Part shown: piece by piece, positions 1 to 64,000 of the stretch
How positions within the stretch are numbered: the stretch's first letter is position 1
Layout of the letters: each line of letters opens with the position of its first letter
Notes under the pieces: model-generated
Databases searched by the model: none
Told to the model about the DNA's origin: nothing
The model's input: only the letters and a program-made list of their open reading frames with translations
NCBI GenBank assembly: GCA_963666115.2
Contig: CAXXET010000006.1
Location: forward strand, 64,001 to 128,000
Direction: 5' to 3'
DNA from: Dehalococcoidia bacterium
GTDB lineage: Bacteria > Chloroflexota > Dehalococcoidia > UBA6926
DNA: 64,000 nucleotides
Program-made: the position numbers and the translations under genes

Positions 1-1067
1 GAGACGAAGAATTCGTCCTCCAGCGCGATGCGCTCCAGCTCCAGCGCGATCTCCAGCAGCGGGTTGACGCCCGTCACCTCGAAGACGCGGTCCGCCATCG
101 TCTTGATGATGCGGGCGCGCGGGTCGTAGTTCTTGTACACGCGGTGCCCGAAACCCATCAGCCGCCCGCTCACCCCGTCCTTCACGTTCTTGATGAACTC
201 CGGCACGTTGTCCTTCGTGCCGATGTGCTGAAGCATCCTGATCACGGCCTCATTCGCGCCGCCGTGCAGCGGGCCGGATAGTGAGCCAATCGCGCCCGCA
301 AGCGCCGAGTACGGATCGGCCTGTGAACTTGCAATCGCGCGCATCGCGTTCGCGCTCGCGTTCTGCTCATGGTCCGCGTGCAGGATGAACAGCACGTCGA
401 TAGCCCGCTCGATGACGGGATTCGGCACGTACTTCGGCTCCACCATGCGGAACAGCATGTTCAGGAAATTCCCCGAGTACGTTAGGTCGTTGTCAGGGTA
501 GATGAACGGATAGCTCAGCGTGTGGCGGTAGCACCATGCCGCGACCGTGGCGACCTTGCTGATGGCACGCACCGTCTGTATCCTGCGCGACTCCGGGTCC
601 GTAACGTCCCGCGCCGCCGGGTAATACGTGCTCATCGTGCCCATCGTGCCCAGCAGCATCCCCATGGGGTGCGCGTCGTAGCGGTACGTCTCCATCTGCT
701 CCCGCACGGTCTCAAGCACCATCGTGCGGTAGCGGACGTCCTCCTCGAACTCCAGGAGTTGATCCGCGTTGGGAAGCTCTCCGTTCAGGAGCAGGTACAC
801 AACCTCCAGGTACGTCGAGTACTCCGCCAACTGCTCGATTGGATACCCCCGGTACCGCAGGATGCCCGCGTCCCCGTCGATGTACGTGACGGAACTGCGC
901 ACGGTGGCCGTGTTGAGCAGGGACGGGTCATAGCTCATCAGCCCGAAGTCGTCGTCGGACGTCTTGATTTGCCGGAGATCGGCTGCGCGGACTGCCCCGT
1001 CGGCTATCGGCAGGTCATACTCCTTGCCGGTCCGATTGTCCGTTACCTTCAAAGACTCCGAGGCCAT
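1..1067 (-). CDS. gltA: Citrate synthase (3' end runs off the window)
   Basis: Not in the ORF track; translated by hand from ATG at 1067: MASESLKVTDNRTGKEYDLPI...TYIDGDAGILRYRGYPIEQL...LHADHEQNAS...GPLHGGANE...LMGFGHRVYKNYDPRA. Confidence 0.95.
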   Translation of the reverse strand, partial: MASESLKVTDNRTGKEYDLPIADGAVRAADLRQIKTSDDDFGLMSYDPSLLNTATVRSSVTYIDGDAGILRYRGYPIEQLAEYSTYLEVVYLLLNGELPNADQLLEFEEDVRYRTMVLETVREQMETYRYDAHPMGMLLGTMGTMSTYYPAARDVTDPESRRIQTVRAISKVATVAAWCYRHTLSYPFIYPDNDLTYSGNFLNMLFRMVEPKYVPNPVIERAIDVLFILHADHEQNASANAMRAIASSQADPYSALAGAIGSLSGPLHGGANEAVIRMLQHIGTKDNVPEFIKNVKDGVSGRLMGFGHRVYKNYDPRARIIKTMADRVFEVTGVNPLLEIALELERIALEDEFFV

Positions 1068-1145
1068 TGTCGCCCCCCAATGGAATACGCAGCTTCACGA
1101 CATTCAGTTAGTGTACAACTACACGCGCCTGCGTAGTAGGGGACG

Positions 1146-1862
1146 CTACCGAACGGCCAGCGGGTTCAGATTCGTCGCCTCGTCGTACACGTCAATGCCC
1201 TCCTGTTTCTTGAGGAACGTGACGACAGCGTAGGTGAGCGGTGTGGCGGCGGTCTCGTACACGACTTTCATCAGCCATTCGACGAAGAAGATGCGCCACA
1301 CGTCGCCCATGGAGAGGACGCCGACGAAGGCGATGAACGTGAAGAGGAACGTGTCCAGCGCCTGCCCGCCGATCGTTGACGAGATGGTTCGCAGCCACAG
1401 CATCCGCCCCTCCGTCATGACCTTCAGGCGCGCCAGGATGATGGCATTCGTGAACGAGCCGACCACATACGCGATGAAAGACGCCACGAGCAGCCGCCCC
1501 GCGAACCCGAGGATAGTGTCATACGCGGCCTGATCCCCCCAATCGCTCGCCGCCGGCAGCAGCCCCCCAAGGTAGATCGCGATGACCATCAGCAGATTCG
1601 CGGCGAACCCCGCCCAGATCACGCGCCGGGCCACCGCGTATCCGTACACCTCCGTCAGCACGTCCCCAACGATATAGCTCAGGGGAAACACAACAATAGC
1701 GGACGTAACGATCAACTCCCCAACAACCGGCGCATCCCCCAACGTAACGATCCGAACCGCAATGATATTCGACGTCAAAAGCGCCGCAACAAAAGCCGCC
1801 ACCACCAGCAAAAACCACCGGGAACCCGCCCGCGCGGCCCCGTCCCCCACGTCGTGCGCCAT
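1146..1862 (-). CDS. yhhQ: Queuosine precursor transporter (VUT/YhhQ family)
   Basis: Multi-TM protein with FPLSYIVGDVLTEVYG and WLRTISSTIGGQALDT motifs; start may extend to 1880. Confidence 0.88.
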   Translation of the reverse strand: MAHDVGDGAARAGSRWFLLVVAAFVAALLTSNIIAVRIVTLGDAPVVGELIVTSAIVVFPLSYIVGDVLTEVYGYAVARRVIWAGFAANLLMVIAIYLGGLLPAASDWGDQAAYDTILGFAGRLLVASFIAYVVGSFTNAIILARLKVMTEGRMLWLRTISSTIGGQALDTFLFTFIAFVGVLSMGDVWRIFFVEWLMKVVYETAATPLTYAVVTFLKKQEGIDVYDEATNLNPLAVR

Positions 1863-1866
1863 GCCG

Positions 1867-2478
1867 TTACGGTTCGACACCGATCAAAATGAGGGGCACC
1901 GCCGGTATGCCCCTCCCCTGCCGTATGAGGTTATAGAGTTCCCCCTCATAATGGGGGACTCCTGAGGACATCTCATCATGGAGTTTCTTGGTCGGCACGA
2001 TTTCGACGCCGACATCGATCACGTCCCCCACAAAGAACGCCATGTGCTTCACGAACAGATCAAAGGCGACGAACGCATACTTGCCGAACTGCACTTCGAC
2101 AGCAACGCGCTCTTTGACGAAGTCGGTCTGATTGTAGGAGAAGATCGGGGTTTGGCCCGCCTCCTCAATCTGCCGCTTCTGTTCATCCGCAGGGAGTTGA
2201 ATCGTGCGCCTGATGAGCTGCGAGTCTTGCGTGACCCAATAGGACGTCCGGCTCTCCCGCCAGCCGCGCGCCTTGAATTCAGAACTGAAGCGTGAGTTCA
2301 AACCCGGCGGTGAAAATAGCCGCCGCCCCTCCTTGCGTTTCTCCCTGGAAACCTTGGTTCTCTGTTCCTCAGCGTCAATGCTCTCGATGGTCGATTCGAT
2401 CTCTCGCCACAAGTCGGGCTGATGGACAAGCAAGTACTCAAGGCCGTTGAGGTGTGAGTACCTAGCCGCGATCTTCAT
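1867..2478 (-). CDS. BglII/BstYI-family type II restriction endonuclease
   Basis: YSHLNGLEYL, NQTDFVKERVAVEVQFGKYAFVAFDLFVKH; overlaps the upstream methyltransferase. Confidence 0.88.
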   Translation of the reverse strand: MKIAARYSHLNGLEYLLVHQPDLWREIESTIESIDAEEQRTKVSREKRKEGRRLFSPPGLNSRFSSEFKARGWRESRTSYWVTQDSQLIRRTIQLPADEQKRQIEEAGQTPIFSYNQTDFVKERVAVEVQFGKYAFVAFDLFVKHMAFFVGDVIDVGVEIVPTKKLHDEMSSGVPHYEGELYNLIRQGRGIPAVPLILIGVEP

Positions 2479-3460
2479 ATCCCGCCTGCTTGTCGAATAA
2501 GCGACGTTTGTCCACGTGGTCATCCCATTCCGCCGGCCGGCGGGTTAGAGTCTCACCGTTTGGTTGATACTTCTTCGTGCCCAGGGCTCGTCTCCGCAGA
2601 GACCCGGATAGCGCCTGCTCAACACGCTCCACCGCCGTCTCCACATAAGATTCGTCCTGATCCACACCGACCGCTCTCCTGTCATGCAAGACGCTTGCCA
2701 CGGCAGCCGAACCGACGCCCATGAACGGATCGAGTACGACATCTCCAGGCTCCGTGAGCGCCAATACCAGTCTCTCCACCAGTTCAATCGGAAACTGAGC
2801 CGGATGGTGCGTCTTTTCGGGGTGGTTGTGCTTGACGTTTGGAATGTCCCAGATGCCCTCTCCCCACTCCTCCGCAACCTTGAGCCAGAGATCGCCGGGA
2901 TTCTTGCCGAGTGGATTGCTGGAGTATTGGCCCTTCTTCGGGCCTTTGTGATACTTCTTGCCCGGGTACTTTTGCGGCACTCGAAGCGGGTCCAGGTTGA
3001 ACAGATACTCGTCCGACTTCGTGAACCACAGGATCGACTCGTAGCGTCCTGAAAGCCGCCGGCGTGCGTGCAGCCCGTGCTCAAACGCCCAGATGATGCG
3101 GTTCCGCAGCTTGAGGCCGAGCTTGTCGTGCAGGATGCCGAAGAAGATGAAATCAAGCGGTACAATCTCCCCTGATCGGACGTAGTTGCCGACTTCCCAG
3201 CACAAACTCCCGTCGTCGGCGAGAACCCGCTTGCACTCCGCCAACACGTCCGTCTGCCAAGCCGCATAATCGTCCAGGTTGCGCGTGTGCTCGTATTCCT
3301 TGCCGATGTTGTAGGGCGGGGAGGAAACGATGAGCCGTGCGGCGCCATCCGGCACGGTTCGAAGAAAATCCAATGCATCGGCGCATGCCAGGAGGACATC
3401 ACTTCCGGGCTCGAATACGCCGCCGAGGCTTACATCCAATTGCTTGCTGCCGAGTGTCAT
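2462..3460 (-). CDS. Beta-class N4-cytosine/N6-adenine DNA methyltransferase, cognate of the BglII-like REase
   Basis: SSPPYN catalytic motif, followed by HPAQFP and VLDPFMGVGS SAM-binding motif. Confidence 0.92.
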   Translation of the reverse strand: MTLGSKQLDVSLGGVFEPGSDVLLACADALDFLRTVPDGAARLIVSSPPYNIGKEYEHTRNLDDYAAWQTDVLAECKRVLADDGSLCWEVGNYVRSGEIVPLDFIFFGILHDKLGLKLRNRIIWAFEHGLHARRRLSGRYESILWFTKSDEYLFNLDPLRVPQKYPGKKYHKGPKKGQYSSNPLGKNPGDLWLKVAEEWGEGIWDIPNVKHNHPEKTHHPAQFPIELVERLVLALTEPGDVVLDPFMGVGSAAVASVLHDRRAVGVDQDESYVETAVERVEQALSGSLRRRALGTKKYQPNGETLTRRPAEWDDHVDKRRLFDKQAGYEDRG

Positions 3461-3616
3461 CACATTCTTGCCTGTCACACCCCCAGAACCGTCATTAGCA
3501 TAGCCCACCCGCCCCGCGCGGCGGAATGCCCGGCGATACGGTACGATGACTGTAGATGCGCCCACGACACGCCGGGTGCCTGCTCTACCGCGGCTTAGTC
3601 AGGAGAGAATTGCACA

Positions 3617-3955
3617 ATGGCGCTGCTCTGCTTCGATGTTGACGGAACGCTCGACACCGGTGACGGACCTATTCCCGTGTCCGTCCTGCATGACCTCAAG
3701 GGCATGGGTCACGATGTCATCATCGTCTCCCCGTCCCCGCTCCGCCCCAAAGACGCCGGCTTCCCGGAATTCCTGAGTGTCGATCGCAAGAAGAACCTCC
3801 TCGATGCCCTCGATGCCCACCCTAATGACCGGCCCGTCTACATCAGCGACAACGATGGCGATGACAAGCTCTCCGAAGAAGTCAACTTCGAGTACGTCCA
3901 CCCTCTTTTCTGGACACCCTTCTACACCCGCCTAACCTCCGACTCCTCCGGCTAA
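3617..3955 (+). CDS. Small HAD-superfamily protein
   Basis: FDVDGTL motif I, IIVS motif II, YISDNDGD motif IV; AGGAG RBS upstream. Confidence 0.7.
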   Translation: MALLCFDVDGTLDTGDGPIPVSVLHDLKGMGHDVIIVSPSPLRPKDAGFPEFLSVDRKKNLLDALDAHPNDRPVYISDNDGDDKLSEEVNFEYVHPLFWTPFYTRLTSDSSG

Positions 3956-3972
3956 TCCCCCGGCGCCACCTC

Positions 3973-4000
3973 CGTTTTTCCCGCGAAGACGGGAACCCAG
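3973..4000 (+). repeat. Palindromic repeat, family A variant (TTCCCGCGAAGACGGGAA)
   Basis: cgtttttcccgcgaagacgggaacccag. Confidence 0.8.
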
Positions 4001-4386
4001 TCCCCGCTCACGTCCCCATTTCCCATCCAACTTGACATCCGTTATTCCACCGATTCACGCCCCAAACCCCAAAACACGCCGTCCTCGTCGCATTAAACCC
4101 CCATTAACCCTGCATCTCGCGGAGCATATCCGTTCTGCCAGTAAGAAACCGCACATAAAGCCAGCTTATGCCGAATACGTCAATATCTGCCTCGTCTGAA
4201 TCCCTAGTCCTCGCGGTGCGCGTCCCTGGTGCGCGTGCCCACGCGCCTCGTGTCACGCTACCGCATAGGCGCGGCGCAGATAGGGTTGTTGACGGCTTGA
4301 CATTATGGTAGTATGACTCCTGAAACACCATGATGTGCGCGGCGGAAGAAGACAGGACGCCGCGCAGGGTAGGCAGGAGGTGCGCG

Positions 4387-4692
4387 ATGACGCAGACTTT
4401 GCACAAGGGTGACCTGGCCGGAATAGTGGCGCAGCGCATAGGCGGGACCCGATCCAACGGCGAGGCCGCGCTGAATGCGGTCACTGGCGCCATTCAGGAA
4501 TCCCTGACCCGCGGCGACCGCGTGGTCATCACGGGGTTCGGCAGCTTTGAGGTTCGCAAGATCAAGGAGCGCACCGTGCGCCCCCTCCGCGGCCCCAACG
4601 CCGGCAACCCCACCAAGGTTGCGGCCCATGACCGCGTCGGGTTCTCACCCGGCACGGAACTCGCCAACGCCGTCAAGCGAAACGGCGCCTAA
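4387..4692 (+). CDS. hup: HU family DNA-binding protein
   Basis: GDRVVITGFGSFEVR...FSPGTEL; AGGAGG RBS. Confidence 0.9.
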   Translation: MTQTLHKGDLAGIVAQRIGGTRSNGEAALNAVTGAIQESLTRGDRVVITGFGSFEVRKIKERTVRPLRGPNAGNPTKVAAHDRVGFSPGTELANAVKRNGA

Positions 4693-4740
4693 TCTGACGG
4701 CGCGGCGCGACTCGGCCGCGCGCCGCGCCTTGTCTGCTCC

Positions 4741-4777
4741 TAAACCGGCGCTCCCCGGGACGGGGAGCGCCGGTTTA
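4741..4777. terminator. Probable bidirectional terminator hairpin between hup and ribH
   Basis: taaaccggcgctcccc-gggac-ggggagcgccggttta perfect inverted repeat between convergent genes. Confidence 0.7.
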
Positions 4778-5266
4778 TTGGTTCCTCAGTGAAGCCAGTA
4801 GTCCGGCCATCTCCAGCGCGCCTGTAGCCGCGTCATAACCCCGGTTGCTCCCCGGCCCGCCTGAACGCGCCAGCGCCTGTTCCATCGTGTCCGTTGTCAG
4901 CACGCCGAACAGGCAGGGCACTCCCGTATCCAGCGAGACCCGGGTCACGGCCTGCGTCACTGCCATTGAGACGTAATCGAAATGCGCCGTCTCGCCGCGG
5001 ATGACCGCGCCGATGCAGATGACCGCCGCATACTTTTTCGACTCTGCCATCGCCTGCGCGGCCGGACCAATCTCAAACGATCCGGGCACATAAGCCACGT
5101 CGATGGACCCGTCCGACACGCCGTTCTCGCCAAGTGCCGAAAGCGCGCCGTCCAGCATCCTGCTTGTGATCAGCTCATTGAAGCGCGCGACGACGATGCC
5201 GATGCGCGCGATGCCCGGCTCACGCCCCTCATTCCAGGGAAGGGGGTCGATGACGTTCGGCGGCAC
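4775..5266 (-). CDS. ribH: 6,7-dimethyl-8-ribityllumazine synthase
   Basis: [28 protein letters not shown]. Confidence 0.95.
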
Positions 5267-5300
5267 GCTGGTTTTTTCTCCGTGAGGCGAAAGGCGTCCG

Positions 5301-6551
5301 CTAGGACTGCTGCTCCGCGTCCACCGCCGCCTCGTCCCCGGAAACGACCTCCATCCCCGTCAGGATGTGCCCCATCTTGTCCCGCTTGGTCTGCAAGTAG
5401 CGGCGATTATGCGCGTTCGGTTCCACCTCGATCGGCACGCGTTCCACAAGCTCCAGCCCGAAGGCGTCCAGCCCCACAACCTTGCGCGGGTTATTCGTCA
5501 TCAGCTTGAGCTTTCGCACGCCCAGGTCCACGAGGATCTGCGCGCCGATGCCGTAATCCCGCAAGTCCGGCGGAAAGCCCATTTGAACATTCGCCTCCAC
5601 CGTATCCAGCCCGGTGTCTTGTAGCGCGTACGCCCGCAGCTTGTTGTGCAGACCCACGCCGCGCCCCTCCTGCCTCATGTAGAGGAAGACCCCGGAACCC
5701 TCTGCGGCGATGTGCTCCAGCGCCAGGTCGAGCTGCTCGCCGCAGTCGCACCGCATTGAACTGAATACGTCGCCCGTCACGCATTCGCTGTGAACGCGCG
5801 TCAGCATGGGCTCGTCGGAACTGACGTCGCCCATCACGAGCGCAACGTGCTCCTTGGCATCGATGGAGCTCGCATAGCCGTATGCGCGGAACACCCCGTG
5901 CCGCGTTGGCAGGTCCGCCACGCCGCGCCGCTCCACCATCGTCTCCCGTTGGCGCCGGTACTCGATGATCTGCGCGATGGTGATGATGGGAATATCCCAC
6001 TTGGCGGACAGTACTTCTAGCTGCGGCATCCGCGCCATCGTCCCGTCCTCGTTCATGATTTCGCAGATGACCCCTGCCGGATACAGCCCCGCCGCCCGCG
6101 CCAGGTCGATCACCGCCTCCGTGTGCCCCGTGCGCACCAGCACGCCGCCCTCGCGGTATCGGAGCGGGAACATGTGGCCCGGCCGCATCAGGTCTCCCGA
6201 CCGCGTCTCCGGGTGGACGAGCGCGCGAATCGTCGTCGAACGGTCGCCCGCCGAAATGCCCGTCGTCACGCCCGTCTTGGCGTCCACGGACTCGGTGAAC
6301 GCGGTGGAGAGCGGCGAGGTATTGTTCTGCGCCATCATGGGGATGCCGAGCTCGTCGAGACGCTCGCCGAGAAGAGGCACGCAGATGAGGCCGCGCGCGT
6401 GCATCGCCATGAAGTTGACCTTCTCCGGCGTTATCAAATCCGCCGCCAGCGCAAGATCGCCTTCGTTCTCGCGTTCGGCGTCGTCGACGATAATGACGAA
6501 TTCGCCGCGCCGCATCCGCGTTGCAGCGCCCTCGACGTCGATGATGCTCAT
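5301..6551 (-). CDS. ribBA: Bifunctional DHBP synthase / GTP cyclohydrolase II
   Basis: [36 protein letters not shown]. Confidence 0.97.
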
Positions 6552-7171
6552 GCCCGTGCCTCCACCCCCTCGCCAAGGGTGCTGATCCCCTCGCGATCCC
6601 CCTGCAGCAGTTTCTCCGCGTACTTGGCGAATATATCCGTTTCCAGGTTCACCGGCATCCCCACGTACGCCTCGCCCAGGTCGGTGTTCTCATACGTGTG
6701 CCGCACCAGCGACACGGAAAAAGATTCGTCGTCCAGCCCCATGACCGTCAGGCTGATGCCGTTCACCGTGATGAACGCCTTTTCCACGAGATACTTCATC
6801 ACCTCGGGCGGCGCGGTGACCCGCACCAGTCGCGCGTCCGCCTCCGGCGTGATCTCCGCGACCGTGCCCGTGCCGTCGACGTGCCCCTGCACCAGGTGGC
6901 CGCCAAGGCGGCTGTTGAACGTCACGGCGCGTTCCAGGTTGATGGGGCTGCCCGGCTTGAGCGCGTGCATCCCCGTCCGCCGCAGTGTCTCGGGCATCAC
7001 GTCGAAGCTAACCCGTCCATCCGTCATCTCCGTCACGGTCAGGCACGCGCCGTTCACAGACAGGCTGTCGCCGATGCGCGTTTCACCCAGAGTCACGTCG
7101 GCCTCCACAACCAGGCCGCCCTCGCCGATGGCGATAATCCGCCCCACCTCTTCAACAATCCCCGTAAACAC
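6548..7171 (-). CDS. ribE: Riboflavin synthase alpha chain
   Basis: Canonical (M)FTGIVEE start at GTG 7171; GGHLVQGHVDG; the longer ORF-track N-terminus is repeat-derived. Confidence 0.95.
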   Translation of the reverse strand: MFTGIVEEVGRIIAIGEGGLVVEADVTLGETRIGDSLSVNGACLTVTEMTDGRVSFDVMPETLRRTGMHALKPGSPINLERAVTFNSRLGGHLVQGHVDGTGTVAEITPEADARLVRVTAPPEVMKYLVEKAFITVNGISLTVMGLDDESFSVSLVRHTYENTDLGEAYVGMPVNLETDIFAKYAEKLLQGDREGISTLGEGVEARA

Positions 7172-7275
7172 CTTCCAATCCCCTAATCCCCGTAAGCACC
7201 CTGCAATCCCCTCATTTCGGCGAAAGCCGGAATCCATCCGGTTCCCTCCGTCATTCCCGCGAAAGCGGGAATCTC
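7157..7275 (+). repeat. 28-bp tandem duplication covering the ribE start, followed by two family A palindromes
   Basis: aatccccgtaaacaccttccaatcccct / aatccccgtaagcaccctgcaatcccct, then tcatttcggcgaaagccggaatcca and gtcattcccgcgaaagcgggaatct. Confidence 0.85.
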
Positions 7276-7321
7276 ACACGCATTTGCTCATCAACATGCC
7301 CATGATTATACGCTTGTACGC

Positions 7322-8440
7322 CTAGTCCGCGCCGCCCTCCCAATACCGCAGAATCCCCCGCGCTACCAAATCCTCCCCAACGCGCTCAACATCCATCCTC
7401 ACGAACCGATGCGCGTCTCGCACGAGTTCAACCCCGTCGCCTCCCACCGGCCCCGCCGCATCGCCCCCCCCGATGATCACCGGCGCAATGAAAATCTCTG
7501 CCTGATCCACTAGCCCCTCATCGAAAAACGCTCCAAGAAGCTGCTCGCCGGCCTCCGTCATCACCTGCATCACCCCAAGGCGCCCCAGGTGCTGCAACAG
7601 CGCCGTCAGGTCAACGCGGCCATGCTCCGATGGAAAGGCCGCCGCTGACACATTCTCACCCATGTCCTGGAACGGCGCGCATGCCTCCGCGGACGCAGTC
7701 GCCACCAGCGTCTTGCCTGGTTCGCGAAACAGCCGCGCCGTCGTCGGCGTCCGCCCTGTGCTGTCCGCGATCACGCGCAGCGGTTGGCGGGGCAGGGGAT
7801 TGCCCTCGCCGTCCCGTGCCGTCAACTGCGGATCATCGGATATGACTGTCCCCGCCGCCGTGATAATGGCGTCCACGTGTGAACGGAGGTCATGCGCGCG
7901 GGCGCGCGCCTCCTTTCCCGTGATCCATCGAGAGTCGCCCGTCCGGCTCGCAATCTTCCCGTCGAGGCTCATCGCATACTTGGCGATGACCAGCGGCAGT
8001 CCCGTCTCCTCGCGCTTGAAATAGCCCTGGAAATGCAGCGTCGCCTCCTCCGCGGAATCCCCGACGCGCGTTGTGATGCCGTTCTCCTCAAGCAGACGGC
8101 GCCCGGAGCCGTTCACCGGCGGATGCGGGTCCAGCACCGCGATCTCCACCGAACCCAAACCTGCGGCCACCATGGCCTCCGCGCACGGCGGCGTCCGCCC
8201 GTGGTGGGAGCACGGCTCGAGCGTTGTGTACATCGTCGCGCCCCGCGCCCGTTCGCCCGCCTGCTCCAGCGCGACGATCTCCGCGTGCGGCCCGCCGGGC
8301 GGTTGCGTGTACCCCTCTCCAACGATCTCGCCGTCGCGCACGATAACTGCGCCAACCGCCGGATTGGGACTTGAGTAACCGAGCGCCTGCCGCCCCAGCT
8401 CCAGGGCGCGGGCCATGGGTGTGGCGGAGCCGTGCGTCAC
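7322..8440 (-). CDS. ribD: Bifunctional riboflavin deaminase/reductase
   Basis: [32 protein letters not shown]. Confidence 0.96.
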
Positions 8441-9009
8441 TGTCGGGCCTGGAAATCCCGAAAAGCCCGGCTCGGCGTCGGCTCGGACTGCCCCTGGTAC
8501 TTGCTGCCGAGCCGCTCCGAGCCGTACGGCCGCTGCGCCGGCCCGGACAGCCGCGTGAAGGAAATCTGGCCGATGGGCATTCCGCTGTACAGGGTGATGG
8601 GCAGATTGTTCACGTTGCTCAGTTCAAGGGTCAGGCGTCCGCGCCACCCCGGGTCCACGTACCCCGCCGTTGAGTGAATCAGCAGCCCGATGCGCCCCAG
8701 AGAACTCTTGCCCTCCAGCCGCGCCACCAGGTCATCCGGCAGGCCGATGTCTTCAACCGTGCTGCCCAGCACGAACTCGCCGGGGTGCAGGATGAACGGC
8801 GCGTCGTCGCGGATATCCACCATCTCCGTCAGATCGCTCACGTCCTGCCGGATATCGATGTAGGGACGGCGCGAATTGCGGAACACGAGGACCTTGTCGC
8901 TCAGATGCACGTCGACGCTCGCCGGCTGCACGTCTCCAAGGTCCAACGGGTCGATGATGATCCGCCCGTTCTCGATCTCAGCGTGGATTTCGCCGTCATT
9001 CAGAACCAT
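8437..9009 (-). CDS. dcd: dCTP deaminase
   Basis: [37 protein letters not shown]. Confidence 0.95.
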
Positions 9010-9010
9010 A

Positions 9011-9814
9011 CTAGCTAACCTCGTATCCGACGCGCACATAGATGACAATCTCATTCTCACCCGTCAGGATCGGCGTGGCCCCCGCCTGTTCGTCCGCGAA
9101 CAGCGCCGTTGACCGCATCAACTCCGGCGTATCCTGCGAAAGCGGCGCAGCCCCGGACTCGGAGACGAAGAACGCCTCGCCCAACCCAACGCCCGCCAGC
9201 GATGCCAGCTGCCCCGCCTGCTCCCGTGCCGCCTCCATCGCCAGCGCCCGCGCCTCGCGCTCCGCCTCCGCGGTGTCCTCCACGGAGAATGACAGCCCGT
9301 CAACCCGCGCGTTATCCCCGCCGGCGCGCGCTGCGCCGTCGATCACCGCCGCGACCGCATTCGTATCCCGCACCGTCGCGCGCACCGTGTTCGTCACCGT
9401 GAACCCCACCATCTCGCTCCGCCGCAGCGTGTCGTTCCACTCATACTCCGTCGAAACGCTGAACGTCATCGTCTGGATGTCGTCATCCGCAATCCCGGAC
9501 GCCGTCAGGCTCTCGACGACCGCCTGCATGGACTCTCCGGCCTCAGACATCGCCTCGCCCACCGTCTCAGCCGTCGTTTCGACGCCGATGCGCAGCGTGG
9601 CGATGTCCGGCATCACGGACACCCGCCCCGCCCCCGTCACCCAGATTCCCTCCGTTGACCGATCCAGGACCACCGTGGTCCCGGCCCCGCCGTCCGTATC
9701 CGTATCGTCGTCGTCGGACTGGCACGCCACGGACGCCGCCACGATGATGACCGTCAGCGCGAGAACCAACACCGCCGGCATCCGCATCCTCTTGGAGATA
9801 TGCTCGAAAGTCAT
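9011..9814 (-). CDS. SIMPL/DUF541 domain protein, probably a lipoprotein
   Basis: Signal peptide with lipobox-like SVAC; [18 protein letters not shown]...DIQT...[10 protein letters not shown]. Confidence 0.85.
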
Positions 9815-9868
9815 CGTGCCCCCTCGCCTCTGATTATCCCACCCCCCAACTATAATGAACAAACGCCC

Positions 9869-10564
9869 ATGAGATACGTGCCTGTAACCCCCGCCGATGA
9901 TCCGCAGGATGACTACCTGCCGGAGGGAGTCCTTGCGCTCCCGGATGAGCGCCCCGTCCGCCGCTTCCTCCTGGACATGGCCGAAACGCTCGGCCTCGCC
10001 GTCATCCTCTTCCTCATCGTCCAGTCGCTCGCCCAGAACTACGTCGTCACCGGCGGCAGCATGGAGCCGTCCATCAACGACAATGAACTCATCATCGTCA
10101 ACAAGGCCGTCTATTTCAGCCTCGATAGGGACAGCGTGGACAACCTCGTGCCGTTCGTCGATCTCCCGGACGGCGATGACGTCTACCTCTTCCACCCCCC
10201 GCAGCGAGGCGAGGTCATCGTCCTGGACTCCCCGGAAAACGACGACCTCGACCTGATCAAGCGCATCATCGGAATCCCGGGCGACACGATCGAGTTCGAC
10301 GGTCACGGCGGCGCCATACGTGTCAACGGCGTGGAGATCGACGAAACGTGGCTCTTCGATGACCAGCGGACGAGAGGGCAGGACGTCACCCTGCGTGAAG
10401 ACGAGTACTTCGTCATGGGCGACAACCGCAGCTCCAGCCAGGACTCCCGCCAATGGGGAACCATAGGACGCGAGGACATCGTCGGCAAGGCCCTCCTAAC
10501 ATACTGGCCCCCCGAAAGAATCGCCCCATCCCCCCATCACCCCCAAGCCTACCCCCAAGCTTGA
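9869..10564 (+). CDS. lepB: Signal peptidase I
   Basis: GGSMEPS, LIKRIIGIPGD, YFVMGDNRSSSQDSR; TATAAT at 9851. Confidence 0.95.
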   Translation: MRYVPVTPADDPQDDYLPEGVLALPDERPVRRFLLDMAETLGLAVILFLIVQSLAQNYVVTGGSMEPSINDNELIIVNKAVYFSLDRDSVDNLVPFVDLPDGDDVYLFHPPQRGEVIVLDSPENDDLDLIKRIIGIPGDTIEFDGHGGAIRVNGVEIDETWLFDDQRTRGQDVTLREDEYFVMGDNRSSSQDSRQWGTIGREDIVGKALLTYWPPERIAPSPHHPQAYPQA

Positions 10565-10615
10565 CCCCTCCCGACCACCCTGACCCCTCCCGACCACCCT
10601 GAGCGCGTCGAAGGG
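10562..10615 (+). repeat. 19-bp tandem duplication running into a family C repeat (CACCCTGAGC..GTCGAAGGG)
   Basis: tgacccctcccgaccaccc x2, then tgagcgcgtcgaaggg. Confidence 0.8.
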
Positions 10616-10637
10616 CCACCCCGTATCATGGACACCA

Positions 10638-10713
10638 GGGCCGTTAGCTCAATCGGCAGAGCAGGGGACTTTTAATCCCAAGGTTCCGGGTTCGACCCCC
10701 GGGCGGCCCACCA
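10638..10713 (+). tRNA. tRNA-Lys (anticodon UUU)
   Basis: GGGCCGT acceptor stem pairing with GCGGCCC, TAGCTCAATCGGCAGAGC D arm, CT-TTT-AA anticodon loop, GGTTCGACCC T arm, ends in ACCA. Confidence 0.96.
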
Positions 10714-10782
10714 CAGGCGTAGCTAACCTAGCCGCATAGCTGAACCGTCGCTGGGAGGCAAACCTCAGCAAGAGATTGGGGC

Positions 10783-13503
10783 TTAGTCACCGCTCAATTC
10801 GTCGTCACTGTCATCTTGGCTCATGGGGGCGATTCTCCTGGCGCGTGATGGATCGGTCACACGGAACCCAGTGCGAGCGCCAACAATTACCTCGGCGCTC
10901 GCCTGAAGTTTGCGAAGCTTTGAGCCATCGTCAGGCTCGTTGGCGAAGAGGGTAGGGTTCACTGCAAGTAATTCTTGCGCCCGATCGGCGGGTATGGGAT
11001 TGACATCAACGCGAATGTCGCGGCCGCCATCGATATGCGCCCGCAGAAACTGCCCCCAGCCTGCCAGATCCACGACGTATATGCACTGCCCATTATAGGC
11101 TGGAGTGCTGAGGACTGGGTGTCCTCGGTAACGTCCCAACCCTCCGGTTCGCTGAGATTCCAGCAGCCCCCGATCCGGTTGAAATTCCGCCAAGTGCCCC
11201 ATGTTCAGCCAACTTTGAAGGTCAGACCAGTTGCCTGCCAGGACTACCACAACCTGCTGTGGATAGCCAAGTGCCTCCAGTGCTTGATCGATTCCTCCCA
11301 CCAACGCGAGGGGAGTCTGGAGACGAAGCTCTACTTTGGGTGCGCCCTCCAGCAACTCGCAGAATCTCATCTCAGCATCATCCGATATAGACTCACCCCA
11401 CTGGCCTCCATCCAGCGGCAAAAAACTAGAATGGGAATCCGCAGGGGAATCTGTTAGGAATCCCTTGTGCACCACCCGGGAGAGGATTCGTTCTTCAGGG
11501 GCATCGGCGTCATCTCCCGAAACGTGCAAGGATGCACCAGCTTGTTCGAACAGTCGCTCGATTGAGTTGCTGGAAGATGCGGCAGAATACACATCTGCCG
11601 TGAAGGCTGCTATCCTTGTCTCGCTAAGATCTCTTGCAATGATTTCGTAATCCTCTGTTATCTCATCTCTGCGGACAGCAAAGCGCAGGGACTCTGTGGC
11701 CAACTCGCGACGCCTCACCGCTGTTGGCTCAGCTTCCGTTTGCATAAAGGGTTCGACAGATTCGGCGTTGCTCAGAAACCAATCCAACGCCCGCTGCGCT
11801 CTGCTATTCAGGTCAATGGTTGAATCAACATCGGAAGATAGCTCCATGAGACGTAGAGTGAAGAACAGCAATGGATAGCGTTCAGCTGAGACATGGATGG
11901 GTTGGTGTGACAGCGCCCCCTCTGTCTCCCACTCTTCCCACAAGGGAAATCTGGCGGAGTTGCTGTGCATGAATGCTAGGGCAAAGTCGTCCGAAAGGAG
12001 TCGAAGATTTCCGTAAGCTAACCGTCCCACGTTCAAGTATTCGTTTGCATCTTCCAGCTTGTTTTCCTGAGCTAGCGCGAGGGCGCGTCCTCCAAGCCCC
12101 ATCAGAGCTATGCGGTATTCTTGCTGCACCTGCTGATAAAATCCAGGACTGTTGGGATCTAGCCAGTTGTCCTCCTCCCAATCGAATCGCATCGTGCTAA
12201 GCAGGGCCTGAAAGGTTTGGTGCAAACGGTCGTAATCGCTCGGCTGATTACTCTCCATCGCATTGGACAACAATCTCGCCTGCTGCCTGACTAACTCCCT
12301 CGCGTACGGGAATTTGTCCTCTAGATTAGCGTCAAAGGTGAAGGCCAGTGCATTAAGGGAAAAGCGGTCCCGAATCTGCTCCCGGAGGTCCGTGCCACCA
12401 ATGCGGTTCACGATCTGGTAGTTCCATCTGTATCCATCTAGGCCAACAGTGAACAATTCACCACATCTTTCTCGCACTCCGTCTCTAGTAAGCGTATAAT
12501 CGAAGCGCAGAAGCTCTTGTATGTACTCCCGGTCACCTTGGCGAATGACGTCTTCGCGGAACGAGTAGAGGTTGGCGCCTAGTTCTCTCAGTGGCGGCCA
12601 GTGTGGCTGAGCCCCCGGTGCGCTCCACCGAATACCAGCCGCCTTAATCTCGTCCATGGCAAAGCTAATCAATTCCCTGATGGAGTTGAGCGATCGCCGT
12701 AATTCTTCATGCCGACGCTCGGACATGGCTCTACGCGCATCATCCAGCAGGGCCCGTATTGCATCGTCGGCTGACCCTTCGCCCTGGTCAGGAAGCAATA
12801 CCGAGAGATCGGATTCATTGGACTCGCGGGCTATGGAAGCGCGATGTGCCCGACCCACAAAGGCCTTGACTGCTTCGCGCACATCGGTTTCGTTGACGCG
12901 TCGCCTCACGGCCATCCAATGCGCCGGCCTGGAGTAGGAAACCGCTCTCTCAAAGAGAACGCCCGCCAGAACCAGGTTCATGAGGAAGGCAAAACCTGCG
13001 AACGGAACAAAATAGCTCAGCCTCGGCTGCATGCCTTGGGGAACCGCATCTCCACTGGTGTAGGCTTCACTCAGCAGCAGTGCTCCGGTTACAGTCACGG
13101 CCAAGAGACTTCCTATGAAGAGGTCCCGCATCCGTGTACTCCGGACATACTCTCGGTACACACGATCATCGACTTCGCTCCGACCCCGTAGGCCCTGCAT
13201 CATGAACAGCGTGACGGCTAGTGTCAGCGCCGCAATCGCTGATTGAGCGGTGAGCAAAGTTCCGAGAATCGTTCCAACGTCACGGGGTATCGGCGAGAAG
13301 GGCAATGGCGGTGCCACGTGCGCCCAAATGACGATACCAACAGCCACCAGGCTTGCCAAGGCAAGCCACGAGAAGACGACTCGCCATATGCGTTGGAGGA
13401 ATCCCCACGTTGCTGTCGCCCATGACAATGGAACCCCGATACCCCTGCGGCTCAGGAGATCCTGAATCTTGGCGCGAATGCGCTCACATCGTGAAGTAGA
13501 CAA
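10783..13503 (-). CDS. 906-aa hypothetical membrane protein: about 4 N-terminal TM helices, helical middle, possible HK97-fold C-terminal domain
   Basis: Long ORF with foreign, lower-GC codon usage directly after the tRNA; hydrophobic segments within residues 40-185; domain call is by eye. Confidence 0.8.
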   Translation of the reverse strand: MSTSRCERIRAKIQDLLSRRGIGVPLSWATATWGFLQRIWRVVFSWLALASLVAVGIVIWAHVAPPLPFSPIPRDVGTILGTLLTAQSAIAALTLAVTLFMMQGLRGRSEVDDRVYREYVRSTRMRDLFIGSLLAVTVTGALLLSEAYTSGDAVPQGMQPRLSYFVPFAGFAFLMNLVLAGVLFERAVSYSRPAHWMAVRRRVNETDVREAVKAFVGRAHRASIARESNESDLSVLLPDQGEGSADDAIRALLDDARRAMSERRHEELRRSLNSIRELISFAMDEIKAAGIRWSAPGAQPHWPPLRELGANLYSFREDVIRQGDREYIQELLRFDYTLTRDGVRERCGELFTVGLDGYRWNYQIVNRIGGTDLREQIRDRFSLNALAFTFDANLEDKFPYARELVRQQARLLSNAMESNQPSDYDRLHQTFQALLSTMRFDWEEDNWLDPNSPGFYQQVQQEYRIALMGLGGRALALAQENKLEDANEYLNVGRLAYGNLRLLSDDFALAFMHSNSARFPLWEEWETEGALSHQPIHVSAERYPLLFFTLRLMELSSDVDSTIDLNSRAQRALDWFLSNAESVEPFMQTEAEPTAVRRRELATESLRFAVRRDEITEDYEIIARDLSETRIAAFTADVYSAASSSNSIERLFEQAGASLHVSGDDADAPEERILSRVVHKGFLTDSPADSHSSFLPLDGGQWGESISDDAEMRFCELLEGAPKVELRLQTPLALVGGIDQALEALGYPQQVVVVLAGNWSDLQSWLNMGHLAEFQPDRGLLESQRTGGLGRYRGHPVLSTPAYNGQCIYVVDLAGWGQFLRAHIDGGRDIRVDVNPIPADRAQELLAVNPTLFANEPDDGSKLRKLQASAEVIVGARTGFRVTDPSRARRIAPMSQDDSDDELSGD

Positions 13504-13720
13504 GTCACGAGAATCGTACCATCAACGAAATCGGATGGTAACCCTCCGGTCGCACAGGATACCGTCCCCTACAGCGTTTGTAGCGCCATCCCCAGTTCGC
13601 TCTGCCAAACTCCAGCCGAGGGGAGATGTCCTCCTAGCGCGCAGCGTAAGACCGTCGATGCACTACACTGGGCACGTGAGGACGAAAGCCACAATGACGT
13701 GAGCATAGGGAAGGCAACCG

Positions 13721-13952
13721 ATGAGATCATTCGACAGGATTACCATCGATCCCAACGTAATGGGCGGCAAGGCGTGTGTTAGAGGAATGCGCGTCACCGT
13801 CGGCACGGTGGTCGGCCTGCTCGCGGCCGGGCGCTCACCAGCGGAAATACTCCAAGCCTTACCCCTACCTTGAGCGAGAGGACATCGACCAGTCACTGGC
13901 GTACGCCGCGTGGCGGCTGGAAGAGCGTGAAGTCCCCCTCCCAACATCATGA
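13721..13952 (+). pseudogene. DUF433-family antitoxin with a +1 frameshift; partner toxin absent
   Basis: MRSFDRITIDPNVMGGKACVRGMRVTV...EILQA, extra T near 13859, then YPYLEREDIDQSLAYAAWR. Confidence 0.8.
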
Positions 13953-13982
13953 GACCGACGCTCCTGATGAACTAGAACCAAA

Positions 13983-14016
13983 CCGGGGGAAAGAAGCAAA
14001 AGCCCCTTCCCCCCGG
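13983..14016. terminator. Hairpin downstream of the ABC transporter operon
   Basis: ccgggggaa...ttcccccccgg-type inverted repeat. Confidence 0.45.
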
Positions 14017-14046
14017 CCTCATTGACGTAGTCCGCTAGCGAGTCAC

Positions 14047-15045
14047 CTACGGAATCCAGGCCCGCCAAACAGACTCGTTCGCATCCACCCACTCCTGCGC
14101 CGCCGCGCGCACCGTCAGGTCGTTCTCGGTGTAGTTCAGCACAATCTCGTTCTGCTGCGCGTTCGTCATCTGGAAGTTGGAGAGGAACTTGTACGCCTCA
14201 GGGAACTCCTCCTCCAGGCCCGGCCACGTCAGCTTGGCGACGATATCCGTCGGATAGCCGCAGTCATACCTCGGCCCGTCCGGATAGCAGTCGCCCGTCC
14301 ACGGCGGCATCTCGATCTGAACCAGGTCGTACTTCGCGTGCGCCCAGTGGGGTTCCCACAGGTACGTCATCACCGGGTCGCCTCGATGGAACGACGCATC
14401 AACCTCGGCAAGCGCCGCGCCCTCAGACCCCGCGAAGACCACCTCGAAGTCGATGCCCCATGCCTCAAGGCGCTCCTCCGGCCGCGTGTCCCACGCCGGC
14501 GTGAACTCAAGCAGCCTGCCCTTCGCGCCCGTCGCGCTCGTCGCAAACACGTCCTTGTACTGGTTCATGTCATCGATGGTGCGAAGGTTGGGGGCCACGG
14601 CCTCGATGCCGCGCTCAGGGTCGCCGTTGATCACGTAGGACGGCACATACCAGCCGCCCGTGCCGATAATGCCCGCCTCGCCCAGGATGTCCACCGTGGG
14701 GTCATCACCGTGCACGTAATCCGCAAGGAGTTCGGCGCTGTATGACGGCCAGTTGCAGCACACGAAGTGGAAGTCGCCGTTCTCCAGCCCCTGGAAGAGG
14801 GGCGCTGAATCGGCGGGCGCAAACTTCGTCGCCACCGTATGGCCCATCTCCTGCTCCAACAGGATCCGCGCCACCGCTGTCACGACAAGCTGGCCGTTCC
14901 AATCCTGGTCGACGAGATAGAGCGTCCCCATCTCCTCCGACCCCGCGTCATCGTCGGCCTGCTCACATGCCAGGCCCGCCGCCAGCGCGACCGCCAACAG
15001 CAGCGCCAGCGAGATACCGATCCACATCTTGCCCAGTTTCCTCAT
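14047..15045 (-). CDS. proX: Glycine betaine/proline-type ABC transporter substrate-binding lipoprotein
   Basis: Lipobox GLAC; GWYVPSYVI; YLWEPHW; operon context. Confidence 0.85.
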   Translation of the reverse strand: MRKLGKMWIGISLALLLAVALAAGLACEQADDDAGSEEMGTLYLVDQDWNGQLVVTAVARILLEQEMGHTVATKFAPADSAPLFQGLENGDFHFVCCNWPSYSAELLADYVHGDDPTVDILGEAGIIGTGGWYVPSYVINGDPERGIEAVAPNLRTIDDMNQYKDVFATSATGAKGRLLEFTPAWDTRPEERLEAWGIDFEVVFAGSEGAALAEVDASFHRGDPVMTYLWEPHWAHAKYDLVQIEMPPWTGDCYPDGPRYDCGYPTDIVAKLTWPGLEEEFPEAYKFLSNFQMTNAQQNEIVLNYTENDLTVRAAAQEWVDANESVWRAWIP

Positions 15046-15069
15046 AGTACTCTCCTCTCCGTACTCGAC

Positions 15070-17028
15070 TTAGGCTTTCCTCTGCGTCATTCGATCCAGG
15101 ACCATCGCCATGAACACGATGGTCATTCCGGCAATCAGGCCGTCCCCCATATCCAGTCGGATGGAGGCGATGAAGACCTCCTGCCCCAGCCCGCCGCCGC
15201 CCACCAGCCCCGCGATGATCACCATGGCCAGCACCATGATGATGGTCTGGTTGACGCCCATCATGATTCTCGGCAGCGCCAGCGGTATCTTGACCTGCAG
15301 CATCGTCTGGAGGCTTGTGGAGCCGTGCGATTGGGCTGTCTCAATCGCCTGCGCCGGCACCTCCTTGATTCCCAGGCTGGTCATGCGAATCACCGGCGGC
15401 AGCGCATACACCGCCGTCGCGATGATGCCCACCAGCGGCCCAATCCCCCAGAGCATGATCACCGGTATCAGATAGACGAAGATTGGCATCGTCTGCATGG
15501 TGTCCAGGACGGGGCGCAGCAGCGCCTCGAATGTCCTGCTCTGCGACGCAAGCGCGCCAATGATCATGCCGACGACGACCGTGAACGCGCCCGCCGTCAG
15601 CACCTGGCTCAGCGTGTTGACCGTCACGTCCCACAGCCCGCCAATGCCCGCGAACGCAAGCCCCAACACCGCAAGAAGCGCCACCCGCCACCCTGCGGCG
15701 AAGTACGCGGCAACCGCCGCAATCACCATCAGCGCAGGCCAGGGAAGCCAGAGCAGGAAGGTCAGAACCGGCGAAAACCCAAGCTCGCGGAACAGGTAGT
15801 CGCGTATCCAGCTTGTCACCCCGTGGAAGTTGACCGCCATCCACGCGACCACCGTGTTGACCTGGTCCGCCATGGAGAAGGTCAACCCGTTCGGAAATTC
15901 TCGTAGCGGAGTGACGAACATGCCAAGCAGCGCGAGGACGGCCAGGAGCGCGATGCCCGCGGCCAGGAGCGGACTCCGGGCAGCCATGCCCCGGACGGCC
16001 TGTGCGGCAGTCCTCTCCCCGGTGTCATGGGCGGATGAGGAGGGCGCGGCGGCTCGCGGGCCCGACTGCGCGAGGGCGTAGCTGAACCTGTCCAGCACGA
16101 TGGCCAACAGCACGATGGCGATGCCGCTCTCCAGCCCCGCTCCGGCGTCCACCTCGCGCAGCGAGTGCCAGACATCCCGGCCGAGCCCTTCCACCCCCAC
16201 AAGCGCGGTGATGATCACCATGGCGACCGCCATCATGATGGTCTGGTTCACGCCCATCATTATCGAACTCTTGGCCAGCGGAATCTGAACGTGGAACAAT
16301 GTCTGGGTTCGTGTCGATCCGTGAGACTGCGCAGTTTCGACAACCGCCTCCGGAACCTGCCGGATGCCCAGGTTGGTCAGCCTGATCACCGGCGCGATCG
16401 AATACACCACCGTCAGGAATATGCCCTGCGCCCCCGACACGCCAAACAGCACCAACGCCGGAATCAGGTACACGAACGCGGGCAGAACCTGCATCGTGTC
16501 CAGAACAGGGCGGACGATCGCCTCGAATCGATTGCTGAACGCCGCCAATACGCCGATGGGCACCCCGATGCCAACGGCGATCATCACCGAGATTCCCACC
16601 ACGCTCAGCGTGACCATCGCGGAGTCCCAGAAGCCGATGAGGCCGATGAAGAGCATGGCCAGGCCGCTCAGCGCGCCCAGCAGCCTGCCGCCGAGCCGCA
16701 GCCCGACAAGAGAAACGCCCGCCACCACAAGCGGCCACGGGAGCCACAGCAGGAATGAATCCAGCGCGGCCAGGCTGGTGTCAAGCAGGCTGGAGATCGG
16801 ACTGAAGAACCACGAGAAACTGTCGCCGAACCAATCGAAGACCGTGTCGATACCCGCCTGGACGGGAAGCTCCCAACTGGCCGGCCAGTCCCCGAAGTCC
16901 GTGCTCGCATGGTTCGTCGCCAGCGTAAAGGCGAGCAGATAGGTTGCTGCGGCGAGCGCGGCCCACAAGACCCACCTGAATCGGGACTCGCGGAAAGAGC
17001 GAAGCTGGAGAGAGTCCGACCGGATCAC
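15070..17028 (-). CDS. proW: Glycine betaine/proline-type ABC permease with two fused ProW domains
   Basis: [15 protein letters not shown] and IMMGVNQTI each occur twice. Confidence 0.9.
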
Positions 17029-18365
17029 ACCGCGCCCTCGTCACTCACCAGCGCCTCCATGGCCGCCGTGCGTGTGATCGTGCCGATGCACCGGCCGTCA
17101 TCCAGCACGGCAATAGTCGAGGCGTCTTCGATCACAAGCGGGATGAGCCGCTCGAGCAGCGTGTCCGCGTCCGCGATGGGGCAGGAGGCGTTCATCGTGG
17201 ACGCGACGCTGGAGTGCGTCGTGATCCCGTTCTTCGTTACGTCATCCAGGTGGACGGTTCCGACGAAGAGCCCCTCGTGGTCGACCACCACCGCGCTCTC
17301 GCAATCGTTCATTGTCAACGCACGGTCCAGCTCGGCCAGGGACTGATCCGCCGTCACGTACACGGCGGGTTCGGTCATCACGGAACGCGCCGTCAGAACC
17401 TTGGAACGCGGCACGTCGCGCGTGAAATCCTTCACGTAATCGTCAATGGGGTTGGACACCAGCTCCTCCGGCGTGCCCACCTGCACGAACTCCCCGTCCT
17501 TCATGATCGCCACCCGGTCGCCAACCTTGATGGCCTCCAGGAAATCGTGCGTGATGAACACCATCGTCTTCCTGACAAGCTGCTGGAGCCCGATCAGTTG
17601 ATCCTGCATCTCCCGCCGGATGAGCGGGTCCAGCGCGCTGAACGGCTCATCGAACAAGAGGATTTCGGGATCCACCGCAAGAGCGCGCGCCAGCCCAATG
17701 CGCTGCTGCATCCCGCCGCTCAGTTCATGCGGGTACCTGTCCTCCCACCCGGACAGCCCCACAAGCTCGATGACGTCCTCCGCCCGCTTGAGCCGCGTGT
17801 CCTTGTCGACGCCCTGGACCTGCAGGCCGTAGACAACGTTGTCAACGACGCGCTTGTGCGGGAAGTTCCCGAAGTGCTGGAACACCATCCCCAGCTTGTG
17901 GCGGCGGACGTCCCGCAGCTGCTGCTTGCTCATCGCGAGCAAGTCCTCGCCGTCGATGTGGACGTGTCCGCTCGTCGGTTCGATGAGCCTGCTCAAACAG
18001 CGGACTAGCGTGGACTTGCCGCTGCCGGACAGGCCCATGATGACGAAGGTCTCCCCGTCGCGGACATCGAAGGAGATGTCCCGCACCGCCAGCACAGAGC
18101 CGGTTTCGGCCAGCACGTCTTCCCGGGACTGGTCGGGCTCTAATGACGCTGCGAGTTCCTCGGCCTGGTCTCCGTAGACCTTCCACAGGTTCTCGCAGAC
18201 AAGCCTCGTTTCGGCCTCTAGGCCAGGCTGTTCGGCTGTCTCAGAAGCATCGGCAGCGTTGAACGCTGCGCTGTGAATGTCGATATAACACACCCCCCAC
18301 GGTGTCCGTCCGTTCGCGTCGGAGCCGGATCGGCGGGAATCATGGCCCCCCATGCCATCGACCAC
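17025..18365 (-). CDS. proV: Glycine betaine/proline-type ABC ATPase with CBS domains (true start uncertain, probably downstream of 18365)
   Basis: [34 protein letters not shown]. Confidence 0.92.
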
Positions 18366-18450
18366 TCCGATTTGAGATTCGTAGCAGTGTACAGGAAATC
18401 GCCGCGCTATGTAAAATCGCGGTTAAGCCGCCAACGTGGCGCCCCGAATC

Positions 18451-19074
18451 ATGAGTACGAGAATGAAGCTGAGCAGTGACAGCGTTGACATCCCGTCCAC
18501 CCCGGTAAGCGTCTACGAGGCGATCTTCCGCAGGCGGCACGTGAAGGAATTCACGTCCGACGACGTATCGCGCGAGACGCTGGAACGCCTCTTCGCCGCT
18601 GCCGTCTGGGCTCCCAATCACCGCCTCAACGAGCCGACGCGGTTCTTTGCAGTCCGGAAGGGCAGCCCAATGCGGTCGAGAATCGCCGACGCCGCCTGGC
18701 AGGCCGCCTACGACGGCGTCGCCAACCCCAACCCCGAGCAGAAGCGGCGCTCGGCGGATGATCTGAGAGAGCGAGTGATCACCGCTCCCGCCATGGTCTA
18801 CGTCTACAGCGTCAGGGGACTGGTTGAGGAGATCACCCTCGAAAACTACGCCAGTTCCTGCCTGGCCGTCCACAACATGGCGCTCGCCGCCGTTGCTGAA
18901 GGTCTCGCCCTCGGATGGAGCACCGGACGTCTGGCCAAACTCCCCGGCCTCGCTGACATCCTGGGCGCGAACGAAGACTGGATGATGGTGGGCGTCGTCT
19001 TCATCGGCAAGGCCGCCGAGGAGCCTGCGACCCAGCGAACACCGCACTCCGACCTCGTCACATGGTTTGAGTGA
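18451..19074 (+). CDS. Nitroreductase family protein
   Basis: AIFRRRHVKEF, WAPNHRLNEP, HNMALAAVAEGL. Confidence 0.85.
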   Translation: MSTRMKLSSDSVDIPSTPVSVYEAIFRRRHVKEFTSDDVSRETLERLFAAAVWAPNHRLNEPTRFFAVRKGSPMRSRIADAAWQAAYDGVANPNPEQKRRSADDLRERVITAPAMVYVYSVRGLVEEITLENYASSCLAVHNMALAAVAEGLALGWSTGRLAKLPGLADILGANEDWMMVGVVFIGKAAEEPATQRTPHSDLVTWFE

Positions 19075-19086
19075 GGAGTAAACACA

Positions 19087-19512
19087 ATGGTCGATAAGCC
19101 CGCCGCCAACGGCATCGTCTACCTCTCCGGCGGCAACCCGCAGATCGCCAAGGGGGACGGCGATGGCCCCGTGCAGGCGTACATCGCCGCCATGCCGGAA
19201 TGGAAGAGCGATGTTGGCCGGCGCCTCGATGAGCTCATCGTCCGTGCCGTGCCCCACGTTCGCAAGGCCGTCCGCTGGAACTCGCCCTTCTACGGCACGG
19301 AGGAACACGGCTGGTTCGTCAGCTACCACGTCTTCACCCGCTACATCAAGCTAACGTTCCTGAACGGCGCCGCCCTCAACCCCGTCCCCCCGGGCGCCGG
19401 CAAAGACCCAAATGCCCGCTGGATAGACCTCCACGAAGGCGATTTCGACGAAGCCCAACTAACAAACTGGTTCCGCCAATCCGCCAACCTCCCCGCCTGG
19501 AAAGGCTTCTAA
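19087..19512 (+). CDS. DUF1801-family protein
   Basis: LSGGNPQIAKGDG, VRKAVRWNSPFYG. Confidence 0.8.
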   Translation: MVDKPAANGIVYLSGGNPQIAKGDGDGPVQAYIAAMPEWKSDVGRRLDELIVRAVPHVRKAVRWNSPFYGTEEHGWFVSYHVFTRYIKLTFLNGAALNPVPPGAGKDPNARWIDLHEGDFDEAQLTNWFRQSANLPAWKGF

Positions 19513-19883
19513 ACCGCCGCCCTCTCAGCCGCCAGCGCCTCTTTCGCCGTCTCCGCGATTCGCGCAAACCCCTGCGGGTCCCGGACCGCCAGGTCCGCCA
19601 TCATCTTGCGGTCCACCGCCACGTTCGCCAGCTTCAGGCCGTGGATCAGGTTGCCGTACGTGATGTCGTTCAGGCGAGCCGCCGCATTGATCCGCGTGAT
19701 CCAGAGCCGCCGGAAATCGCCCTTCCGCTCGCGCCGGTGCTCATAGGCGTATTGCCAGGAGTGCAGCAGGGACTCCTGCGCCCGCCGGAACAGCTTGTGC
19801 CGGGAGCCCCACTGCCCCTTCATCAGGTGGATGACTTCCTTGTGCCGGCGGCGCGCTCGCGGCCCGCCCTTGATTCGGGTCAT
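19509..19883 (-). CDS. rplT: 50S ribosomal protein L20
   Basis: RKGDFRRLWITRINAAAR, DRKMMADLAV. Confidence 0.97.
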   Translation of the reverse strand: MTRIKGGPRARRRHKEVIHLMKGQWGSRHKLFRRAQESLLHSWQYAYEHRRERKGDFRRLWITRINAAARLNDITYGNLIHGLKLANVAVDRKMMADLAVRDPQGFARIAETAKEALAAERAAV

Positions 19884-19924
19884 GTCGGTAATCCTCTCTA
19901 CAGATACGAGATTGAGCGCACAGC

Positions 19925-20131
19925 CTACGGCCCGTACGGCAGCAGACGCTGCACGCGCCGCCTGTCCGCCGGGCTCAGCGGCATCTCATCGCCGTACAGC
20001 CGCTTCACGTCCTTCGGCTTGCGGCGGCGCAGATGGCTCTGGTGCCCCTTGCGCTTCGTCAGCTTGCCGGAGCCGGTCATGCCGATCCGCTTCTGTGTGC
20101 CCTTGTGCGTCTTGAGTTTGTACTTTGCCAT
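19925..20131 (-). CDS. rpmI: 50S ribosomal protein L35
   Basis: KLKTHKGTQKRI..TGSGK; operon position. Confidence 0.95.
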   Translation of the reverse strand: MAKYKLKTHKGTQKRIGMTGSGKLTKRKGHQSHLRRRKPKDVKRLYGDEMPLSPADRRRVQRLLPYGP

Positions 20132-20175
20132 GACGATATACCTGTCCCGCGCCTCTAACCGGTCTGGTTCGTTCC

Positions 20176-20775
20176 CTAGTCGGCTGGCCCCGCCGCTGCT
20201 GCTGCCTCCTCGGCCTCCTCGTCGGCAGGAGCCTCAACTGCCTGCTTGGACGGCGCGGCGCTCTTGCGCTTCAGGGGAGCCAGGATCATGCTCATGCCCC
20301 GGCCCTCCAACTGCGGCGCAGTGTCGATTCCCGCGATGTCCTCCACCTTGTCCAACACCTTCTTCAACAGATTGATCGCCAACTCGGGATGCGTCGACTC
20401 CCGTCCCCGGAAGATCACGGACACCTTGACCTTGTCCCCGCCGTCGATCAGCTTCCGCACCGTGCGCGTCTTGAAATCGATATCGTGCTGCCCGATCTTG
20501 GGGCGGAGCCGCACCTCGCCGAGTTCCTGCGTGTGCTGTCCCTTGCGGAGCTCCCGCTCCTTCTTGGACTGCTCGTAGCGATACCGGCCGTAATCGAGAA
20601 CGCGGCAAACGGGGGGCTGCGCTCCCGGAGCCACCTCTACCAGGTCAAGGCCCCGATCCTGCGCCAACCGAATGGCATCCGCTGTCTGCATCACTCCAAC
20701 CCGTTCCCCCGTGTCGGTCACCACAAGCACTTCCGGCACGGTGATGCGTTGGTTGACGCGATAATCCCTCGGTAT
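20176..20775 (-). CDS. infC: Translation initiation factor IF-3, probable non-canonical ATA start
   Basis: RVNQRI, LDLVEVAP, PPVCRVLDYGRY, GDKVKV; GAGGGAG RBS 5 nt before in-frame ATA at 20775. Confidence 0.93.
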   Translation of the reverse strand: MPRDYRVNQRITVPEVLVVTDTGERVGVMQTADAIRLAQDRGLDLVEVAPGAQPPVCRVLDYGRYRYEQSKKERELRKGQHTQELGEVRLRPKIGQHDIDFKTRTVRKLIDGGDKVKVSVIFRGRESTHPELAINLLKKVLDKVEDIAGIDTAPQLEGRGMSMILAPLKRKSAAPSKQAVEAPADEEAEEAAAAAGPAD

Positions 20776-20820
20776 GTCTGCTCCCTCTCTGTGTCTCGCA
20801 GTCCTATCGTTCAAGCACGT

Positions 20821-20849
20821 ACTCTACAATCCGCTAGTTCAAGCGTCAA
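20821..20849 (-). promoter_or_regulatory. Sigma70-type promoter for infC-rpmI-rplT
   Basis: TTGACG-17 nt-TAGAGT on the minus strand, with TG just upstream of the -10. Confidence 0.65.
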
Positions 20850-20881
20850 GAACGGGCGTGACGCGCAGGATGCCTCTTTCC

Positions 20882-23293
20882 CTACCGCAGCACCCCGTCC
20901 TCTATCCCCTTGCTCACCTGCTCATCGGACAAACCGAGCACGCTCCTGTACACATACTCATTGTCCTCCCCGATCCAAGGCGCGCGGTTCGCCGCCGTTG
21001 CCTGTGACAGGGAGAGAATGGCCGGTAGCCCGTGATGCGACAGCGTCCCCCACGTCGTGTGCGTGGACTGCACGATGTGCCCGCGCTCTCGCAGGTGCGG
21101 GTCGTGGTACAGATCCTCGCTGTTCATCGCCACGCCCGCCGGCACGCCCACCTTCTGGAGCATGTGCAGTAGCTGGTGCGACGTGAACGCCCTTGCCCAC
21201 TCGCTTATCTCGTGGTCGATTTCGTCACGGTTCGCGCGCCGCCCGGCCGCATCGGCAAATCGGGGATCGTCCGCCCACTGCGGCGCGCCCATCGCCGCCG
21301 CCAGCGCGCGCCACTGCTCATTCGTCTCGCACGCGATCACGATCCACGTATCCGGATACAGGCACGCATACGCCCCGTACGGCGCATAGTGGGCGTTTAT
21401 CGGCTCGTCATACCCGACGCTGCCCCAAATGTTCCCGTTGATCGTGTAGTCCAGGATGGCCGGCCCCATCATCGATCCCTGGCCGTCCACCTGCGCGATC
21501 TCGATGAACTGCCCGCGCCCCGTCACGTCCCGGTACTCCAGCGCCGCAGCGGTTGAGAGCGCGACGAACGCCGCCCCCACATAGTCCGGTATCACGCCCT
21601 TCGCGTGGTTCTGCATCGGCGAGTCCGGGTGTCCCCACAGCAGCGACAGCCCCGTCACCGCCTGCAGGTTGTTCCCGTACGTTACCCAGTTGTTCAGCGG
21701 CCCCTCAGACCCCATCCCCGGCATCCCGATCTGGATGATGCCCGGGTTGATTGTCGCAAGATCGTCGTAGCCCAGCCCGAGCCGCTTCATAACCGTCGCG
21801 CTGAAGTTGTCGACGACGACGTCGCTGTCCCTGGCCAGTCGGCGGAACAGGTCCTTGCCGCCGTCCGACCGCAAATCGAGGGTGCAGCTCAGCTTGTTGC
21901 GGTTCATGTCCGGGAAGAGCGGGCGCGTCGGCTCGCGGTTCGCCTCCAGGCTTTGGGACTCCACCTTGATGACCTCCGCCCCGTAAAAGCCGAGGAACAT
22001 CGTGCCGATAGGCCCCGCGAACGCCCGTGTGATGTCCGCCACGCGGATGCCGTCCAACAGCGCCGCGTCCGGCGCCTTGCCATTCGTTGGGGCAGGGTAC
22101 GTGTCACGCCGCGGCGCAACCGAATCAATCTCCGCCAGCACCTCATCTCGATGCTGGTCCAGCAGCGGGGCAGGGCGCGTCTGGTTCCACGGCGTGGCGG
22201 ACATGATGAACGGTTGCCCCGGCGTCTCGTACTCGCCAACGACGGGATGCGTCACCTTCTGGAACCAGCCCCGTGACCGCATATGGTCGTCCGTTACAAA
22301 ATCCTCGAACGTGTTGACGGGACAGCACGCCAGCCCCAGCCGCTGCGCCTCCTCCACGAACTCATCGCGGTCGAACTGCTCCACGAACGACTGGATCAGC
22401 ACCTGCGCCAGGTCCTCGTTGTCCGTCCGGTATTGGGACGAATCCCAGTCATCGCCGGACAACACCGCGTCCTCCATCCACTGCCGTGACAGGACACGCC
22501 AATGCCCAGTCATGAAGATCGCGATCTGGACGTACTTGTCATCCTTCGTCCGATAGATATTCGCCGGCCCGCCGCGCGGCCCCTGGCGCAACACGATCTC
22601 GCTCCGCTGGCTGTACCGCGCAATCGTGCCGACCGTTGCGAACGTCAGCGCCTCCTGCAACGACAGGTCGACGCGCTGCCCCCGCCCCGTTGCACGCCGG
22701 TGCCGTATCGCGTTGATCGCCAGGTACGCCCCGTGTACGGCCGCAAGCTGCGCCCCGATTTGGCATGGCAGCACGACTGGCGCGCGCGTATCGTCGCCCT
22801 GGCTCATCATCACGCCGGACATGGCGGAGATCACCGCCTCATTCGCCGCAAAGTGGCTGAACGGCCCCGTCTGCCCGAACGGCGTCAGCGAGACCGTCAC
22901 GAGCCCCGGATTCAGCGCCTCCAGCCGCTCATCGTCGATGCCAAGCCCTGCAAGCTGCCCCGGCGGCGTGCATTCCACGAAAATATCCGCCCGCTCGATC
23001 AGCTTCTCAAGCGTCTCCCGCGCGCCCGCCTCCCCGATATCGAGCACGATGCTCCGACGATTCAGATTCGCGTTCAGGAACGGAATACTGCGCTCAGGAT
23101 CGGCGATATCCCCCGCGAACGGCGCGTGCATCCGGTTCGGATCGCCCCCCGGCGGCTCCACCTTGATAACGTCCGCGCCGAGCCCCGCAAGATACCCCGC
23201 GCAATACGCCGCAGGTATCTCCCCAATCTCAACAACCCGCAAATGCCCCAGCGCCGTATCTGCCCCACCATTAGTCATAGCCACACTCCCCAC
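20882..23293 (-). CDS. Family III (CaiB/BaiF) CoA-transferase with two fused domains
   Basis: GADVIKVEPPGGD...NLNRRS and GAEVIKVES...NRNKLS; two complete CoA-transferase repeats. Confidence 0.92.
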   Translation of the reverse strand: MGSVAMTNGGADTALGHLRVVEIGEIPAAYCAGYLAGLGADVIKVEPPGGDPNRMHAPFAGDIADPERSIPFLNANLNRRSIVLDIGEAGARETLEKLIERADIFVECTPPGQLAGLGIDDERLEALNPGLVTVSLTPFGQTGPFSHFAANEAVISAMSGVMMSQGDDTRAPVVLPCQIGAQLAAVHGAYLAINAIRHRRATGRGQRVDLSLQEALTFATVGTIARYSQRSEIVLRQGPRGGPANIYRTKDDKYVQIAIFMTGHWRVLSRQWMEDAVLSGDDWDSSQYRTDNEDLAQVLIQSFVEQFDRDEFVEEAQRLGLACCPVNTFEDFVTDDHMRSRGWFQKVTHPVVGEYETPGQPFIMSATPWNQTRPAPLLDQHRDEVLAEIDSVAPRRDTYPAPTNGKAPDAALLDGIRVADITRAFAGPIGTMFLGFYGAEVIKVESQSLEANREPTRPLFPDMNRNKLSCTLDLRSDGGKDLFRRLARDSDVVVDNFSATVMKRLGLGYDDLATINPGIIQIGMPGMGSEGPLNNWVTYGNNLQAVTGLSLLWGHPDSPMQNHAKGVIPDYVGAAFVALSTAAALEYRDVTGRGQFIEIAQVDGQGSMMGPAILDYTINGNIWGSVGYDEPINAHYAPYGAYACLYPDTWIVIACETNEQWRALAAAMGAPQWADDPRFADAAGRRANRDEIDHEISEWARAFTSHQLLHMLQKVGVPAGVAMNSEDLYHDPHLRERGHIVQSTHTTWGTLSHHGLPAILSLSQATAANRAPWIGEDNEYVYRSVLGLSDEQVSKGIEDGVLR

Positions 23294-23308
23294 CCATTAG
23301 GCGCATTC

Positions 23309-23432
23309 GTCATTCCCGCGAAAGCGGGAAACCAGAATCCCCACCCCCCAAATCTGCGAGTACGATAGGCGTCCCACCCCCACGGGTCAAGGATGGAGCG
23401 CCACTCCGCTCACCCTGAGCCTGTCGAAGGGC
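23309..23432 (+). repeat. Family A repeat (23309-23334) and family C repeat (23405-23432) left of vapBC
   Basis: gtcattcccgcgaaagcgggaaacc; ccgctcaccctgagcctgtcgaaggg. Confidence 0.85.
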
Positions 23433-23510
23433 CCCCATTGCCCAACCATTTCCCCATCGTTATAGTCAAAAGGGTAGACTCAAAACAAACCGTCTACCCT
23501 GAGGTACGCC

Positions 23511-23804
23511 ATGAGCCTAAACATCAAGAACGAAGAAACCTGCCGCCTCGCCGAAGAACTAGCCGCCCTCACCAAAGAAAACAAAACCCAGGCCATCACC
23601 ATCGCCCTCCGTGAGCGCCTTGACCGGGAACGGGAGCGGCTTACGGAATTTGACCGATCCTTGGAAGGTTGGCTTCACTGGAAAGAGGAACGACGCAAGG
23701 AAACTGCCGACATGCACCGCCGGCTTGCGCCGCATCTGAGCCCCACCCCCTCCTCACAGGAGCTTCTCGACTCTCTCTATGGCGAGCACGGTGAACCGAA
23801 GTGA
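23511..23804 (+). CDS. vapB: VapB-type antitoxin (Rv0623-like)
   Basis: MSLNIKNEETCRLAEELA...TQAITIALRERL...LYGEHGEPK; GTGA overlap with the toxin. Confidence 0.85.
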   Translation: MSLNIKNEETCRLAEELAALTKENKTQAITIALRERLDRERERLTEFDRSLEGWLHWKEERRKETADMHRRLAPHLSPTPSSQELLDSLYGEHGEPK

Positions 23805-24187
23805 TCGTCGATTCATCTGCGGTCTGCGCCATCCTGTTGAGAGAGACTGATGGCCCCTATTTTGAAGAAGCGCTATTCCGTGTGCACGGTCTCCGTATGT
23901 CTGCGTTCAATGTCCTTGAATCCGCCATCGTGTTGGAAAGTCGGCTGGGCCCGGCAGGCGGCGTAGAATTCGATGGATTCCTTCAGCGCGAATCCATCGA
24001 AATCGTCCCCGTCACCGCCGAACACGTCACCGCCGCCCGCCGCGCCTGGCGAGAATTCGGTAAAGGCAACCACCCCGCCGCCCTCAACCTCGGCGATTGC
24101 CTGGCCTACGCCCTCTCACGAATAACCCAGGAACCCCTCCTCTACAAAGGCCAGGACTTCCCCCACACAGATGTGCATTCAGCCTAG
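23801..24187 (+). CDS. vapC: VapC PIN-domain toxin
   Basis: MIVDSSA...FGKGNHPAALNLGDCLAYA...LLYKGQDF. Confidence 0.92.
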   Translation: MIVDSSAVCAILLRETDGPYFEEALFRVHGLRMSAFNVLESAIVLESRLGPAGGVEFDGFLQRESIEIVPVTAEHVTAARRAWREFGKGNHPAALNLGDCLAYALSRITQEPLLYKGQDFPHTDVHSA

Positions 24188-24197
24188 CCCCCAAACC

Positions 24198-24388
24198 GTC
24201 ATTCCGGCGAAGGCCGGAATCCACCGCGTGGCTTGTCAGGGCCACCACCCCCGCTCACCCTGAGCTTATCGAAGGGTCGCCCCTCCGTCATTCCCGCGAA
24301 AGCGGGAATCCGAATCGCATTGTGCAGCCAAATCCGGTAACGCCACCCATCCACATGCTCATGTCGTTCCGTGCGCAGCGAAGAATCC
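24198..24388 (+). repeat. Cluster of four repeats (A-variant, C, A, B) right of vapBC
   Basis: gtcattccggcgaaggccggaatcca; ccgctcaccctgagcttatcgaaggg; gtcattcccgcgaaagcgggaatcc; gtcgttccgtgcgcagcgaagaatcc. Confidence 0.85.
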
Positions 24389-24454
24389 AAAGCCTCCATC
24401 CGCAAACCAACCGCCTAACCGCCCCGCAACGATCCAACGGTCACAGATGGCAGG

Positions 24455-24880
24455 CTAGTCCGGCGTGCTCCCATCTCGCTCGGCATTCAGGTGAGACAAG
24501 AGGCGATTGATCCCGTCGTCGATCTCACATCCCCAGATAATAAAGACCGTCCACCCCTTCTCCCTTAGCGCCGCCTGATTTGCAGCGTCACGGCGGAGCG
24601 TGCCATCGAGCTTGGCATTCCAGAAGTCCGTATTGGTGGTGGGGCGACGTTGCCCCTTGCGACAATTGTGTCCGTGCCAGAAGCAGCCTTGGACCAAAAC
24701 CGCTGTGCGGTAGCGTGACAATGCAAGGTCAGGCGAGCCGGGGAGCCTGCGGACATTGACCCGATACCGAAAGCCCGCGTGCCAGACAGCATGACGCACC
24801 TTGAGTTCAGGGCCGGTGCCACGGTTCCTGACCCGCGACATCAACTCGGATCGTTCCGCACGACTCAGGAAGTCCGCCAT
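24455..24880 (-). CDS. vsr: Very short patch repair endonuclease
   Basis: MADFLSRAERSELMSRV, LPGSPDL, GCFWHGH. Confidence 0.93.
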   Translation of the reverse strand: MADFLSRAERSELMSRVRNRGTGPELKVRHAVWHAGFRYRVNVRRLPGSPDLALSRYRTAVLVQGCFWHGHNCRKGQRRPTTNTDFWNAKLDGTLRRDAANQAALREKGWTVFIIWGCEIDDGINRLLSHLNAERDGSTPD

Positions 24881-24918
24881 GTCAGCTAATCGTCAGGGCC
24901 GGCTACTAAAGGCCAGCG

Positions 24919-27384
24919 TTAGTTTTCTTCATCTTGCAACCGCGCAAAATAAGCCGGCAAAGTTCTTACTAGGAAAGGCATTATCAAAGCAATTGCTCTA
25001 GCGTTAACTTGATGGATATTAGCTTCGATATTGCGCATATTCTCCTGAGCCTCTCCTTCTAGTGTTTCACAGTGATCATCAAACTTCTTTTTCATCGATA
25101 GCATAGCGAGCACCATGCCATTGCGGAACATAGCAATTGTCTGCTCGCGCTGCGCCTTTTGTTGCTTACTGATGGCGGTTTGCAGCGAAACATTGTCAAA
25201 ATTCACCAAGTAGCGCGATTTGTCGACGGACAAGACCTCAACCTTTCCACCATCTTGGTCGTCGAAGCTAGGAGGCCACACCTCGCTAGTCTCCTCTCCA
25301 ACCCTTCTGCCATCCTTGGTTGTCCAAACCGAATGAGGTATTGCTAGGCGCGGCCGCTCTTTGGATTGCCGCTCGCGACGGAGCTTTTCTCGTTTTTTCG
25401 TCAAGACAAGGTCAACGGTGTCTGTCAATCGACCTTCGGGCAAGTTTTTGTCGGAAAAGCGGGCTACCAGCTTCAGCTTTTGGCCTGGCCTTGCGCTGTT
25501 GTCTAGCGTCTGCAGTCCAACCAAAAATCTGCCATCCTTGAGCCGCATCGAACTGCGGATCGTTACATTAGAAGGACGGAATCGCCGTGGGCTTATTAGT
25601 CGGGAGCGGCGACGGTTCCGGAGTAGCCGTTTACGGAAACGGGACAACCGTGACAACGAGCGGCGCGGTACTTTGGGTTCGATCTTCACGTCAGGGGTTC
25701 CAGAGTCCTCAGAGCGTGAAAAGTACGCATTTTCGGCGTCGGTGTGGAATGGTACTTCAAAGCGCTCACCGATTTCGAGTTCAATAGGCTGACGACTCTT
25801 GTAATCAGGATAAAGACACAAATACGTGGGTGTATAGTTTCCTTCATAGGGAATGTTCGGTTCGGATGACGGGAGCCGTAGTGTGAGGGGCCCTCCCAGC
25901 CCGAAGAGATTCTGGAGTTCTGGTGCCTGGCGTAGTAGGCGTTGAAAGGAATCACTCTGGGCTTTGCGCGCAGCTTCATCGATCTTCTCAGCCGCTTTAG
26001 CTTGTTCCCACTCCTTCAAGCCTTCTGATTGCCTTAGGGCGTCGTCGATTATTTCAGTGTACCGTTCGTTTTCCGCAGTTCCCATTCTCCTTTCGCGGTC
26101 GGGGCTAAATACTTTATAGAAGGCACTACCATTCAGCCCGCTGGCATCGATCAAAATCGCCACATTATCAACGAGGCCGGGCAATTTGATAGTCTGAGAC
26201 AAGTAACCCTTTTTCTGCTTATTCTGGACTTGCCCATTCACATGATGAAACACTCGATCCGTGGAACTTCTGAGAGCCTCAGGCATTCGATCCAGCAAGA
26301 TGGCATCAATGACGATATTCCCAAGCAAAGGATCTGTAATTTCCCGTACGCGTAACCTCTCGGCATGTTCGCTGCCGGAACGTGTGAGTTCTGCCTCAAG
26401 ACCCAATGCTGTCCTTTCGTCCACGAATCGGGCACGGCCTGTGCGGTCCGAACGAATATAGCGATAATCCATTAGCCGGAACGGCAGAGTGGTCGAGACC
26501 ATATTTTGTGCTATTCCATTGCGAATCCCGATGAAGTCTCGTTGCCCGTCGATTTTGTAGTCATAGACCTTGACGATTGTGCCAGTGTTGGCTTTGGTCG
26601 CTGGATCAGCCTCCCCATCCTTGTTGCGCAGAGGTGAGATGGGACCCCCGTACTCGAATGTGGGAACGCGACCCTTAGGACTAAAGTACTCGTAGATAGG
26701 GTGGTCTGGGCTATTCGGCCTCTCTCGTACTACTGTCCAGCCCCAAGGGCGAATCGCGCTATGCTGACGCGAGACGATAAGTTTGTAACCCTTCTGCCCA
26801 CAGTAACGGAGGACACCAGATGAGCCCATGTTGTATTTGCCTTGTACGTACGGAAGCCCGGACTTTAGCTTACTGCTGAGGCTAAGGAATGTTTCTGGAA
26901 AAGTCTCAGATGCTTGTCCTTCGCCGTTATCGACGATGGTGAAGCAAGACGAATCTGGTTCGCCCGTGATGCCGATGATCAGATTGTCTCTAGCGAATTG
27001 CAATAGGTCCGACTCGTTTATGTCTCCCAGCCGACCAGAGTGTTCTGCACCCCTGAGTCTGTCTTTGAAAAGAGATTTGACGGCTTCTTGCGGAGACTGC
27101 GGGGCGGTTGCATCTTTAGGTTGTACGCCAGCCAAACTGGCGGCTTTCATTATCATTGCATCGGAAGCGTTCGTGAGGAGTTCTGTGAGGGCCTTACTCG
27201 CCGAAGAAGACTGGTTGTGGATGGTGTTGAAATTCGTCTCCCGGCCGTCGACAAGTGACCAGTTCTCAGGATCACTGAGTTCAGTGCTGGCTGCTATTAT
27301 CGCGTCGACCTCCGCCTCAGATTCGGCCTGGAGAAGGCTGAAGCACAATTCCTTGCTGTTCAACTCGCCACCCCCGTCTCGCAA
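24919..27384 (-). CDS. GHKL (MORC/Hsp90-like) ATPase with a long uncharacterised C-terminus
   Basis: ELLTNASDA, DNGEG, GKYNMG, GTIV Bergerat-fold motifs; lower GC. Confidence 0.8.
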   Translation of the reverse strand: MRDGGGELNSKELCFSLLQAESEAEVDAIIAASTELSDPENWSLVDGRETNFNTIHNQSSSASKALTELLTNASDAMIMKAASLAGVQPKDATAPQSPQEAVKSLFKDRLRGAEHSGRLGDINESDLLQFARDNLIIGITGEPDSSCFTIVDNGEGQASETFPETFLSLSSKLKSGLPYVQGKYNMGSSGVLRYCGQKGYKLIVSRQHSAIRPWGWTVVRERPNSPDHPIYEYFSPKGRVPTFEYGGPISPLRNKDGEADPATKANTGTIVKVYDYKIDGQRDFIGIRNGIAQNMVSTTLPFRLMDYRYIRSDRTGRARFVDERTALGLEAELTRSGSEHAERLRVREITDPLLGNIVIDAILLDRMPEALRSSTDRVFHHVNGQVQNKQKKGYLSQTIKLPGLVDNVAILIDASGLNGSAFYKVFSPDRERRMGTAENERYTEIIDDALRQSEGLKEWEQAKAAEKIDEAARKAQSDSFQRLLRQAPELQNLFGLGGPLTLRLPSSEPNIPYEGNYTPTYLCLYPDYKSRQPIELEIGERFEVPFHTDAENAYFSRSEDSGTPDVKIEPKVPRRSLSRLSRFRKRLLRNRRRSRLISPRRFRPSNVTIRSSMRLKDGRFLVGLQTLDNSARPGQKLKLVARFSDKNLPEGRLTDTVDLVLTKKREKLRRERQSKERPRLAIPHSVWTTKDGRRVGEETSEVWPPSFDDQDGGKVEVLSVDKSRYLVNFDNVSLQTAISKQQKAQREQTIAMFRNGMVLAMLSMKKKFDDHCETLEGEAQENMRNIEANIHQVNARAIALIMPFLVRTLPAYFARLQDEEN

Positions 27385-28544
27385 AGCTTGGTCAAATGGC
27401 GTGCCATGAACTCGGAGAGCTTGGGCGGCACGGCGTTCCCAATCATCCGGGCAATAGCATCCATCCCGCTACCCTCAAAATGATACTCAGGTGGGAAGGA
27501 CTGGAGCAAGGCGCCCTCCATCAACGAGAGTCCTCGTGGCTGCTCGGTGTCATAATGCCCAAAGCGTCCGTTCGAGATGCTGTGGAAGCGGGTTGTTATC
27601 GTAGGCGCGGGCCTGTCAGGGTGCATGCGTGTGTACACGTCCCCAAACCCGCGCTTTCCCTTTGCGTCGAGCCTCCTATGGCAATCCAGCCTGAGTTCTT
27701 CGGGAAACGCATAGTTCGGCTCTCCTGGGCGAACAGCGTTCAATCGACGGACGTTGATGTCCCTGAGATTGCGGCAACGGTGGTCGGGCAAGCCGTCATG
27801 CGCTTGTCCCGCGTCGATAGGCGGGAGACTGCCAATAGTTTCCCGAACGGTCTTTACAGGCACGGATACATCCTCAGGTGGGACGTCGAGCGTGAGACCT
27901 TCGCCATGGGCCTCATGCGCCGTTACTGCGAGTATGATTGATCTCCGGCGATGCTGTGGCACGCCAAACTTCGCCGCATCCACTTCGCCCGTGCCTACGT
28001 GATACCCGAGTTCTGTAAGGTCGGCTTGGAACCTCTCCCACACATGCCGGTACCTGCCGCGGCTGATTCCCGCCACGTTCTCAGATAGGATCATGTCTGG
28101 CCTGAAGTGCTCGATGAACGGGATGGTCTGAGCAAGGAGATTCTGGTCGCGCTCGCGTGACGCCTTCCGCCTGCCGGTGATGTTCGGCTGCACAAACTTC
28201 GTGAACGATTGGCACGGGGCGCAGATTGCGAACATCAAGGGCAATTCGGGATTCTCAAGGCGGTATTTCTCGATGAGCGCGCTAAGCTCGTCGAGAATCT
28301 CTTGCTGTTGCCCGGAAGGGTACTCGTCGGTCCTGGGGAACATATCTTTGGCGATGAATGACGGCTCTTGCTTATCTAGCGTCTTGTTTGGATTGTTGCC
28401 TCGGTACGTCGCCTCGCAGCTAAGGTCCTTGTCGATACCGGCGATGACGTAGCCCCCGGCATCGATCATCCCACGCGTCGTGCCGCCGGCTCCGCAATAG
28501 AAGTCGACTGCCAAGAAGGCGGGCTTGGTCTTGTACGCATCCAT
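27360..28544 (-). CDS. dcm: DNA cytosine-C5 methyltransferase
   Basis: DFYCGAGG, CAPCQSF, SENV, GVPQHRRR, LLQSFP, IGNAVPP. Confidence 0.94.
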   Translation of the reverse strand: MDAYKTKPAFLAVDFYCGAGGTTRGMIDAGGYVIAGIDKDLSCEATYRGNNPNKTLDKQEPSFIAKDMFPRTDEYPSGQQQEILDELSALIEKYRLENPELPLMFAICAPCQSFTKFVQPNITGRRKASRERDQNLLAQTIPFIEHFRPDMILSENVAGISRGRYRHVWERFQADLTELGYHVGTGEVDAAKFGVPQHRRRSIILAVTAHEAHGEGLTLDVPPEDVSVPVKTVRETIGSLPPIDAGQAHDGLPDHRCRNLRDINVRRLNAVRPGEPNYAFPEELRLDCHRRLDAKGKRGFGDVYTRMHPDRPAPTITTRFHSISNGRFGHYDTEQPRGLSLMEGALLQSFPPEYHFEGSGMDAIARMIGNAVPPKLSEFMARHLTKLCETGVAS

Positions 28545-28592
28545 GGGTCAAATAGTACAGTCGTTCAACGCTCGTTGCAAAAGAGGCAGGCC

Positions 28593-30374
28593 TCACCCCC
28601 GCACCCCCACCTCCCCCAAAACCCGCCCCACAAACTCAGACACCCCCACCGCCCCCAAATTCTCGCTATTCTCACGACGCCGCACCGCAACGGCGCCCGC
28701 CTCCGCCTCCCGGTCCCCCACCACCAACATGTACGGCGTCTGCCGACGCTGCGCGTCCCGGATCTTCGCGTTCATCCGCTCGTTGCGGTCATCGATCTCA
28801 CAGCGAATCCCCGCCGCGCGCAGCTGCTCCTGCACCTGCTCCGCATACGGAATATGCCGGTCCGCGATGGGAATGATCATCGCCTGCACCGGAGCCAGCC
28901 ACACCGGGAACGCCCCCGCGTTGTGCTCCAGCAGCACCCCGAAGAACCGCTCCAGCGACCCAAGAATCGCGCGATGGATCATCACCGGCCGCTCGCGGCT
29001 GTTGTCCTCCGTCACGTACTCCAGGTCAAACCGCTCCGGCAGGTTGAAGTCCAACTGGAACGTGCTCAACTGCCACTCACGCCGCAGCGCGTCCTGCGAG
29101 AACAGATCGATCTTCGGCCCGTAGAACGCCCCCTCATTCGGTATCTCCTCATAGTCCGCGCCCGCCAGCCGCAACGCCTCCCGCAGCGCGTCCTCCGCCC
29201 GATCCCACGTCTCATCGTCGCCCACTCGCTTCTCAGGCCGCAGCGACAGGGTGTAACGCGGCTCATTCAGCCCAAACGCCTGGTATATCTCGCGCATCAT
29301 GCGGATCAGCGACGAAAACTCGTCCTGCACCTGGTCCAGGCGACAGAAGATATGCGCGTCGTCCTGCGAGAAGCTCCGCACCCGCGTCAGCCCGTGCGTC
29401 ACCCCCGACCGTTCGTTCCGATGCAGCCGCCCAAAGTCCGCCATACGCAGCGGCAGCGCGCGGTACGAATGCAGTTGCGACTGATACACGACGCAGTGGC
29501 CGGGGCAATTCATCGGCTTCACCCCGTACTCGATCTCATCCGAGTGCGTCAGGTACATATTCTCCAGGTAATTGTCGTAATGCCCGGACTGCTTCCACAG
29601 GTCGGTCAAGAAGATCTGCGGCGTGATGACCTCCTGGTACCCGTACTTGTCATACAGCTCGCGGATGAAATCGACCATCAGGTTGTAGACCGCCGCTCCC
29701 TTTGGCAGGAAGAATGGGCTGGCCGGCGCGATCGGATCGAAGAAGAACAAATCGAGCTCGCGCCCCAGCCGCCTGTGGTCCCGCCGCTCCGCCTCCGCCA
29801 GCCGCTCCAGGTGCGCGTCAAGCTCCTCCTGCGTCGCAAACAGTGCCCCATAGATGCGCTGCAGCTGCGGATTGGTCTCGTTGCCACGCCAATACGCCCC
29901 CGCCACCCGCGTCAGCGTGAACGCCCCCGTCTTGTCCGTCGATTCAGCGTGCGGCCCCTGGCACAGGTCCGTGAACCCGCCGTGCGTATACGTCGAAACC
30001 GTCTCATCCGTCAGGCTCTCGATGATCTCCACCTTGAACGGCTGATCGGCGAACCGCGCCAGTCCCTCCGCGCGCGGCATCTCTCCCGCCACGAACGGCG
30101 CAGCCGACGCCGCGCTCTCCCGCATCCGCGCCTCGATCGCCGGCAGATCATCCGGCGTCAGCGTGCGCGGCAGCAGGAAATCGTAATAGAACCCGTCCTC
30201 GATGGGCGGCCCAATCCCCAGCTTCGCCTCCGGAAACAGCGAAAGCACCGCCTCCGCCATCATGTGCGCGGCGGAGTGCCGCATCCGGATGAGCGTGTCA
30301 TTCTCCCCCGCGTACCGCTCCTCCAGCGCGCCGCCTCCCGCCGCCAGTTCCGCCGAATGTTCCTCGTGTGACAT
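28593..30374 (-). CDS. thrS: Threonine--tRNA ligase
   Basis: MRHSAAH, DHRRLG, KPMNCPGH, GLTRVRSFSQDDAH, FYGPKID, HRAILGSLERF. Confidence 0.98.
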   Translation of the reverse strand: MSHEEHSAELAAGGGALEERYAGENDTLIRMRHSAAHMMAEAVLSLFPEAKLGIGPPIEDGFYYDFLLPRTLTPDDLPAIEARMRESAASAAPFVAGEMPRAEGLARFADQPFKVEIIESLTDETVSTYTHGGFTDLCQGPHAESTDKTGAFTLTRVAGAYWRGNETNPQLQRIYGALFATQEELDAHLERLAEAERRDHRRLGRELDLFFFDPIAPASPFFLPKGAAVYNLMVDFIRELYDKYGYQEVITPQIFLTDLWKQSGHYDNYLENMYLTHSDEIEYGVKPMNCPGHCVVYQSQLHSYRALPLRMADFGRLHRNERSGVTHGLTRVRSFSQDDAHIFCRLDQVQDEFSSLIRMMREIYQAFGLNEPRYTLSLRPEKRVGDDETWDRAEDALREALRLAGADYEEIPNEGAFYGPKIDLFSQDALRREWQLSTFQLDFNLPERFDLEYVTEDNSRERPVMIHRAILGSLERFFGVLLEHNAGAFPVWLAPVQAMIIPIADRHIPYAEQVQEQLRAAGIRCEIDDRNERMNAKIRDAQRRQTPYMLVVGDREAEAGAVAVRRRENSENLGAVGVSEFVGRVLGEVGVRG

Positions 30375-30457
30375 GCGTGATCATTTCTCCTTGCGCCAGT
30401 CCTATCTATAATGACGGTTGACGCGCGCCACGCAAAAGAGGCAGAGCAAGTGCCGAT

Positions 30458-31594
30458 ATGATTCCATCCGAAACCCACTCCCGCCACCGCGCCCTCCTCG
30501 CCGAACTCTCCAACGCCTTCGGCCCCACCGGCCACGAGGGCCCCGTCCGCGCCATCGTCCGCCGTGAGCTTGAACCCCTCGCCGACGCCCTCGAAACGGA
30601 CGGCATCGGCTCCCTCATCGCCCGCATCGGCGATGAAGCCGAGGGGGTGCCCCGCGTCATGCTCGCCGCCCACATGGATGAAGTCGGCCTCATGGTCCGA
30701 CACATCACCCCGGAGGGATTCCTGGCCATCCAGACCCTCGGCGGCTGGCTGGATCAGGCGCTCATCAACCAGCGGTGGGTCGTCATGACCCGCAACGGCC
30801 CCGTCCCCGGCCTCACCGGCATCAAGACCGTCCACGTCATGCAGCCCGAAGCCCGCGCCCAGGTCTTCAAAAAGGAGGCCATCTTCATCGACGTCGGCGC
30901 GAAGAACAAGGACGACGCCGAGCAGCGCCTCGCCATCCGCCCCGGTGATCCCGTCGCGCCGGACAGTCGCTTCCAGGAGTTTGTGGGCGGTGAACTCTAC
31001 CTCGGCAAGGCGTGGGACGATAGGGCAGGGGTGGCCGGACTCATCGAGGTCGCCCGCGCCCTCCGTGAATCCGCCGCCCCCCTCCCCGCGACCCTCTACC
31101 TCGTCGCCACCGTCCAGGAAGAAGTCGGCTTGCGCGGCGCCCACACAAGCAGCTTCCACGTCATGCCGGACATCGGCATCAACCTGGAATCCGGCGTCGC
31201 CGGCGACTACCCCGGCATCACCACGGACGAGGCGCAGGAAAAACTCGGCAAAGGCCCCACCGTCTTCCTCCATGACAGCTCCATGCTCCCCAACCTCCGC
31301 CTCCGCGATCTCTTTGTCGAAACCGCCGCCGAGCTCGATATGCCCCTCCAGTTCAACGTCCTCAGCGGCTACGGCGAAGACGGCGCGGAGATGCAAAAGG
31401 CAGGCGCCGGAGCCCCCTCAATCAACATCGCCGTCCCCACCCGCTACCTCCACAGCCACAACAGCGTCATCCACCGCGATGACTTCGCCAACGCCGTCCG
31501 CCTCGTCACCGAAGTCATCCGCCGCCTCACCCCCCAAACCGTCACCAATCTCACAACCTTTTCCGATGAACCCACCCTGACCACCGGAGCATGA
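30458..31594 (+). CDS. M42 family metallo-aminopeptidase
   Basis: AAHMDEVG, GKAWDDRAG, TVQEEVGLRGA, PTRYLHS. Confidence 0.93.
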   Translation: MIPSETHSRHRALLAELSNAFGPTGHEGPVRAIVRRELEPLADALETDGIGSLIARIGDEAEGVPRVMLAAHMDEVGLMVRHITPEGFLAIQTLGGWLDQALINQRWVVMTRNGPVPGLTGIKTVHVMQPEARAQVFKKEAIFIDVGAKNKDDAEQRLAIRPGDPVAPDSRFQEFVGGELYLGKAWDDRAGVAGLIEVARALRESAAPLPATLYLVATVQEEVGLRGAHTSSFHVMPDIGINLESGVAGDYPGITTDEAQEKLGKGPTVFLHDSSMLPNLRLRDLFVETAAELDMPLQFNVLSGYGEDGAEMQKAGAGAPSINIAVPTRYLHSHNSVIHRDDFANAVRLVTEVIRRLTPQTVTNLTTFSDEPTLTTGA

Positions 31595-33066
31595 CCATGC
31601 CTCTTATTCCCAAGGTGATGAGCACCCAGCACCCGGACAACGCAGCCGCGCCCGCCTACGCCGTTGATGGAGTCATCAAGGGCGACGGCGAAATCAGCGA
31701 GGCCGTCGACGCCTTCGGACTCGGCTGCGATGAGCAGATGTGGGATTCGGAAGGCAAGGACACTGATACCCACGTCGTCCAGAAGCTTCTTGGCAACTAC
31801 TCCGACTTCTTCCGCGAGGAGCGCCGGTTGGGACGGGACACCGTCATCACCCTGCGCGTCCCCAACCCCGCCATCGAGGTTGAGATGCGGAAGCTGATGG
31901 TTGAGGCGTTGCAGGGCATCCCCACCGCCTTCGATGTGGCCCGTGAGTTCTATGGCGGTGACCCGGAGCCGCCCATACAGGAGATCATTCTCCCCTTCAC
32001 CTCCTCCGCCGGCGAACTCGCTCGCATCGCGGCCTACTACGAGAACTTCATCGTCGGGCAGGAATCACGCACTCTCCTGGACGGCGTATCCGTTCGCGAT
32101 TGGATAGGCGAATTCCTCCCGAAGCGCATTCGCGTTATCCCGCTCGTGGAGGAGCGCGATCAGATGCTCCGCGTCGATGACATCGTCCGCGAGTACCTGC
32201 GGGAGCGTGAGGAGCCGTACCAGCGTGTCTTCCTGGCCCGCAGCGACCCCGCCCTGAACTACGGTATGGTTGGCGCGGAAATCCTGCTCAAGTCCGCCCT
32301 CCACCGCGTTGACCGGCTCGCGCAGGAGACCGGCATTCCCATGTACCCGATTATCGGCGCCGGCTCCGTCCCGTTCCGCGGACACCTGACACCCGCCAAC
32401 ACGGCCCGCGCCTTCCGTGAATACCCCAGCGTCCACACCCTCACCGTCCAGTCCGCCTTCAAATTTGACTATCCCCGTGACGATGTGGCATCGGCCATCG
32501 CCCAAATCCGGGCTCACGAACAGGCGCCCGCGCAGCCGATTGATGAGCAGCGCGCCGTCGCCATCCTCGATAAGGCCGCCGCTGAGTACCAAAGGCAGGT
32601 GCGCAGCCTTGCCCCCACCATCGCCGCAGTCTCCGCCCTCTCCCCGCGCAGGCGGGAGCGCAAGCTCCACGTGGGGCTCTTCGGCTACGGCCGCTCCCTC
32701 TCCGGCTCGGACGACGTTACGCTCCCCCGCGCCATCGCCTTCACCACCGCCCTCTACTCCATCGGCGTCCCCCCGGAACTCCTCGGCCTCGCCGCCCTTG
32801 ACCAGGATGACTTCGCCTACCTGCGAGAAATCTACCCCAGCTTCGCGGAAGACCTCGCCACGGCCCTCCGCTATGCGAACGAAACGCGCGTCAACCAGCT
32901 CCTTGGGGACAACTACCGCCGCCTCCTTGTCCGCTTCACGGAAGAGATCGACCGCATTCACGAAGGTCTCACCACCGCAGTCTGGGCCAGCATCGAGCAG
33001 GACGCCACCGGCCAGGTCCCCCACTACATCGCAGAAGCAGGACAACTCCGCCGCTTCCTGGGCTGA
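31591..33066 (+). CDS. ppcA: Archaeal-type phosphoenolpyruvate carboxylase
   Basis: IPKVMSTQHPDN, EQMWDSEGK, RVFLARSDPALNYG, GSVPFRG, LPRAIAF; 491 aa. Confidence 0.92.
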   Translation: MTMPLIPKVMSTQHPDNAAAPAYAVDGVIKGDGEISEAVDAFGLGCDEQMWDSEGKDTDTHVVQKLLGNYSDFFREERRLGRDTVITLRVPNPAIEVEMRKLMVEALQGIPTAFDVAREFYGGDPEPPIQEIILPFTSSAGELARIAAYYENFIVGQESRTLLDGVSVRDWIGEFLPKRIRVIPLVEERDQMLRVDDIVREYLREREEPYQRVFLARSDPALNYGMVGAEILLKSALHRVDRLAQETGIPMYPIIGAGSVPFRGHLTPANTARAFREYPSVHTLTVQSAFKFDYPRDDVASAIAQIRAHEQAPAQPIDEQRAVAILDKAAAEYQRQVRSLAPTIAAVSALSPRRRERKLHVGLFGYGRSLSGSDDVTLPRAIAFTTALYSIGVPPELLGLAALDQDDFAYLREIYPSFAEDLATALRYANETRVNQLLGDNYRRLLVRFTEEIDRIHEGLTTAVWASIEQDATGQVPHYIAEAGQLRRFLG

Positions 33067-33073
33067 ATCCCCC

Positions 33074-33100
33074 CCGTTCACCCTGAGCCTGTCGAAGGGC
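33074..33100 (+). repeat. Family C repeat
   Basis: ccgttcaccctgagcctgtcgaagggc. Confidence 0.85.
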
Positions 33101-33140
33101 GCCCTATGCTAGACTGTCCCCTGAAAGGCGGACACCACCC

Positions 33141-33407
33141 ATGACAACCCAAACACCAACCCCCACTGACAACGAGCGTCTCAGCACCCTCGAAGGAACC
33201 GTTGGCCAAATGTCTGAGCGCATGTCTGACATGCATTCCCAGATGATCAGCCACAACGAGAACAACAAACGCCGCGCATGACAGGCTCCATAACGACATC
33301 AACAACCTCCGCACCCTCATGTTCATGGGCTTTTCGGCCTCATGTGGGCCACCATGGTCGGCGGCTTCATCGCCCTCTTCGTCGCCATCCTTAACGTCCC
33401 CTCCTAA
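33141..33407 (+). pseudogene. Frameshifted paralog of the small coiled-coil/TM gene at 44845
   Basis: MTTQTPTPTDNERLSTLEG..., LRTLMFMG, LMWATMVGGFIALFVAILNVPS read across three frames. Confidence 0.75.
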
Positions 33408-33415
33408 CCCCCCTC

Positions 33416-33442
33416 GTTTTTCCCGCGAAAGCGGGAATCCAG
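33416..33442 (+). repeat. Family A repeat
   Basis: gtttttcccgcgaaagcgggaatccag. Confidence 0.85.
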
Positions 33443-33603
33443 CCCCCCAAAAACTTGACACCCCGCCCCCTTTCCGCGCATAGTGAACCTTGGTATCCGG
33501 CTCGGGCATTCTCATGCCCCCGCCACGTCTTACCACACGTCCCACGCAGACGCGCAACGATATTCCTTGGCGCCGTTCACACAAGCGGCCCATTTGGGGA
33601 TGC

Positions 33604-35304
33604 ATGGCAAAGTACGTCTTTGTGACCGGCGGCGTCGTTAGTTCCATCGGTAAGGGCATCACCGCCGCCGCCATTGGTCGGCTCTTCACTAGCCGCGGCA
33701 TCAGGGTCGCTGTTCAGAAGCTTGACCCCTATCTGAACGTCGACCCCGGCACCATGTCCCCCTACCAGCACGGCGAGGTCTTCGTCACCAGGGACGGCGC
33801 CGAGACCGATCTCGACCTCGGACACTATGAACGATTCGTGGACACCGAAATGACACGCTCATCCAGCGTCACCGCCGGACAGGTCTACTCGTCCGTCCTC
33901 TCCCGCGAGAGGCGCGGCGACTTCCTCGGCGGCACCATCCAGGTCATCCCCCACGTCACCAACTCCATCAAGAACCGCATGAGGCACGTCGCCGACGAAA
34001 CCGGGGCGGAGGTCATCATCATCGAGGTCGGCGGCACCGTCGGCGACATCGAGGGCCAGCCCTTCCTCGAAGCCATCCGCCAGGTCCGCAATGAGGTCGG
34101 GCGCGCCGACGCCATCTTCGTCCACGTCACCTATCTCCCGTACCTCCACGCCACCGGCGAGCTCAAGACCAAGCCCACACAGCACTCCGTACGCGAGCTT
34201 GGCCGCGTCGCCGGCATCGCCCCGGACGTCATCATCGCCCGCAGCGAGGTTGAGGCCGACCAGGACACGGTCGACAAGATCGCCCTCTTCTGCGACGTTG
34301 AGAAACAAGCCGTCGTGCCCCTCTCCACCGTGGACACCATCTACCGCGTCCCCCTCCTCCTTGAAGAGCGCGGCCTGGGCGACTACCTCCTTAAAAGGAT
34401 GCAGCTCGCGGACTATGCCCAGGCCGAGCCGCAGCTCGATGATTGGCGCGATCTTGTCCGCCGTTTTGAAGAGCCCAAGCCCCCCCTCACCGTCGCCATC
34501 GTCGGCAAGTACGTCGAACTGCGCGATGCCTATCTATCCGTTAAAGAGGCGCTCGCCCACGCCGGCCTTGAGATCGGCGTGGACATCGATATCGAGTGGA
34601 TATCCGCCGAAGAGCTTGAGCAGGACGGCTGGGAAGCGCAGTTGGAGCGCGCCCACGGCATCGTCGTCCCCGGCGGCTTCGGCGAGCGCGGCATCGAGGG
34701 CATGATCCGCGCCGCCTCCTACGCGAGGGAGCAGCGCGTCCCGTACCTCGGCCTCTGCCTGGGCATGCAGATCATGGTCATCGAGTTCGCGCGAAACGTC
34801 GCCGGCCTCCGTGGCGCAAACTCCACCGAGTTTGACGTGGCAACCCCCCACCCCGTCATCCACATCATGGAAGACCAGGAGCGCATCCGCGCCAAGGGCG
34901 GCACCATGCGCCTCGGCTCCTACCTCTGCCACCTCACCCCCGGCACCAGCGCCGCCCGCGCCTATGGCAACCCGGAGACCATCGTGGAGCGCCACCGCCA
35001 CCGCTTTGAATTCAACAACGCCTATCGCTCTTCCTTTAAGGAGGCCGGCCTCATCGTCAGCGGCGCATACCGTGAGCTTGACCTCGTCGAGATATCCGAG
35101 GTGCGCGACCACCCATTCATGCTCGGCACCCAATTCCACCCGGAGTTCAAGTCCCGACCCACGCGCGCCCACCCCCTCTTCCGCGAATTCGTCTCCGTCG
35201 CCGCCGACATCCTCCGCGAAGGCGAACAACCCGCCCTGCTAATAGCCCAGGACGGCCTCGCCCACCCCGCCCAACGCCCCCACCCCGAAGCCGCAGTAGG
35301 GTAA
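33604..35304 (+). CDS. pyrG: CTP synthase
   Basis: KYVFVTGGVVSSIGKG, DPGTMSPYQHGEV, GLCLGMQ, QFHPEF; TTGACA...CATAGT promoter-like sequence at about 33455-33485. Confidence 0.98.
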   Translation: MAKYVFVTGGVVSSIGKGITAAAIGRLFTSRGIRVAVQKLDPYLNVDPGTMSPYQHGEVFVTRDGAETDLDLGHYERFVDTEMTRSSSVTAGQVYSSVLSRERRGDFLGGTIQVIPHVTNSIKNRMRHVADETGAEVIIIEVGGTVGDIEGQPFLEAIRQVRNEVGRADAIFVHVTYLPYLHATGELKTKPTQHSVRELGRVAGIAPDVIIARSEVEADQDTVDKIALFCDVEKQAVVPLSTVDTIYRVPLLLEERGLGDYLLKRMQLADYAQAEPQLDDWRDLVRRFEEPKPPLTVAIVGKYVELRDAYLSVKEALAHAGLEIGVDIDIEWISAEELEQDGWEAQLERAHGIVVPGGFGERGIEGMIRAASYAREQRVPYLGLCLGMQIMVIEFARNVAGLRGANSTEFDVATPHPVIHIMEDQERIRAKGGTMRLGSYLCHLTPGTSAARAYGNPETIVERHRHRFEFNNAYRSSFKEAGLIVSGAYRELDLVEISEVRDHPFMLGTQFHPEFKSRPTRAHPLFREFVSVAADILREGEQPALLIAQDGLAHPAQRPHPEAAVG

Positions 35305-35308
35305 CCAC

Positions 35309-35509
35309 GTGGCAAGGAAGTACAGAGATGCAATCCGTATCATCAAGAATGACGGCTGGTACTATTCGTACAGCAGGGGTGGGCATGACTACTACTACCA
35401 CGATGTCAAACGCGGCAAAGTCACCGTTGACGGCCGCCCCGGCGACGACATCCGCAAAAAGCGTTGGGCGCAGATCATGAGGCAGGCAGGCCTCAGGGAG
35501 CGATACTGA
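35309..35509 (+). CDS. hicA: HicA-family mRNA interferase toxin
   Basis: IIKNDGWY...RGGHDYYYH..KRGKVTV...IMRQAGL. Confidence 0.85.
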   Translation: MARKYRDAIRIIKNDGWYYSYSRGGHDYYYHDVKRGKVTVDGRPGDDIRKKRWAQIMRQAGLRERY

Positions 35510-35976
35510 TGAAGCTGACGAAACTCACCTACGCAGTCGTCCTGACAGAGGGCCCCAACAACTGGGACGGGTATTGCCCGGACGTCCCCTCAGTCTTCAG
35601 CGCCGGCGCTGACATCCATGACCAGCGCAAACGCCTCGCCTCCGCCCTCGCCTTCCACCTCGAATGTCTCGCCGCGGACGGCGAGCCCATCCCATATCCC
35701 AGGATGACCACCCCGGAGGAAGCCCTTGAACATGAGGCCAAGACCGACGCCGAATACGCCGCCGAGTTCCCGGATGAACCCACAGACCAGGAGGAAGGCT
35801 GGTCCGAACCCATCGCAGAAATGATGGAAATCGAAACCAACATCACCAATCCCAACCCGCCCCCCGCCAGACCCGGCCGGAATGCCCGCCCCCGCCGCCG
35901 CTCCCGCCCCGAATCCCCCGCGAAGGCGGGGGCCCCCTCCGCTCACCCTGAGCCCGTCGAAGGGCGAACCCCCTAA
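35509..35976 (+). CDS. hicB: HicB-family antitoxin with a C-terminal read-through into repeats
   Basis: YAVVLTEGPNNWDGYCPDVP...ALAFHLECL..DGEPIP; TGATG overlap; tail encodes the repeats at 35914-35966. Confidence 0.82.
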   Translation: MKLTKLTYAVVLTEGPNNWDGYCPDVPSVFSAGADIHDQRKRLASALAFHLECLAADGEPIPYPRMTTPEEALEHEAKTDAEYAAEFPDEPTDQEEGWSEPIAEMMEIETNITNPNPPPARPGRNARPRRRSRPESPAKAGAPSAHPEPVEGRTP

Positions 35977-36002
35977 CCGCCCCTTAATTAAAGGAGACCC
36001 AC

Positions 36003-37703
<1,701 letters not shown>

Positions 37704-37711
37704 GGCGCCCA

Positions 37712-38209
37712 ATGCCAACACCCACTCTCGGCGCTGTCTACATCGAAACCTCCGTCGTCTCATACCTCACCGCGCGCGCCTCCACAGACCTCTCAATGGC
37801 CGCCCGCCAACTCGCCACCCTGGAATGGTGGACCAACCACAGGCAGCGCTATCGACTTGTCACCTCGGAGCTCACACTCACGGAAGCCCGTCAGGGAGAC
37901 AGGGCCGCAGCCGACAGGAGGCTGGCCGCCTTGCGCGGCATCCCGCTCCTCCCCATCACCGCGGAGGCGCAGCAACTCACGGACGCCCTCATCGACGCCG
38001 GGGCAGTGCCGGCAGCCTCACGCATCGACGCCGCCCACATCGCCGTATCCGCCGTCCATGGCATCGACTACCTCTTAACGTGGAACTTTCGCCACATCGC
38101 CAACGTCCGCAACCAGGCCCTCATTTTCACCGTCTGCCAACAGCAGGGGTATACTAGCCCCGGAATAGGCGCTCCATCCGCGCTCATGGGAGACCCAACC
38201 GATGGCTGA
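37712..38209 (+). CDS. PIN-domain toxin
   Basis: VYIETSVVSYLTAR, DAAHIAVSAVHGIDYLLTWNFRHIAN. Confidence 0.88.
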   Translation: MPTPTLGAVYIETSVVSYLTARASTDLSMAARQLATLEWWTNHRQRYRLVTSELTLTEARQGDRAAADRRLAALRGIPLLPITAEAQQLTDALIDAGAVPAASRIDAAHIAVSAVHGIDYLLTWNFRHIANVRNQALIFTVCQQQGYTSPGIGAPSALMGDPTDG

Positions 38210-38774
38210 CAAGATCATGGAAGAACTCTGGAAGATCAGAGACGACTTCGCCCGTGAGCACGGCTACGACACAGGCCGCATGTTTGACTACCTTCGCAGT
38301 GTGGACGGGCGCACCGCCGAAGACTGGCTAACTGATCGCGATTCACACGGTTCCGAAGACACGCCCTCATACATCCGCGCGATCACCGAAACCCCCACGC
38401 CCACTGCGGAGTGGCCTTTCCCCGGCGGCCCCCTCAACACCCAGCTCTTTGACGAAGCCAAAGACTGCTACCTTGAAGGCCGCTTCCGCGCCGCCATCCT
38501 CCTCGGACTCGCGTGCGCCGAACGGGCCCTGGCCGCCTCCCTGCGCCCCGCAGGCGGTGATCACAATCGGGCAGGGCAGGCAGCGCTCCATGATCTCCTG
38601 GCCGCCGCAAGGCGCGACGGCCTCATCGACCCCGCCGATTGCGACTATCTGGACACAATCGACGCAAAGAGGAACGACTCCGTCCACCAGCCCGACCATA
38701 TCCTTGAGCGTCACGCCTCCCGCGTCATCGCCGCAGCCACCCGCCTCATCTCAACCCTCTCCAAGGAAATCTAA
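38202..38774 (+). CDS. Small PIN-partner peptide fused to a HEPN/DUF4145-like domain
   Basis: N-terminal DKIMEELWKIRDDFAREHGYD; later EAKDCYLEGRFRAAILL...ERAL and RNDSVH (Rx4H). Confidence 0.6.
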   Translation: MADKIMEELWKIRDDFAREHGYDTGRMFDYLRSVDGRTAEDWLTDRDSHGSEDTPSYIRAITETPTPTAEWPFPGGPLNTQLFDEAKDCYLEGRFRAAILLGLACAERALAASLRPAGGDHNRAGQAALHDLLAAARRDGLIDPADCDYLDTIDAKRNDSVHQPDHILERHASRVIAAATRLISTLSKEI

Positions 38775-38807
38775 CCCTGCTACACTGTCCGCAGGAGACA
38801 CCCGCCA

Positions 38808-39311
38808 ATGGACTCGGACACCATAACCATCCTCACCGCCATGGGCGTCGGCTTCATAGCCCTCGCCGCCCTTGTGGTCAGCCTCTTCGCCTGGCTCCGG
38901 TCAGACATGGCCAAAATGGAAGAGCGCGTGAACAAGCGCATGGACGACGGCTTCGCCCGTGTAGACCAGCGCTTCGAAGCCGTAGACGCCCGCATGGATC
39001 GGATGGATGCCAGGTTTGACGGCGTAGATGCCCGCTTTGATCGCGTGGACGCCCGCTTTGACCGCATGGAAGAGCGCTTTGACGCCCGCTTCCAGCGTGT
39101 TGAATCCCAACTCAATACCCTCGCAGAAGACATCGCCCGCATGGACGAACGCCTTGAAGCCCTCGAAGCCCGCCTCAAGGCCCTTGAAGCCGAGGTCGCC
39201 CAGCTCCACGCCCAGACCGCACGCTTCAGCGAGCGCATGGCGCACCTGGACGGCCTCCTCGATGGACTCCGCCAGGCCATCGTCGCCGCCGCCCGCACCC
39301 CCGCCGCCTAA
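38808..39311 (+). CDS. N-terminal TM plus heptad-repeat coiled-coil protein
   Basis: Hydrophobic N-terminus; (V/M)DARFD(R/G) heptads encoded by degenerate 21-bp tandem repeats. Confidence 0.8.
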   Translation: MDSDTITILTAMGVGFIALAALVVSLFAWLRSDMAKMEERVNKRMDDGFARVDQRFEAVDARMDRMDARFDGVDARFDRVDARFDRMEERFDARFQRVESQLNTLAEDIARMDERLEALEARLKALEAEVAQLHAQTARFSERMAHLDGLLDGLRQAIVAAARTPAA

Positions 39312-39371
39312 CCCCCTCCCCAAACCCAAACCCATTTCGAAAAACCCTACCTAATCCCACGCCATAGGCTA

Positions 39372-39401
39372 TTGACAACATATGCCAATCTCCCCTATAG
39401 T
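39372..39401 (+). promoter_or_regulatory. Near-consensus sigma70 promoter
   Basis: TTGACA-18 nt-TATAGT. Confidence 0.75.
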
Positions 39402-39407
39402 CTCTCG

Positions 39408-39790
39408 CAGTGACTACGCCTCGCGTCAGGCGTGGGGTATTGGGTGTAGCGCTATTGCGCCGTCCAATCCCCGGTGGGGCAGGACGCGCAGCCACGCACT
39501 GCTTGAGTTGGAGGACTACCCGGAGAGTCGCCTCAAACCTCTCCGAAGACAGGGAGACCGGTCAGAACGACGGAACAGCGCGGGATTGTCAGCGCCCACT
39601 CCACGCCGCATCACGCGGCAAACGTGAGGGTCTCCTGGCGCCCACAGACAGGGAGGAGCAGATGAGTCTACGAGAGCCTTGGCAATCACGAAGCCCCACG
39701 AAGGGCGCCCACAAACCATCACGTTCCTCTACATCACTCGGGAAAGAGGGCCCCAAAGGCCCACATCACAGTTACGGAAGGGGGCTTCCT
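39408..39790 (+). ncRNA. Candidate long structured 5' leader (about 380 nt)
   Basis: Several hairpins between the promoter and the GTG start; no family recognised. Confidence 0.4.
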
Positions 39791-42700
39791 GTGAAGCGCA
39801 AAGCACTCGTAATCTTGACGGTCGCAATCCTGGCTCTCGCCTTGATTCCGGCCCTCGGGGTTCAGGCCGCAACGGGCGCGGTTAAGATCGTTACGCCCGC
39901 TGAACTCGCCAACCCCACAACGGACAGGACGGCGGCTTTTGACAAGCTCACCAACGCGCCGTACGTCTCCGACGCCTATGGCGAAATCTCCGGCGATATG
40001 TCCGATGTCTACGGCACACTCTACGCCGTCATCGAGGACAACGACGCCACAGCGAACGCCCACCAGGAATACACCGCGTACTTCGGCTCGCAGAGCAATC
40101 AAGACGGCGTGTCCATGGATTTGGACGAGTTGGCTGTCGACACCGTTTATCCCGGTGGAGCCAAAGTCCATGACCATGTAGTCCCGACGGCCGTAACTGC
40201 TCCTGCTACCGCTACTCCGAATGATATTGGCCTCACTGCAGTAGCGAACGATGCCCTTGTGATCGCGGATCGCAACCGTGACGGCGTGGTGAACGGCAAC
40301 GACGTGACCGTCATCAGCTACGGCGTGGATGGCGACGGTAACGAAACCGGTAAGCGCATCTGGCCGGCCACCCTGGTCTTCGACGTGCAAGAGGACACCA
40401 TTTGGGCCAACTTCGCGTCGATGGACACCGCCGCCACCAATGTCCGCGTTCACTTCGTCACGGCCAAGAAGGACACCCTTCTGTACACAACCGGCTCCAA
40501 CACCGGCAAGAGCCTTGTCAGCGTTGAAAGCGATACCGGCGACGCCATCACCATCACCGCGACGGAGAAGAACATCGCCGGGATGGCCACAGGCATTACC
40601 GACGCGGTGGATAGCGCCGACTTTGAGAACGCGGACTACGACTCCACGGACTCCGGCATCTTCCTCGCGCGCTTCGGCGTGATCGACAACCGCTGGAAGA
40701 CCATGCTTACCGATTGGGTAACGGCCGCAGAGGCTGCCGTGGCGACGACCACCGCGACAGCCACTGCCGGAATCGTCCCCGCGCAAACCGGAGCCGGTAC
40801 AACTGCTAGCCCGTACGTTCCCGGCACTCTTATCGTGCCGGTCACCGTTGACTCTTCCGTCACGCACAACGGCACGGATCACTACGTGTACGACGGGAAC
40901 AAGGACGGCGTGATCGACCACAAGGACTTCACCGTTGGGGTGACTTGGACGGAAGGGACCGCAGACACCGATACAACTAATGACCCCGGGCTGACCGTCG
41001 TAGCTACCCACCTTGTCAAGGGCGGCACCGTGGCAGCCGACCATGACTGCAGCGGCACCGCAGCCGACGACACCGTTGTTGCAACGGACACCCTGTGCAC
41101 GACGATTAGCAACACCGGTGTTATCACCGAGACCGAAGACACGACCACGGTCACGGCGACAAGCAAGGTTGTTGACAGCGTTGCCGGGCTTGAGGACGAT
41201 CTGGATATGCAGGCCACGGGCAGCGGCGATAACGCCAAGACCCGGAAGGAAGTCATCGAGGGCATCGCAGCCTTTGCCGGCCTCTGCTCCACGGACGCCT
41301 GCCCTGAGGCGGACTCCCTGGGCGATGCCGTCAACGGCCAGGCCAATAACCTGGGCGCGAGCGACGGCCCGGCGGGCGACCTCGTCCGCCAGCTCCTCGG
41401 CGTCTCGGACGGTGATGACATCGATGTCCTCTACCGCGACCAGAGCCCGAGCGGCACACGCAGCGCCACCTCCACGGTTGACCTGCGCGCGCCCACCATC
41501 GGCGGCCTCAACCCCGCCAATGACACCTTCACCACGGATGACAGGTTTGATGTCCTCTTCACGGTGACCGACGCCGACGCCGGCCTGCCCGAAGACGCCG
41601 AGTCCACCAACTTCGCGGGCTCCGGCGATAACGCCAGGAACTTCGTAGCCGTCGTGGCTGCCGCCAGGCAAGAGGGTGGAACCGGGTACAACGACTCCGA
41701 CGCGAGCGCGTCCAAGCTCGACGAGGACGACGAGATCCCTGACGGCTTCAGCTATGAGTTGGAGATCGACGCCAACAACGCGGCCCGGCTCGCCAGCAAC
41801 GACAACAAGAACCTTGAAGTCCGCATGACCATCACCGCCTACGACAAGGCCGGCAACAAGGGCGTCGCCAACGTCTTCTACACGATCGACGTGATCGATC
41901 CGGACCTCCTCGGCGCGCTCACCGGCATCGGCGTGGAGTTTTCCTCCACGTTGGACCGCAACGACAAGGGAGACAAGGGCGCGCACAAGGTCCTGGAGAA
42001 CAACCGCCGCTGGATGGCCCTCGTCTTCAACGGCCCCGTTGACGGCTCCAACCTCAACCCCTCGGACGTCGCAATCGGCGGCCAGAGCGTGGATGATGTC
42101 ATCTGGCTCAACAACGTGGGCGACAACGTCGTCACCACGGCGGCCAACCAGGACAGCGGCAACATCACCGGCACCACCGGCGCGGGCCTTGCCCTCAAGG
42201 CCGGAACGAAGGGCCAGGACGCGAGGCACGTCCTCTTCGTCAAGCTCGCAACAGACCTTGACACCACCGATCGGCCGCAGGTCGAGATCGATGGCGATGA
42301 CATCCCTGACCTTGCCGGCAACACCAGCCGCTCGGACCACACCATCGCCCGGGCAACGGATCGCCTCGCCCCGGTCTTCACCGTCACCCTGGACGACAAG
42401 CTCAGCAACAACAACCTTGGCGTGACCATCGTGTCCACCGAGGAGCTCCGCCGCTCGCCCACCGCGACCGTCAGCAACGCGCTCGGCGTCGTCAAGCGCC
42501 TGGTCGTCCGTGACAGCGGTGAGAACGCCTGGACGGTCAACACCGCCCGCTCCGGCATCGGACTCGGCGGCAGCGGCCATGACGGCATCTGGACCGTCAA
42601 CGTCTCCGGCGAGGACAGCAACGGCAACGGCGCCACCAACATGAAGGCCAAGTGGGAGCTTGACACCAAGGTCAACAACGGTATGGCCCCCACGCGCGGC

Positions 42701-43627
42701 GGCACCACTGACGCTGCCAACAAGACCCAGAAGATTGAAGTCAACGATGTCGTCTTCCTCAACGTCAGCTTCGACGCTGAGACGGGCGAGTACACCGGCG
42801 ACTCCAAGAAGAAGGTCAGCATCAGCGGCCTGACCCTGGAGACCCTGTCCGCGGACTCCGTCAGCTCCAGCGGCACGCTCGCCAGCAGCCCGACGGTTGA
42901 AGAGTCCATGGACCTGGAGGACGGGACCGCCCAGAGTTCGAACGGCATCAAGCACGTCATCGCGCTCTCGGAGCCTGCCCTGGGCAACTACCGCCTGAAG
43001 ATCGACTACGCGGATGAGGCTGGCAACGCCGATGACTTCGGCTACGTCTTCACCATCGTCGCCCCGGCGCCTGCCACCGTCGACGTGGTGCCCGGCTGGA
43101 CCCTCGTGTCCATCCCCGGCACCCCGCAGGACAAGAGCATCGCCGGCGTCCTGGCCGGTTCCCAGGTGACGGATGTCTGGAGCCTCAACAACGAGACCAA
43201 GATTTGGGAGTTCGCTCGCATCGATGACGAGGGCGAGTGGACGGGCACCCTGTCCCAGATCGTGGATGGCCGCGGCTACTTCGTCCGCAGCACCACCTTC
43301 GATCCCATCTCCGTCCTCCTTGAGCGCTTCAGCCCCCAGCGCACACCGCCGCAGTACATCGTCGCCACCGGCTGGAACAGCATCGGCTACACCCCCGCAG
43401 GCAATGAGGACTCCGTCAGCGTTGACGGCTACCTCAGCGCCCTCGGAACCAGCGGATGGGGCATGATCCGCATGTGGAACTCCGATGCCACCCCGCCGCA
43501 GTACGAGACCTACTTCTCCAGCGGTGCAATGACCGATGGCTTCCCGAACGACAACGGCGTCGCCAAGGTCGAAAAGGGCAAGGGCTACCTCCTCTTCGCC
43601 ACCCGCAACGGAGTAATCGGCGGCTAA
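39791..43627 (+). CDS. Large secreted acidic S-layer-like surface protein (about 1278 aa)
   Basis: GTG start after GGAAGGGG; signal peptide KRKALVILTVAILALALIPALGVQA; rich in D/T/G/A; Ig-like segments (D.AGN); C-terminal duplicated GW..GxGY module. Confidence 0.78.
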   Translation: MKRKALVILTVAILALALIPALGVQAATGAVKIVTPAELANPTTDRTAAFDKLTNAPYVSDAYGEISGDMSDVYGTLYAVIEDNDATANAHQEYTAYFGSQSNQDGVSMDLDELAVDTVYPGGAKVHDHVVPTAVTAPATATPNDIGLTAVANDALVIADRNRDGVVNGNDVTVISYGVDGDGNETGKRIWPATLVFDVQEDTIWANFASMDTAATNVRVHFVTAKKDTLLYTTGSNTGKSLVSVESDTGDAITITATEKNIAGMATGITDAVDSADFENADYDSTDSGIFLARFGVIDNRWKTMLTDWVTAAEAAVATTTATATAGIVPAQTGAGTTASPYVPGTLIVPVTVDSSVTHNGTDHYVYDGNKDGVIDHKDFTVGVTWTEGTADTDTTNDPGLTVVATHLVKGGTVAADHDCSGTAADDTVVATDTLCTTISNTGVITETEDTTTVTATSKVVDSVAGLEDDLDMQATGSGDNAKTRKEVIEGIAAFAGLCSTDACPEADSLGDAVNGQANNLGASDGPAGDLVRQLLGVSDGDDIDVLYRDQSPSGTRSATSTVDLRAPTIGGLNPANDTFTTDDRFDVLFTVTDADAGLPEDAESTNFAGSGDNARNFVAVVAAARQEGGTGYNDSDASASKLDEDDEIPDGFSYELEIDANNAARLASNDNKNLEVRMTITAYDKAGNKGVANVFYTIDVIDPDLLGALTGIGVEFSSTLDRNDKGDKGAHKVLENNRRWMALVFNGPVDGSNLNPSDVAIGGQSVDDVIWLNNVGDNVVTTAANQDSGNITGTTGAGLALKAGTKGQDARHVLFVKLATDLDTTDRPQVEIDGDDIPDLAGNTSRSDHTIARATDRLAPVFTVTLDDKLSNNNLGVTIVSTEELRRSPTATVSNALGVVKRLVVRDSGENAWTVNTARSGIGLGGSGHDGIWTVNVSGEDSNGNGATNMKAKWELDTKVNNGMAPTRGGTTDAANKTQKIEVNDVVFLNVSFDAETGEYTGDSKKKVSISGLTLETLSADSVSSSGTLASSPTVEESMDLEDGTAQSSNGIKHVIALSEPALGNYRLKIDYADEAGNADDFGYVFTIVAPAPATVDVVPGWTLVSIPGTPQDKSIAGVLAGSQVTDVWSLNNETKIWEFARIDDEGEWTGTLSQIVDGRGYFVRSTTFDPISVLLERFSPQRTPPQYIVATGWNSIGYTPAGNEDSVSVDGYLSALGTSGWGMIRMWNSDATPPQYETYFSSGAMTDGFPNDNGVAKVEKGKGYLLFATRNGVIGG

Positions 43628-43646
43628 CCCCCACCACCCGACCCAA

Positions 43647-43679
43647 AAGGAGGGGGGCGCGCAAGCGCCCCCCTCCCTC
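43647..43679 (+). terminator. Terminator-like hairpin after the surface protein gene
   Basis: ggaggggggcgc-gcaa-gcgcccccctcc. Confidence 0.7.
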
Positions 43680-43712
43680 GTTAACCCCATGTCCCCCTGA
43701 GCGCCCATTCAT

Positions 43713-43738
43713 GTCATTCTGAGCGCAGCGAAGAATCC
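43713..43738 (+). repeat. Family B repeat
   Basis: gtcattctgagcgcagcgaagaatcc. Confidence 0.85.
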
Positions 43739-43765
43739 CCCAACCCCCCGTGCTACCCTTAACCC

Positions 43766-44848
43766 ATGCAAGACCTAACCACCCGCCTCCTAAAAGGAGA
43801 CCTAACAGCCGCCCCCCGCATCCTAACCCTCCTCGAAAAAGGACACCCCCAAGCCAACGAAATCCTCACCCAACTGTCCGTCATTCCCGCAACCCCAGTC
43901 CGTCATTCCGGCGAAGGCCGGAATCCATCCGGCTCCCCCCCCTCCGAATCCCCCGCGACCCCAGTCCGTCATTCCGGCGAAAGCCGGAATCCATCCGGCT
44001 CCCCCCCCACGTCCCCCGCCCACCACATCGGCATCACAGGCCCCCCCGGCGCAGGCAAGAGCACCCTCGTCGAAGCCCTCACCAAGCTCCTCCGCCAACA
44101 AGACAAAACCGTCGGCGTCCTCGTCGTCGATCCCTCAAGCCCCTTCACCGGCGGCGCCATCCTCGGCGACCGCGTCCGCATGAGAGACCACTTCCTCGAC
44201 CCCGGCGTCTTCATCCGCAGCATGGCAACGCGAGGCGCGACAGGCGGCCTCTCCGCCATCGTCCCATCAGCCCTCCGCGTCCTCGATGCCGCGGGCCTCG
44301 ATGTCATCCTCGTCGAAACAGCAGGCGTCGGCCAGACGGAACTGGACATCATGAACACCGTAGACACCGTCGTCGTCACAGTAGTCCCCGAAGCGGGCGA
44401 TGCCATCCAGACAATGAAAGCCGGACTCCTGGAAATCGCCGATATCTTCGTCGTCAACAAGGCAGACCGCCAGGGCGCAAAGCGCATGGCGACTGACCTG
44501 GAAACAACAGCCCACCTCGGCAGCCGAGACATGGACTGGTGGACAATCCCCGTCCTCCAAACCCAGGCCACCCTCGGCGCAGGAGTAACAGACCTCCTAA
44601 ACGCCCTAACCAACCACTACAAAACCCTCGTCGACACCAACCGCCTGGAACTCCGCCGCGCCGCCCAAAGAAGAGCAGAACTCCAAACAGCCCTAAGAGA
44701 CCGCCTCCTACACCACCTGGACCAAGCCGAACACTCAACCCCCCTAACCAACATCATCCAACAAGTAGAATCCGGCCACCTCCCCCCCCAAACCGCCGCA
44801 GACCAAATCCTCGCGAACCTCGCCCCCCGTGCTAAACTATCCCCATGA
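43766..44848 (+). CDS. meaB: MeaB/ArgK GTPase (methylmalonyl-CoA mutase chaperone) with an in-frame repeat insertion
   Basis: GITGPPGAGKST, VDPSSPFTGGAILGDRVRM, ETAGVGQ, VVNKAD. Confidence 0.92.
   Translation: MQDLTTRLLKGDLTAAPRILTLLEKGHPQANEILTQLSVIPATPVRHSGEGRNPSGSPPSESPATPVRHSGESRNPSGSPPTSPAHHIGITGPPGAGKSTLVEALTKLLRQQDKTVGVLVVDPSSPFTGGAILGDRVRMRDHFLDPGVFIRSMATRGATGGLSAIVPSALRVLDAAGLDVILVETAGVGQTELDIMNTVDTVVVTVVPEAGDAIQTMKAGLLEIADIFVVNKADRQGAKRMATDLETTAHLGSRDMDWWTIPVLQTQATLGAGVTDLLNALTNHYKTLVDTNRLELRRAAQRRAELQTALRDRLLHHLDQAEHSTPLTNIIQQVESGHLPPQTAADQILANLAPRAKLSP
43880..44015 (+). repeat. One partial and two full family A-variant palindromes in a 66-bp-period tandem inside meaB
   Basis: gtcattccggcgaaggccggaatcca at 43902 and gtcattccggcgaaagccggaatcca at 43968. 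Confidence 0.9.
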
Positions 44849-45081
44849 CAACCCAAACACCCACGCCCCCGCCAACAGACAACGAGCGCCTATCCCGCTT
44901 GGAGGGCATCGTCGAACAGATCGTCATACGCCTTGACGGCTTTGAACGACGCTTGGATGGCGTCGAGTCTCGCCTGGACTCCCTCCGCACCATGATGTTC
45001 ATGGGCTTCGGCTTCCTCTGGGCATCGACGATGGCAGGCTTCATAGCCATCTTCATCGCCATCCTCAACATCAACCCCTAG
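44845..45081 (+). CDS. Small coiled-coil protein with a C-terminal TM helix
   Basis: ERLSRLEG...RLDGFERRLDGVESRLD heptads, then a hydrophobic tail; paralog at 33141. Confidence 0.75.
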   Translation: MTTQTPTPPPTDNERLSRLEGIVEQIVIRLDGFERRLDGVESRLDSLRTMMFMGFGFLWASTMAGFIAIFIAILNINP

Positions 45082-45091
45082 CCCACACCTG

Positions 45092-46270
45092 TCATTCTGA
45101 GCGCAGCGAAGAATCCACCCGCATAAACCGCAAAACATCCCCAACCTCCCCCTCGATCCCCGCGCCCATCCCGCCATTCCCGCGCTCCCCCTCCGTCATT
45201 CCCGCGAAAGCGGGAACCTCACCCCCAAACCACTCAAAAATAACCTCCGCCCGCCCCCCACCCCGCCGCCTCACCCCCCAAGTCCCCACCGCCAACCCAT
45301 CGACGATCACCACAGGCCGTATCATCCCCCCACCCGCATTCACCCGGGACACATCCTCCGCCGCCACCGCAAGCCCCCGCCCCCGATACCCCAACAAATA
45401 AGTATCAAACGCCCCCAACAACCGAACCCTCTTTTTCCCGCGAAAGCGGGAACCCAGTCCCCCGCCCCCGTCCCCCAACAACCACATCCCCTCCCCCCCA
45501 ACCTCAACCTCCACCAACTCCCCCTCAATCGCCCCCCACCCAGCCCGCGCATCCCGCAGCGAAATCCCCGCCCACACAGCAAAATCCCGCGCCGTCGACG
45601 GCCCGAACGCCCGCACATACCGCCCGGCCAGCCGCGCCAAGGCCTCCTCCCGGTCCAACACAGGCCGCTCAACCCCCGCCAGCCACGAATCCGCCGCCAC
45701 GAACGTCTCCGTCTTCCCGTCCACCAGCGGCCCGTGCGTCATCAACCCCAGGAACCCCGCGGACCGCACGACGTGATGCAGCCCCTGGTTCTCGACGGGT
45801 ATCCCATGCGGCGCGAGCCGCTCCGCGAGCTGCGCCCGCGTCAGAGGCCCCTCGGCGGTCAACGCATCCAGCGCAAGCGAATGCGCCCGTTCAAGCTTAG
45901 ACTCATCCAACCCCAGCTCAAGCCGCCGCCCCCGCCCCGACGAAAACGCGATAGGCCCCAAAAGCGATGTCATCCACCGGTGATCCTCCGATGGAATCAA
46001 GTGCAAAGTCCCCCGCATAACCCACGTCCGCACGACAGACCGCTCCTCGGCGATCATGTGATGCATGCTCGCAGCGCTAAGCCCGGAACTCCGGGCGCGA
46101 ATCTGCAGCGCCGCCGCATTCAAATCCTGCCCCTGCAACCCCCCCGCCCGAGCCACAACAGCGGCCGCAATCCCCGCGCCCCCCTCCAAATCCCCCGCGA
46201 AGGCGGGGGCCAACCCCTGCGCCAAAACACGCAGCCACCGAACCTCACCAGCAGAAAGAGAAACGGCCAT
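45092..46270 (-). CDS. AlkZ/YcaQ-like winged-helix (HTH_42) DNA glycosylase family protein with embedded repeats
   Basis: GLQGQD, RTWVMRGTLHL, FGPSTARDFAVWAG, LLGAFDTYLLGY. Confidence 0.85.
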   Translation of the reverse strand: MAVSLSAGEVRWLRVLAQGLAPAFAGDLEGGAGIAAAVVARAGGLQGQDLNAAALQIRARSSGLSAASMHHMIAEERSVVRTWVMRGTLHLIPSEDHRWMTSLLGPIAFSSGRGRRLELGLDESKLERAHSLALDALTAEGPLTRAQLAERLAPHGIPVENQGLHHVVRSAGFLGLMTHGPLVDGKTETFVAADSWLAGVERPVLDREEALARLAGRYVRAFGPSTARDFAVWAGISLRDARAGWGAIEGELVEVEVGGEGMWLLGDGGGGLGSRFRGKKRVRLLGAFDTYLLGYRGRGLAVAAEDVSRVNAGGGMIRPVVIVDGLAVGTWGVRRRGGGRAEVIFEWFGGEVPAFAGMTEGERGNGGMGAGIEGEVGDVLRFMRVDSSLRSE

Positions 46271-46279
46271 AGGGGAAAC

Positions 46280-46687
46280 TCAGGACAGCGAAATCGGCTC
46301 TAACTGGCCATCCTCGAGCACATCCAGAATGAAGGGAGGCGTCAAATACACAATGGCATCGAGAATGAGTTCAAATGCCCGCAAGAAGCACCGGACCTTT
46401 TCCCATAGCTGCTCTGAGCCTCCCCACAGGTAGAAGCATCGAATTCTGTAGTCGATGATGGCGGCTCGCTCTGAGGGCTCCAGGTGGTGCCTGCGGTCAT
46501 GCCCGATGATGATCCAGCCCCGCCGCCCAATCTCTGGCATCCATACTTCATCCGGGGTGTCCTGCGCGAAGTGATCACGGAGGAACTCGACTTCTATGGG
46601 GAGGCGCAGTCTGGCTAAGACCTCCGGCAGACGCTTTCCGACGTCTCGGTCAAAGAACAGTGTAGGCCGACTAGCGGGCGCGATCAT
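46280..46687 (-). CDS. VapC45-like PIN toxin
   Basis: LFFDRDVG, HFAQDTPDEVWMPEIGRRGWIIIGHDRR. Confidence 0.8.
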   Translation of the reverse strand: MIAPASRPTLFFDRDVGKRLPEVLARLRLPIEVEFLRDHFAQDTPDEVWMPEIGRRGWIIIGHDRRHHLEPSERAAIIDYRIRCFYLWGGSEQLWEKVRCFLRAFELILDAIVYLTPPFILDVLEDGQLEPISLS

Positions 46688-47347
46688 TCAGACCGCAGCG
46701 TCATTGACGGCTTCAAACGCCAGAGCGTCCTTGACTTGCGCAGGACTCAGCACGAGGTCATCTTCAATATCCTCAAGCGATTCGCCTGCTTCATGGCGCC
46801 CCTTAATGATCGCGGTTAGCACGCCGCCGGACGATGGCGCCCCAAACCGCATCCGGGGATCGATGATCACGCTGCTGCCGCGACCTCTCGGATACCACCG
46901 CACCGCCAGGCCATCCTCGTAATCAAACTCCTCAAACCGCTCCGCTAGGCAGCCGTGCCAATCCATGGAACCGGCATCCCCCATCAAGTCAGCCGCGTAG
47001 CTCTTCCACCGCGCGTCCACAAAGGGATATTCCAAATCGAACGCGTTCGCCGCTCGCTCATGCGCCGCGCGAATCTGGCGGAGCGAAACCCCCGCGTTCC
47101 GGAGAGTCGCCACGAACGCCACCTCAATCAACTCGAGATATGAGAGCGACGGCAGCTTGTGACCGCGACCGCGACCCCGCCCGTTCGACGCCGCTGCAAG
47201 CGAACTGTAGGACTGGCGCCTCCATGCGCTGACGGTCTGCGCGCTCGTGCCCGCATAGCGGGCTGCCTCGCCCGTAGGGTAACCGGGAAGATGTATGCGG
47301 CCCCGCCACCCCTCGGTAGGGCGCGCCCCCGCCAAAGACACCATCAC
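46688..47347 (-). CDS. HTH plus DUF433 antitoxin (VapB45-like)
   Basis: N-terminal Y..GEAARYAG HTH, LSYLELIE, IDPRMRFGAP...VKDALAFE. Confidence 0.82.
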   Translation of the reverse strand: MMVSLAGARPTEGWRGRIHLPGYPTGEAARYAGTSAQTVSAWRRQSYSSLAAASNGRGRGRGHKLPSLSYLELIEVAFVATLRNAGVSLRQIRAAHERAANAFDLEYPFVDARWKSYAADLMGDAGSMDWHGCLAERFEEFDYEDGLAVRWYPRGRGSSVIIDPRMRFGAPSSGGVLTAIIKGRHEAGESLEDIEDDLVLSPAQVKDALAFEAVNDAAV

Positions 47348-47390
47348 TCACTCTCCATCCTCATAGCCCCACCAGTATACCGCCCCCTCC

Positions 47391-47416
47391 GTCATTCCCG
47401 CGAAAGCGGGAACCTA
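47391..47416 (+). repeat. Family A repeat overlapping the stop codon of the next gene
   Basis: gtcattcccgcgaaagcgggaaccta. Confidence 0.85.
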
Positions 47417-48844
47417 GAACCCCATCTCCCCCCGCGCCACGTAAAACTCCCGCAAACGCCGTATCGCCCGCGCCGCGTCCTGGAACGACGGGAACACCGC
47501 GATCCCCTTCTCCGCCACCTTGATACGGAACTCCGCCAGCGCCGCCTCATCCTGGTTCCACGTCGCGATCACCCCGAACGGCTTGTCCGTCGACTCCTGG
47601 AACTCCTTGAACATGTCGATCAGGTCGTCCATCCCCTGGCCCTGACGCTCAAGGCGCCGCGAGATGAACCCGATGCTCGCCTCGATCACCACGATGTCCG
47701 TATTCGGATCAGCCGCCAGCGCGTCCAGCATCTCCCGCCCGCGTTCGATGCTCGTCAGCGAGCCGGACACGTCCAGCGGGTTCTTGTAGCTGCCCCCCAC
47801 CACCGTCACGATGGGCTGCAGGATGTCATAGCTCTCCTGCGTCAGGTCGGGCACCGTCAGCCCCTCCCGCCCGAACGCGTCGGACACCAGCACGGACTGC
47901 CCGCCCGTCTGCGCCACAATCCCCATCCGGGTCCCCGTGAACGGCTTCAGGAAGTGCAGCGCCTTGAACGCGTCCATCAGCTCGTCCTGCGTGTCCACCC
48001 GGATCGCCCCCGTCTGCCGGATCATCGCGTCCCACAGCGCCATGTCCGACGCCAGGTGCCCCGTGTGCGACGCCGCGGCCCGCGCCCCCTCCTGCGTCTG
48101 CCCGCCCTTCCAGATGATCACCGGCTTCCGCGCCGCAACGTCGCGCAGCGCCTCGAAGAACTTGCGCCCGTCGCGCGTCCCCTCGACATACATCCCAATC
48201 GACTTGACCTCCGGGTCCTCCCCCAGGTACTCAAGCCAATCCCCCTGGTCGACGGAAATGCTGTTGCCCATGCTGATCGACTTCAACGGATACAGGCCGT
48301 TGATGCGCGCGCGAATGACGAAGCTGGTGGCGTGCGTGCCGGAGTTCGACATGAACCCGATGTCGCCGCCCTCGCCGATCCACTGGTCCTGCGAGTTCCG
48401 GATGCCCGCCTTGGAGTGGTACAGCGCCATGCAGTTCGGGCCGACGAGGTTGAAGTTCGCCTCGCTCGTCATCTTCGTCAGCGCCTCCTGGAGCTGGACG
48501 CCCTGCTCCTCGCCCGTCTCCGCGAAGCCGGACGTGAACAGCGCCGCCGCCCCGGCCCCCGCGCTGATCGCGTCCGCCACGATGCGCGGCGCGACAGGCC
48601 GCGGCACCGCCACAATCACATAGTCAACCTGCCCCGGCACGGCCTCCAGGCTCGGGTAATTCTCGAATCCCATCTCAAGGATGCCCGGGATCTCGTTCTC
48701 ATCGATCTGCACGGACACAACCTTCGCCTTCGCGTCGCGGACGCTCTTCAGCCACATATAGTCCGTGATCTTCTTGTCGCCCACCACCGCAATCAACTCC
48801 GGGTTGAATGCCCGATCCAAATTAGCCTTCCGTACCGCATCCAT
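47414..48844 (-). CDS. NDP-forming acyl-CoA synthetase, alpha (CoA-binding) subunit
   Basis: FTSGFAETG, VGPNCM, SMGN, WKGGQTQEGARAAASHTG, NPLD. Confidence 0.88.
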   Translation of the reverse strand: MDAVRKANLDRAFNPELIAVVGDKKITDYMWLKSVRDAKAKVVSVQIDENEIPGILEMGFENYPSLEAVPGQVDYVIVAVPRPVAPRIVADAISAGAGAAALFTSGFAETGEEQGVQLQEALTKMTSEANFNLVGPNCMALYHSKAGIRNSQDQWIGEGGDIGFMSNSGTHATSFVIRARINGLYPLKSISMGNSISVDQGDWLEYLGEDPEVKSIGMYVEGTRDGRKFFEALRDVAARKPVIIWKGGQTQEGARAAASHTGHLASDMALWDAMIRQTGAIRVDTQDELMDAFKALHFLKPFTGTRMGIVAQTGGQSVLVSDAFGREGLTVPDLTQESYDILQPIVTVVGGSYKNPLDVSGSLTSIERGREMLDALAADPNTDIVVIEASIGFISRRLERQGQGMDDLIDMFKEFQESTDKPFGVIATWNQDEAALAEFRIKVAEKGIAVFPSFQDAARAIRRLREFYVARGEMGF

Positions 48845-48902
48845 CCTGTGCGCCCCCCTTTTTCCCGCGAAACCCCTCCGTCATTCCCGCGAAAGCGGGA
48901 AT

Positions 48903-49649
48903 CTACCCCTCCGCAGTAAGCACTATCCGCGCATCGACAGCGACTGACCCATCCGCGTAAGCAAGCACCGGATTCAAGTCCATCTCCGCAACCCCCGGCG
49001 TCTCGCTCACAAACGCCGAAACCGCCTCGATTACCCCCTCCAGCGCGCCCAGGTCAACGGCCCGCGTCGCCCGGTGCCCCGTCAGCAGCGGATACCCCTT
49101 GATCTCGCGGATGATCGCCCCCGCGTCCCTCGTCGTCAGCGGAGCGATCCGAAACGCCACGTCCTGCAGCACCTCAACCGCGATGCCGCCCAGCCCGAAC
49201 ATGATCACCGGCCCAAACTGGCGGTCGCGCGTCATGCCCACGATGACCTCGACGCCTCCTGCGGGCGCTTGCGGCTGCACCGTCACGCCGTCGATGGCCG
49301 CGTTCGGCTCCGCCGCCGTCGCGCTTGCGACGATCTCCTCGAAAGCCGCCCGCGCGGCGTCCGCGTCCGCGATGCCGAGCCGCACGCCGCCAACATCGCT
49401 CTTGTGCGTAATCTCCCTGGATGACACCTTCATCACGACGGGAAACCCGACGCTTTCCGCCGCCGCCGCAGCCTCATCCGCAGACGAAGCCGTCGTCGGC
49501 ATTGTCACCCGGATGCCCTGCTCCTGCAGGATCGCCTTGGATTCCTCCTCCGTCAGGATGAGACGCCCCTCGGCACGCGCGCGAGCCGCCGTCTCCCCAA
49601 AAAGTGTGGACGCTGACACAGTCACAAACACCCCCCGCCTATTCCCCAA
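48903..49649 (-). CDS. NDP-forming acyl-CoA synthetase, beta (ATP-grasp) subunit
   Basis: GFPVVMK, HKSDVGGV, FGPVIMFGLGG, EMDLNPV, AVDARI; stop overlaps the family A repeat at 48880-48905. Confidence 0.9.
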   Translation of the reverse strand: MGNRRGVFVTVSASTLFGETAARARAEGRLILTEEESKAILQEQGIRVTMPTTASSADEAAAAAESVGFPVVMKVSSREITHKSDVGGVRLGIADADAARAAFEEIVASATAAEPNAAIDGVTVQPQAPAGGVEVIVGMTRDRQFGPVIMFGLGGIAVEVLQDVAFRIAPLTTRDAGAIIREIKGYPLLTGHRATRAVDLGALEGVIEAVSAFVSETPGVAEMDLNPVLAYADGSVAVDARIVLTAEG

Positions 49650-49713
49650 ATTGCACTTGCTAGTGTATACGAATCGAACGCCAAACGCGCCCGTTCCCGC
49701 GTGCCGGCCCCCC

Positions 49714-50652
49714 CTACAGCCGTGACACGCCCACCAGCGTCGCGTTCACGATGAAGCGGTGAGAATACGTCGTCGCCGGCGCGCACGTCACCAGTGACAG
49801 CGTCGGCCCGTCCGAGTAATCGAAGACGTCCACGTCCTCCGGCAGCACAACCGTCGTATCCGTGGCCCGGTACAGAAACACGTCCCCACCCGCCGTCACG
49901 ATGATGTCCACGATCTTGCCCCGCCGCAGCAGCGGCGCAATTTCATCCAGCCGCGCAAACACCGACCCCTCCCCGGCAATCGGCGAATTGACGTGGCCTG
50001 ACATCACCGTGTTGCCAACCTCCCCCGGCGTCGCCGAGCCGATGTGGAACCCCACCGCGTGATCCGCCGTCTCCCACTCGCTCGTCTCGCCGTCCCAGAC
50101 AATGCTGAGATCGACAACCGTCGACTCCAGCCCGATGGCCGGAATGATGATGTGGTGCGGCCGCGGCTCCTCCCCATACGTCGAAACCAAATCATCCTCC
50201 GTGACCGCCCGAAAATTCTCCCGGATCGGTCCAAGCAGCGTTCCATCGTCTGCGCGGGCCACATAGTGATTGAGGTCACGAAGTATGCCGTACTCGTCAT
50301 AGGGGCTTTCGACTGCTTCAGAAGCATCGTTGGTCTCCTCAGATTCGGGCAACGGCGTAGGCGCCGTGGCAACCGGCAGCGCCGAATCGACGTACACGAT
50401 AGACGTTGCCGCTGCCGTAGGCATGGCAGGGGTCTGGATGGCCAGGTCTCGCGACAAATCCTCCCGCGTAAGCCCAGTCTCAGCCTGCGTAACAGTCAAA
50501 TCATCAAGCCCCGCCTGCCCGTAAGCCCCAACGATGAAATACCCGCCCGCGAACAAGACCAACCCAACCCCGATAGCCACAATGAATACGCCCAGGACAA
50601 GCATCGGCCGCACAAAGACAAGCGCCCAAAGCCCAATCAGCCGGTCCATCAT
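49714..50652 (-). CDS. Sortase family protein
   Basis: N-terminal TM; IIIPAIGL, PGEVGNTVMSGH, LSLVTC...R. Confidence 0.85.
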   Translation of the reverse strand: MMDRLIGLWALVFVRPMLVLGVFIVAIGVGLVLFAGGYFIVGAYGQAGLDDLTVTQAETGLTREDLSRDLAIQTPAMPTAAATSIVYVDSALPVATAPTPLPESEETNDASEAVESPYDEYGILRDLNHYVARADDGTLLGPIRENFRAVTEDDLVSTYGEEPRPHHIIIPAIGLESTVVDLSIVWDGETSEWETADHAVGFHIGSATPGEVGNTVMSGHVNSPIAGEGSVFARLDEIAPLLRRGKIVDIIVTAGGDVFLYRATDTTVVLPEDVDVFDYSDGPTLSLVTCAPATTYSHRFIVNATLVGVSRL

Positions 50653-50660
50653 CCGACCGC

Positions 50661-51275
50661 CTACCCGAGTATCTCCGCGATTCTCTCATCGAGAACCGCG
50701 CCGGTCACCACGCCCGCCCACCGCGTATGCACCGTCCCGTCCCGCTCGATGAAGAACGTGATCGGCAAGCCGCCCACGCCGTAATCGATGGTCGCCTCCC
50801 CGTCCGGATCGGTCACCATCACGTAGCCGTCATCCACGGGAACATTGAACTCCTCGATGAACGCCAGCGCGTCCTCATTCGTGTCCTGGATCGCCACGCC
50901 AATGAACCGGACGCCCTCGCCCGTGTAACGCTCGTGCGCCTCCACCAGGTGCGGCATTTCTGTGCGGCACGGCACGCACCAGGATGCCCAAAAATTCACA
51001 ACCAACGGCGACCCCTCAAAATCGGACAGGCTAACGTCTCCCGCCCCGTTCAACTGCGAGAGCGTGAACGAAGGCGCCGCGATGCTCGTGCGCGTCGTGG
51101 TATCCATCGGCATCGATTCCCGCGTCATCAGGCTGTACGCCAACAGCCCGACAAACGCCGCCATCACGACAACCGCCACCGAAACAACAACAACCCCCGG
51201 CCGCCGCTGCTCCGCAGCGCCGACCCCGGGAACCGTATCCGAACCGTCCGCTCTCTCGCCAGCGTCCTCAACCAT
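50661..51275 (-). CDS. TlpA/ResA thiol-disulfide oxidoreductase
   Basis: VVNFWASWCVPCRTEMP, GLPITFFI. Confidence 0.92.
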   Translation of the reverse strand: MVEDAGERADGSDTVPGVGAAEQRRPGVVVVSVAVVVMAAFVGLLAYSLMTRESMPMDTTTRTSIAAPSFTLSQLNGAGDVSLSDFEGSPLVVNFWASWCVPCRTEMPHLVEAHERYTGEGVRFIGVAIQDTNEDALAFIEEFNVPVDDGYVMVTDPDGEATIDYGVGGLPITFFIERDGTVHTRWAGVVTGAVLDERIAEILG

Positions 51276-51338
51276 AACCTAACCATCCCCGCGCTTCCCT
51301 GATTATACCCGTTGGCGGTCCAGCGCGAGCCGAGGAAT

Positions 51339-52259
51339 CTAAGGCCGCGTCCCGTTGAAGTGAATAAGATGGTCCACAGTTTCCGCTATCCAAACATCAG
51401 TCTCCCAGGCGATAGTGTCGAGATGCCGCCTGAACTGGCGGAAATCTGGGAAGGCGCTGATGTACGTCCTGCCTGCCGGGCAGTTCGCGAGCGTAGCCTC
51501 CAATTCCTCTAATCTCTTGGGGCTAACTGGGCCATGGGAAGTGACAGCCTCAATCAGGAATAATCGATTCCGTTCCTCATCGTAAAGAATGACGTCGGGA
51601 AGCTTGTCGTGCTCCGTAATCGGAATATCGAGCTGGTTCAGCTTTTCGTCGTCCACGTGTAAGAGCTTGTTTGAGGCGTCTCCCAAGTAGAGCAGGATTG
51701 CTCCGGGAGCAAAGCGCGGCGCGAATTCCGTTACGACTTGCGCCTGTAGTCTATTGTGTCTGCCGGGTGAAAGGTGAATCTCGGCCCCTGTCGAAGTGCG
51801 GACGGGTATCTCACGCATTCGACGCCTACGTTGATAGATTTCCAGTAGAGCGCCGTGGCTGGAGCGAAATGCGCGCAGCTTCGATGCCCACCCCCTGCGC
51901 CGATAGAGCCGAATCACCCCTAGCGCCTCGTCCGTGAGGCCGTAATGCGTTCTTGGACTGTTCGTGGGCAAGTCTGGCTCGTCGGGGTTCCGATCCACTA
52001 CCCGAGCTTGCTCCAATTGATGAATAACTTGACGCCGCACCGTTTCTCGTGTGTTCTCCGCGTAATCTCTCCCGTACGTATCCCTCATGAAGCCGAGCAT
52101 CTGATGGATTGTCAGGGACGGCTTGGTCGCCTGACCCCACGCATCACCTTCGGAGAGGTTGCAGAGCGCCAGCAGCGTTAGACAGGAGATGTCGTTCTGC
52201 TGCGCAGGCGGCAGCCCTAGCTGCTCGAGGATGTTCCGTGCTTCGTCGATCTTTGTCAT
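51339..52259 (-). CDS. BsuBI/PstI-family type II restriction endonuclease
   Basis: YAENTRETVRRQ, LSPGRHNRLQ, FAPRFAPG, KLPDV, IEAVTSHGP, IAWETDVW. Confidence 0.92.
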   Translation of the reverse strand: MTKIDEARNILEQLGLPPAQQNDISCLTLLALCNLSEGDAWGQATKPSLTIHQMLGFMRDTYGRDYAENTRETVRRQVIHQLEQARVVDRNPDEPDLPTNSPRTHYGLTDEALGVIRLYRRRGWASKLRAFRSSHGALLEIYQRRRRMREIPVRTSTGAEIHLSPGRHNRLQAQVVTEFAPRFAPGAILLYLGDASNKLLHVDDEKLNQLDIPITEHDKLPDVILYDEERNRLFLIEAVTSHGPVSPKRLEELEATLANCPAGRTYISAFPDFRQFRRHLDTIAWETDVWIAETVDHLIHFNGTRP

Positions 52260-53902
52260 TTGGTGGAGGGCAACGGCCCAAAAAGAAGTTCGGAGGACAT
52301 CCCAAGTATCTCGCCGACAAGGGAATCTATCCTGGCGGGATTGGAATTGGAACCAGGTTGCATGCGTGCCTCAACGCCGATCGAGCGGATGTCCCGTTCG
52401 TCGGGTAGCGGCATGGCTCGCAATTCGGTAGCGCTAACCTGGGTGTTGCCGTTGGATATACGGAAGTAGCGGTCTAGCGGCGTTGAGTTGTAGAGCGCTG
52501 CAAGGCCGTAGGCCAACTCATCATCCAGTTCGCGGGAAACGCCGCGCACGTAATTCAAATGGTTTTCCAGCCCCACCATAGTGGTCCCCAAAGTGCCTTG
52601 AATCAAGGGGGATGCCACCAGTCGCCGCTCCTCCTCCTTCGCGCTAAATCGACGCAAGAGGACGTAAGTCGCATCTTTCACCAGCAGGCGCATGGATTGC
52701 GGCGCGGCCCTAATCCACTGTGGCTTTGTCGTTATCGTAGATGGCCAAACTGTTCGCATGGGGTGAACGTGCTGCATCCAGAGCAGCGGAACGACCGAAC
52801 CCTCAGACGCAGAGTTGGCCAGTAACTGTGTAGCCCTGAACGGCACCACTGGGCCGGTGGAGACGTCCAGTCCGAGAGAATGCAGTGTGTTGGGCCAGTC
52901 CCGAATGATCTGAGCCAGCATCAAGTCCTCTTCGCAACTGGGAATCAGCAGCTCGCTGTTCGGACTAGTGGGGTCCAGCACCTGCTTCACGCTTACGGTC
53001 AACTTTCTCCGGCTGGCAATGTCATGGTTTGCCTTGCTGTGTGAGACTACGACCTGATCGTCATCGACTCGTGACCCACGCGGTTCCTTACGGCTTGTCA
53101 GGACGACGCTCTCCTGCAGAACCGCCTGATTGTCGAATACATCTCTTCGTGACTCGAAGAGGTGTATAGCCGTAGGAGTCGTGAGCTCAAAGAACTTCTC
53201 ACGGAACCTCTTGAAGTAAGGGCCTGCCGCAAAGCTCCTTGGGACGATAAAGGTGAGTTGGCCGGACGGAGACAGCAGCTCCGCGGAAATCGCCATGAAG
53301 AGTGCGTAGATGTTTGGTTGCCCCTGCACCACGGCTGCGCTCGCGACGGCTCGCGGATCCCGTTTCCCTATCTTGAAGTATGGCGGGTTGGAGATGATCA
53401 GGTCATATTCGTCAAACTGCTTGTCCAGGCTCTGGCCAAGCTCCACGGGCCCGGTGATTCTACGAAGCGCCGCAGCCTGATCCAGCACAAAATCCTTGAG
53501 CCGAACGTCGTAAGTGAGTTCGACACCCCGTTCCGCAAGCCACGCCTTAGTGTAGTCGAGCGTCATGCTCGAAATCTCTGCCAGTGAGGGTTCTACTTCA
53601 TAGGCGTCAATATGGAGAGCCTTGACGGATTCATGAAGTGAGGACTGTTCGCATATCGCTGCCGACAGGATGCCGGTTCCGCTCCCTGGATCGAGGACAC
53701 GCAATCGCTCGTGCTCATAGGTAAGCGTTCCCGCCATGAACCTGGAGATCGTCGCCGGTGTGAGGTAGTGGCCCACGCTCTTGTGGTTCTCATCTTTCGG
53801 CCCGGCCTGTCCTAGGGACTGAGCAAAATCGACTGGAGATGCTTCGGGCGGCAGCGCGCCATCCCTCAACGCGTCAATCCTCTCAAGCGTACGAGTAGAC
53901 AT
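52256..53902 (-). CDS. Gamma-class N6-adenine DNA methyltransferase (M.BsuBI/M.PstI-like)
   Basis: VLDPGSGTGIL, ISNPPY, STGPVVPFR, ENHLNY, GNTQVSATEL. Confidence 0.92.
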   Translation of the reverse strand: MSTRTLERIDALRDGALPPEASPVDFAQSLGQAGPKDENHKSVGHYLTPATISRFMAGTLTYEHERLRVLDPGSGTGILSAAICEQSSLHESVKALHIDAYEVEPSLAEISSMTLDYTKAWLAERGVELTYDVRLKDFVLDQAAALRRITGPVELGQSLDKQFDEYDLIISNPPYFKIGKRDPRAVASAAVVQGQPNIYALFMAISAELLSPSGQLTFIVPRSFAAGPYFKRFREKFFELTTPTAIHLFESRRDVFDNQAVLQESVVLTSRKEPRGSRVDDDQVVVSHSKANHDIASRRKLTVSVKQVLDPTSPNSELLIPSCEEDLMLAQIIRDWPNTLHSLGLDVSTGPVVPFRATQLLANSASEGSVVPLLWMQHVHPMRTVWPSTITTKPQWIRAAPQSMRLLVKDATYVLLRRFSAKEEERRLVASPLIQGTLGTTMVGLENHLNYVRGVSRELDDELAYGLAALYNSTPLDRYFRISNGNTQVSATELRAMPLPDERDIRSIGVEARMQPGSNSNPARIDSLVGEILGMSSELLFGPLPSTK

Positions 53903-54127
53903 CCCCTGCTCGCCGTATACCCTTCAATTTAGAACAAGCGTTAAGTGATTGTATGGTGTTCTCTGGAGAACTGTCTAGGGCGTGAAAGAGCCTCGCCAAA
54001 CGTTCGCCCCCCCAATCCCTTTACCCCGCACCCGCGCAGTGCCACAATATGGCATCTATCTATCGGGATGGCGGGCGTCACGATGCCCGCGCCTGGTAGG
54101 GAACAACGGAGGGGGGGCCGTTACACC

Positions 54128-55345
54128 ATGTTTATGCCGCTTGAAGGTGTCCGCGTCATTGACCTGACGCATTACACTGCCGGGCCGTACGCCACGCGGA
54201 TACTCGGCGACTACGGAGCCGACGTCATCAAGATTGAACGACCGGGTGGAGGCGATCCCGCCCGCCGCATCGGGCCCTTCTACCACGATGAGCCTGACCT
54301 CGAAAAGAGCGGCCTGTTCCTCTTCCTCAACACCAACAAGCGCTCCGTCACCCTCGACTTCAAGACCGAGAAGGGCAAGCAGATCATCAAGGAGCTGGTC
54401 AAGGACGCCGACATCCTCATCGAAAACTTCCCTCCCGATGTCATGCCCAACGCCGGCCTGGGCTACGACGAACTCATCCGGCTCAACCCCACGCTCGTCA
54501 TGACCTCCATCAGCAACTTCGGCAAGACCGGCCCCTACAAGGACTGGGTCGGCCTTGATCTCACCCTGTTTGCCATGGGCGGCAACATGTGGGGCTCCGG
54601 CGATCCGGAGCTTGAGCCTCTCAAGACCGCCGGCCGCATGGCCAGTTTCCACGTCGGCTATGCCGCCGCCCTCGCCACCGCCCTCGGCCTCACCAACACC
54701 GAACTGCGAGGGCACGGGGAGAACATCGACGTCAGCTTCTTTGAAGTCACGCTCCAATCCATCGACGCCCGGATGCAGCGCCTGCTCGGCTACCAGTACA
54801 ACAACAGCGTCGCCATGCGCGTTTCCCCCGGCGCCAGCCTCGGACTCGGCAGCGGCGTCTACCCCTGCCTGGACGGCATGTTCATGACCACCGCCGGCGC
54901 CGCCCAGTTCCCCAATATGGCCCGCATGGTCGGCGCGGAGGACATCCTGACCCAGCCCGGCTGGGACACCGTCGCCGCCCGTTCTCGCCCGGAGGCCGCC
55001 GAAGAGTGGGAGGCGACTCTCATCCCCTGGATGCTGGAGCGCACCACCAAGGAAGTGCAGCGCGCCTGCATGGAGCACGGCGTGCTCGGCGGGCCACTCA
55101 ACACCATTGAGAACCTCATGAACGACGAGGACTTTGACGCGCGCGGCTTCTGGCAGACCATCGACCACCCCGCCACCGGCCCGCTCACCTATCCCGGCTT
55201 CAACTCCCGCATCCACTTCGACGACGGCGAGCGGCCCGCCCGTCGCCGTGCCCCGCTCCTCGGCGAGCACACCGCCGAGATTCTCAAGGAGATCGGCATC
55301 GAAGGCGAGGAAGTCTCCCTCCTCCGCTCAGAGCGCGTCATCTAA
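54128..55345 (+). CDS. Family III CoA-transferase subunit (BbsE-like)
   Basis: AGPYATRILGDYGADVIKIE, NTNKRSVTLD, APLLGEH. Confidence 0.92.
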   Translation: MFMPLEGVRVIDLTHYTAGPYATRILGDYGADVIKIERPGGGDPARRIGPFYHDEPDLEKSGLFLFLNTNKRSVTLDFKTEKGKQIIKELVKDADILIENFPPDVMPNAGLGYDELIRLNPTLVMTSISNFGKTGPYKDWVGLDLTLFAMGGNMWGSGDPELEPLKTAGRMASFHVGYAAALATALGLTNTELRGHGENIDVSFFEVTLQSIDARMQRLLGYQYNNSVAMRVSPGASLGLGSGVYPCLDGMFMTTAGAAQFPNMARMVGAEDILTQPGWDTVAARSRPEAAEEWEATLIPWMLERTTKEVQRACMEHGVLGGPLNTIENLMNDEDFDARGFWQTIDHPATGPLTYPGFNSRIHFDDGERPARRRAPLLGEHTAEILKEIGIEGEEVSLLRSERVI

Positions 55346-55360
55346 CAAAGGAGTAGCGAA

Positions 55361-56707
55361 ATGACCACCACAGACCGCAGAGACATGACCGGCTCCCCCG
55401 TCCCCGGCACCGGCAAGCTCCCCCTCGAGGGACTGCGAATCCTCGACATCACCGTCGTCTGGGCCGGCCCCTACGGCACTATGCACCTTGCCGATTGGGG
55501 CGCGGAGGTCATCCGCATCGAGTCCGTCAAGCACTTCGCCACCAGCACGCGCGGCCAGATGGCCCGCCCCCCGCTGGAATTCGTCCAACTCCGCAACACG
55601 GGCATGGGCTATGTCGATGATGACCCCGGCGAGCGCCCCTGGAACCGCAACGCCATCTTCAACACCCACGCCCGCAACAAGCTCTCCGTCACCATGGACC
55701 TGACGACCCCGGAAGGGCAGGAAGCCCTTGAGCGGCTCGTCGCGCAGGCGGACGGTTTCCTGGAGAACAACGTCGCCATCTCGATGGAGCGTTTCGGCAT
55801 CACGTGGGAGCGCCTCTCCGCCATCAACCCGCGCCTCATCATGGTGAGGATGCCCGCCTTCGGCATCGAAGGCCCCTACAAGAACTACCGCACGTGGGGC
55901 AATCACATGGAGTCCCTCGCAGGGCATCCCTACCTGCGCGCCTATCCCGATGAAGACCCCTCCCGCGGCCCCAGCGGCGTTCCCAGCGACGCGGCAGGCG
56001 GCGTCGGCGGCGCGCTCGCCTTCATCATGGGCCTGCGCCACCGTAACAAGACCGGCAAGGGCATCCTCATTGAGGCGCCCACCGCCGAAAACTTCGTCCC
56101 GTTCCTCGGCGATTTCATCATGGACTACTCTATGAACGGCCGCGTCTACACCCAGCTCGGCAACGGCCACCTGTTCCTCGCACCGCACAACGTCTACCGC
56201 TGCGCCGGTGAAGAGCGATGGCTCACCATCGCCTGCCGCTCGGATGCCGAGTTCCGCACCCTCTGCCAGATCATGGGCGAGCCGAATCTTGCCGACGATC
56301 CCCGCTTCGCCGACTCCCTCAGCCGCTACCGGAATCGACGCGCGCTTGATGAGGTGATCTCCCGGTGGACGGCGGAGCAGGACGCCCGCGAGACCATGCA
56401 CCGCCTCCAGGCCGCCGGCGTCCCTGCCGGCATGGTCATGGATGAGAGCGACGTCCACCAGGATCCGCACGTTGCGCACCGGGAATTCTTTCAGGAGGTC
56501 ACCCACCCCGAGGCCGGCACGCACAAGAACCCGACAGTCGGCTTCAAACTCCGGAACACGCCCTACGAAATCCGCCGCCACGCCGTCCTCCTCGGCCAGG
56601 ACAACGAATACGTCTACAAACAGGTAATGGGCTACTCAGACGAGGAATACCAAAAATTCATCCAAATGGGCCACGTCGGCATGGACTACGACCCAGACGT
56701 ACAATAG
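55361..56707 (+). CDS. Family III CoA-transferase subunit (BbsF-like)
   Basis: WAGPYGTMHLADWGAEVIRIES, ARNKLS, PSDAAGG. Confidence 0.92.
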   Translation: MTTTDRRDMTGSPVPGTGKLPLEGLRILDITVVWAGPYGTMHLADWGAEVIRIESVKHFATSTRGQMARPPLEFVQLRNTGMGYVDDDPGERPWNRNAIFNTHARNKLSVTMDLTTPEGQEALERLVAQADGFLENNVAISMERFGITWERLSAINPRLIMVRMPAFGIEGPYKNYRTWGNHMESLAGHPYLRAYPDEDPSRGPSGVPSDAAGGVGGALAFIMGLRHRNKTGKGILIEAPTAENFVPFLGDFIMDYSMNGRVYTQLGNGHLFLAPHNVYRCAGEERWLTIACRSDAEFRTLCQIMGEPNLADDPRFADSLSRYRNRRALDEVISRWTAEQDARETMHRLQAAGVPAGMVMDESDVHQDPHVAHREFFQEVTHPEAGTHKNPTVGFKLRNTPYEIRRHAVLLGQDNEYVYKQVMGYSDEEYQKFIQMGHVGMDYDPDVQ

Positions 56708-56735
56708 CCATCCGCGTCATTCCCACACCCACCCG

Positions 56736-56888
56736 TCATTCCCGCGAAAGCGGGAATCCAGAGGCGGGCCCAACAACAGCCACCCATGTGGCTGGTAAGG
56801 GGTGTCTAGATGATGCCGCGTTGCCGACGGTGACGGTGAAGCCAAATTTGCGTACAACCCTGTCAAACTCACGCGCCGTTATTGGCAT
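56736..56888 (-). pseudogene. Possible truncated HicA-like toxin ending inside a family A repeat
   Basis: MPITAREFDRVVRKFGF overlapping the upstream gene's end, then unrelated sequence; stop supplied by the repeat at 56735-56761. Confidence 0.4.
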
Positions 56889-57198
56889 CGATCACGGCCA
56901 GCTTTCTGGTGACGGTATCGTAAATTCTCTGCAAATCCCTGCCCAGCCGGCCGCGGTATTCGTCAAGCTCAAAGTATGCCTCGGCGATTGACAATTGGAG
57001 GTCGCTTATGGCTGCGGCAGGCGTGTCGCCCTTCCCCCATTCCTCGATTTCAGGCGCCTCCGCGATGTACGTGCCGTCCACCACCTCCCACGTCACAGCA
57101 AAAGGCTCAATAACACGGAGCCGGCTGTCCAGCAGGCTGTCCACGGACGTGGGCAGGGCTGCCACCGCCTGTTGTGATTCCAATTGAGGAGAACTCAT
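56869..57198 (-). CDS. HicB-like small protein (paralog of 60708)
   Basis: YIAEAPEIEEWGKGDTPAAAISDLQLSI; TACAAT just upstream. Confidence 0.65.
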   Translation of the reverse strand: MSSPQLESQQAVAALPTSVDSLLDSRLRVIEPFAVTWEVVDGTYIAEAPEIEEWGKGDTPAAAISDLQLSIAEAYFELDEYRGRLGRDLQRIYDTVTRKLAVIDANNGA

Positions 57199-57301
57199 AA
57201 CCCAGCCATTGTACACGACACCCCGCCAACATGCCCGTCTCCAGCATGAGTCATGGTAGCATGGGCTACAGCCTGGACGTGGCGCAGGAGAAGCCATAAG
57301 G

Positions 57302-57405
57302 CCCTCCCCTTCATGGGGGAGGACCGGGGTGGGGTTTAACCGCTCATCCTGAGCCTGTCGAAGGATATGAGCGGCACCGTCATTCCCGCGAAAGCGGGAA
57401 TCTAG
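57302..57405 (+). repeat. Cluster of family D, C and A repeats
   Basis: ccctccccttcatgggggagg..ggggtgggg; ccgctcatcctgagcctgtcgaagga; gtcattcccgcgaaagcgggaatctag. Confidence 0.85.
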
Positions 57406-57414
57406 GAGAAGATT

Positions 57415-60400
57415 ATGGCAGACGACCTTAGCGCAGGTATGTTGGTTGAATGGCAAGGCCGCCCCCACGCAGGCTATGGCGTCGTGACTGCCACAGGCAA
57501 TCGGCGTGTCACAGTAGCGTGGGACTCTGCCGATGAAGAGACGACGCAGTTCGCGCTTCATGACAATTCACTCCTCAGGGTGAACCTTCCGCAAGGTACT
57601 CAAGCGAGAAGGAGGTCAACAAATGAATTGGTCATCATCCAGAGTGACCTTGGCAGTGTGACGCCTGCGAAGGGTTGCTTGGTCATTTCTGGAGAGGGGA
57701 GTACTAGGGTCGAAAACATACCTGAAGCTGACCTTCGACCAAAGCCAGTGACTGAACCAGCTGAGAGGTTCAAGTCTGGCCAAGTTGGTGGAACAGACAA
57801 ATACTTGCTGAGACAAGTAGCCGATCTTTACCTGAATCTTCATCTCCATGATGATCTCGTATCGCTTGGTCAGTCGCAAGTCGACATCCAGCCGCATCAG
57901 GTTTCGGTTGTTCATAGGGCAACTCGCGAGTTCCCTCATCGTTTCCTACTCTGCGATGAGACCGGTCTGGGAAAGACAATTGAGGCTGGAATGATCATCA
58001 AGGAACTCAGGGCCAGAGGTGGTGCTCAGCGAGTGCTCATCATCTGTCCAGCAAACCTTGTGCGGCAATGGCAAGGGGAAATGCGCTCAAAATTCAATGA
58101 AGAATTCGCCGTGTTGAATCGGCAGACGGTCGATTATTTGCGAAGTGACCAAGCCTTTACCGGGAATCCGTTTGACAACCCAGACCACGATAGTGTCATC
58201 TGTTCGGCCAGCTGGATTACTCGCTCTCCTTGGAGAGAACTTTGTCTTGACGCGGAATGGGACCTTGTCATAGTAGACGAGGCACACCATGCCCGTCGTC
58301 ACGCTGACGGCGAGACCACTCAGCTTTATGACTTGGTGCAATCTCTCGTGGGCGGACAGAATACGAGGAATCGCTCAGCCTTGTTTCTGACCGCTACTCC
58401 TATGCAGATCCACCCATTGGAGCTATACGGCCTAGTGGAAATCTTAGACCCGACGCTATTTTTGTCCGAGGACGACTTCACGGAGCATCGATCGAGGATG
58501 CGCGGCCTCTCGCATTTGGTGGAGAGCCTGCTGGCAGGGGGCCAAGACTTGCCTTGGCAGGACGGTGAGGCACTACAAGCAATCTCTGAGTGGCTTGAGG
58601 AAACCCCTGAGGCGACAATGACGCGGATTTCTAGCGGGGATGATGGACTCAGGGAAACAGCAAGGCTGTTGACCTCTAGGCACCGCCTAAGCGAAGTGAT
58701 GTTCAGGAACCGCAAATCACGGATTGGCGGCTTCACCCCCCGAAGTGCAAATCGATGGGCTGTAACAATGACAGAGCCTGAGCGTGCAGCCCTGAGTTCT
58801 GTGGAAGACTACGTCACTTACGGGTATAGCGTTGCAGAGGAAAGACAGGACACGAGCATAGGGTTCCTGATGGTGAATTTCCAAAAGCTCACCGCTTCAA
58901 GCCACATGGCAATTCTTTCCTCCCTGCGGCGTCGTAGGGAACGCCTAGTCCTTGGGAACCTAAGGTCCTTCACGGCCTCAGAATTGGAAGACGTTGAAGA
59001 ACAGACTGAAGATGATGGTGATATTCCGGAAGCCATTATGGCGAGCGACGGGATTCTCTTTGCAGACCCTGGGAATCAGAACGAGACCGGACTCTTGGAC
59101 AAGGCCATCAAAGCCTTGGAAAGCCTTGGCGATAAAGATTCCAAGGCAGAGACATTCCTCCGACAGATGCGAGAGATCTTCCGGGAGAACCAGCAAGAAA
59201 AAGTGCTCGTCTTCACACAGTTTCGCGTCACTCAGAACCTCATTGCCAAGTTGTGCACTGAAAATGGTTGGGGAGTGAATGTCTTCCATGGCCAACTGAA
59301 CCCACTAGAAAAGGATGAGGCTATAAGCCAGTTCCGGCAGCAAGATGGACCCCAGGTGCTTGTCAGCACTGAAGCAGGCGGTGAAGGAAGAAACCTGCAG
59401 TTCTGCCATTGGCTCGTTAACTATGACCTTCCATGGAACCCCATGCGAGTTGAACAGCGGATTGGGCGAATCGACCGAATCGGGCAAACGAACGATGTCC
59501 TAATCGGAAACCTATTCGTCGAGGATAGCATCGAAGAACGGATTCTGGATGTCTTGGAAAACCGTATTCATGCGTTTGAGGAAACAGTTGGTGGCTTGGA
59601 CGAAATTCTGGGAGGTGCAGAGGCAGACATCCGCCGGATCATGGCGCTAGCGGCCGATAGGAGAGACCAGGCAACTACGGACTTTGCGGAGCAATTTGAG
59701 ACAAGAAAGCAGGCAGCGATTGAGGCCGGCGGCATGCTTGGTGACTTCATAATGGATACGAGGTCGTATCAGCGGGACATTGTTGAGCAAATCACTGGTT
59801 CAAGCTCAGCGGTTAGCGCTGATGACTTGGAGAATTTCCTTTTGCGCCTGATCGCGGACGTGGGCACTCACATACGGCGCAGGAGCCAGAGTACGTACGC
59901 GCTCACGTTTCAGGGCCAATTCCACGATAGGTTTGCTACGGCATTATTCCCACAGGGTTCTACGCTGAGCGCAGTGCTCGGCAACTCTGTAGCCCCGGCA
60001 GGTTCAGGCGCGACCATGCTGACATTTGGAAACAAGATAGTTGACACCATAGTTGCTTTGGTCACTGCCGACGACTACGAGGGAAACACGGGAACCAGAG
60101 TCATAAAGGGTGGAGATGACCTACAGCAGGCTGAAGGATGGCTGTTTCACTATCGGTTCAATGTGCCTGGCCCGCGGCCCCTCGAAGAACTATTGCCCGT
60201 TTTCGTTGACGATTCCGGAGAGGCCGACACACAGATTGGAAAGGCTCTAGTTGCTAGGGCCACCAGATTTGAAAATGAGCGGGCCTTAGATGGCGGACAA
60301 GATATCGGGACCCTCCATAGTGCAATGGCTGTCGCAGAAGAGCACGCCGGGCGTCATAGAGACGTCATTCAAGCTGACGCGCAGGCACGTGCACAAGAGA

Positions 60401-60687
60401 GATTCGACCTAGAGATAAGTCGAATCGACGCCGTCTATGAGTATCGAAAGCAAGTTCACGTGCGCAAGATTTCGGATCTTGAGCAGCGGGTTCAAGGCAT
60501 TGAATCCCTCACAGAAGAGCAACGGCGAATTTTGCCGGTCTGGCAGGCAAGGCTTCGTGGTGCTCAAAATGCGCAGTTGGCCGACGAGAGAGAGCGACAA
60601 GACCGACTTGAGGAGCTAAATCGATACCGTAACCCGCAAGTTAGCTGGAAGCTCACCGCAATTGGCAGAGTCCGTATCATGCCCTGA
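57415..60687 (+). CDS. SNF2-family helicase/translocase (RapA/DrmD-like)
   Basis: DETGLGKT, DEAHH, LTATP, STEAGGEGRNLQ, PWNPMRVEQRIGRIDRIGQ; C-terminal coiled coil; lower GC. Confidence 0.9.
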   Translation: MADDLSAGMLVEWQGRPHAGYGVVTATGNRRVTVAWDSADEETTQFALHDNSLLRVNLPQGTQARRRSTNELVIIQSDLGSVTPAKGCLVISGEGSTRVENIPEADLRPKPVTEPAERFKSGQVGGTDKYLLRQVADLYLNLHLHDDLVSLGQSQVDIQPHQVSVVHRATREFPHRFLLCDETGLGKTIEAGMIIKELRARGGAQRVLIICPANLVRQWQGEMRSKFNEEFAVLNRQTVDYLRSDQAFTGNPFDNPDHDSVICSASWITRSPWRELCLDAEWDLVIVDEAHHARRHADGETTQLYDLVQSLVGGQNTRNRSALFLTATPMQIHPLELYGLVEILDPTLFLSEDDFTEHRSRMRGLSHLVESLLAGGQDLPWQDGEALQAISEWLEETPEATMTRISSGDDGLRETARLLTSRHRLSEVMFRNRKSRIGGFTPRSANRWAVTMTEPERAALSSVEDYVTYGYSVAEERQDTSIGFLMVNFQKLTASSHMAILSSLRRRRERLVLGNLRSFTASELEDVEEQTEDDGDIPEAIMASDGILFADPGNQNETGLLDKAIKALESLGDKDSKAETFLRQMREIFRENQQEKVLVFTQFRVTQNLIAKLCTENGWGVNVFHGQLNPLEKDEAISQFRQQDGPQVLVSTEAGGEGRNLQFCHWLVNYDLPWNPMRVEQRIGRIDRIGQTNDVLIGNLFVEDSIEERILDVLENRIHAFEETVGGLDEILGGAEADIRRIMALAADRRDQATTDFAEQFETRKQAAIEAGGMLGDFIMDTRSYQRDIVEQITGSSSAVSADDLENFLLRLIADVGTHIRRRSQSTYALTFQGQFHDRFATALFPQGSTLSAVLGNSVAPAGSGATMLTFGNKIVDTIVALVTADDYEGNTGTRVIKGGDDLQQAEGWLFHYRFNVPGPRPLEELLPVFVDDSGEADTQIGKALVARATRFENERALDGGQDIGTLHSAMAVAEEHAGRHRDVIQADAQARAQERFDLEISRIDAVYEYRKQVHVRKISDLEQRVQGIESLTEEQRRILPVWQARLRGAQNAQLADERERQDRLEELNRYRNPQVSWKLTAIGRVRIMP

Positions 60688-60707
60688 CTGTCACTCCCAC
60701 CGCTTAG

Positions 60708-61028
60708 CTAGGGCGTATACACCAGCTGCCTGCTCATCGCCTCGTAAACGCCGCGCAAATGCGTCCCCAGCCCATACTCTTTCGCATCCTCCTCTAGGTC
60801 AAGGTAGAGTTCGATGAGGGAGGCCTGCAGGTCTGAGATAGCTTCCTCAATCGACTTGCCGTCGCCGTACCAGTAGTTGAACTCGTCCGGCGCGCCGGCG
60901 ACCACCCATCCGTCCTCGCCAACGTAGAGACGCACGTGGATTGGCTCAACTACGCGGAAACGGCTGTCGTTCAAACTATCTATAGTAGTCGTCGAAGTCG
61001 GAGCAGGCTCCTCGTCGCTTAGACTCAT
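60708..61028 (-). CDS. HicB-like small protein (paralog of 56869)
   Basis: IDSLNDSRFRVVEP...YGDGKSIEEAISDLQASLIE. Confidence 0.65.
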   Translation of the reverse strand: MSLSDEEPAPTSTTTIDSLNDSRFRVVEPIHVRLYVGEDGWVVAGAPDEFNYWYGDGKSIEEAISDLQASLIELYLDLEEDAKEYGLGTHLRGVYEAMSRQLVYTP

Positions 61029-61039
61029 GTCGCCCCCCA

Positions 61040-61720
61040 TCACAACTTGCTAGCCAGCTCCTCCATATGCCCCGTCACCAAAAACACAATCCGCTCTGCG
61101 ATATTCGTCGTCCGGTCCGCGATGCGCTCAAAGTTGTGCGTCGCCCACACCAGGTACGTCGCCTCCTGCACCAGCGACGGATTCTCGATCATGATCTGGA
61201 TTAGCGCGTGGTAGGACGAATCCTGCATCGCGTCGACTTCATCATCCTCGTCGCAGATCGCGCGGGCCGTTTCGGCATCCCTCTCCACTAGGGCCGTCAA
61301 TGTCCGCCGCAGCATGTCCCGGCACTTGTCCGCCATCTGCGGCAGCGTCTCCAGAGGACGCACCGCGCTGTCCGCCCCGATCAACTCCGCGAGCCGCGCG
61401 TTCCCCTCCGCGTGATCCGCCATCCGCTCAAGATCGACAATCACGTTCAGAACCGTGACAACAACGCGCAAGTCGCCGGCCATCGGCTGCTGCGTTGCGA
61501 TAACCCGAATCGCCTTTTCCTCGATATCGAAGCGTGCCTTGTCGATGCGTTCATCCTCGGCAACCACCTGCTGCGCCAGGATCGCGTCACGGTTCAGCAG
61601 CGCCTCGAGAGAGCGTTCGATGGACTTGTCCACCATGGAGCCCATGGCGAGAACGTCATCCAGGAGTTCGCGCAGCAGCCGGTCAAAGTCGGTGCGCGTC
61701 GCGTGCGGTTCCATTGCCAT
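61040..61720 (-). CDS. phoU: Phosphate signalling protein PhoU
   Basis: QQPMAGDLR, DLERMADHA, DDEVD, ERIADRTTNIAE. Confidence 0.95.
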   Translation of the reverse strand: MAMEPHATRTDFDRLLRELLDDVLAMGSMVDKSIERSLEALLNRDAILAQQVVAEDERIDKARFDIEEKAIRVIATQQPMAGDLRVVVTVLNVIVDLERMADHAEGNARLAELIGADSAVRPLETLPQMADKCRDMLRRTLTALVERDAETARAICDEDDEVDAMQDSSYHALIQIMIENPSLVQEATYLVWATHNFERIADRTTNIAERIVFLVTGHMEELASKL

Positions 61721-61772
61721 CGTCTGTCACCTCCCCGGCTTCCGGTTCGTTTTGACAGGTTATCCAGTCTAC

Positions 61773-62699
61773 CTAACTAAAGCGTCCGGTGATATAGTCC
61801 TCGGTCGTCTTCTCTGTCGGATTCGTGAATATCTCTGATGTGGGCCCGTACTCAACGAGCATCCCGGCGCGGTCCTCCCCCATGTGCATGAACGCCGTCA
61901 TCTCGGATACCCGCGCCGCCTGCTGCATGTTGTGCGTGACGACCAGGATCGTATACTCGCGCCCCAGTTCCTGCATCAGTTCCTCGATGCGGAGCGTTGA
62001 CGCCGGATCCAGCGCGGAGCACGGCTCGTCCATCAGGATCACGTCTGGCTCGACGGCAAGCGTCCGTGCAATGCACAGCCGCTGCTGCTGGCCCCCGGAA
62101 AGCTCGTTCCCCTGCTGCTTCAGCTTGTCCTTCACCTCGTCCCACAGCGCCGCCTGCGTCAGGCACCGCTCCACAATCTCATCCAGATCCTCGCGCTTCG
62201 TGACTCCGTGGCGACGCGGTCCGTAGGTGATGTTGTCATAGATGGACATTGGCAGCGGGTTGGGCCGCTGGAAGACCATCCCGACGGCGCGCCGCAGCTC
62301 CGTCACGTCCACGCGGCGGTCATAGATCGGCACGCCGCTCATCTCGACAGCGCCCTCGACCCGCGCGCCCGGAATCAGGTCGTTCATGCGATTGAAGCTG
62401 CGCAGAAGTGAACTCTTGCCGCAGCCGGACGCGCCGATGATTGCCGTCACCGTGCGTTCGGGAATCTCGACGGACACGTCGCGGAGAGCGCGGAACTCGC
62501 CGTAGTACAGGGACATATTCTCCGTGCGCAGTGAAACGGGCCGCTCCGCCGCCGCTATCCTGTCCGTCTCCCGTGCTGTCGTCATCGCATTGTCCCGCCC
62601 CGTGCCGTTCCGACCTGTATCTCCATTTGCCACGGTTGTCATGATAGGCGTCCGAAGCGGCTCGGCGCTGCGTGGGCTTTCAGTCATTTTGTTCATCAC
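61773..62699 (-). CDS. pstB: Phosphate ABC transporter ATPase, second copy
   Basis: [37 protein letters not shown]. Confidence 0.95.
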
Positions 62700-62705
62700 T
62701 CCCGC

Positions 62706-63501
62706 CTATCCAAACCGTCCTGTGATATAGTCCTCGGTCGCCCTCTTCTGCGGCGTCGAAAAGATGTCGCCCCGTCTCCCCGAATTCCACGACATAGCCG
62801 CTGCGCTCGTCGTCGACCGTCAGGAACGTCGTGTAATCGGAGACGCGCGCTGCCTGCTGCATGTTGTGTGTGACAAGAGCGATGGTGTAGTTCGGCGCCA
62901 GTTCCCGCATCAGGTCCTCGATGGCCAGCGTCGCGATGGGATCGAGCGATGAACACGGCTCATCCATCAGGATGACCTCCGGGTCCAGCGCCAGCGTCCG
63001 CGCGATGCACAGCCTCTGCTGCTGGCCGCCCGACAACTGGTACGCCGATTGCTTCAGCCTGTCCTTCACCTCGTCCCACAACGCCGCCTGCCGCAGGCAC
63101 CGTTCCACAAGCGCGCCCATGTCGCCCTTGTACCCGGCGAGCTTTGGCCCAAACGCGACGTTGTCGTAGATCGACTTCGGGAACGGGTTTGGCTTCTGGA
63201 AGACCATGCCGATACGGAAGCGAATCTCGGTCGGGTCCGCCTCCTCCGCGTACACGTTGTCCCCGTGAAAGAGAACCTCCCCGTCCACCCGCGCCGTTCT
63301 GATCAGGTCGTTCATCCGGTTCATGCACCGCAAGAGCGAGCTCTTGCCGCAGCCGGACGGCCCGATGAACGCCGTGATCTTCCGTGGCGGAATGTCCAGG
63401 TTCACGTCCTTGAGCGCCTGGAAGTCCCCGTAATAGAGGTTCAGCCCTCGAACGGACAGGGCAGGGGGCGCGGATACCGCCGTCTCTGTTGCAATTGCCA
63501 T
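62706..63501 (-). CDS. pstB: Phosphate ABC transporter ATPase, first copy, with an apparent +1 frameshift near the 3' end
   Basis: [21 protein letters not shown]; removing one base from the C4 run at 62770-62773 restores [20 protein letters not shown]. Confidence 0.88.
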
Positions 63502-63509
63502 TCTGTCTC

Positions 63510-64000
63510 TCACTCCTCAGACCGCCGCTGGAACCTGTCCCGCAGCAGGATCGCCGTCGCGTTCATGGTCAGCAGCACCAGCAGCAGGATGATGATCGCC
63601 GCCGCCGTCACGTGCTGCCAGTCCAACTGCGGGCGCGACACCCAGTTGAAGATCTGGATCGGCAGCACCGTGAACCGCTCAAATGGATGCCCGGGCGTGA
63701 ACGTCACGAAGACGAGGCCGGAGATGGCGAGCAACGGCGCCGCCTCCCCAATCGCGCGGGACATCGCGAGGATCGTGCCCGTCAGGATGCCCGGCAAGGC
63801 CGACGGCAATACGACGTGCCGCACCGTCTGCCATCGCGTCGCTCCCAGGGCCAGCGAACCCTGCCGGTAGCTGTCGGGCACGGACCGGATCGCCTCCCGG
63901 CCCGCCACGATCAACAGCGGCAGCACCAGCAGTGTCAGTGTCAGTGCGCCGGCAAGGATGACCCGGTCCATGCTCAGCAGGAACACGAAGACCGCCAGCC
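63510..64000 (-). CDS. pstA: Phosphate ABC transporter permease PstA (5' part outside the window)
   Basis: EAIRSVP...[35 protein letters not shown]. Confidence 0.93.

What the first reader, a model, noticed from the sequence alone, without database searches (positions are those of the whole stretch)
10783..13503. tRNA-adjacent membrane protein whose C-terminus resembles an HK97 capsid/encapsulin fold
Seen: a lone, compositionally foreign 906-aa gene immediately after tRNA-Lys, with about 4 N-terminal TM helices and a long helical middle. The last ~260 residues show, in the expected order, patterns I associate with HK97-fold major capsid proteins: SRVVHKGFLTDS then a long helix GQWGESISDDAEMRFCELL (like iS.ell.Ds plus spine helix, about 11350-11480), then GRYRGHPVLST...IYVVD (like l.G.PV..s...gD, about 11070-11136), and a terminal ARTGFRVTDPSRARRI (like R.g..v..p.A, 10831-10878). 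The segment where the E-loop would lie looks very short. No terminase, portal, protease or encapsulin cargo gene is nearby. Inference: a membrane-anchored, assembly-incompetent capsid mimic that could bind or poison incoming phage capsid protein, or couple it to a membrane effector, making it a candidate single-gene anti-phage system. The fold call is by eye and could be wrong.
Basis: partly seen in the sequence, partly recalled or inferred. Interest (0 to 1): 0.78.

Follow-up and report, generated by a model that had tools for sequence, protein, structure and literature searches.

The report
Membrane protein carrying a capsid-fold domain
A lone, horizontally acquired bacterial membrane protein ends in a domain folded like a phage capsid protein, and in related bacteria the same domain is attached to well-known cell-killing immune modules, which points to a new kind of virus-sensing defence gene.

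Summary
Window 10783-13503 (-) is a 906-aa ORF 70 nt from tRNA-Lys, with lower GC than its flanks and four N-terminal hydrophobic helices. The last ~270 residues give an AlphaFold2 model with pLDDT 94.5. In a search of 48,161 solved chains, all top-50 entries are HK97-fold capsids or encapsulins (best Z 15.0). No sequence method sees this similarity.

The gene belongs to a Chloroflexota-restricted family with no annotation and no conserved neighbour. It is patchy: 15 of 401 class genomes. Here it sits in a variable insertion site that is empty in two genomes of the same genus.

New here: the capsid-fold module ("B") is mobile. In other genomes it is fused to a TIR domain or a RelA/SpoT domain. 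It also follows a PIN or RelA/SpoT gene with a 4-nt overlap, or is joined to an unknown module. It always takes the C-terminal or downstream position.

That is the layout of fused toxin-antitoxin defence genes such as CapRel. I read B as an autoinhibitory phage sensor and the membrane part as the effector (confidence 0.5). Function is inferred, not shown.

The parts
10638..10713 (+). tRNA-Lys (anticodon UUU). It marks one edge of a variable insertion site.
   Evidence: ARAGORN. SIMPL plus tRNA-Lys is matched in 22 of 22 genomes of the genus.
10714..14046 (.). About 3.3 kb inserted relative to two genomes of the same genus, where tRNA-Lys lies ~140 bp from the OpuAC gene.
   Evidence: blastn of window segments on genus loci. 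GC drops here. No att-like direct repeat was found.
10783..13503 (-). The whole gene: 906 aa, TTG start, stop at 10783-10785.
   Evidence: Homologues align from res ~4-7 onward. Res 45-124 are conserved, so the 782-aa call on record (P0002) is probably too short.
13384..13503 (-). Res 1-40: basic N-terminal tail, poorly conserved and low pLDDT.
   Evidence: column identity 0.27.
12946..13383 (-). Res 41-186: four predicted TM helices with conserved polar residues (Q87, Q103, R114 are invariant in A1).
   Evidence: Hydropathy, AF2 helices, invariant columns.
11644..12945 (-). Res 187-620: cytoplasmic all-helical domain and the best conserved part of the protein (for example W293, W302-P303-P304, C347-G348). 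Together with the TM part it forms module 'A', which also occurs as stand-alone genes of about 560-650 aa.
   Evidence: No family, PDB-sequence or named Atlas match.
10819..11643 (-). Res 621-895: HK97-fold (capsid/encapsulin-like) domain, module 'B'.
   Evidence: AF2 domain model pLDDT 94.5. Foldseek PDB. VIA wide, model range 36-303 = res 625-892, Z up to 15.0. BFVD.
10786..10818 (-). Res 896-906: acidic, disordered C-terminal tail.
   Evidence: pLDDT below 50 for 897-906.
13721..13950 (+). Frameshifted DUF433-like small ORF, divergent from the gene. Probably a remnant of an antitoxin-type gene in the same insert.
   Evidence: Reading. The first half weakly matches PDB 2ga1_A 'DUF433' (E 0.055). 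The DUF433-antitoxin link is recalled, not tested.
13980..14019 (-). Strong hairpin just after the OpuAC gene. It is the likely operon terminator and the far edge of the insert.
   Evidence: The overall number of terminator-like sites is not above the shuffles.

Best explanation
The gene encodes an inner-membrane protein built from two modules. Module A has four TM helices and a ~430-aa conserved cytoplasmic helical domain. Module B is a ~270-aa C-terminal domain with the HK97 capsid fold; its closest solved relatives are encapsulin shell proteins. B is a mobile module. In other Chloroflexota it sits C-terminal to, or directly downstream of, TIR, RelA/SpoT (toxSAS-like), PIN_12 and an unknown 'X' module.

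This is the architecture of fused or bicistronic toxin-antitoxin-type abortive-infection systems such as CapRel. There, the C-terminal part restrains the toxic N-terminal part and also senses the phage.

Proposed mechanism (inferred): at rest, B holds A inactive. During infection, B engages a component of phage head assembly through capsid-like contacts. That component could be the major capsid protein, its scaffold or capsomers. The engagement releases or clusters the membrane module, which then permeabilises or depolarises the membrane and aborts the infection.

Shown: the ORF, the hydrophobic helices, the predicted fold, the family distribution, the insertion site and the alternative partners of B. 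Inferred: toxicity of A, autoinhibition by B, capsid binding and any phage protection.
For: Fold. The B model has pLDDT 94.5 and pTM 0.87. All top-50 entries of 48,161 chains are HK97-fold proteins, and 65 chains reach Z>=8. Examples: encapsulin 9i8e_C Z 15.0, PfV 2e0z_A 14.9, T4 gp24 14.2, HK97 3qpr_A 12.2. Foldseek gives 223 PDB hits and 170 BFVD hits at E<=1e-3.

Accessory, mobile character.
- 15 of 401 class genomes match at E<=1e-10. In the own genus, 1 of 21 other genomes matches, and that copy is a broken fragment.
- There is a single copy in the own genome.
- The gene's GC is lower than its flanks in 20 of 21 related loci, by 5.6 points on average.
- No neighbour gene is conserved across 22 loci plus the window.
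- The insertion site is empty in 2 genomes of the genus and holds other cargo in others. That cargo includes GmrSD, a DNA methylase and an HTH-AAA protein.

Modularity of B.
- L054 is a 482-aa protein with TIR_2 (5.6e-13) followed by B.
- L056 is a 630-aa protein with RelA_SpoT (4.8e-14) followed by B.
- In L030 a RelA_SpoT gene overlaps the B gene by 4 nt.
- In L036 a PIN_12 gene overlaps the B gene by 4 nt.
- Module X is fused to B in L034 and L035, and is a separate upstream gene in L053, at 56% identity.
- The RelA gene of L030 is 35% identical to the N-terminal part of L056.
- A-only proteins end, and B-only proteins begin, at the same point of the fused protein, about res 600-620.

Homology of the B modules. 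An HMM built from five intermediate B sequences was run on 6,758 ORFs. It hit only B-bearing ORFs: TIR-B 2.4e-19, RelA-B 3.8e-12, the window gene 4.7e-10.

Defence genes next to relatives. These are a complete Azaca system (ZacABC) directly upstream in L016, a 1733-aa DpdF/UvrD-type helicase in L008, methylases in L002 and L006, and PDC-S73 in L017.

Precedent. CapRel is an N-terminal toxSAS with a C-terminal antitoxin/sensor that binds an HK97-fold capsid protein, and it has unfused relatives (passages of PMC9712102).
Against: - No experiment has been done, and no phage of these uncultured bacteria is in hand.
- The protein matches no PADLOC model.
- Of the 20 larger neighbours scanned one by one, 13 had no PADLOC hit. 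Many loci, this window included, have metabolic neighbours.
- Module A also occurs alone, with no B within the ~5 kb fetched on either side (L024, L025). So A need not be a toxin that depends on B.
- A is conserved as well as or better than B: column identity 0.63-0.68 against 0.635. A fast-evolving sensor joined to a generic effector would not look like that.
- Alternative partners of B are few: TIR in 1 genome, RelA/SpoT in 2, PIN in 1, X in 3. TIR-B is a singleton in the 5.8-billion-protein search.
- The link from the window's B to TIR-B and RelA-B is transitive. Direct hhalign is weak, at probability 1% and 5.6%, although the alignments are collinear.
- The fold rests on predicted models only.
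- No relative was found on viral contigs. That finding neither helps nor hurts the reading.
Confidence: 0.5

Rival explanations
1. A plain toxin-antitoxin or addiction-type module. B is only an autoinhibitory or antitoxin domain that happens to derive from a capsid protein. It stabilises mobile DNA or responds to stress, with no phage sensing.
For: The architecture evidence is the same as for the main reading: toxin-type partners upstream, 4-nt overlaps, and both fused and split forms. The same insert carries a DUF433-like remnant. The gene sits in a variable site.
Against: A 270-aa domain that keeps the complete capsid fold at Z 15 is more than an antitoxin needs. Some relatives sit next to complete defence systems. 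The line between such modules and abortive-infection systems is blurred in any case (CapRel).
Confidence: 0.17
2. A membrane-tethered, encapsulin-like assembly with a physiological, non-immune role. B forms capsomer-like rings or a partial shell on the cytoplasmic face of the membrane. The helical domain and TM helices provide transport, scaffolding or stress functions.
For: The closest solved folds are encapsulins. N-terminal fusions to encapsulins are known, and so are Family 3 encapsulins with 4-5 C-terminal TM helices (passages of PMC8346489). Module A is strongly conserved, which suggests a function of its own.
Against: The family has a patchy, low-GC, context-free distribution. No cargo or operon partner is conserved. 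The association of B with TIR, RelA/SpoT and PIN is hard to fit to a housekeeping compartment. N-terminal TM helices would point into a closed HK97-type shell; this last point rests on general knowledge of the fold and was not tested.
Confidence: 0.13
3. Caged effectors. B assembles into a shell or capsomer that hides the N-terminally attached toxic domain, as fused encapsulin cargo is hidden. Phage assembly factors or proteases then open it.
For: The N-terminal position of the partners matches that of internalised fusion cargo in encapsulins. The partners are toxic-type enzymes.
Against: The idea does not fit the commonest form, A-B, because four TM helices cannot sit inside a protein shell without lipid. 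There is no evidence of assembly.
Confidence: 0.07
4. A decayed prophage remnant: a capsid gene accidentally fused to a membrane gene, with no function.
For: The composition is foreign and the gene lies next to a tRNA.
Against: There are 338 full-length-type homologues at 40-67% identity, conserved along the whole length, and 273 clusters at 50% identity. The frames are intact in 21 loci. No phage genes lie nearby and no relative is on viral contigs.
Confidence: 0.02

Closest known systems
Family 1 encapsulin shell proteins (D. quercicolus 9i8e, B. linens 7bcv, T. maritima 7k5w/3dkt, P. furiosus PfV 2e0z)
   Same: They have the same fold over almost the whole chain: Z 13.9-15.0, 207-214 residues aligned, rmsd 3.3-3.6. 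The size is similar, about 265 aa.
   Different: No sequence similarity: Pfam PF04454 hits neither the protein nor the genome, and a profile against PDB sequences finds nothing. There is no cargo gene. About 620 residues of membrane and helical sequence precede the domain. Shell formation is unknown.
HK97-family phage major capsid proteins (HK97 gp5, T4 gp24, many cryo-EM capsids) and GTA/PICI capsids
   Same: They share the HK97 fold, with Z 9-14. The best viral-library hit has E 4.7e-9.
   Different: PF05065 does not match the gene, although it does find a separate capsid-like ORF elsewhere in the same genome. The gene has no portal, terminase or protease neighbours and is not on viral contigs.
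CapRel(SJ46) and other fused toxSAS toxin-antitoxin defence genes
   Same: Both have an N-terminal effector and a C-terminal regulatory module, in fused and bicistronic versions. A relative of this gene (L056) even has a RelA/SpoT N-terminus.
   Different: [quoted passage not shown] Here the C-terminal domain itself has the capsid fold. The window gene has a membrane module instead of a toxSAS.
Family 3 encapsulins with C-terminal TM helices (Mesorhizobium; Andreas & Giessen 2021)
   Same: They are HK97-fold proteins joined to 4-5 predicted TM helices (passages).
   Different: There the TM helices are C-terminal and MFS-like, and the genes lie in biosynthetic clusters. Here the helices are N-terminal, a 430-aa helical domain lies between them and B, and the gene stands alone.
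Defence sensors of HK97-fold capsid proteins (Avs7/8/10, Thoeris ThsB1/B2) and the satellite capsid homologue Ccm
   Same: The concept is shared: phage head proteins act as the trigger, and in Ccm a capsid homologue joins the helper's capsid assembly (PMC13581612 passages; PMC11312562 abstract; PMC8569155 abstract in the listing).
   Different: Those sensors use TPR or TIR folds, not a capsid fold. Ccm is a free capsid protein of a satellite and is not joined to an effector.

Membership tests
HK97-fold proteins (structural class) | Overall fold: spine helix, P-domain sheet and A-domain in the canonical order, superposable on solved capsid or encapsulin chains. | tested here: met
   VIA wide gives Z 15.0 with 214 residues at rmsd 3.5, and all top-50 entries are HK97-fold. 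Foldseek gives 223 PDB hits and 170 BFVD hits at E<=1e-3. The test used a predicted model (pLDDT 94.5).
HK97-fold proteins (structural class) | An extended E-loop hairpin. | tested here: inconclusive
   A hairpin at res 658-679 lies in the expected position in the DSSP string. I could not inspect coordinates or residue-level alignments.
Encapsulins (Family 1, Pfam PF04454 Linocin_M18) | Sequence match to the family model. | tested here: not met
   No Pfam hit at E<=1 other than a chance SMP_2 match. PF04454 finds nothing in the whole genome, while it rings in 3 control genomes.
Encapsulins (any family) | A dedicated cargo gene or fused cargo, in a conserved operon. | tested here: not met
   Neighbours in the window are unrelated housekeeping genes. 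No neighbour family is conserved over 22 loci.
Encapsulins (any family) | Self-assembly into icosahedral shells. | not testable with these tools
   This needs expression followed by EM or SEC.
Phage major capsid protein, HK97 family (Pfam PF05065) | Sequence match to the family model, and head-morphogenesis neighbours. | tested here: not met
   No hit on the protein. The genome-wide PF05065 search hits only another ORF on contig 8. There is no portal, terminase or protease nearby and no relative on viral contigs.
CapRel-type fused toxSAS toxin-antitoxin defence | An N-terminal RelA/SpoT (toxSAS) synthetase domain. | tested here: not met
   P0001 has no RelA_SpoT domain. The domain is present in relatives that carry the same C-terminal module (L056 fused, L030 adjacent).
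CapRel-type fused toxSAS toxin-antitoxin defence | A C-terminal antitoxin domain that autoinhibits the toxin and binds a phage protein. | not testable with these tools
   Only the position of module B matches (C-terminal or downstream).
Known anti-phage systems (PADLOC-DB 2.0) | A match to any defence protein model. | tested here: not met
   0 families at E<=1.
Defence-island genes (operational criterion) | Enrichment next to known defence genes. | tested here: inconclusive
   At least 5 of 20 loci have a PADLOC-matching ORF within three ORFs (L016 Azaca, L008, L002, L006, L017). Further hits were seen but not mapped to loci: CBASS-type cyclase, PDC-S11, nSTAND3, integrase. 13 of 20 large neighbours had no hit. 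No background rate was measured.
DUF2254 membrane proteins (Pfam PF10011) | Sequence match. | tested here: not met
   The only link is a language-model look-alike cluster in which 24% of members carry DUF2254 (score 0.94). There is no Pfam hit.

The most novel reading that the evidence does not exclude
A capsid-fold domain has been domesticated as an immune receptor that recognises phages by like-with-like contacts. Module B would slot into, or cap, nascent phage capsomers or procapsids as a rogue subunit. That would both poison head assembly and cluster the attached effectors (membrane module, TIR, toxSAS, PIN) to switch them on. This would be the first non-shell use of the HK97 fold, and a new sensing principle for bacterial immunity: the sensor is a homologue of its target.
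Probability: 0.3. Interest if true: 0.92.

Novelty: new variant of a known kind. Interest (0 to 1): 0.8.

Why it matters
As far as I recall, and in what my searches returned, every HK97-fold protein described so far builds a closed shell: tailed-phage and herpesvirus capsids, gene transfer agents, satellite capsids and encapsulins. Here the fold appears as a C-terminal module of a membrane protein. In relatives it is attached to TIR, RelA/SpoT and PIN domains, which are the standard effectors of abortive infection.

If the module senses phage head assembly, it adds a sensing principle in which the receptor is a homologue of its target. It also adds a second evolutionary fate for capsid genes, besides compartments.

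The idea is directly testable with a handful of constructs. It also shows that sequence-blind, fold-level screening of unannotated accessory genes in uncultured phyla can uncover new immune modules.

Tried and rejected
1. Sequence-based annotation of the protein led nowhere. Pfam gave only a chance SMP_2 match at E 0.059. PADLOC, NCBIfam and PDB sequences gave nothing useful. A profile of 72 homologues against PDB sequences also found nothing.

2. I asked for a self-association prediction of the capsid-fold domain, three copies with alignment A2. The verdict was 'no answer' (score 0.00, mark 0.42, controls not run). It counts neither for nor against assembly.

3. Viral contigs scanned with A1 gave no relative. 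The metagenome-contig scan with A5 gave none either.

4. I looked for an att-like direct repeat of the tRNA end in 10500-14200 and found none.

5. The promoter and terminator scan showed nothing above shuffles, apart from the hairpin after OpuAC.

6. Module A (res 1-620) in the ESM Atlas matched only hypothetical clusters, plus a weak DUF2254 lead.

7. Module X got no PDB-sequence match and no named Atlas match. My by-eye impression of a PD-(D/E)xK-like E...ExK motif in X is untested.

8. Looking for more B fusions in the 5.8-billion-protein collection yielded little. A6 with 'near' lengths gave 6 stand-alone proteins. The B region of TIR-B found only itself. The word index may miss distant members.

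9. Direct hhalign of the family alignment A1 against single TIR-B and RelA-B sequences was weak. The link rests on the intermediate HMM.

10. hhalign of B against the genome's own PF05065 capsid-like ORF showed no relation, at probability 0.6%.

11. I started a VIA wide search with the full-length model, to test the helical middle domain on its own. It had not finished at my last collection. The fold of res 187-620 therefore remains unexamined beyond Foldseek on the whole model, where only capsid-type hits and one designed repeat protein appeared.

12. Rows dropped. The neighbour survey (A3) used 110 of 113 ORFs. Three L007 ORFs were mis-assigned by my motif filter. L015 (target not picked up by the filter) and L022 (partial gene) were left out.

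13. Supplementary files of papers were not consulted. Supplements of PMC8346489 may list unusual encapsulin fusions that I could not see.

14. Not-in-print claim. I found no paper describing an HK97-fold domain joined to TIR, RelA/SpoT, PIN or membrane effectors in searches. This covers open-access full text and bioRxiv only.
Full report
**What is there**

Window 10783-13503 (-) is an intact 906-aa ORF with a TTG start. It converges on tRNA-Lys(UUU) at 10638-10713, the only tRNA in the window, with 70 nt between them. Its GC is 0.52-0.59, against 0.64-0.66 in most flanking 500-nt windows.

A Kyte-Doolittle scan gives four hydrophobic segments between res 41 and 185. The N-terminus, the second loop and the stretch after the fourth segment are rich in K/R. 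This suggests N-in/C-in topology, with everything after res ~186 in the cytoplasm. The topology rests on hydropathy only.

Pfam, PADLOC, NCBIfam and a PDB sequence search give nothing for the protein.

**Family**

- The large protein collection holds 338 homologues at E<=1e-3. The 120 listed are mostly 650-980 aa and 42-67% identical (apart from the window's own 782-aa entry). None of them has a precomputed Pfam domain, and one is named, as 'hypothetical protein' of a Chloroflexi MAG.
- An exhaustive HMMER scan of 1.84 billion representatives finds 273 clusters.
- All 22 loci recovered from reference genomes are Dehalococcoidia, SAR202 or Chloroflexota MAGs.
- A 40-sequence alignment is conserved along its whole length. 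It has 53 invariant columns, including polar residues inside the TM helices and a dense block at res 290-380.
- Conservation upstream of res 125 shows that the 782-aa version on record (P0002) starts too late.

**The fold**

The full-length AF2 model has mean pLDDT 82. It is helical to res 654 and mixed alpha/beta from 658 to 893. Foldseek with the whole model already returned capsids and encapsulins as its top hits, with 26 hits at E<=1e-3.

Res 590-906, predicted alone with 72 sequences, gave pLDDT 94.5 and pTM 0.87. Three searches with that model agree.

- Foldseek against the PDB finds 223 hits at E<=1e-3. All the titles listed name phage capsids or encapsulins, except one engineered nanocage that I cannot classify from its title.
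- VIA-align 2 does not depend on Foldseek. It compared the model with 48,161 representative chains. All top-50 entries are HK97-fold proteins, and 65 chains reach Z>=8. Examples are encapsulin 9i8e_C (Z 15.0, rmsd 3.5, 214 residues, model 36-303), PfV 14.9, T4 gp24 14.2, T. maritima encapsulin 13.9, HK97 prohead 12.2 and GTA 10.3.
- The viral library gives 170 hits at E<=1e-3, and every named one is a capsid protein.

No sequence method detects the relationship. The by-eye call was correct.

**Context**

The gene is an accessory gene.

- With the family profile, 15 of 401 genomes of the class match at E<=1e-10. In the own genus only 1 of 21 other genomes matches, and that copy is a 281-aa fragment with a stop. 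The own genome has one copy.
- Across 22 loci plus the window, no neighbour family is shared beyond near-identical pairs.
- None of the 22 loci has an adjacent tRNA. One has a tmRNA 1.6 kb downstream.
- The gene's GC is lower than its flanks in 20 of 21 loci, by 5.6 points on average.

In the own genus, the SIMPL-tRNA-Lys pair is matched in 22 of 22 genomes. I examined the site downstream of the tRNA in 12 of them.

| Genomes | What lies between tRNA-Lys and OpuAC |
|---|---|
| 2 | About 140 bp (empty site) |
| 3 | Other inserts of 1.6-3.6 kb |
| 6 | No OpuAC within 16 kb |
| 1 | The contig ends |

The cargo at this site elsewhere includes a two-component system, methyltransferases, an M16 peptidase, a GmrSD-type enzyme, a DNA methylase and a 1184-aa HTH-AAA protein. 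No relative of this gene occurs there. So the window's 10714-14046 is one filling of a variable site. The same insert holds a frameshifted DUF433-like ORF.

Known defence genes lie beside some relatives. These are a complete Azaca system directly upstream in L016, a 1733-aa DpdF/UvrD-type helicase in L008, methylases in L002 and L006, and PDC-S73 in L017. Further hits were not mapped to loci: a CBASS-type cyclase, PDC-S11, nSTAND3 and an integrase. Against this, 13 of the 20 large neighbours scanned singly had no PADLOC hit, and I measured no background rate.

**The key new result: two modules**

The family profile also finds two kinds of shorter protein.

- Proteins of about 560-650 aa cover only res ~20-610. 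This is module A, the TM helices plus the helical domain (L024-L028).
- Proteins of about 290-330 aa cover only res ~600-895. This is module B (L030, L036, L037 and several database proteins that start with Met at that point).

The partners of module B vary.

| Locus | Partner of B | Arrangement |
|---|---|---|
| L030 | 215-aa RelA_SpoT gene | Upstream, 4-nt overlap |
| L036 | 237-aa PIN_12 gene | Upstream, 4-nt overlap |
| L054 | TIR_2 | One 482-aa protein, TIR then B |
| L056 | RelA_SpoT | One 630-aa protein, RelA_SpoT then B |
| L034, L035 | Unknown ~320-aa module X | Fused to B |
| L053 | Module X (56% identical to L034) | Separate gene just upstream of a degenerate B |

The RelA gene of L030 is 35% identical to the N-terminal part of L056.

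I checked the homology of these B modules with an HMM built from five intermediate B sequences only. Among 6,758 ORFs of all loci it hit only B-bearing ORFs: TIR-B 2.4e-19, RelA-B 3.8e-12 and the window gene 4.7e-10. Direct profile-to-sequence comparison of the window's family with TIR-B and RelA-B is weak but collinear.

B is rare overall. It occurs in 12 of 401 class genomes, 7 of 401 in a phylum-wide sample, and 2 of 66 in another class.

**Interpretation**

One C-terminal or downstream module is shared by swappable N-terminal partners. Three of those partners are classic abortive-infection effectors: TIR, toxSAS-type RelA/SpoT and PIN. This is the layout of fused and bicistronic toxin-antitoxin-type defence genes.

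CapRel is the worked example. Its C-terminal domain restrains an N-terminal toxSAS and is released when it binds an HK97-fold capsid protein, and unfused relatives exist (passages of PMC9712102). Capsid proteins are also the triggers of Avs7/8/10 and staphylococcal Thoeris.

I therefore read module B as the regulatory and sensing part, and the membrane module A as the effector of a single-gene system. Because B has the capsid fold itself, it may engage phage head-assembly intermediates by capsid-like contacts.

None of this is shown. Four points weigh against it:

- A occurs without B.
- A is conserved as well as or better than B. In the one within-genome paralogue pair, though, B is the most diverged part: 0.66 against 0.73-0.78.
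- The examples of other partners are few.
- Many loci are metabolic.

The rivals are a plain addiction module, a membrane-tethered encapsulin-like assembly, caged effectors, and a prophage remnant. The last is excluded by the conservation.

**Comparison and novelty**

By fold, the domain is an HK97-fold protein closest to Family 1 encapsulins. By sequence, operon context and architecture, it belongs neither to the encapsulin families nor to the phage capsid families tested.

Encapsulins with N-terminal fusions, and a Family 3 group with C-terminal TM helices, are on record. I found nothing like the present architecture in that paper's passages. I also found no paper that joins an HK97-fold domain to TIR, RelA/SpoT, PIN or membrane effectors (searches; open-access text and bioRxiv only; supplements not seen).

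I rate it a new variant of a known kind, namely effector-plus-sensor abortive-infection genes. If the homotypic-sensing reading is right, it would be a categorically new use of the capsid fold.

**Limits**

- All structures are predictions.
- Topology rests on hydropathy.
- The middle helical domain was not searched on its own, because the job started was unfinished.
- The caps on family, protein and structure searches were exhausted, so several neighbour hits stayed unmapped and module X stayed unannotated.

Noticed in passing
window 13721-13950 (+): A small ORF resembling DUF433. It starts MRSFDRITIDPNVMGGKACVRG, and its second half continues in the +1 frame (...YPYLEREDIDQSLAYAAW...). It is therefore frameshifted or mis-sequenced. 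The first half weakly matches PDB 2ga1_A 'DUF433' (E 0.055). That DUF433 proteins act as antitoxin-like partners of PIN-type toxins is recalled, not tested.
   Followed up: partly
window 10714-14046; genus loci L059-L077: The site between tRNA-Lys and the OpuA operon is a variable insertion hotspot in this genus. It is empty in 2 genomes. Elsewhere it holds a two-component system, methyltransferases, an M16 peptidase, GmrSD, a DNA methylase or a 1184-aa HTH-AAA protein.
   Followed up: yes
G000:C8:145676-146500 (L078 1438-2343 +): The same genome has a 301-aa ORF elsewhere that matches Pfam Phage_capsid PF05065 (38.2 bits, above the cut-off). It shows no sequence relation to the window's domain. 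I did not examine whether it belongs to a prophage, a GTA-like element or an encapsulin-type system.
   Followed up: partly
L016 3173-9408 (+): A complete Azaca system lies directly upstream of a family member in a Dehalococcoidia MAG: ZacA 4e-117, ZacB 1.4e-160, ZacC 2.6e-302.
   Followed up: partly
L008 3712-8910 (+): A 1733-aa ORF combines a DpdF/PsyrT-like helicase region (res ~290-700) with a GajB/UvrD-like region (res ~1215-1475). This unusual giant helicase lies about 1 kb upstream of a family member, with one ORF between them.
   Followed up: no
L034 7043-8017 (-), L035 6414-7358 (+), L053 3001-4185 (+): Module 'X' is a conserved ~320-aa Chloroflexota protein or domain with no annotation, found fused to or upstream of the capsid-fold module. 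By eye it has an E...ExK-type motif (PEVIVGNG...AIEVK) reminiscent of PD-(D/E)xK nucleases. This is untested.
   Followed up: partly
window 12946-13503 versus database entry P0002: The gene call on record for this protein is 782 aa and omits the first ~124 residues, that is, two of the four TM helices. Homologues conserve those residues, so the longer ORF is the better model.
   Followed up: yes
window 10560-10610: A ~22-nt motif (gacccctcccgaccaccctga) occurs twice in tandem just upstream of tRNA-Lys, in the SIMPL-tRNA spacer. Its meaning is unknown.
   Followed up: no
L015 and L021 (two contigs of one MAG): One genome carries two full-length paralogues that are 73% identical. The capsid-fold part is the most diverged region: 0.66 against 0.73-0.78.
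   Followed up: partly
L002 13793-14145 (-): A tmRNA gene lies 1.6 kb downstream of a family member, and a DNA methylase lies upstream. This may be another integration-hotspot context.
   Followed up: no
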